20,921 nucleotides of DNA from Candidatus Rokuibacteriota bacterium (GCA_016184305.1 JACPCX010000143.1:1-20921); one strand, 5' to 3'; positions 1 through 20,921 are shown, counted from the stretch's first letter. Notes: a model not told the origin generated them from the sequence alone. Made by a program: numbers and translations.

Positions 1-1
1 C

Positions 2-376
2 AAGGCCAACACCGACTGGAAGCAGACGCTGGGCGGCGAGTGGCGGCAATACGAGCGGACCTTCCCCCTGCTGGCCGCGAGCCGGATCGGCGGGGTCTCT
101 CTCGAGTGCGCGGCCTCGCACGTGCCGATCTCGCTCATCGGCCTCCTCGGCGACAAGGACATCCTCCTCGGCGCCATCGACGTGGCGAGCGACCGGCTGG
201 AGACCCCGGCCCAGGTCGCGGCCGTCATCCGGGAGGCTATGACACACGTGCCCGTCGAACGGATCTCCCCCTGCACCAATTGCGGCATGGTGCCGCTCTC
301 GCGCGAGGTGGCCCGCGGGAAGCTGCGGGCGCTGGCCGAGGGCGCCGCGCTGGTCCGCCGCGAGCTCACGGGCTAG
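2..376 (+). CDS. Cobalamin-independent methionine synthase II family protein (MetE C-terminal-like), 3' part; 5' end lies outside the window
   Basis: Frame open from base 2: KANTDWKQTLGGEWRQYE...SLECAAS...LGAIDVASDRLETP...PCTNCGMVPLSREVARGKLRAL. The G.IDV...ETP and P...CG motifs fit the short MetE family. Confidence 0.85.
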   Translation, partial: KANTDWKQTLGGEWRQYERTFPLLAASRIGGVSLECAASHVPISLIGLLGDKDILLGAIDVASDRLETPAQVAAVIREAMTHVPVERISPCTNCGMVPLSREVARGKLRALAEGAALVRRELTG

Positions 377-1928
377 CAGCCGATGGCCGCGCCGTCGCTG
401 CGCGGATCGGCTGCGCCCAGGCGCGTGCCACGCTCGGGGTCGACGGTGATGCCGTGGGCGTGCCCCGCCAGCTCGCTCCACGGCCCCCAGCGGTGGATCC
501 TGTGGCCGCGCGATCACCGAGGGCGAAGCGCCCCGACAGCCAGCGTGGCGAGGCCAGGGCTTCCGCGACGCTCCGGCCGAAGTCGATCATGGCCGTGTAG
601 GCCTGCAGGTGGATCTGGGGCTGACCGTCGGCGCCCATGCAGCCGAACACCTGCCAGAGCCGGTCGCCGCGGAAGGCGAGCGAGGCGATGAGCGTGTGGA
701 ACGGCACCTTCCCCGGCTCGAGGCGGTTGGGATGCTGCGGATCCAGCGAGAAGTACGCGCCGCGGTTCTGGAGCACGATCCCGGTGCTCCCGGCCACCAC
801 GCCGGAGCCGTAGATCCCGTACAGGCTCTGGATCAGCGAGGCGGCATTGCCCTCGGCGTCCACCGCACAGACGTAGACGGTGTCGCCCGCGAGGCTCCCC
901 GAGGCCGGCACGCCATCCCAGGGCAGGGCTCGCGCGGGATCGATGAGCCGTCTCCGCGCGTCGGCATAGGCGCGCGACAGCAGCCGCTCCACCGGGACCT
1001 TCGCGAAGTCCGGGTCGGCCAGCAGGCGGTCCCGGTCGTGGAAGGCGAGCATCTTGGCCTGCACCAGGAGATGCACGTGGTCGGGCCCGAGATACTCCAT
1101 CGCCCCCAGGTCGTAGGGCTCGAGGAGATTCAGCATCTCGAGCACGGCGAGCCCCTGGGTGGGCGGCGGCGTCTCGTAGATCGTGACACCCCGGTACGTC
1201 CCCGACAGCGGTTCGCCCCAGCGGGCGCGCTGGGCCTCGAAGTCCCGCTCGGAGAAGAAGCCGCCATGCGCGCGTGAGTGGCGGACGATCTCCCGCGCGA
1301 CTTCGCCCTGGTAGAACGCGCCGCGGCCGCTGGTCCCGATGGCCTCCAGCGTCCGCGCGAGGTCCGGATTGGCGAGCCGCTGCCCGGCCCGCGGCGGCCG
1401 GCCCCCGGGGAGGAAGATGGCCGCGGCCTCGGCGCTCGCGGCGAGCCCCTCGGCGGCCTCGCCCGTCCACCGCGCCAGCCGCTCCGTCACCTCGAAGCCC
1501 TCGCGCGCGTGCCCGATGGCCGGCGCGAGATCGCGCGCGAGGGTCAGCCGGCCGTGGCCGGCCTGTGCCTCGCACCAGCTGTCCACGGCCCCGGGCACGG
1601 TGAGCGTCGCGGGCACGATGCCGTGGAGCGGGATCTCGCCGAGCCCGCGAGAGGCGAACCACCCGAGCGTGGCGCCCGCCGCGGCACGGCCGCCGCCGTT
1701 GAGGAACCGGACGCCGCCCCGGCGGGCATCGTGGATGAGCCAGAAGGCATCCCCCCCCACGCTCGTCATGTGCGGGTAGACGACGCAGAGCACCGCCGCG
1801 GCGGCGATGGCGGCGTCCACCGCGGAGCCGCCCGCCTCGAGGATCTCGACGCCGGCCCGCGAGGCCAGCGGATGGGGCGAGGCCACCATGCCTCGCGGTG
1901 TCTGTGTCAGCGGCCGGCCGGTATCCAA
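373..1928 (-). pseudogene. ggt: Gamma-glutamyltransferase, broken near the C-terminus by a frameshifting deletion at ~512-516
   Basis: GGSAVDAAIA, GGDAFWL, TVPGAV, PPPTQG, catalytic GDTVY, LQNRG and GADGQPQ motifs; TTG start with GAGGAG RBS. The expected C-terminus (RGHRIHRWGPWSELAGHAHGI...GAADPRSDGAAIGC*) is in another frame, with its stop at 373-375. Confidence 0.85.
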
Positions 1929-2022
1929 GGGCCCTCCTCAATCAGGAGCTTGCATGCTGCGACGCGCGCGTGCTAGAAGCCGGGGAAGTGTAGCACACGA
2001 CTCCCCCATCGCCGGAGGCCAC

Positions 2023-2178
2023 ATGCCCATCACGCGCGTCAACGGTGTGGAGCTGCACTGTATCCTGCCCATGAGCGGCCACACGACCACCATCGAGGAG
2101 CCGGGCGCCTTCAACCTGCACGTGGCCGAATTCCTCGCGGCCGTGGAGCACGGCCGCTGGGGGACCTGGACGGCCTGA
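2023..2178 (+). pseudogene. Collapsed alpha/beta hydrolase: N-terminal ~12 aa fused to C-terminal ~38 aa
   Basis: GGAGG RBS then MPITRVNGVELH, a typical hydrolase start, followed directly by ILPMSGHTTTIEEPGAFNLHVAEFL, the catalytic-His C-terminal segment. The core is absent. Confidence 0.75.
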
Positions 2179-2195
2179 CCGCACCGCCACCTCGC

Positions 2196-2224
2196 TTGAC
2201 GGATATGCATTACATGCATATACT
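2196..2224 (+). promoter_or_regulatory. Sigma70-type promoter of brnTA with overlapping palindromic operator
   Basis: TTGACG (2196-2201), 17 bp spacer, TATACT (2219-2224). Perfect inverted repeat ATATGCAT-tac-ATGCATAT at 2203-2221. Confidence 0.8.
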
Positions 2225-2230
2225 GTCTGC

Positions 2231-2506
2231 GTGCGGTTCCTGTGGAACGACGCCAAGGCACAGCGCAATCTTCGGTCGCACGGGGTGGAGTTCTCGGAGG
2301 CTCGGACCACCTTCTTCGACCCCCTGGGAAGGAAACTGCGTGACGAGGATCACTCTCACGCGGAGGAGCGGATCATCCGCATCGGGCGGTCCGACAGAGG
2401 GCGCCTCCTGGTGACCGTCTTCACCGAGGGCGGAGACCACATCCGGATCATCTCCTCACGGCGCGCCACTCGGCGCGAGGTCAAGAGCCATGAAGAAGGA
2501 ATATGA
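2231..2506 (+). CDS. brnT: BrnT family toxin (DUF497 ribonuclease)
   Basis: F.W...K...N...HGV.F.EA...F.DP, HS..EER...IG, L.V.FT, IRIISSR.AT.RE motifs. Confidence 0.92.
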   Translation: MRFLWNDAKAQRNLRSHGVEFSEARTTFFDPLGRKLRDEDHSHAEERIIRIGRSDRGRLLVTVFTEGGDHIRIISSRRATRREVKSHEEGI

Positions 2507-2813
2507 TTTCAGTCGAGCGAAACGGCGGACCGTTCGGGATCTTCCACCGATCGAGGATCTGGACCGGCACACCAAGGTCAGGATCACGATCATGCTGGAC
2601 AACGATGTGCTGCAATTCTTCAAGGCCAGAGCCGCCAAGCGAGGAGCCGAACCCTATCAGACTCAGGTCAACCGCGCGCTCCGGGAGTACATGGAGGGGG
2701 GCCGGCCTCCGACCAAGGACGACCTCTTGGGGGACGAAGGCTTCGTCTCCCGCCTCGCCGAGCGTGTGGCTGAGTACTCCACGCGGAAGACGGTGAGCCG
2801 GCGACCGCGCTGA
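2490..2813 (+). CDS. brnA: BrnA family antitoxin (RHH)
   Basis: MKKEYDFSRAKR...KVRITIMLDNDVLQFFK...YQTQVNRALREY; overlaps the brnT 3' end. Confidence 0.92.
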   Translation: MKKEYDFSRAKRRTVRDLPPIEDLDRHTKVRITIMLDNDVLQFFKARAAKRGAEPYQTQVNRALREYMEGGRPPTKDDLLGDEGFVSRLAERVAEYSTRKTVSRRPR

Positions 2814-2836
2814 GACGCGGGGGCGCCCGCGGACGG

Positions 2837-3265
2837 CTCAGAGGCGCGCCTCCATCCACAGCTCCGCGCGCGGGTTGCCGTTGTAGTCGGCGATCTCGGT
2901 GAAGCCGTGGGCGCGGTAGAGGTGCACCGCCGCCTCGAGCCGCTCGCTGTCCAGCCGCAGCAGGCGGCAGCCGAGGCCGCGCGCCTCGGCGAGACAGCCG
3001 TCCAGGAGGGCCGGCCGAGGCCCCGCCCCTGCTGCTCCAGCCGGATCCACATGCGCTTGAGCTCGCCCACGCCCGGGGCGAGGAGGCGGACGCCCGCGGT
3101 GCCGACCACGGTGCCCGCGGGATCCACCACGAGCGGCATCACGCCGCGCGTGCCGTCGTAGATCTCCTGCCAGCGGGCGATGTCGCGGTCGAGCCCGTCG
3201 CCGTCGAGCGGCTCGCCGAGGAAGTCGAGATAGGCGGCGAGCTCGCGGGCCACGGCATCGTGATC
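2837..3265. repeat. Direct repeat copy A (~430 bp) of GNAT coding sequence
   Basis: Manual alignment to 8888-9320: about 16 substitutions and two small indels. Confidence 0.95.
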
Positions 3266-3283
3266 CACCGGGGTCGCCCTCAC
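2838..3283 (-). pseudogene. GNAT N-acetyltransferase, frameshifted second copy of 8889-9383
   Basis: Aligns to 8888-9320 with a 1-bp deletion at ~3009 and a 3-bp deletion at ~2941. The halves appear in two ORFs (GELKRMWIR..QGRGLGR and LRLDSE..AAVHLYR..GF). Start is tentative (GTG at 3283 after AGGAG). Confidence 0.88.
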
Positions 3284-3582
3284 GTAGCCCGCTCCTGAGG
3301 GCCTCTGTCGACGCTGCCCCTGACCCCCGTCGGCACCCCCGGCCCCGCCCGCGCACTCTCCGCTCACTGCTTGACCGCGAGCCCGCGCCCGCGCGGGACG
3401 ACTCGGGGCCCGCGCGCTTACGATGCCGCTGCTCGTCTTTCGTCCACCTCGAACGGGCCGAACGGGCCCTCCCGGGTCCGGTGCCGGGGTTCGCGGGAGG
3501 CGGCCGGACCTGGCCGGACGCCCGCCGCCCCAGCAGAACTGGCGTTAATCCTTCCTATACCCCCCTCAGGCACATTCCTCCG

Positions 3583-5070
3583 TCAGTAACTCGCCAAGGC
3601 GACGAGCGCGCTGCGCAAGCTAGCCAACCCCTCCACGTCCGCGCGGAGGCGAGCCGTAACAGCAGCCACGGCGCTCTCGGTACCTTGTCTGAGCGCAGGA
3701 ACGTCGTGAGAAACGGATTCGACGACGGGCTCCCGGTCCAAAGACCGCAGGACTTCGGCGTCAACGGCCGGCGGAGCGTCGACCCAAGAGCCATTCGCAT
3801 CCACCAGAAGATTCACGTACTGGGAGTGCCGACGCCCATTGTCCAGGTCGAGGTAAACGATCGCGCGGGCCGACAGTTGGCCACGAGCGCCGGAGGAGCC
3901 AACCAGCACGGCCACGTCGCCCGGTTGCTGAGGCCGCTGGAAGTGGCGGATCAGAGCGTCCACGAGAGGGTGCCCAAGGCCCAAGAGCTGGACGTTCTTG
4001 CGGCGCATGGCGAGATCGCGATCGAAGGCGACGTCACGGTAGCTCCGAACCACACCGGGATAGCCCATCAGCGGTTCAGGAGTCTCGATCTGGACGAGGG
4101 GGCCGCTCGGCACGAAGGCTCCACCGAGCCGCAGGATCGCGCGCTCGACAAAGAGCCCCAGGTGCTCCAGGGTGAAGTGGCCGCGGAGCGTCCGGTAGTG
4201 CTCCAGATTGAAGGCGTCCAGATCCTGAGTGAGAGCCCGGAGCGCCTCGCTGGCTTCACGTGCTCGCTCGATCGCGTCGGCCATCTCCCGCTCGGTCCGC
4301 TTGTAGTCGGGATCCACGAGCGCCTTCTTGTACAGGTCCTGGTAATTCGGCGCAGTGCCGAGGAAGCCGAGGATCTCCGAGCGAAAATCCTCGACCACCT
4401 CGCCGGTCACGGGATCAAGCTTCCCGATGGCCCCGGCGATCTCGAGCAGCTTCTCCTCGAGCAAGCGGTAGATCCGTTCCTCGACCGTATCCTCGGCGAC
4501 CAGGTTGTACACCTGGACTGTATCCTGCTGCCCGTAGCGATGGATGCGGCCGATCCGCTGCTCCACCGCCATCGGGTTCCACGGCAGGTCATAGTTGAAC
4601 AGGATGCGACCGATCTGGAGATTGATGCCCTCGCCGCCGGCCGAGGTGCAGATGAGGAACCTGGCGCCGGCCTCGTCCCAGAAGGCCTCGATCGCGGCGA
4701 TCTTGTCGTCCAGCGGGCCGCCCTTGATCGTGGCAATCCGCGCCCCGCCGTAGATCTTGCCGAGCTCCTCGCGCAGAAACTCCAGGGTCTCGCGGTACTG
4801 TGTGAAGATCACGAATCGCTCCGACGGGTTCTGCCGGCGTAGCTGCTCGAGCGCGCGCACCAGGGTGTCGTACTTCCGGTCTGTGCCATCAGGGACGAGC
4901 CCGAGCAGGTCACGCACCTTGGCGGCCTCGTCGGGAATGTCGGAGTCTGCGTACACTCCCTCGTCGCCCTCCTCGTCACCGTCGAGAGCCCAGGACGTGC
5001 TCTCCTCTTCTGCCCGGCGAGCCAGCCGTTGCTTGACCTGGGCCACGACGGCGTCGGCCTCGGCACGCAA
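3583..5070 (-). pseudogene. SNF2/SF2 helicase, C-terminal half (HelicC domain plus C-terminal extension); N-terminal ATPase lobe deleted
   Basis: FVIFTQYRETLEFL, LICTSAGGEGINLQ, NYDLPWNPMAVEQRIGRIHRYGQ, YNLVAEDTVEERI. No Walker A or DEAH in the frame. Confidence 0.9.
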
Positions 5071-5071
5071 G

Positions 5072-5175
5072 GAGCTGGATGAGCGACCAGAACTGGTAGG
5101 GATCGCCCTGGTGTGGGGTGGCCGACAGGAAGAGCAGGTCTCGGGCGTGATGGCGAAGCTGTTCCGCGAGCCGGT
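5072..5175 (-). pseudogene. Isolated internal SNF2 helicase fragment (motif III)
   Basis: RLAEQLRHHARDLLFLSATPHQGDPYQFWSLIQLL; LSATPHQG is SNF2 motif III. It is out of frame with the downstream helicase half. Confidence 0.85.
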
Positions 5176-5221
5176 TGATCTCGACGATGGGGAAGCCTTC
5201 CTCGATGGCCCGTTTCATCAA
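5166..5221 (-). pseudogene. N-terminal stub of a DUF1156-type adenine DNA methyltransferase
   Basis: MKRAIEEGFPIVEINRLA matches the remembered (K/R)xIExxFPxxExN start of DUF1156 methylases, and lies where that gene is expected. Only ~18 codons remain. Confidence 0.6.
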
Positions 5222-5233
5222 CTGTTCCGGACG

Positions 5234-5431
5234 TCAGCCCGCGACTTCCTGCCGCAGGATCCCCTCGAGGCTCGCCTCGCCGCGCTCCACGGCGAGGACT
5301 GCCCGGAGGATGTGCAGCTCCGCCATGGTCTCGTCGTCCGGATACTCGGCGCGGATGATGGCTGTTAAGCGCTCGAGCTTGTCCCGGGCGATGCCGGCGC
5401 GGTCAGCGGCAGTCTTGTAATCGAATAACAT
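5234..5431 (-). CDS. 65-aa helical hypothetical protein, candidate antitoxin/partner of the PIN protein
   Basis: GAGGAGG RBS overlapping the PIN stop region; MLFDYKTAADRAGI...EYPDDETMAELHILRA; uninterrupted frame. Confidence 0.7.
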   Translation of the reverse strand: MLFDYKTAADRAGIARDKLERLTAIIRAEYPDDETMAELHILRAVLAVERGEASLEGILRQEVAG

Positions 5432-5444
5432 CTCTCTGGCCTCC

Positions 5445-5894
5445 TCACACTTCCGGCGGGGCGAGGATCTCGATCGACGGGTACCCCGCGAGGACGTTGA
5501 CCTCGTTGACCAGGGCCCGGCGCCGTCGGTTCACCAGGTGGCGGAAGCTCCAGCTCACAAGGATATCCTGCCGCGCGGCGACCGCAATCGCCACGTGGAG
5601 GGCGTCAATGGCCGTCGCCGCGGAGAACACACCGCGCCCCACATACTCCCGTGCGAGATCACGGGCTTCTCGCTCGATCGGGAGACTCAGGAAATCGCCG
5701 ACCAGGGCGAGGAGCCGCTCCCGGAGAGCGGAGTCGGCCGTGGCGCGGACCTCCGTGAGGGTCAGCTCCGAGATGGCGACCTCGTAGCCCGCGAGCCGTT
5801 CCCAGAACTCGAGCGTGGCCCGCCGGCGCTCGGGAAGCCGGTCGTCCACGTGGGCGCTGATCACCGAGGTGTCGAGGTAGAGCCGGAGCCTCAC
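5445..5894 (-). CDS. PIN-domain (VapC-like) nuclease, 149 aa
   Basis: LYLDTSVISA, ISELTLTEV, DALHVAIA, ILVSWSFRHLVN. The GTG start at 5894 overlaps the TGA of the upstream PglZ-like gene (GTGA). Confidence 0.88.
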   Translation of the reverse strand: MRLRLYLDTSVISAHVDDRLPERRRATLEFWERLAGYEVAISELTLTEVRATADSALRERLLALVGDFLSLPIEREARDLAREYVGRGVFSAATAIDALHVAIAVAARQDILVSWSFRHLVNRRRRALVNEVNVLAGYPSIEILAPPEV

Positions 5895-6818
5895 GGCCGG
5901 GCCGGCTCCAGGACGATCCAGGGGGTCAGCATTTCCATCATTGAGAGCCCGCCGTGCTTGTACAGGCGAGCCCCGGCGGGGCCCGGCGGGTGGGTCTGGA
6001 CACGCCCACGCACCATGGCCACCTGCCTGCTCGCGATGACGGCAAGATCGCGGTGGGCGGGTGGCTCCTGCCCAGGCTCGACTTGGCGACGAGCAGCCCG
6101 GTCCGAAGAACACGTACCCGTGATCGCTCGTCACCACGATCGTTCGTCCAGGTGGCACGGCCTGCACGGTGTTCCGCCAGAAGGCTTCGAGCCGCCGGTG
6201 AAGCTCTGCGAAGTGGTTCGCGAAGCGGGCACCGGAGTCCTGGTAGGTCTGGTCGGGGAAGGCCGACCAGAGGCACAGCGCGGGGCAGTCCGGCGGGAGC
6301 TGGTGACGCTGGCCCTCGTGGCCATAATAGAACGTCTCGATCCCCGCCTGCCGAAGCTCGCGGCGGCCCAGGAGCTGGGAGGGCGAGACGCGCCCGGCCT
6401 GGAGCCGCTGGGCTACGAAATCAATCGTCTCGCTTGGCACGGCGGCAGTCGCCACGTCCACCTGGCGGGCGGAGAAACCTCCCTCCCTGGCCAGGCGAAG
6501 CACCACTGGGACTTCGCGGAGCGACAGTCCGTCGAAGACCACGGCGGCGCAGGGCTGCTGGCGCTCGAGGAACACGCGGAGATGACGGTCACCGGGAGGG
6601 TCGGTCAGCAGCTCGTCGTAGATCCGGGGCGCGGCCGCGGCAAGCACTTCTTCCATCTCGTTCACATCACGCTCGCCCCGGTTCAGGAACTCAGCGGCCC
6701 CGAGGTCCTCGTAGCGCCCTGATGACCAAACCTCGTCGAGCAGCCAGTGTCGAAGCCAATCCAGGCGGGCTCCGGGTGCAGTGAGGCGGTCGAAACCCTC
6801 CCGGCTAAGACTGGGCAC
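5891..6818 (-). pseudogene. Stand-alone PglZ-like alkaline-phosphatase-superfamily protein, frameshifted at ~6088-6092
   Basis: VVFDGLSLRE, AVPSET and IVVTSDHGY in the first frame. YKHGGLSMMEMLTPWIVLEPARP* lies in the shifted frame, with stop at 5891-5893. These are the PglZ core motifs. Confidence 0.8.
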
Positions 6819-8424
6819 GGTCCTCTGCGGCCGGGAGCAGCAGGATCAGGTCGGCGCTGTATTCGGCGTGCGGGACGTTGGGCAAGCGCTCGATCATCTG
6901 CTCGACCTGGGCCTTGGACAGCTCTTCCTCCTTTGTGATCGCGATCTCGATCGTCAGCGACCCTGGACCGGCGAGGCTGCCGCGATAGGCGGCCGGCAAG
7001 CTGCTCAGATCGCCAGTGGTCTGCTGGAGGAAGACGGTAAACCTCGCTCTGTGCACGCGTGCCGAGGCGTGTTCCTGCAGGAGCGCGGCAACCGCCTGGC
7101 GCAGAGGCCCGATCCCAGTCTGCGAGCCGGTGCGCACAGGGAGCTGCTCGCCCTCGGTGAGCGTAGGCCGCTGCCCACGTTCTGGTGGCACCTGGCCCGC
7201 CACCGGCGAAGAGGGTGTTCCAGTTCTCGGTGGCGATGATGGCAGGGCTTCGGAGCCCTCGAAGGGCTCGGCGACGACCGCATCCAACAGCTCCGCATCG
7301 CTCAGCGCCGGGTCGGCCCCGCAGAAGTTACTCCGGCTGTGGTAGATGCCGAGCTTCCGCTCGCGGCAGAGGGAGCGGACAGCCCGTGTGAGCGAGCCCG
7401 CGTGGGTGGGAACGGGGAAGCCCAACGTTGATCGGTACTCACGATCGATCTCGCGGACGCCCTGCCCCTTCACCTGGGCGAGCCGGGCTTCCAGGTGCTC
7501 GGCCAGGAGCTGCGGTGGATAGACGTGCTGGCTGAGGAAGATCGCGACGTCCTCCCTCGAGGCGGCAGTGCCGAGGGGCTCCTCCTCGATCTCGAGGCCG
7601 CCGGCGCCAGCGATGAACCTGTTGAGGTAGCTCCCGATGACGGGCGCCACCGAATCGGCCTTGAAATCGAGATAGTTCTCGAACGCGCGGTGAAGCACGA
7701 CGCGGGCGCGATCCTCGGCTTGGGCGAACTGCACACGGCAGGCCGCCACTCGCTTGAGCGTCGCGCCGGGCTCCTGCTGGTCGCTGTAGATGCTGGCGAA
7801 CAAGGTCACCTGAACCGACCGGTTGGCCCACTCCGAGAGCATCTGGAGGAATGCGATGTTCTGGGCCCTGACTGCGGCGTCGGCGAGGACGCGAACGCCC
7901 TGCTCCAGCTCGTCGAATATCAGGACTACCTGGCGCCCGGCGAGCGCCGACTCGACCTCGGTGAGGCTCGGCTGGACCATGCTGCGTGGAGGGCGCTGCC
8001 CTTTCACCTGCTCGAAAACGAAATCCCAGATGGACGAGAGAGGCAGGTCAGTGAACTTGTTGACGACCGGCGTTACCCTCTCCGGAAGCCGGCACCTCAA
8101 CCCGTGCCGGTCGAGCCACCGGCGCGCTTCGTTCGGGCTTCTGAACAGGTGGTAGACGAGGAGGAGCAGGTGGGACTTGCCACTACCCTTCAACCCTTCG
8201 AAGAGAAAGAGGCCCGGGGCGCCGGCTTTCTCGCCGAACCGCTGGTCGAGCAGGCTTACCACCTGGCGGACGTCGGCGGTCGGGTACGTGAGGCTGAAGA
8301 AGACGTCCGGCCTCGCCTCGAGACGCTTCCGGCGCGTGTCCTTGAGGTTGGCGAGATCGATGATGCCTTCGATCTCGCCGGCCAGCGTCTCGGCGCGCGG
8401 TCTGAGATACGCGGCGTAACTCAT
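6805..8424 (-). CDS. DUF499-type AAA+ ATPase (BrxC/PglY-related), probably shortened by an in-frame internal deletion near 7620
   Basis: P..FFSLTYPT, Walker A GLKGSGKSHLLL..YH, Walker B VLIFDELE. 539 aa is short for the family, and the usual YPF.P segment after the ATPase core is not seen. Confidence 0.8.
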   Translation of the reverse strand: MSYAAYLRPRAETLAGEIEGIIDLANLKDTRRKRLEARPDVFFSLTYPTADVRQVVSLLDQRFGEKAGAPGLFLFEGLKGSGKSHLLLLVYHLFRSPNEARRWLDRHGLRCRLPERVTPVVNKFTDLPLSSIWDFVFEQVKGQRPPRSMVQPSLTEVESALAGRQVVLIFDELEQGVRVLADAAVRAQNIAFLQMLSEWANRSVQVTLFASIYSDQQEPGATLKRVAACRVQFAQAEDRARVVLHRAFENYLDFKADSVAPVIGSYLNRFIAGAGGLEIEEEPLGTAASREDVAIFLSQHVYPPQLLAEHLEARLAQVKGQGVREIDREYRSTLGFPVPTHAGSLTRAVRSLCRERKLGIYHSRSNFCGADPALSDAELLDAVVAEPFEGSEALPSSPPRTGTPSSPVAGQVPPERGQRPTLTEGEQLPVRTGSQTGIGPLRQAVAALLQEHASARVHRARFTVFLQQTTGDLSSLPAAYRGSLAGPGSLTIEIAITKEEELSKAQVEQMIERLPNVPHAEYSADLILLLPAAEDRAQS

Positions 8425-8543
8425 GTCAGTATGGGCGCCCGGAGGCGCCTATGATTCTAGCGCGTGATCGAAGCCCGTGGCATGCTGATTTCGTCTTGGA
8501 TCGGAGCGAGGCCAAGGCGCGCCGCCCTCAGGCCCGTCAAGGA

Positions 8544-8888
8544 CTACATTGCCCTCGCAGCCTCCCGGGGACCTTCGTGGGCCCCGGGCAGGCTGCTTCC
8601 GTCCCTGGGGGTACCCTGCGGCACGTGAGGCTCGCCGAGGTCTATCCGGAGCGTGAAGCCAGGTGGGCTACGCAGCTCAGCGAATGCCTCCCCACTCTGA
8701 ATGTGCCAGCCCGAGCTCTCACGCTGAGAAACAAGTCGCCGAATACAATCACGGACAGATTGCCCCTCGTCGAGATCCGCCACCAATGAGTCTGGGGGCG
8801 ACGCGAGGAAGCGGGCTCGCGAGGGCAGTGTTGCGTCCTGGTCGACACGGCGCCGCAAATCGGCAGTATCGAAGACGACATCCCCTCC
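8544..8888 (-). other. Unassigned open frame starting right after the GNAT stop codon; possible 3' remnant of a foreign gene
   Basis: Frame is open from 8888 to 8544 (GGDVVFDTADLRRRVDQD...), with visibly more A/T-ending codons than the flanks. No recognisable motif. Confidence 0.3.
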
Positions 8889-9320
8889 TCAAAGGCGCGC
8901 CTCCATCCACAGCTCCGCGCGCGGATTGCCGTTGTAGTCGGCGATCTCGGTGAAGCCGTAGGCGCGGTAGAGGTGCACCGCCGCCTCGAGCCGCCGCTCG
9001 CTGTCCAGCCGCAGCAGGCGGCAGCCGAGGCCGCGCGCCTCGGCGAGACAGCCGTCCAGGAGCGGCCGGCCGAGGCCCCGCCCCTGATGCTCCGGCCGGA
9101 TCCACATGCGCTTGAGCTCGCCCACGCTGGGCTCGAGGAGCCGGACGCCCGCGGTGCCGACCACGGTGCCCGCGGGATCCACCACGAGCAGCATCACGCC
9201 GCGCGCGCCGTCGTAGATCTCCTGCCAGCGGGCGATGTCGCGGTCGAGCCCGTCGCCGTCGAGCCGCTCGCCGAGGAAGGCGAGGTAGGCCGCGAGCTCG
9301 CGGGCCACGGCATCGTGATC
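8888..9320. repeat. Direct repeat copy B (~433 bp) of GNAT coding sequence
   Basis: Manual alignment to 2837-3265. Confidence 0.95.
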
Positions 9321-9383
9321 GGCTGCGGTTGCCCGCCGGATCAGATATCCGCCAGGCGCGTGCCTAGCGCTTGCGCCTCGCAT
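8889..9383 (-). CDS. GNAT family N-acetyltransferase (intact copy)
   Basis: IRRAT..D, VVGTAGVR, ELKRMWIRPEHQGRGLGR.LL, LRLDS, AVHLYRAYGF. Confidence 0.92.
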   Translation of the reverse strand: MRGASARHAPGGYLIRRATAADHDAVARELAAYLAFLGERLDGDGLDRDIARWQEIYDGARGVMLLVVDPAGTVVGTAGVRLLEPSVGELKRMWIRPEHQGRGLGRPLLDGCLAEARGLGCRLLRLDSERRLEAAVHLYRAYGFTEIADYNGNPRAELWMEARL

Positions 9384-9975
9384 GGGACTCGAGCCCCCGC
9401 TCCCAGAGGTATTCCGTCTCCCCCAGGCGCTTGCCCACCCAGCGCGAGAGAACGAAGAGCAGGTCGCTCAGCCGGTTGACGTACTTGAGCGGCCACTCGC
9501 TCGACGGCTCGACCCGCGAGAGCGCCAGGATGCGCCGCTCGGCGCGCCGGCACACGGTGCGCGCCTGGTGGAGGAAACCCCCGACGCGCCCGCCGCCTGG
9601 GAGGACGAACGACTTGAGCGGCGGGAGGGTCTTCTGGCACTGGTCCATCAACCGCTCGAGCCCCGTCACCTCGGCCTCGCCCACTCGGTGCATGCCCTCG
9701 TACGCCGCGTCGTCGGGCGTCGCCAGCTCGCTGCCCAGATCGAACAGCTCGTTCTGGAGGCGCCGGAGCACCTCGTCGAGCCAGCGGGAGTCCTTCCCCT
9801 TCGTGAGCCGCTCGGCGTTGAAGACGCGCGCGAGGCCGATGACGGCGTTCAGCTCGTCTATGGTGCCGTAGGCCTCGATACGCGGCGAGTCCTTGAGCAC
9901 GCGCGTGCCGCCGACGAGAGCGGTGTCTCCCTTGTCGCCGGTGCGCGTGTAGACCCGGGTGATCCGGATTGGCAT
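9364..9975 (-). CDS. pduO: ATP:cob(I)alamin adenosyltransferase, PduO type
   Basis: VYTRTGDKGDT.L, RIEAYGTIDELNA, QNELFDLGSELA, FVLPGG, ARTVCRRAER, YVNRLSDLLF. Confidence 0.95.
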   Translation of the reverse strand: MPIRITRVYTRTGDKGDTALVGGTRVLKDSPRIEAYGTIDELNAVIGLARVFNAERLTKGKDSRWLDEVLRRLQNELFDLGSELATPDDAAYEGMHRVGEAEVTGLERLMDQCQKTLPPLKSFVLPGGGRVGGFLHQARTVCRRAERRILALSRVEPSSEWPLKYVNRLSDLLFVLSRWVGKRLGETEYLWERGLESHARRKR

Positions 9976-10036
9976 GGGCGCGTCCCTCCCGCCCTCACGC
10001 TATCACAGCAGCGCGCCGATGCTAGACTGGGGGGGC

Positions 10037-10477
10037 ATGAGCGGCTGGCGGGAGAACCTGGTGACATCCGCCGAGGGCATCGCGCGGATCCTGCGCGAGA
10101 GCCGGCGCATCGCCGTGCTCGGGATCAAGCCGGAGGCGCGGCGCGATCGGGCGGCCTTCTCCGTGCCGGCCTACATGGCCGCCCAGGGATACGACATCAT
10201 CCCCGTGCCGGTCTATTACCCCGAGGTGACCGAGATTCTCGGCCGCCCCGTCTTCCGGACGCTCGCGGCGATCCCTGGCCCCGTGGACATGGTCAACGTC
10301 TTCCGGCGGCCGCGGGATATCCCGCCGCATCTGCCCGACATCCTCGCCGCCAGGCCGAAGGTGGTATGGCTCCAGCTCGGCATCATCCACGCCGAGGCAG
10401 CCGAGACGCTCGCCCGGGCGGGGATCCAGGTCGTGCAGGACCGCTGCCTCCTGGTGGAGCATCAGCGGCTTCGCTAG
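10037..10477 (+). CDS. CoA-binding protein (YccU-like)
   Basis: RIAVLG, YM..QGY.IIPV, EILG, VDMVNVFR, VWLQLGI, VVQDRCL. Start placed at ATG 10037 to avoid overlap with pduO. Confidence 0.92.
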   Translation: MSGWRENLVTSAEGIARILRESRRIAVLGIKPEARRDRAAFSVPAYMAAQGYDIIPVPVYYPEVTEILGRPVFRTLAAIPGPVDMVNVFRRPRDIPPHLPDILAARPKVVWLQLGIIHAEAAETLARAGIQVVQDRCLLVEHQRLR

Positions 10478-10564
10478 GATGGCTTCCCTTCTTCGAGCCG
10501 GCTCGCCCCTGAGGGCCAGCCGAGGGCGCGCCGCGCCCCGGGACCCGCGGTTGGGGCGGGAGCC

Positions 10565-12217
10565 TCACGCCTGCCGGGCGGCCTGCTCCCGCAGCGAGCG
10601 CTTGAGGATCTTGCCCGAGGCGGTTTTCGGCAACGTCTCGACGAGGCGGACCTGGCGCGGCGCCTTGTACACCGACATCTCGCTCCGGCACCACTGTACG
10701 ATGTCCTCCTCGGTCACCGTGCCCCGGGCACCCGGCGTGAGCACCACGAAGGCCAGCACGTCCTCGCCGCGGTAGGGGTCGGGCACCCCGACCACGCCCA
10801 CCTCGGCGATGGCGGGGTGCCGGTACATGAGCGCCTCGACCTCGGCCGGGAACACGCTGTAGCCCGAGGCCTTGATCATGTCCTTCTTGCGCTCCTCGAT
10901 GATGAAGTACCCCTCCTCGTCCACGCGCCCGATGTCGCCCGTGTAGAACCATCCGTCGCGGATGGCCTCGGCCGTCGCCTCCGGCCGCCGCCAGTAGCCC
11001 TTCATCACCATGGGCCCGCGCACGACGATCTCCCCCGACTGGCCGGCCTGCATCTCCATCACCCCGTCCTCGAGGCTCACGATCCTGACGTCGGTGAACG
11101 GCAGCGGAAGGCCGACGGTCCCGTACTTCGGCCGGTGCAGGGGGTTGCTGTGGGTGGGCGCCGTCGTCTCGCTCAGCCCGTAGCCCTCGATGAGCTTGTG
11201 GCCCGTCACCGCCTCCCAGCGCCGCGCGATCTCGGCCGGCACGGGCGCGCCGCCGGAGGAGCAGACGCGGAGCGAGGAGAGGTCGAACTGGCGCGTCCGC
11301 GGATCGTTCACGATGGCGACGTTGACGGTCGCGATCAAGGTCGTCACCGTGCAGCGGTACTGCTGGATGGCCCGCAGCACCGTCTCGAGGTCGAAGCGGC
11401 CCAGCGCCACCAGCGTCGCGCCGGTGAAGGCCATCATGTTCAGCTGGACTTCCATGCCCGTGATGTGGAACCACGGGAGCACGCCCAGCACCACGTCAGC
11501 CGCCGTGGCCTGGATCAGGACGCGCAGCAGCTCGCAGTTGGCCACGATATTGCCGTGGGTCAGCTCGGCCCCCTTCGGCACCCCCGTGGTCCCCGACGTG
11601 TACTGGATCAGCGCCGTGTCGTCCAGCGCGCACGCCACGGGCGCCCCGAGTCGCGGCGCGCTCCGGACGATCTCCCGGAAGTCCTCGGTGTCCGGGCACG
11701 GCCGCGCCGGCTCCAGGAAGCTCGGGGGCACCGGCAGCGCGGGGGACGGCGGCACGTAGTCGCCGTACGAGGTCATCACCACCGCCTCGAGCGGGCTCCC
11801 GCCCCGCACCGCGGCGACGGTGTCGCAGGCCTGGTCGGCAGCGACCAGCACCCTGGCCCCGGAGTCGCGGAGCTCGTGCTCCAGCTCCACCGCCTTGTGC
11901 ATCGGGTTCAGGCAGACGTTGATGGCGCCGGCCCGGAGCGCGCCCATGTAGGCGATGGCGAATTGCGGGCAGTTCTCGAGATAGATGGCCACGCGGTCGC
12001 CGGGACAGAGGCCCCGCCCCTGGAGCCACCCCGCGAAGCGGTCGCTCGCCTCGTCCAGCTCCGCGAAGGAGATCTCCCGGCCGTAGAAGATCAGCGCCGG
12101 CTTGTCACCCAGGCGCTCGGCGTTGCGCGTGAGGAAAACCGGCAGCGGCTCGGCCGGCAGGCGGATCGCCGCCTCGTCCACGCCCGGGGCCCAGTGGCGC
12201 GTCCAGATCCGCTCCAT
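10565..12217 (-). CDS. Long-chain-fatty-acid--CoA ligase (FadD-like)
   Basis: YTSGTTGVPKGA, EGYGLSET, GWFYTGDIG, RKKDMIK, LPKTASGKILK. Confidence 0.93.
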   Translation of the reverse strand: MERIWTRHWAPGVDEAAIRLPAEPLPVFLTRNAERLGDKPALIFYGREISFAELDEASDRFAGWLQGRGLCPGDRVAIYLENCPQFAIAYMGALRAGAINVCLNPMHKAVELEHELRDSGARVLVAADQACDTVAAVRGGSPLEAVVMTSYGDYVPPSPALPVPPSFLEPARPCPDTEDFREIVRSAPRLGAPVACALDDTALIQYTSGTTGVPKGAELTHGNIVANCELLRVLIQATAADVVLGVLPWFHITGMEVQLNMMAFTGATLVALGRFDLETVLRAIQQYRCTVTTLIATVNVAIVNDPRTRQFDLSSLRVCSSGGAPVPAEIARRWEAVTGHKLIEGYGLSETTAPTHSNPLHRPKYGTVGLPLPFTDVRIVSLEDGVMEMQAGQSGEIVVRGPMVMKGYWRRPEATAEAIRDGWFYTGDIGRVDEEGYFIIEERKKDMIKASGYSVFPAEVEALMYRHPAIAEVGVVGVPDPYRGEDVLAFVVLTPGARGTVTEEDIVQWCRSEMSVYKAPRQVRLVETLPKTASGKILKRSLREQAARQA

Positions 12218-12226
12218 CGGTCTCCC

Positions 12227-14182
12227 CTACGCGCCCGCCAGGCGCGAGGCCCTGAGCTCCTCCACGACGTCCGGGTTCACCAGCGCCGACAGGTCGCCGG
12301 CGCTGCCGCCGGTGAGCGCGGCGCGCACCACGCGGCGCATCACCTTGAGGTTCCGCGTCTTGGGCAGGTCGCGCGCGAACACGATGCCGCGCGGCCGGTA
12401 CGAGGCGCCCATGCCCGCCACCAGGGCGCGCGACAGCTCGCTCTCCAGAGCGGCGTCCGGGGCCACGCCCGGGCGCGCCACGCACACGCAGACGATGGCC
12501 GAGCCCTTGAGCTCGTCGGGCACCCCCACCACCGCGCACTCGACCAGCTTCTCCGTCTTCATCAGCAGGTTCTCGAGCTCCGACGGGCCGGTGCGCTTGC
12601 CCGAGACCTTGATCGTGTCGTCCGAGCGGCCGAGGATGTACCAGCAGCCGTCGGCGTCGCGCTGGGCGAAGTCGCCATGCAGCCACAGGCCCGGGATCAC
12701 GTTCCAGTAGCTCTCGACGTAGCGCTGATCGTCCCGCCACAGGCTCTTCGTGAGCCCGATGGAAGTCTGCCGCAGCACCAGCTCCCCCACCTGGCCAGGC
12801 GGGCAGGACCGGCCGGCCTCGTCCACGACGTCGGCGCCCATGCCGGGCACGGGCCCGCCGAACGAGCAGGGCTTCAGCTTGTGGTGCACGGTGCCCGTGA
12901 GGATCAGGCAGCCCACCTCGGTGCCGCCGGAAATGTTCAGCAGCGGCAGCCGCCGCCTGCACACATGGTCGAAGAACCAGTGCCAGGGGGTGTCGGTCCA
13001 GGGCTCGCCGCTCGAGCAGGTGATGCGCACGCTCGAGAGATCGTGGCACGCCACCGCCTCGTCACCGTAGCGCATCATGCCGCGCACCAGCGTGGGCGAG
13101 ACGCCGAGGAAGGTGACCCGGTGGTCCTGGATGAGCCGCCAGAGCCGCGCGGTGTCCGGGTAGTCGGGCGCGCCCTCGGCCAGCAGCACGCTGCCGCCGA
13201 ACATGGACGGGACCATGGCGCTCATGGGGCCCACCATCCAGCCCATGTCCGACATGAAGAAGAAGCGGTCCTCGGGCTTGAAGTCGAGGCAGACGCCGAA
13301 GTCCAGCGACATCTTGGCCACGTTCGAGATATGCGTCCACACCGCGCCCTTGGGCTTGCCCGTGGTGCCCGAGGTGTAGATCAGCACCGCCGGGTCGCTG
13401 GCGCCCATCTCCTCGGTCGGGGCCTCCGGCGGCTGCGGCGCCACCCGCTCATGCCACCAGTGATCGCGCCCGGGCGTCATCGGCGTCTCGACGCCCTCGC
13501 CCAGGTAGCGCACGACGATCACGTGCTCGACCGTGGGCGCGCTCCGCAGCGCCTCGTCGAGCACGGCCTTCATCGCGCCGGGCTTGCCGCGCCGCCAGGC
13601 CCCATCGGAGGTGATCACCGCCCGGGCGCCGCCGTCGGCCAGCCTGAGCGCCAGCGGCTCGGGCCCGAAGCCGGAGAAGAGCGGCATCACGATGCCGCCG
13701 ACCTTGACGATGGCGAAGAAGGCGGCGAAGGCCTCGGGCAGGTTGGGCAGGAAGATCCCCACCGCATCTCCGCGCCCGATGCCCAGCGAGCGCAGCGCGT
13801 TGGCGAGCCGGCACACCTCGGCGTCGAAGTCGCGATAGCTGAGGGTACGCCGGGCGCCGGTCTCCCCTTCCCAGACGAGGTAGGTCCGGTCCCAGACCGG
13901 CGTGCCGCGGTGCCGGTCGAGACAGTTGAGCACCATGTTGGTGGTGCCGCCCACGCACCAGCGCGCCCAGGGCAGCCCCTTTGACAGGTCCAGGACCTGC
14001 TCGTAGGGACGGTAGAAGCGCAGATCGAAGAAGCGGATCACCTCGCCCCAGAACCAGGCCGGGTCGGCGTCGGCGCGGCGCACGAGCGCGTCGTAGTCCG
14101 CGCAGCCGGCGCGCCGGAGAAAGGCGGTGAGGGTGCTCTGCGCGATCAGTTCCGGTGTGGGTGTCCAGACGAACTCGCTCAT
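12227..14182 (-). CDS. Acetyl-CoA synthetase-like AMP-binding enzyme
   Basis: MSEFVW start with GGAGG RBS; YTSGTTGKPKG, SDMGWMVG, GEPW, SGGTE, GRSDDTIKVSGKR, LPKTRNLKVMRR. Confidence 0.92.
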   Translation of the reverse strand: MSEFVWTPTPELIAQSTLTAFLRRAGCADYDALVRRADADPAWFWGEVIRFFDLRFYRPYEQVLDLSKGLPWARWCVGGTTNMVLNCLDRHRGTPVWDRTYLVWEGETGARRTLSYRDFDAEVCRLANALRSLGIGRGDAVGIFLPNLPEAFAAFFAIVKVGGIVMPLFSGFGPEPLALRLADGGARAVITSDGAWRRGKPGAMKAVLDEALRSAPTVEHVIVVRYLGEGVETPMTPGRDHWWHERVAPQPPEAPTEEMGASDPAVLIYTSGTTGKPKGAVWTHISNVAKMSLDFGVCLDFKPEDRFFFMSDMGWMVGPMSAMVPSMFGGSVLLAEGAPDYPDTARLWRLIQDHRVTFLGVSPTLVRGMMRYGDEAVACHDLSSVRITCSSGEPWTDTPWHWFFDHVCRRRLPLLNISGGTEVGCLILTGTVHHKLKPCSFGGPVPGMGADVVDEAGRSCPPGQVGELVLRQTSIGLTKSLWRDDQRYVESYWNVIPGLWLHGDFAQRDADGCWYILGRSDDTIKVSGKRTGPSELENLLMKTEKLVECAVVGVPDELKGSAIVCVCVARPGVAPDAALESELSRALVAGMGASYRPRGIVFARDLPKTRNLKVMRRVVRAALTGGSAGDLSALVNPDVVEELRASRLAGA

Positions 14183-14277
14183 GCGCTCGGAAACCTCCTG
14201 CAGGGAATGGTGAACACGACTCCGTCGCGCGCCGTCCTGGATCCGCCGACGCCTGACGGCCTTCTCCCGCAGCTTCA

Positions 14278-14305
14278 TCTATATCATCCCGTGAGGCGCC
14301 GTCAA
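14278..14305 (-). promoter_or_regulatory. Possible promoter for the acyl-CoA ligase pair
   Basis: TTGACG, 16 bp, TATAGA preceded by TGA, in an AT-richer patch about 95 bp upstream of the start. Confidence 0.35.
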
Positions 14306-14508
14306 TCGGCCCGGGCGGCCGGCGCCGATCCGCCTCCCGGGGCTCGCGACACCGGCAGCGGCCCCATTTAGCGGGCCTCCAGTACCCCCTGAAAGACCCC
14401 AGCGTCGTCGAGCCGCCGGCCCCGGAGCCCTCTCCCTGGAGCCGAGACCGCCCGGCTCTGACGCAGGTGCAGGCCCGGCCGCTTCACGCTGCTCCTCCGC
14501 GCTGCTGC

Positions 14509-14538
14509 TTGACATGCCCGTGGCGTACGCGATAAGGT
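14509..14538 (+). promoter_or_regulatory. Possible promoter for 14611-16415
   Basis: TTGACA, 18 bp, TAAGGT. Confidence 0.35.
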
Positions 14539-14610
14539 CCGCGGAGACCAATGGGCTCGGCTCACCGTTCACCCCTCGGGGCGAACAGAGCCCGGGCGCG
14601 AGGTGCTGGC

Positions 14611-15303
14611 ATGGCGCATGGTGTCCGTTGGCTCGTCTTGCTGCTCGGCCTCCTCCTCCCGGCTGCCTCGAGTCACCCCGAGGCGTTCGCGCCGGACCGG
14701 TGGGCGTCCGAGTGCGCGGGCCGCGTGCTCGGCGCCGGCCGCGCCGAGGCCGCGGACGGTGGGTGCTGCCACTTCGGCGGCGGTGTATGCGGCTGTCGGG
14801 CAGGCCGTGCCGTGTGCTGCAAGGGCGGGGTGTCCTCGTGCCCTTGCGGTGGCTCGGTCCGGCAAGAGCCGCCACCAGCCACCCGCGGGGTCCCACGCGG
14901 TGACGAGCGCGAGGGTCCCGTGGTCCACCTGAGCAAGGTTCTGTTCACCGACCAGGACAGCAAGCCCCCGCTCCTCAACCTGACATCCTTCCGGATGGGC
15001 CAGAACGTCTGGGTCTGGGTCGACCTGCGCTGCCCCGAAGCGTGCCGGGCCCAGCTTGCCTCGTTCGGCGAGAGCGAGATCCCACTGAGTCTCTATTGGT
15101 ACTTCGATCCGGGCGCGAGCCCGGTGCTGCGCGAGGACCTGAAGACCGACCGCGCGTTCAAGGCGAGCGCCTTGCCCCTTCGGGTGGTGATCCCGGCGAG
15201 GCTCACGCCCGGCAACTGGATCGCCGAGATCGCCTACGGGCCTGACCGCATCTGCACGTGGGACGACCAGCGCTGCTCTTTTCGCGTCCGCATGATCCCG
15301 TGA
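14611..15303 (+). CDS. Secreted protein with 8-Cys module and a beta-rich C-terminal domain
   Basis: GAGGTG RBS; signal-peptide-like MAHGVRWLVLLLGLLLPAASS; GCCHFGGGVCGCRAGRAVCCKGGVSSCPC; stop overlaps the next start (GTGA). Confidence 0.75.
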   Translation: MAHGVRWLVLLLGLLLPAASSHPEAFAPDRWASECAGRVLGAGRAEAADGGCCHFGGGVCGCRAGRAVCCKGGVSSCPCGGSVRQEPPPATRGVPRGDEREGPVVHLSKVLFTDQDSKPPLLNLTSFRMGQNVWVWVDLRCPEACRAQLASFGESEIPLSLYWYFDPGASPVLREDLKTDRAFKASALPLRVVIPARLTPGNWIAEIAYGPDRICTWDDQRCSFRVRMIP

Positions 15304-16415
15304 GCGAGCCCAATACCGGGAGCGCCCGCGGCGCGAGCCTCCCAGCGGCCAGCCTCGAGAACCTGAAGCCCCTGTCGGAGGTGGTGGGCGACGCCAGCGC
15401 GCTGCTCTATCACGCGGTCGCCGCCGGGAGAACGGTCGAGCCTGCGATCCGCGACCCGATCATCAAGACGCGGGCCGCGGTCACCGGGGGCGAGCCCGTG
15501 TCGCCGGCCGACGAGAGCGCCTTCCTCGGCGCCTACTCGCGCCTGGCCGTCATGGTTGCGCCGGTGACGGTGGCCACGCTCCGCGCCACGAGCCGCCACG
15601 AGGACAGCCGCTCGCTCCTCCCGCGGCTCCTCCGGCTCCGCTCGACCTCCGACGCCCAGGTTGTCTCGTTCCGGTTCGGCCTCCTCGCGCTCTTCCTGCT
15701 GCTCGTGATCGGCACGTGCGAGTGGACGCGCACCTTCGTCACCGCGATCATCACCAGCCAGGACGAGCTGGTGAAGGTGCGGGAGGAGATGCGCACGGGG
15801 CGGCTCGCCCTCCGGCTGCTCGGCGACCAAATCAAGGCGCTCGACGCCGAGCTGGGCCGCCAGAGCCAGTCTCCGGGCGTCGTGCGCGCGAGCCTGATCA
15901 AGCAGCGCGAGGAGCTGGATGCCCGGCTCGCCCACCTGCGCGAGCAGCAGATCGGCCTCGAGCAGCGAATCGACCAGGGCTACGCCACCCTCGGCCGCTT
16001 CGTGCGCGTGGTGGACTGGGCCGAGCTGCGGAACGTGATTTTCCCGATCGCGATGATCCTCGGGGGCTTCATCCTGCCCGTGCTCTACGGCGCGCTCGGA
16101 ACCTTGGCCTACATCCTCCGGGCGATCTACGCCCAGATGGTCCAGCGGAGCTTCGACCCGCGACAGACCGGGGAGTTCGTCGTGCGGATCTTCCTCGGCA
16201 TGCTCAGCGGGATTACGCTCCAGTGGATTTTTGTGCGCGACAGCGGGACGATACCCGGCGGCATCACCCCCGTCGTCCTCGCCTTCATCGGCGGCTACAG
16301 CGTGGAGCTGCTCTTCACCGCGCTGGACCGCCTGCTGACGGCCGTGACCGGCTCCCTCAAGCCCAGCTCGGCGCCCCAGAAGCCTGCTCGCGTCGAGGAC
16401 CAGGGCGAGAGCTGA
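15300..16415 (+). CDS. Uncharacterised membrane protein: TM, coiled coil, then ~3 TM
   Basis: FGLLALFLLLVI; heptad-rich ELVKVREE...LEQRID; ILPVLYGALGTLAYILR, RIFLGMLSG, LAFIGGYSVELLF..LDRLL. Confidence 0.85.
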   Translation: MSEPNTGSARGASLPAASLENLKPLSEVVGDASALLYHAVAAGRTVEPAIRDPIIKTRAAVTGGEPVSPADESAFLGAYSRLAVMVAPVTVATLRATSRHEDSRSLLPRLLRLRSTSDAQVVSFRFGLLALFLLLVIGTCEWTRTFVTAIITSQDELVKVREEMRTGRLALRLLGDQIKALDAELGRQSQSPGVVRASLIKQREELDARLAHLREQQIGLEQRIDQGYATLGRFVRVVDWAELRNVIFPIAMILGGFILPVLYGALGTLAYILRAIYAQMVQRSFDPRQTGEFVVRIFLGMLSGITLQWIFVRDSGTIPGGITPVVLAFIGGYSVELLFTALDRLLTAVTGSLKPSSAPQKPARVEDQGES

Positions 16416-16479
16416 CCCCCAAGGCTGTCGCCGCGCGGTGCCGGCGGCCAACTTGCTCTTGTATCACGCCGTCCTCGCC

Positions 16480-16690
16480 CCGCGAGACCGCGCGACACAC
16501 CGCATGGTCCCCCGCCAGGCGGTCGCGCAACCGCCACGGCAGGGTGAGCCCCCAGTGGCGGAGCGGCACGTGTGGCCTCCCTGTGTCGGCGAGGGACGTG
16601 GCGCGCTCCGGGTCCTCCTCCGCGTGGTTTGGCATCCCCTGCGGGCGCGGGCCCGCCGGCTGAACGGCGACCAGGACCGCTCGGGGTGCC
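16480..16690 (-). mobile_element. Degenerate IS91-family (Y2/HUH) transposase fragment
   Basis: VLVA...ERATSLADTGRPHVPLRHWGLTLPWRLRDRLAGDHAVCRAV resembles the remembered IS91 segment LVAFSC...ERAAHLVDxVxPxVPVRQWVLTLPxRLRYxLAxDxxLCRAV. Confidence 0.65.
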
Positions 16691-16787
16691 GGTTCCGCCG
16701 GGAGCGATATCGCTTCGGCGACGGAGGCCCGGTCAAGCGGCGGATGCGGCCGAGAGCGCGAGCTGAAGCTGGAGGCGCCGGTGCCGG

Positions 16788-17351
16788 TCAAATCCGCGGC
16801 GTGATCGGGCGATCGATGAGCACGGCGAGGAACAGCGCCGGTCCACCATGGGCCGCCCAGGCGTGGCTGGTGCCGCGCTGGATCACGATCTGGCCGGGTC
16901 TCAGCCGCGTCTCGCCGCTCTCGAGGATCAGCGACGCATCCCCCTTCAGGAGGCAGATGACGTCGAGGGTGTGCGTCTCGTGCATCGCGTGATGCCGCGT
17001 CTGGTCCTGCACGTGGGCGGCCGCGCCCATGCGCGCGAAGGCCGCCTTGGCGGCCGCGTCCAGGGCCGCCTTCGGCGCGCCGGGCGGCGGCGGCTCGACG
17101 ATGAACCAGCGCACCTTCACCTCCCCGCGTGCCGGCGACAGGACCGGCGCCCCTTTCGGCCCCCGGTCCGCGCCCTCGCGCGGATCCAGGGGCCCCGAGG
17201 CGGCGTCGGCCCAGATCTCGAACAGGCCGCCGAGCCCGGCCTCGGCCATCACGGCGGAGGGCGGACCGTCGACGATGATGACCGACTGCCCCTTCGCGTC
17301 GTCCCCGGTGATGACCCGCCGCAACGCGTCTTCGAAACCCGGATAGCTCAT
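16788..17351 (-). CDS. Cupin domain protein
   Basis: RRVITG.DA.G.S, MHETHTLD...L.G...L.L..GE..L.PG..VIQRGT.HAW. Confidence 0.9.
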   Translation of the reverse strand: MSYPGFEDALRRVITGDDAKGQSVIIVDGPPSAVMAEAGLGGLFEIWADAASGPLDPREGADRGPKGAPVLSPARGEVKVRWFIVEPPPPGAPKAALDAAAKAAFARMGAAAHVQDQTRHHAMHETHTLDVICLLKGDASLILESGETRLRPGQIVIQRGTSHAWAAHGGPALFLAVLIDRPITPRI

Positions 17352-17353
17352 CG

Positions 17354-17749
17354 CTACTTCTTCTTGAGGAACTGAATGCCCCGCAGGATGGCGACGCCCT
17401 TGCCCTTGTTGGACACGTCGAGCACGATCCCCTCCTGATGGAGCCAGCTCTCACCCGTCTTCTTCTCCGCGACCTTGTCCCCGTACTTGTAGGTGAAGAC
17501 GCCCTTCGTCACCCAGAGGATCTCGGTGGACCCCACCTTGAAGTCCTTCACGGCTGCCCCGGGATCCATCTCGAACTGAATGAGCTGGGCCTTCTCGATA
17601 CCCGGGAAGCCGGGCTCGACGGTGTTGACCACCGTGAAGCGCACCGGCTCCTTCTTTGCCTTCTCCTGCGCGAGCGGCGTGTCCCCCAGCATGACGCCCA
17701 GGCAGGACGCGAGCATGAAAACCACTGCCACTGTCCAGATCCTTCTCAT
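17354..17749 (-). CDS. Secreted cupin-fold protein
   Basis: GAGGAG RBS; signal peptide ending LA-QE; MDPGA, EILWVTKG.F, GESW, N.GKG.A cupin pattern without metal-binding histidines. Confidence 0.8.
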   Translation of the reverse strand: MRRIWTVAVVFMLASCLGVMLGDTPLAQEKAKKEPVRFTVVNTVEPGFPGIEKAQLIQFEMDPGAAVKDFKVGSTEILWVTKGVFTYKYGDKVAEKKTGESWLHQEGIVLDVSNKGKGVAILRGIQFLKKK

Positions 17750-17836
17750 GGGGCTCTCCTCTCTCCTTGGTGGTCGGTCGCCTCGCAGCAGGTCGGCGCC
17801 GCTCACCGACGTCGCCGCGCTCGCCACATGGCGCGA

Positions 17837-17865
17837 CGTATAGCCCCTGGCCGGGGGGGTGTCAA
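17837..17865 (-). promoter_or_regulatory. Sigma70-type promoter for the cupin pair
   Basis: TTGACA (17865-17860), 17 bp, TATACG (17842-17837). Confidence 0.6.
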
Positions 17866-18197
17866 CCCGGGGCTTTCCCTTACGCGGAATGTACCAGGAA
17901 ACGCTGCCCGCCGTCCGGCGGGCGGTGCGCGGGCCCACAGGAAACATTACCGGCCCCAATAGCACCTTCTCCACGCCGGGGAGAGGGGACAGTCGAGCAG
18001 CAAGCACGCCCCACGCGACCCACTAAAATGCCCCTTGTCGCGGGCGACGGAGGACGTCTGCCTGTGCACACCTCGCCTCTTCTTCTTCGAGGCCCCGGTG
18101 TGGCTGACCGCCCTCAGCGGTCCAGGGCGGTCCAGAGGTAGATAGGACTCCCGCGACCGCCTGCCGTTCTTCAGTGGCTCCGCCAGCGCGCGCCCGC

Positions 18198-18342
18198 CCA
18201 GGCCCTCGACCAAAGCCCCCCCGGGTCTTTCGGCGTCGAGGGAAGCTTGAAGTTGAAGACCTGGCCGCTTCGTTCCTCGAGGAGGACGAAGTCGATGAAC
18301 GTTCCGCCTGTATCGACCCCGACTAGTAGCCCATCGATGCGG
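18198..18342 (-). pseudogene. Hydantoinase/oxoprolinase family N-terminal remnant
   Basis: LLVGVDTGGTFIDFVLLEERSGQVFNFKLPSTPKDP, then a frameshift to ALVEGL. Matches the GxDxGGTFTD...KxPSTPxDP motif. Confidence 0.85.
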
Positions 18343-18355
18343 ATGTGCGATAAGC

Positions 18356-18452
18356 CCCCCGCTCTCACCCCGACCGTCTCTGTCTCGGAGTGAGAGGGAG
18401 TCGTTCCGGTTCCCTCGCCCCCGGCAGGGGTAGAGCGATAGGGACAGGGGGG
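18356..18452. repeat. Inverted pair of degenerate REP-like palindromic units; a related unit lies at ~17965-17990
   Basis: ctctcaccccgaccgtctc...gagtgagagggag followed by the oppositely oriented tccctcgcccc...ggggtagagcgatagggacagggggg; also ccttctcc...ggggagagggg at 17965. Confidence 0.5.
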
Positions 18453-18862
18453 CGCAGGACGCGAAGGGTGCCTCCATGTTCAACCGCTCCAACAGCCCGA
18501 CGGCGCAGACGGGCGAGCCAACGCCGCCCGCGGGGTGGTCGTGCCAGAGCGTCAGAGCAAGCAGCCGCGCGGATCGCGCCCACGGGACCGAGACCGGCTA
18601 CGCCGGGAGGCGTACCTCTCGCGAGGACTCCGTGAGCGTCCACCGCGACGGCGTGATCAATGCCTACCGCAACGGTCGCACCGCCGCCACGAACGAGACC
18701 GCCGGGTACCGCATCCCCACTCCGGAACCTTCTTGTCCACGAACTCCTCATCGAGGTGCGGCCGGGCGCGACGTGTTCGTCCGACGCCCTTCTGGTGTCC
18801 CCCGGCCAGGACACGCACAGCGTCAGCGGCGGCCTCGGTAGGGAAGTCTTCCGCTGATCCCG

Positions 18863-19201
18863 TCACGTCCCGAGATCGGCCATCAGCTTTGCCTTCCGCT
18901 CTTCCAGGCCGGCGACCTGCGTCTTCAGCCGCTTCAGCTCGCGGTTGATGCCTCCCAGCTCGGTCTTGGCCTGCTGGTCCTTCAGGTAGTCGTCGCCGTG
19001 CTTCTTCTTGACCAGCGCTTCCACCTCGCGCCGGAGGAGCCGCAACCACGGGTTGCCGTGCATCGAAGCCTCCCGGTAGTGGAGCTTGCCAGCCCGGATT
19101 GCCTGGACGATCTCGTCCTGCGTCAACCCGAACTCCTTCCGCGCGGTCTTGTCGCTGAGCGTCGCGCCCTTGCGCTGCCACTCGGAATCCAGGTCGTCCA
19201 T
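18863..19201 (-). CDS. Hypothetical protein, 112 aa; putative HTH-like N-terminus plus coiled coil
   Basis: MDDLDSEW..KGATLSDKTARKEFGLTQDEIVQAIRAGKL...GNPWLRLLRREVE...INRELKRLKTQVAGLEERK; good codon bias. Confidence 0.8.
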   Translation of the reverse strand: MDDLDSEWQRKGATLSDKTARKEFGLTQDEIVQAIRAGKLHYREASMHGNPWLRLLRREVEALVKKKHGDDYLKDQQAKTELGGINRELKRLKTQVAGLEERKAKLMADLGT

Positions 19202-19410
19202 CGGTTCGTCTCGTTCGCGCCTCGCTGCGTGGTAACGGTCAGCGCCGGAAGCGTCGCCGTTGTCGTGACCCATGCAGGCCAGACAGTGCCATACGGAGGC
19301 CGACCGACGCAAGGGTCTTTCGCGCTCGAGTAGGTCACGATGGCCGCGCCTTGGCGGCGCGCAGCGCCGGCTCCGCCGCTTCGCGGAACCAGGCGGGTAG
19401 GAGCGGGCGA

Positions 19411-20109
19411 TAGCGCGGCGCTGATCTCGGTCGGGTAGCGCACCACCCACTCCGTGTCTTCCGCATCGAGGAAGAAGTGCAGGCGCGCCAGGGCACTCTC
19501 GAGGAGGTCGCGCTCGCCGAGAAGCGCCAGCTCCTGCGGGGTGAGCGGATAGCTCAGGAGGTCGTCGTCCACGAGCCCGGGCGGGCGCAGGCTCGCGAGG
19601 CGGTCGTCGATGAGCGCCAGCGCCATGTCGAGACGGCTCACGTCGTCCTCGAAGAGGATCCGGTACTCGTCGGCGCTGCCGAGCCGAGGCAGCGGTCCCC
19701 CGAACCACTTCGTCATCTGGTCGGGGGCGAAGGCCACCGTGAAGACGCGCACGAGCTGGACCTCGAGGTTGTGCGCCTCGTCCACCACGAGCACGCGGCG
19801 CCGCCGGAGCTGTTCGCGCTGCCACTGCCGGAGGGTGAGGAAGTAGGCGGTGTTGGTACAGAAGATGGGGCCGTTCTGGGCAGCCAGCTTCGCGCGCGCA
19901 TAGGGACACTGACAGAAGGGCGCCCGCGGGCGCCGGCACAGCCCGTGGGTCGTGGTCACGCGGGCGGGCGGAGCATACCGCTCGCAGAGGTAGTTCTCGC
20001 GGCCCTTCACGAGCTGTAGCGCGTCGCCGAACTCGCGCTCGTACTGGTCCTGGAGGAGCTTCTGCGAGGTGAGGAGGTAGGCGTCGCCGCTCCAGCGCGC
20101 CAGCGTCAA
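19411..20109 (-). pseudogene. DinG/Rad3-like Fe-S helicase internal fragment
   Basis: LTSQKLLQDQY, VKGRENYLC...C...C.CPY, TNTAYFL, LVVDEAHNLE. Walker A and the C-terminal helicase domain are absent. Confidence 0.85.
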
Positions 20110-20110
20110 G

Positions 20111-20274
20111 CTGGTATTGCTGGGCAATGATCTGCACCATCCACAGTCCTCGTCACGAGAGGTCGCCGCGCTGGCGCCAAACGCCACGCTCATCGAACTC
20201 TGGAAAGGCCCGAGCACCAGCCGGCGGCGAAGAAAGCCGCAGAAGAGTTCCTGGCCAAGCACACGCCGCGCTGA
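20111..20274 (+). pseudogene. C-terminal remnant of a probable alpha/beta hydrolase, frameshifted at ~20208
   Basis: LVLLGNDLHHPQSSSREVAALAPNATLIELWK / EHQPAAKKAAEEFLAKHTPR*. Confidence 0.6.
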
Positions 20275-20309
20275 GATTCGCTGGGCAGCGGCGCGAGAGG
20301 AGGATCGGC

Positions 20310-20580
20310 ATGATCACCGACATCGCGTCCTCTCTGCGCTTCTTCGACAGCATGCGACGACGGACGGAGCGTGACGTCGCGGCGCTCCCGCCCCTGGCGG
20401 CGGCGTGGCGTCCGCCTGAACGCGAGGGCGAGGCCGGATGGAGCATCGGTGAGATCGTCGGCCACATCGGCAGCTCGCGCCTGTACTTCGCCAGCACCTA
20501 CCGTGGCGAGGGCTGGATCTGAAGCGCCGCGGAGGTGGAGCGCGACGACCAGCGCACGTGGGTGCCCTGGTTACAACGGC
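20310..20580 (+). pseudogene. DinB/YfiT family protein, N-terminal half with premature stop at 20520-20522
   Basis: GAGGAGG RBS; RRRT..DVAALP....WRP......WSIGEIVGHI. Plausible coding continues past the TGA (..ERDDQRTWVPWLQR) and then ends. Confidence 0.75.
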
Positions 20581-20816
20581 ACGCCGCCCCAGGACGCGAC
20601 GAGCTGCTCGTAGAGCTGCGTCTGATCCTTCAGATAGGGGCGATCCGGCCCGAAGAAGGTTCGCAGCGACTTGGCCGCCAGCTCGCGGGCAGCCGAGTTG
20701 TCCCAGCCGCAGAAGGCCATGGTGGAGGAGAGCTACTGGTCGTTGATGAACGTGCCGACGGGCTTGGCCTCGCGCACCCGCTCCTTGTACGCCTTGATGT
20801 GCGGGGCGAGATACAT
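20580..20816 (-). pseudogene. LLM-class flavin-dependent oxidoreductase internal fragment
   Basis: YLAPHIKAYKERVREAKPVGTFINDQ*, then shifted frame STMAFCGWDNSAARELAAKSLRTFFGPDRPYLKDQTQLYEQLVASW. Confidence 0.55.
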
Positions 20817-20921
20817 CGACGTCGAGCTATTCCTCGAGGGCGCGCTCGACGCCACGCAGCTGGCCAAGCTGCGCGAGGCGGCCGAGACCTGTCGCATCAG
20901 CCGCGCCCTCAGTGTCCCCGT
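20815..20921 (+). pseudogene. OsmC-like protein C-terminal fragment, running off the window
   Basis: IDVELFLEGALDATQLAKLREAAETCRISRALSVP matches the OsmC/YhfA pattern l.G.Ld..q...L...A..C.I...L. Confidence 0.7.

Follow-up and report, generated by a model that had tools for sequence, protein, structure and literature searches.

A very probable decayed remnant of a Type-3 BREX-Related defence system with an intact PIN-domain gene and its putative small partner

Background

Among BREX-Related (BR) defence systems, Type-3 was defined computationally (Rakesh and Krishnan, Nucleic Acids Res 2026; PMC12839542). The parts given in that report are a DUF499-type ATPase, a stand-alone PglZ, a DUF1156 N6-methylase, a small iSTAND (inactive STAND NTPase) and a BrxHII-like SNF2 helicase; the iSTAND gene is recorded in 82% of taxa, and PIN, Schlafen and HEPN genes are described as auxiliary or backup effectors (PMC12839542). 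A literature search found no experimentally tested Type-3 BR system. Hma (PADLOC HmaA/B/C), which corresponds to Type-1 BR, is described as having no PglZ and a helicase that is usually fused to a nuclease (PMC12839542). In MANTIS (Gao_RL), which corresponds to Type-2 BR, loading and activation of the methylase depend on an AAA+ ATPase together with a small co-regulator, and restriction is carried out by a helicase effector (bioRxiv 10.64898/2026.09.23.753747). MANTIS is, from its published account, the only one of the BR-type systems whose mechanism has been worked out and by analogy the best available model for the intact relatives discussed below, although it has its own co-regulator, MtsB (unique to MANTIS according to its authors), a PLD nuclease-helicase and no PglZ (bioRxiv 10.64898/2026.09.23.753747). 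Type-3 BREX comprises BrxF, BrxC, PglXI, BrxHII, PglZ and BrxA.

Here we describe positions 3583-8424 of a 20,921-nucleotide stretch of DNA (the window). This interval is filled exactly by four ORFs, all on the minus strand, at 6805-8424 (539 aa), 5445-6818 (457 aa), 5234-5431 (65 aa) and 3583-5070 (495 aa). The first-pass annotation read it as a working six-gene operon variant. The co-orientation and the overlap or close spacing that it reported are real, but at least four deletions have reduced the interval to a remnant in which only the genes for a PIN protein and a 65-aa protein are whole. Very probably, it is what decay has left of a Type-3 BR system that was horizontally transferred into this lineage. 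The locus represents ordinary gene decay of an already described system type and not a new system, in keeping with an early caveat that related DUF499-PglZ loci might be known computationally; they are the Type-3 BR systems as reported in PMC12839542.

Gene order and composition of intact relatives

Relatives' loci were fetched from genomes (49) and metagenomes (80), 129 in all. The gene order in intact relatives is ATPase, PglZ, a cargo slot, methylase, a gene for a protein of ~143 aa, and SNF2. Where at least 1 kb downstream was available, PglZ lay no more than 300 bp from the ATPase in 41/45 genome and 59/59 metagenome loci; the methylase was present in 27/27 genome and 20/21 metagenome loci that had 7 kb or more following PglZ, and both the SNF2 and the ~143-aa gene in 15/15 and 11/13 loci, respectively, with at least 9 kb. 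The succession first proposed for the window, with a stand-alone PglZ (~325 aa in relatives) directly after a DUF499-related ATPase, then a DUF1156 methylase and a SNF2 helicase, holds for the intact relatives.

The composition of these relatives fits the published definition of Type-3 BR, an assignment made by composition; their SNF2 protein of ~947 aa has no Pfam nuclease domain, and embedded RNase cargo is likewise described for the type (PMC12839542). In one locus (L008), the ATPase gives distant PADLOC matches to DUF499 (E 4.6e-16) and HmaC (E 2.8e-13), the methylase (N6_N4_Mtase with a DUF1156 N-terminus) matches HmaB (E 1.2e-43) and PglX|PglXI, and the helicase (947 aa, SNF2-rel_dom and Helicase_C only) matches HmaA (E 2.9e-105) and BrxHI|BrxHII (E 1e-105). 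The relatives resemble Hma in three components, but they carry PglZ and no Pfam nuclease domain. The ~143-aa protein has a confidently predicted model (pLDDT 90.3). Its fold matches are weak, every one of them to a RecA/AAA+ P-loop domain (best Foldseek E 0.1, best VIA Z 4.8); it is probably the iSTAND described in PMC12839542. DUF3780 characterises the other, Type-2 subtype; that it is missing here is expected and not unusual.

Type-3 BREX shares with the relatives a homologous ATPase, methylase, SNF2 protein and PglZ catalytic domain, and the best PADLOC model for both the L008 helicase and the SNF2 piece in the window is BrxHI|BrxHII. BrxC has ~1200 aa. By contrast, the relatives' ATPase has ~870 aa, their methylase has a DUF1156 N-terminus, no BrxA was seen in them, and their PglZ is a single domain of ~325 aa, as against 855-890 residues in the solved and modelled PglZ proteins that it matched. 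Across the relatives' PglZ proteins, in which metal and nucleophile motifs are conserved, D96, D232, H233 and H308 are invariant and T131 is near-invariant. For the intact orthologue on contig L004, the predicted fold (pLDDT 89.9, pTM 0.91) has PorX (8tfm_A; E 5.6e-10, TMq 0.62) and BREX PglZ (9zn5_B; E 9.3e-7) as its best Foldseek matches. This contig has 97-98% DNA identity to the window and retains two segments, of 978 bp and 59 bp, that the window lacks.

Lesions in the window copy

The ORF at 6805-8424 (minus strand) encodes a truncated DUF499-type AAA+ ATPase (BrxC/MtsA-like) of 539 aa, in which Walker A, Walker B and the C-terminal ~270 residues are kept. Compared with relatives of ~867 aa, an in-frame deletion of 978 bp with its junction at 7617-7624 has removed residues ~273-598, i.e., 326 internal codons. 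Window residues 1-268 align with residues 5-272 of a full-length relative (P0003) and residues 264-539 with its residues 594-867; at the DNA level, bases 762-1731 of L004 are missing. The Walker motifs noticed earlier are therefore present, but in a deletion derivative rather than a whole ATPase. P0003 matches the NCBIfam model DUF499_antiphage at residues 283-535 (E 8.3e-15, far under the curated cut-off), and because these residues are deleted, the window protein gives only weak matches to AAA_22 (E 0.0044) and HmaC (E 1.3e-4). The ATPase has 346 homologues, and those listed are almost all of 837-919 aa. Among the 120 listed, none has the same deletion, and PF04465 was precomputed for two. 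The only listed protein of similar length (P0073, 541 aa) carries the part missing in the window and aligns just over its C-terminal half.

The stand-alone PglZ gene (5891-6818, minus strand) is a pseudogene. Its first 245 codons are in frame and include the DG, PSET and SDHG motifs, after which a 59-bp deletion relative to L004, located between 6082 and 6081, changes the reading frame before HGG is reached. HGGLS and the original stop codon (5891-5893) are thereby in a different frame, and the shifted frame continues into that of the PIN gene, giving the 457-aa ORF at 5445-6818. A need to repair the PglZ frame had been foreseen, and this deletion accounts for it. Relatives have a catalytically competent PglZ beside the ATPase; the window copy loses the HGG metal ligand to the frameshift. 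The 59-bp junction is taken from the window assembly, with none of the listed Logan contigs bridging it.

What had been called a DUF1156 methylase gene is a stub of ~18 codons (5218-5165, i.e., 5165-5218 on the minus strand) fused to a piece of the helicase gene, whereas intact relatives have the whole enzyme; in tblastn searches with two relatives' methylases (L013 and L008), only residues 1-19 and 17-33 matched, at 5221-5165. In frame with the stub, a SNF2 fragment at 5069-5173 (minus strand; residues ~251-285) carries the SATP motif-III piece and is 80% identical over 35 residues to the SNF2 proteins of both loci. The 495-aa ORF at 3583-5070 (minus strand) corresponds to residues ~448-941 of ~947 and comprises Helicase_C (Pfam E 3.8e-19) and C-terminal domains, aligning to positions 408-754 of the 933-position BrxHI|BrxHII profile. 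Motifs I (GLGKT, position 134) and II (DEAH, position 230) fall in the missing part, the helicase lacking its first ~447 residues save the fragment of ~251-285. The earlier call of a SNF2 helicase thus stands for Helicase_C and motif III but not for a whole enzyme with motifs I and II, and the nuclease-free, BrxHII-like SNF2 protein is found in the relatives and not in the window. The ~143-aa gene is deleted.

Mapped on the window, the relatives' proteins are represented by ATPase residues 1-271 and 607-870, PglZ in two frames, methylase residues 1-19 and SNF2 residues 249-283 and 448-941. Unlike a Type-3 BR system, the window therefore has a broken ATPase, PglZ and helicase, with methylase and small gene deleted, and given these separate deletions in ATPase, PglZ, methylase, small adaptor gene and SNF2 the locus can neither methylate nor restrict. 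All of the motifs cited in the first-pass annotation can be found, but HGGLS is out of the PglZ frame and SNF2 is reduced to the motif-III piece and Helicase_C. In profile searches, PIN and Helicase_C reach Pfam, but the window ATPase and PglZ-like ORF have no Pfam DUF499 or PglZ match, and their family assignment is drawn from the intact relatives and from fold comparison.

The remnant lies in a variable interval bordered by duplicated ends of a GNAT acetyltransferase gene. A direct repeat of ~445 bp (repeat families D1-D3; 89-97% identity between copies) has its left copy at 2837-3279, which is the 3' part of a GNAT gene, frameshifted near 3008 in this assembly, and its right copy at 8888-9334, within an intact GNAT gene (8889-9383, minus strand). 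Sister genomes (G222, G223) have a single GNAT gene between the GGT and cobalamin adenosyltransferase genes. The ATPase occurs in 4/251 genomes of the phylum and in 0/3 genomes of the same genus, a distribution that suggests acquisition by horizontal transfer.

An intact PIN gene and its putative 65-aa partner

The PIN-domain gene (5445-5894, minus strand; 149 aa, Pfam PIN E 6.1e-7) is intact and encodes a VapC-like putative RNase toxin. Its acidic motifs had been recognised correctly: D8, E43, D97 and D110 are conserved in the family and kept in the window, where the near-invariant N116 is Ser. It has 715 homologue clusters, those listed being almost all of 145-155 aa. Downstream lies an intact gene for a 65-aa protein (5234-5431, minus strand), a putative antitoxin or PIN partner. 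This protein has 47 homologue clusters, 38 of them with exactly 65 aa and none named beyond "hypothetical protein"; the family has no Pfam or NCBIfam match, and no RHH, AbrB or HTH match.

Modelled together, the two proteins gave an interface score of 0.92 (best control 0.00), a mark reached by 116/157 solved complexes and 2/215 mismatched pairs; the alignments were unpaired, and the PDB contains VapBC complexes, resemblance to which could account for part of the score. Three runs had at least 94% of contacts in common, with a partner pLDDT of at least 86. The modelled interface involves PIN residues 9-10, 47-48, 96-97 and 115-119, around the acidic site. From this model, the genes look like a toxin-first toxin-antitoxin-like pair. 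Shared with VapBC-type type II systems are the putative PIN toxin, whose acidic site is conserved, and a small protein predicted to cover that site. In VapBC, however, a DNA-binding antitoxin is encoded upstream of the toxin, whereas here the toxin gene comes first and the partner belongs to no Pfam or NCBIfam family and has no detected DNA-binding domain; toxicity and neutralisation are putative for this pair.

In the closest clade, the pair sits between PglZ and methylase in three loci (L005, L056, G168), and L004 shows the PIN gene before the contig ends. The placement of a PIN module ahead of the methylase, noticed in the window, is shared by the closest clade. Elsewhere in the phylum, a small ORF on the same strand begins at the stop of most PIN relatives.

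Alternative readings

The source genome is a MAG (88.8% complete, 239 contigs), and an intact Type-3 BR operon in the organism might have been broken by an assembler skipping between strain variants. A second variant, ~95% identical over 6120-6263, is indeed present, the region has numerous contig breaks and loose ends, a joint from 6263 to 7620 is unexplained, and very close relatives are undeleted (L004 for ATPase and PglZ, P0073 for ATPase). We nevertheless regard such an artefact as improbable. Independent Logan contigs cross the ATPase junction in three runs (X1, X3, X4) and the methylase/SNF2 junctions in two (X1, X3), all four runs being from one study and X1 possibly the source sample; the junction microhomologies span just a few bases, too short to collapse 31-letter words. 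Moreover, different large deletions of the same gene set occur in other genomes and metagenomes, so such decay is real in the clade. As a MAG from samples holding more than one strain, the contig may not represent every cell. Still harder to credit is a working, streamlined hybrid operon in which short ATPase, mini-PglZ, PIN, 65-aa protein, methylase and helicase act together. Close spacing and co-orientation, and the in-frame state of both the ATPase deletion and the methylase-stub/SNF2 junction, would suit it, but no methylase domain is left, the helicase is without motifs I and II, the PglZ HGG ligand is lost to the frameshift, and the 539-aa ATPase form has no same-deletion counterpart among the 120 homologues listed of 346. 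A decayed Type-3 BR remnant is the reading retained.

For the PIN and 65-aa genes, it could be that the pair belongs to the BR system as a built-in "backup" effector of abortive infection, rather than being a selfish toxin-antitoxin cargo that works on its own, an idea we hold to be rather unlikely. RNases of the PIN, HEPN and Schlafen types are listed within loci of both BREX and BR in PMC12839542, and the pair lies on the operon strand within the locus in the window, L005, L056 and G168, as does PIN in L004. Against this, the L053 locus, whose ATPase is 80% identical to P0003, has no insert; the PglZ-methylase gap is below 150 bp in 46/90 loci, and 43/90 have gaps of at least 400 bp with unrelated cargoes (MazF, HicA, HEPN/MNT, Fic, AbiEii, Schlafen, Hachiman, IS200 and others). 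PIN and small-ORF pairs also occur in the phylum away from any BR gene, and in the window and G168, where the surrounding system no longer works, the pair is still whole. The pair is one of many cargoes using a variable PglZ-methylase slot.

Proposed mechanism and route of loss

For the intact system, homology and analogy point to a DUF499-type AAA+ ATPase that would scaffold and load the DUF1156 N6-adenine methylase, which would mark host DNA; the BrxHII-like SNF2 motor and the stand-alone PglZ phosphodiesterase would act on unmarked DNA, and the ~143-aa degenerate P-loop protein may serve as adaptor. In the window, separate deletions have taken out the middle of the ATPase, shifted the PglZ frame and removed methylase, adaptor gene and the ATP-binding half of SNF2. 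One deletion running from methylase into helicase would take modification and restriction together, and the two may have been lost jointly because this is a safe route. The PIN/65-aa pair most likely persists because it is self-stabilising. A further, tentative proposal that we think has less than an even chance is that the pair represents a new toxin-first PIN toxin-antitoxin family, whose unannotated antitoxin plugs the active site and which acts as an addiction module outliving its operon, and that Type-3 BR has been repeatedly lost in this high-GC clade via methylase lesions. If true, losses that hit the methylase would point to a recurring cost of Type-3 BR and a preferred "safe" loss route.

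Disrupted methylases were found in three related loci. In G168, methylase residues 6-107 are fused to SNF2 residues 158-944; in L054/L055, ATPase residues 1-688 are fused to PglZ residues 100-328 and only methylase residues 2-311 are present; and in G215/L005 a conserved Trp codon of the methylase gene is replaced by TAG. Among the lesions hitting the methylase, two would be single deletions that also take the ATP-binding part of the helicase.

Lesions in the Defence Operon Remnant

The window takes in the whole of a 20,921-bp contig from a metagenome-assembled genome (MAG; 3.2 Mb in 239 contigs, 88.8% complete; G+C ~65–74%). As the first-pass annotation had it, the genes over 3583–8424 are co-oriented: four minus-strand ORFs fill the interval exactly. 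These encode 539 aa (6805–8424; AAA_22 as the only Pfam match, below threshold), 457 aa (5445–6818; PIN alone, at residues 314–417), 65 aa (5234–5431; no Pfam match) and 495 aa (3583–5070; Helicase_C). Profile searches of each piece thus recovered PIN, Helicase_C and PADLOC BrxHI|BrxHII, but gave no DUF499 or PglZ match in Pfam or PADLOC for the window's own ORFs, and the family assignment is therefore taken from relatives. With these relatives, the window locus is identified as a decayed, non-functional member of the already published Type-3 BREX-Related (BR) kind.

A large protein collection holds 346 homologues of the ATPase; of the 120 listed, nearly all measure 837–919 aa. Residues 1–268 of the window ATPase correspond to 5–272 of one homologue of 867 aa (P0003), and residues 264–539 to 594–867, so that the window protein is an internal-deletion derivative; a second homologue (P0073), 96% identical to it, carries the middle part that the window lacks. 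The lesions can be read against L004, a public 3.9-kb contig with 97–98% DNA identity to the window, relative to which 978 bp of the ATPase gene are gone in frame and 59 bp of PglZ are gone with a shift of reading frame. Microhomology at these two junctions amounts to a few bases at most. In a three-frame translation of the window, the PglZ-type HGGLS sits in another frame than DG, PSET and SDHG, and the PIN gene begins at the stop of the HGGLS-bearing frame. Across 900 codons compared with L004, 39 changes are synonymous and 25 non-synonymous, a count too small to set the intact PIN gene apart from the broken genes. Sequence comparison suggests that most of the divergence between the window and L004 is older than the deletions. 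The deletions are clean, with little microhomology, and recent relative to the 2–3% divergence from the intact relative.

The methylase gene that had been placed in the operon is absent. When proteins of relatives were run against the window by tblastn, methylases matched through their first ~19 residues alone (5221–5165), while SNF2 helicases matched through residues ~249–283 (5173–5069) and ~448–941 (5064–3592). Three-frame translation shows, in the space separating the 65-aa gene from the helicase piece, an 18-codon N-terminus fused directly to an SNF2 motif-III segment. The 495-aa ORF aligns to positions 408–754 of the 933-position BrxHI|BrxHII profile of PADLOC and is therefore a C-terminal helicase piece. 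Motif I (position 134) and DEAH (position 230) of the helicase from an intact relative, L013, fall outside the matched residues, so both are absent from the window helicase. No further BR copy was found in the window's own genome, where the sole match has 28% identity (contig C53, E 1e-4).

Intact Relatives

Loci of relatives were fetched from species genomes (49) and metagenomes (80), two sets that are not independent because some metagenome loci duplicate genome loci. Where the sequence extends 1 kb or more downstream, PglZ lies within 300 bp of the ATPase in 41/45 genome and 59/59 metagenome loci. The four genome exceptions comprise two with PglZ 341–706 bp off and two without PglZ (L037, L044). 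The methylase is present in 27/27 genome and 20/21 metagenome loci with at least 7 kb after PglZ. Where at least 9 kb follow PglZ, SNF2 is present in 15/15 and 11/13, respectively, and a gene of ~143 aa gives the same counts (15/15 and 11/13). Gene order on a single strand is ATPase, PglZ, a slot for variable genes, methylase, the ~143-aa gene, a second slot and SNF2; the conserved neighbourhood, with ATPase, PglZ, methylase and SNF2 co-occurring on one strand, is thus borne out.

The intact ATPase matches PADLOC DUF499 (E 4.6e-16), HmaC (E 2.8e-13) and NCBIfam DUF499_antiphage (E 8.3e-15), the last over residues 283–535, the stretch deleted in the window. The intact methylase combines N6_N4_Mtase and DUF1156 (HmaB, E 1.2e-43; PglX|PglXI, E 1.8e-30), and the intact helicase combines SNF2-rel_dom and Helicase_C, without a nuclease domain (BrxHI|BrxHII, E 1e-105). 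Matches of the ~325-aa protein to PglZ profiles are weak (Pfam, E 0.0027; PADLOC, E 1.2e-4; NCBIfam BREX_PglZ_2, E 0.0018). In its alignment D96, D232, H233 and H308 are invariant and T131 nearly so. The L004 orthologue, modelled with AlphaFold2 (pLDDT 89.9, pTM 0.91), has PorX (8tfm_A; E 5.6e-10, TMq 0.62) and BREX PglZ (9zn5_B; E 9.3e-7) as its best structural matches, ranking above other alkaline-phosphatase-fold enzymes. The alignment profile run against PDB sequences gave weak results, with an unrelated designed protein at the top (E 2.9e-4) and PglZ/PorX at E 0.036–0.042. The ~143-aa protein was also modelled with a pLDDT of 90.3; its fold matches are weak and confined to RecA/AAA+-like P-loop domains.

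DUF499-centred BR systems have been divided into three types, and the kind received its name in January 2026 (Rakesh and Krishnan, Nucleic Acids Res 2026; PMC12839542). Type 3, reported from 569 taxa, consists of a DUF499 ATPase, a DUF1156 methylase, a nuclease-less BrxHII-like helicase and a stand-alone active PglZ, with an inactive STAND protein also present in 82% of Type 3 taxa; PIN, HEPN and Schlafen RNases within such loci are described as backup effectors (PMC12839542). The arrangement that the first-pass annotation took for a hybrid of DUF499, PglZ, methylase and helicase is this Type 3, and the kind is therefore already described: the reading was right at the family level, as the intact relatives show, but what the window holds is a non-functional remnant. 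Type 1 is the equivalent of Hma, and Type 2 that of MANTIS/Gao_RL. In the published accounts MANTIS appears as the sole BR type with a worked-out mechanism, in which the methylase is loaded and activated by an AAA+ ATPase with a small co-regulator and restriction is carried out by a helicase-nuclease. A full-text literature search found no experimental test of Type-3 BR, and the term itself returned the defining paper and its preprint alone. As a defence system the window locus carries little weight, the kind being already named and the copy dead.

Presence of the Lesions in Public Runs

Public runs holding this stretch are mostly groundwater metagenomes. The lesions were checked in Logan contigs, assembled from four runs of one study (X1–X4), of which X1 may be the source sample. 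Both helicase/methylase junctions are bridged by X1 record 4 (window 3519–6083) and X3 record 20 (4237–5212), and the ATPase junction is crossed by X1 record 5, X3 record 22 and X4 record 30, each reaching 7664. These junction-spanning contigs indicate that the lesions exist in the population. Among the 32 listed of ~300 records, none covers 6083–6120, where the 59-bp PglZ junction lies. A second variant occurs in the runs, with ~95% identity over 6120–6263 joined to 7620, so several strains are present. It is carried by a 238-bp contig in X1, X2 and X3, with seven differences over 6120–6263 ahead of a joint to 7620, the position of the ATPase deletion junction; this contig would stem from another strain, one that is rearranged differently.

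The PIN and 65-aa Pair as Slot Cargo

Within the remnant, PIN and its 65-aa neighbour are likely the sole working part. For the PIN gene (149 aa) there are 715 clusters of homologues, those listed being almost all 145–155 aa, and the window copy keeps D8, E43, D97 and D110. The neighbour is represented by 47 clusters, of which 38 measure exactly 65 aa, under no name beyond “hypothetical protein” and with no family match. The pair stands between PglZ and methylase in the window, in L005 (a locus of G215, a genome of the same family as the window's), in L056 and in G168; at least PIN is visible in L004 ahead of the contig end. No insert stands at this point in L053, where the ATPase shares 80% identity with P0003.

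PIN matches at E ≤ 1e-10 occur in 32/251 phylum genomes, a tally that includes the unpublished G217 as well as the genome of the window. Neighbourhoods were taken for 28 loci, that of G217 excluded, and 27 could be assessed from ORF listings, by eye and without a shuffled control. In 22/27, the PIN stop has a same-strand ORF of 59–149 aa starting within ~70 nt of it, and several such ORFs fall into recognisable sequence groups; two loci were doubtful, one had a small ORF ~300 nt off and two had none. Most PIN loci examined in the phylum have no BR gene adjacent. Modelled as a complex, PIN and the 65-aa protein gave an interface score of 0.92 (best control 0.00, self-built alignments), a mark reached by 116/157 solved complexes and 2/215 mismatched pairs. 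Three runs had at least 94% of contacts in common, with partner pLDDT of at least 86. In these models the 65-aa protein is predicted to bind PIN through its invariant L39, H40, L42 and R43, against PIN residues 9–10, 47–48, 96–97 and 115–119 around the acidic site. We read the pair as a putative toxin-first PIN toxin-antitoxin module.

Both a PglZ end and a methylase start are available in 90 loci: 46 have them less than 150 bp apart, and 43 have them separated by 400 bp or more. Among 73 ORFs taken from the long gaps, Pfam identified PIN (often with a small RHH-like ORF upstream), MazF, HicA, HEPN/MNT, HepT, Fic, AbiEii, DUF3800, Schlafen-AlbA_2/HATPase_c_4, Hachiman HamA with helicase pieces, OLD-like AAA_15/AAA_21, RelA_SpoT, NACHT, NYN and an IS200 transposase. 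These contents show that toxin-antitoxin cargo and small defence cargo land in this slot, and the pair in the window is accordingly one of many passengers. That the pair is whole after the decay of its host system bears on whether embedded RNases serve as “backup effectors” or ride along as selfish passengers. Whole extra defence modules occupy the slot of some Type-3 BR loci: Hachiman HamA with split helicase pieces in L041 (13682–18652), GIY-YIG with a RelA_SpoT-like protein in L046 (14480–15993) and a 1608-aa metallophosphatase-NACHT protein in L050 (13698–18524).

Recurrent Decay

Related loci are broken in other ways. G168 retains PglZ, PIN and the 65-aa gene beside an in-frame fusion of methylase (6–107) to SNF2 (158–944). 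L054 and L055 carry an ATPase(1–688)::PglZ(100–328) fusion and a methylase reduced to residues 2–311, and the L005 methylase has TAG at a conserved Trp codon. The window is a dated snapshot of a methylation-based defence operon being dismantled, with three related loci bearing different lesions that hit the methylase too. In both the window and G168 a single deletion takes the methylase and helicase motif I together. We infer that such joint loss is the tolerated route of losing the system, because loss of modification alone would presumably leave restriction active. Junctions are in frame in 4/6 cases across the window, G168 and L054/L055, not significantly different from the expectation of one in three. 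Three ATPase copies in another genome, G018 (L165, L166, L168), are 40–43% identical to P0003 and have 1–3 internal stops each, mostly TGA; they may represent more BR loci in decay, or else contamination, which is listed at 9% for this genome.

Genomic Context and Acquisition

The ATPase is present in 4/251 phylum genomes and 0/3 of the same genus; the BR system came in by horizontal transfer. On either side of the remnant stands a copy of the ~445 bp at the 3′ end of a GNAT gene (2837–3279 and 8888–9334; identity 89–97%). In sister genomes G222 and G223, GGT, one GNAT gene and a cobalamin adenosyltransferase gene are consecutive. In contig C200 of G221 (L181), the GGT-cobA interval holds two GNAT copies around ~9.5 kb of unrelated genes encoding an FTR1 permease, a multicopper oxidase, an alginate-export-like porin and a 2-hydroxyacid dehydrogenase. 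This interval is variable and a hotspot for cargo. Metal-handling genes stand in G221, of the same genus, where the window has the defence remnant. No tRNA or Rfam family was found in the window, and no integrase among the part of its ORF set that was scanned.

The duplicated GNAT end can be followed over 2837–3367 and 8888–9383, the left copy lacking the first ~16 codons and being frameshifted near 3008. An X2 contig has an extra C behind 3008, by reckoning at the frameshift point, which would restore the left frame; strain variation or an assembly error may thus account for the frameshift. A stretch of ~125 bp (3275–3400) that separates the left GNAT copy from the helicase stop, and has no Rfam match, recurs at 83–93% identity at several sites in G221 and G222, including both ends of the G221 insert, with one weak extra copy (73%) in the window's own MAG. 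This stretch may be a dispersed intergenic repeat marking cargo boundaries. Just left of the left GNAT copy, on the plus strand, lie a BrnT toxin gene (2231–2506; Pfam E 3.5e-25) and a BrnA antitoxin gene (2490–2813; E 1.9e-13), and the same pair stands beside the cobA-side GNAT gene in G221. At 18863–20262 on the minus strand are two long overlapping ORFs of 425 and 379 aa. Pfam gave no match for the whole of the shorter or the last 145 codons of the longer; the 379-aa ORF holds a DEAH-like segment and may be another broken gene.
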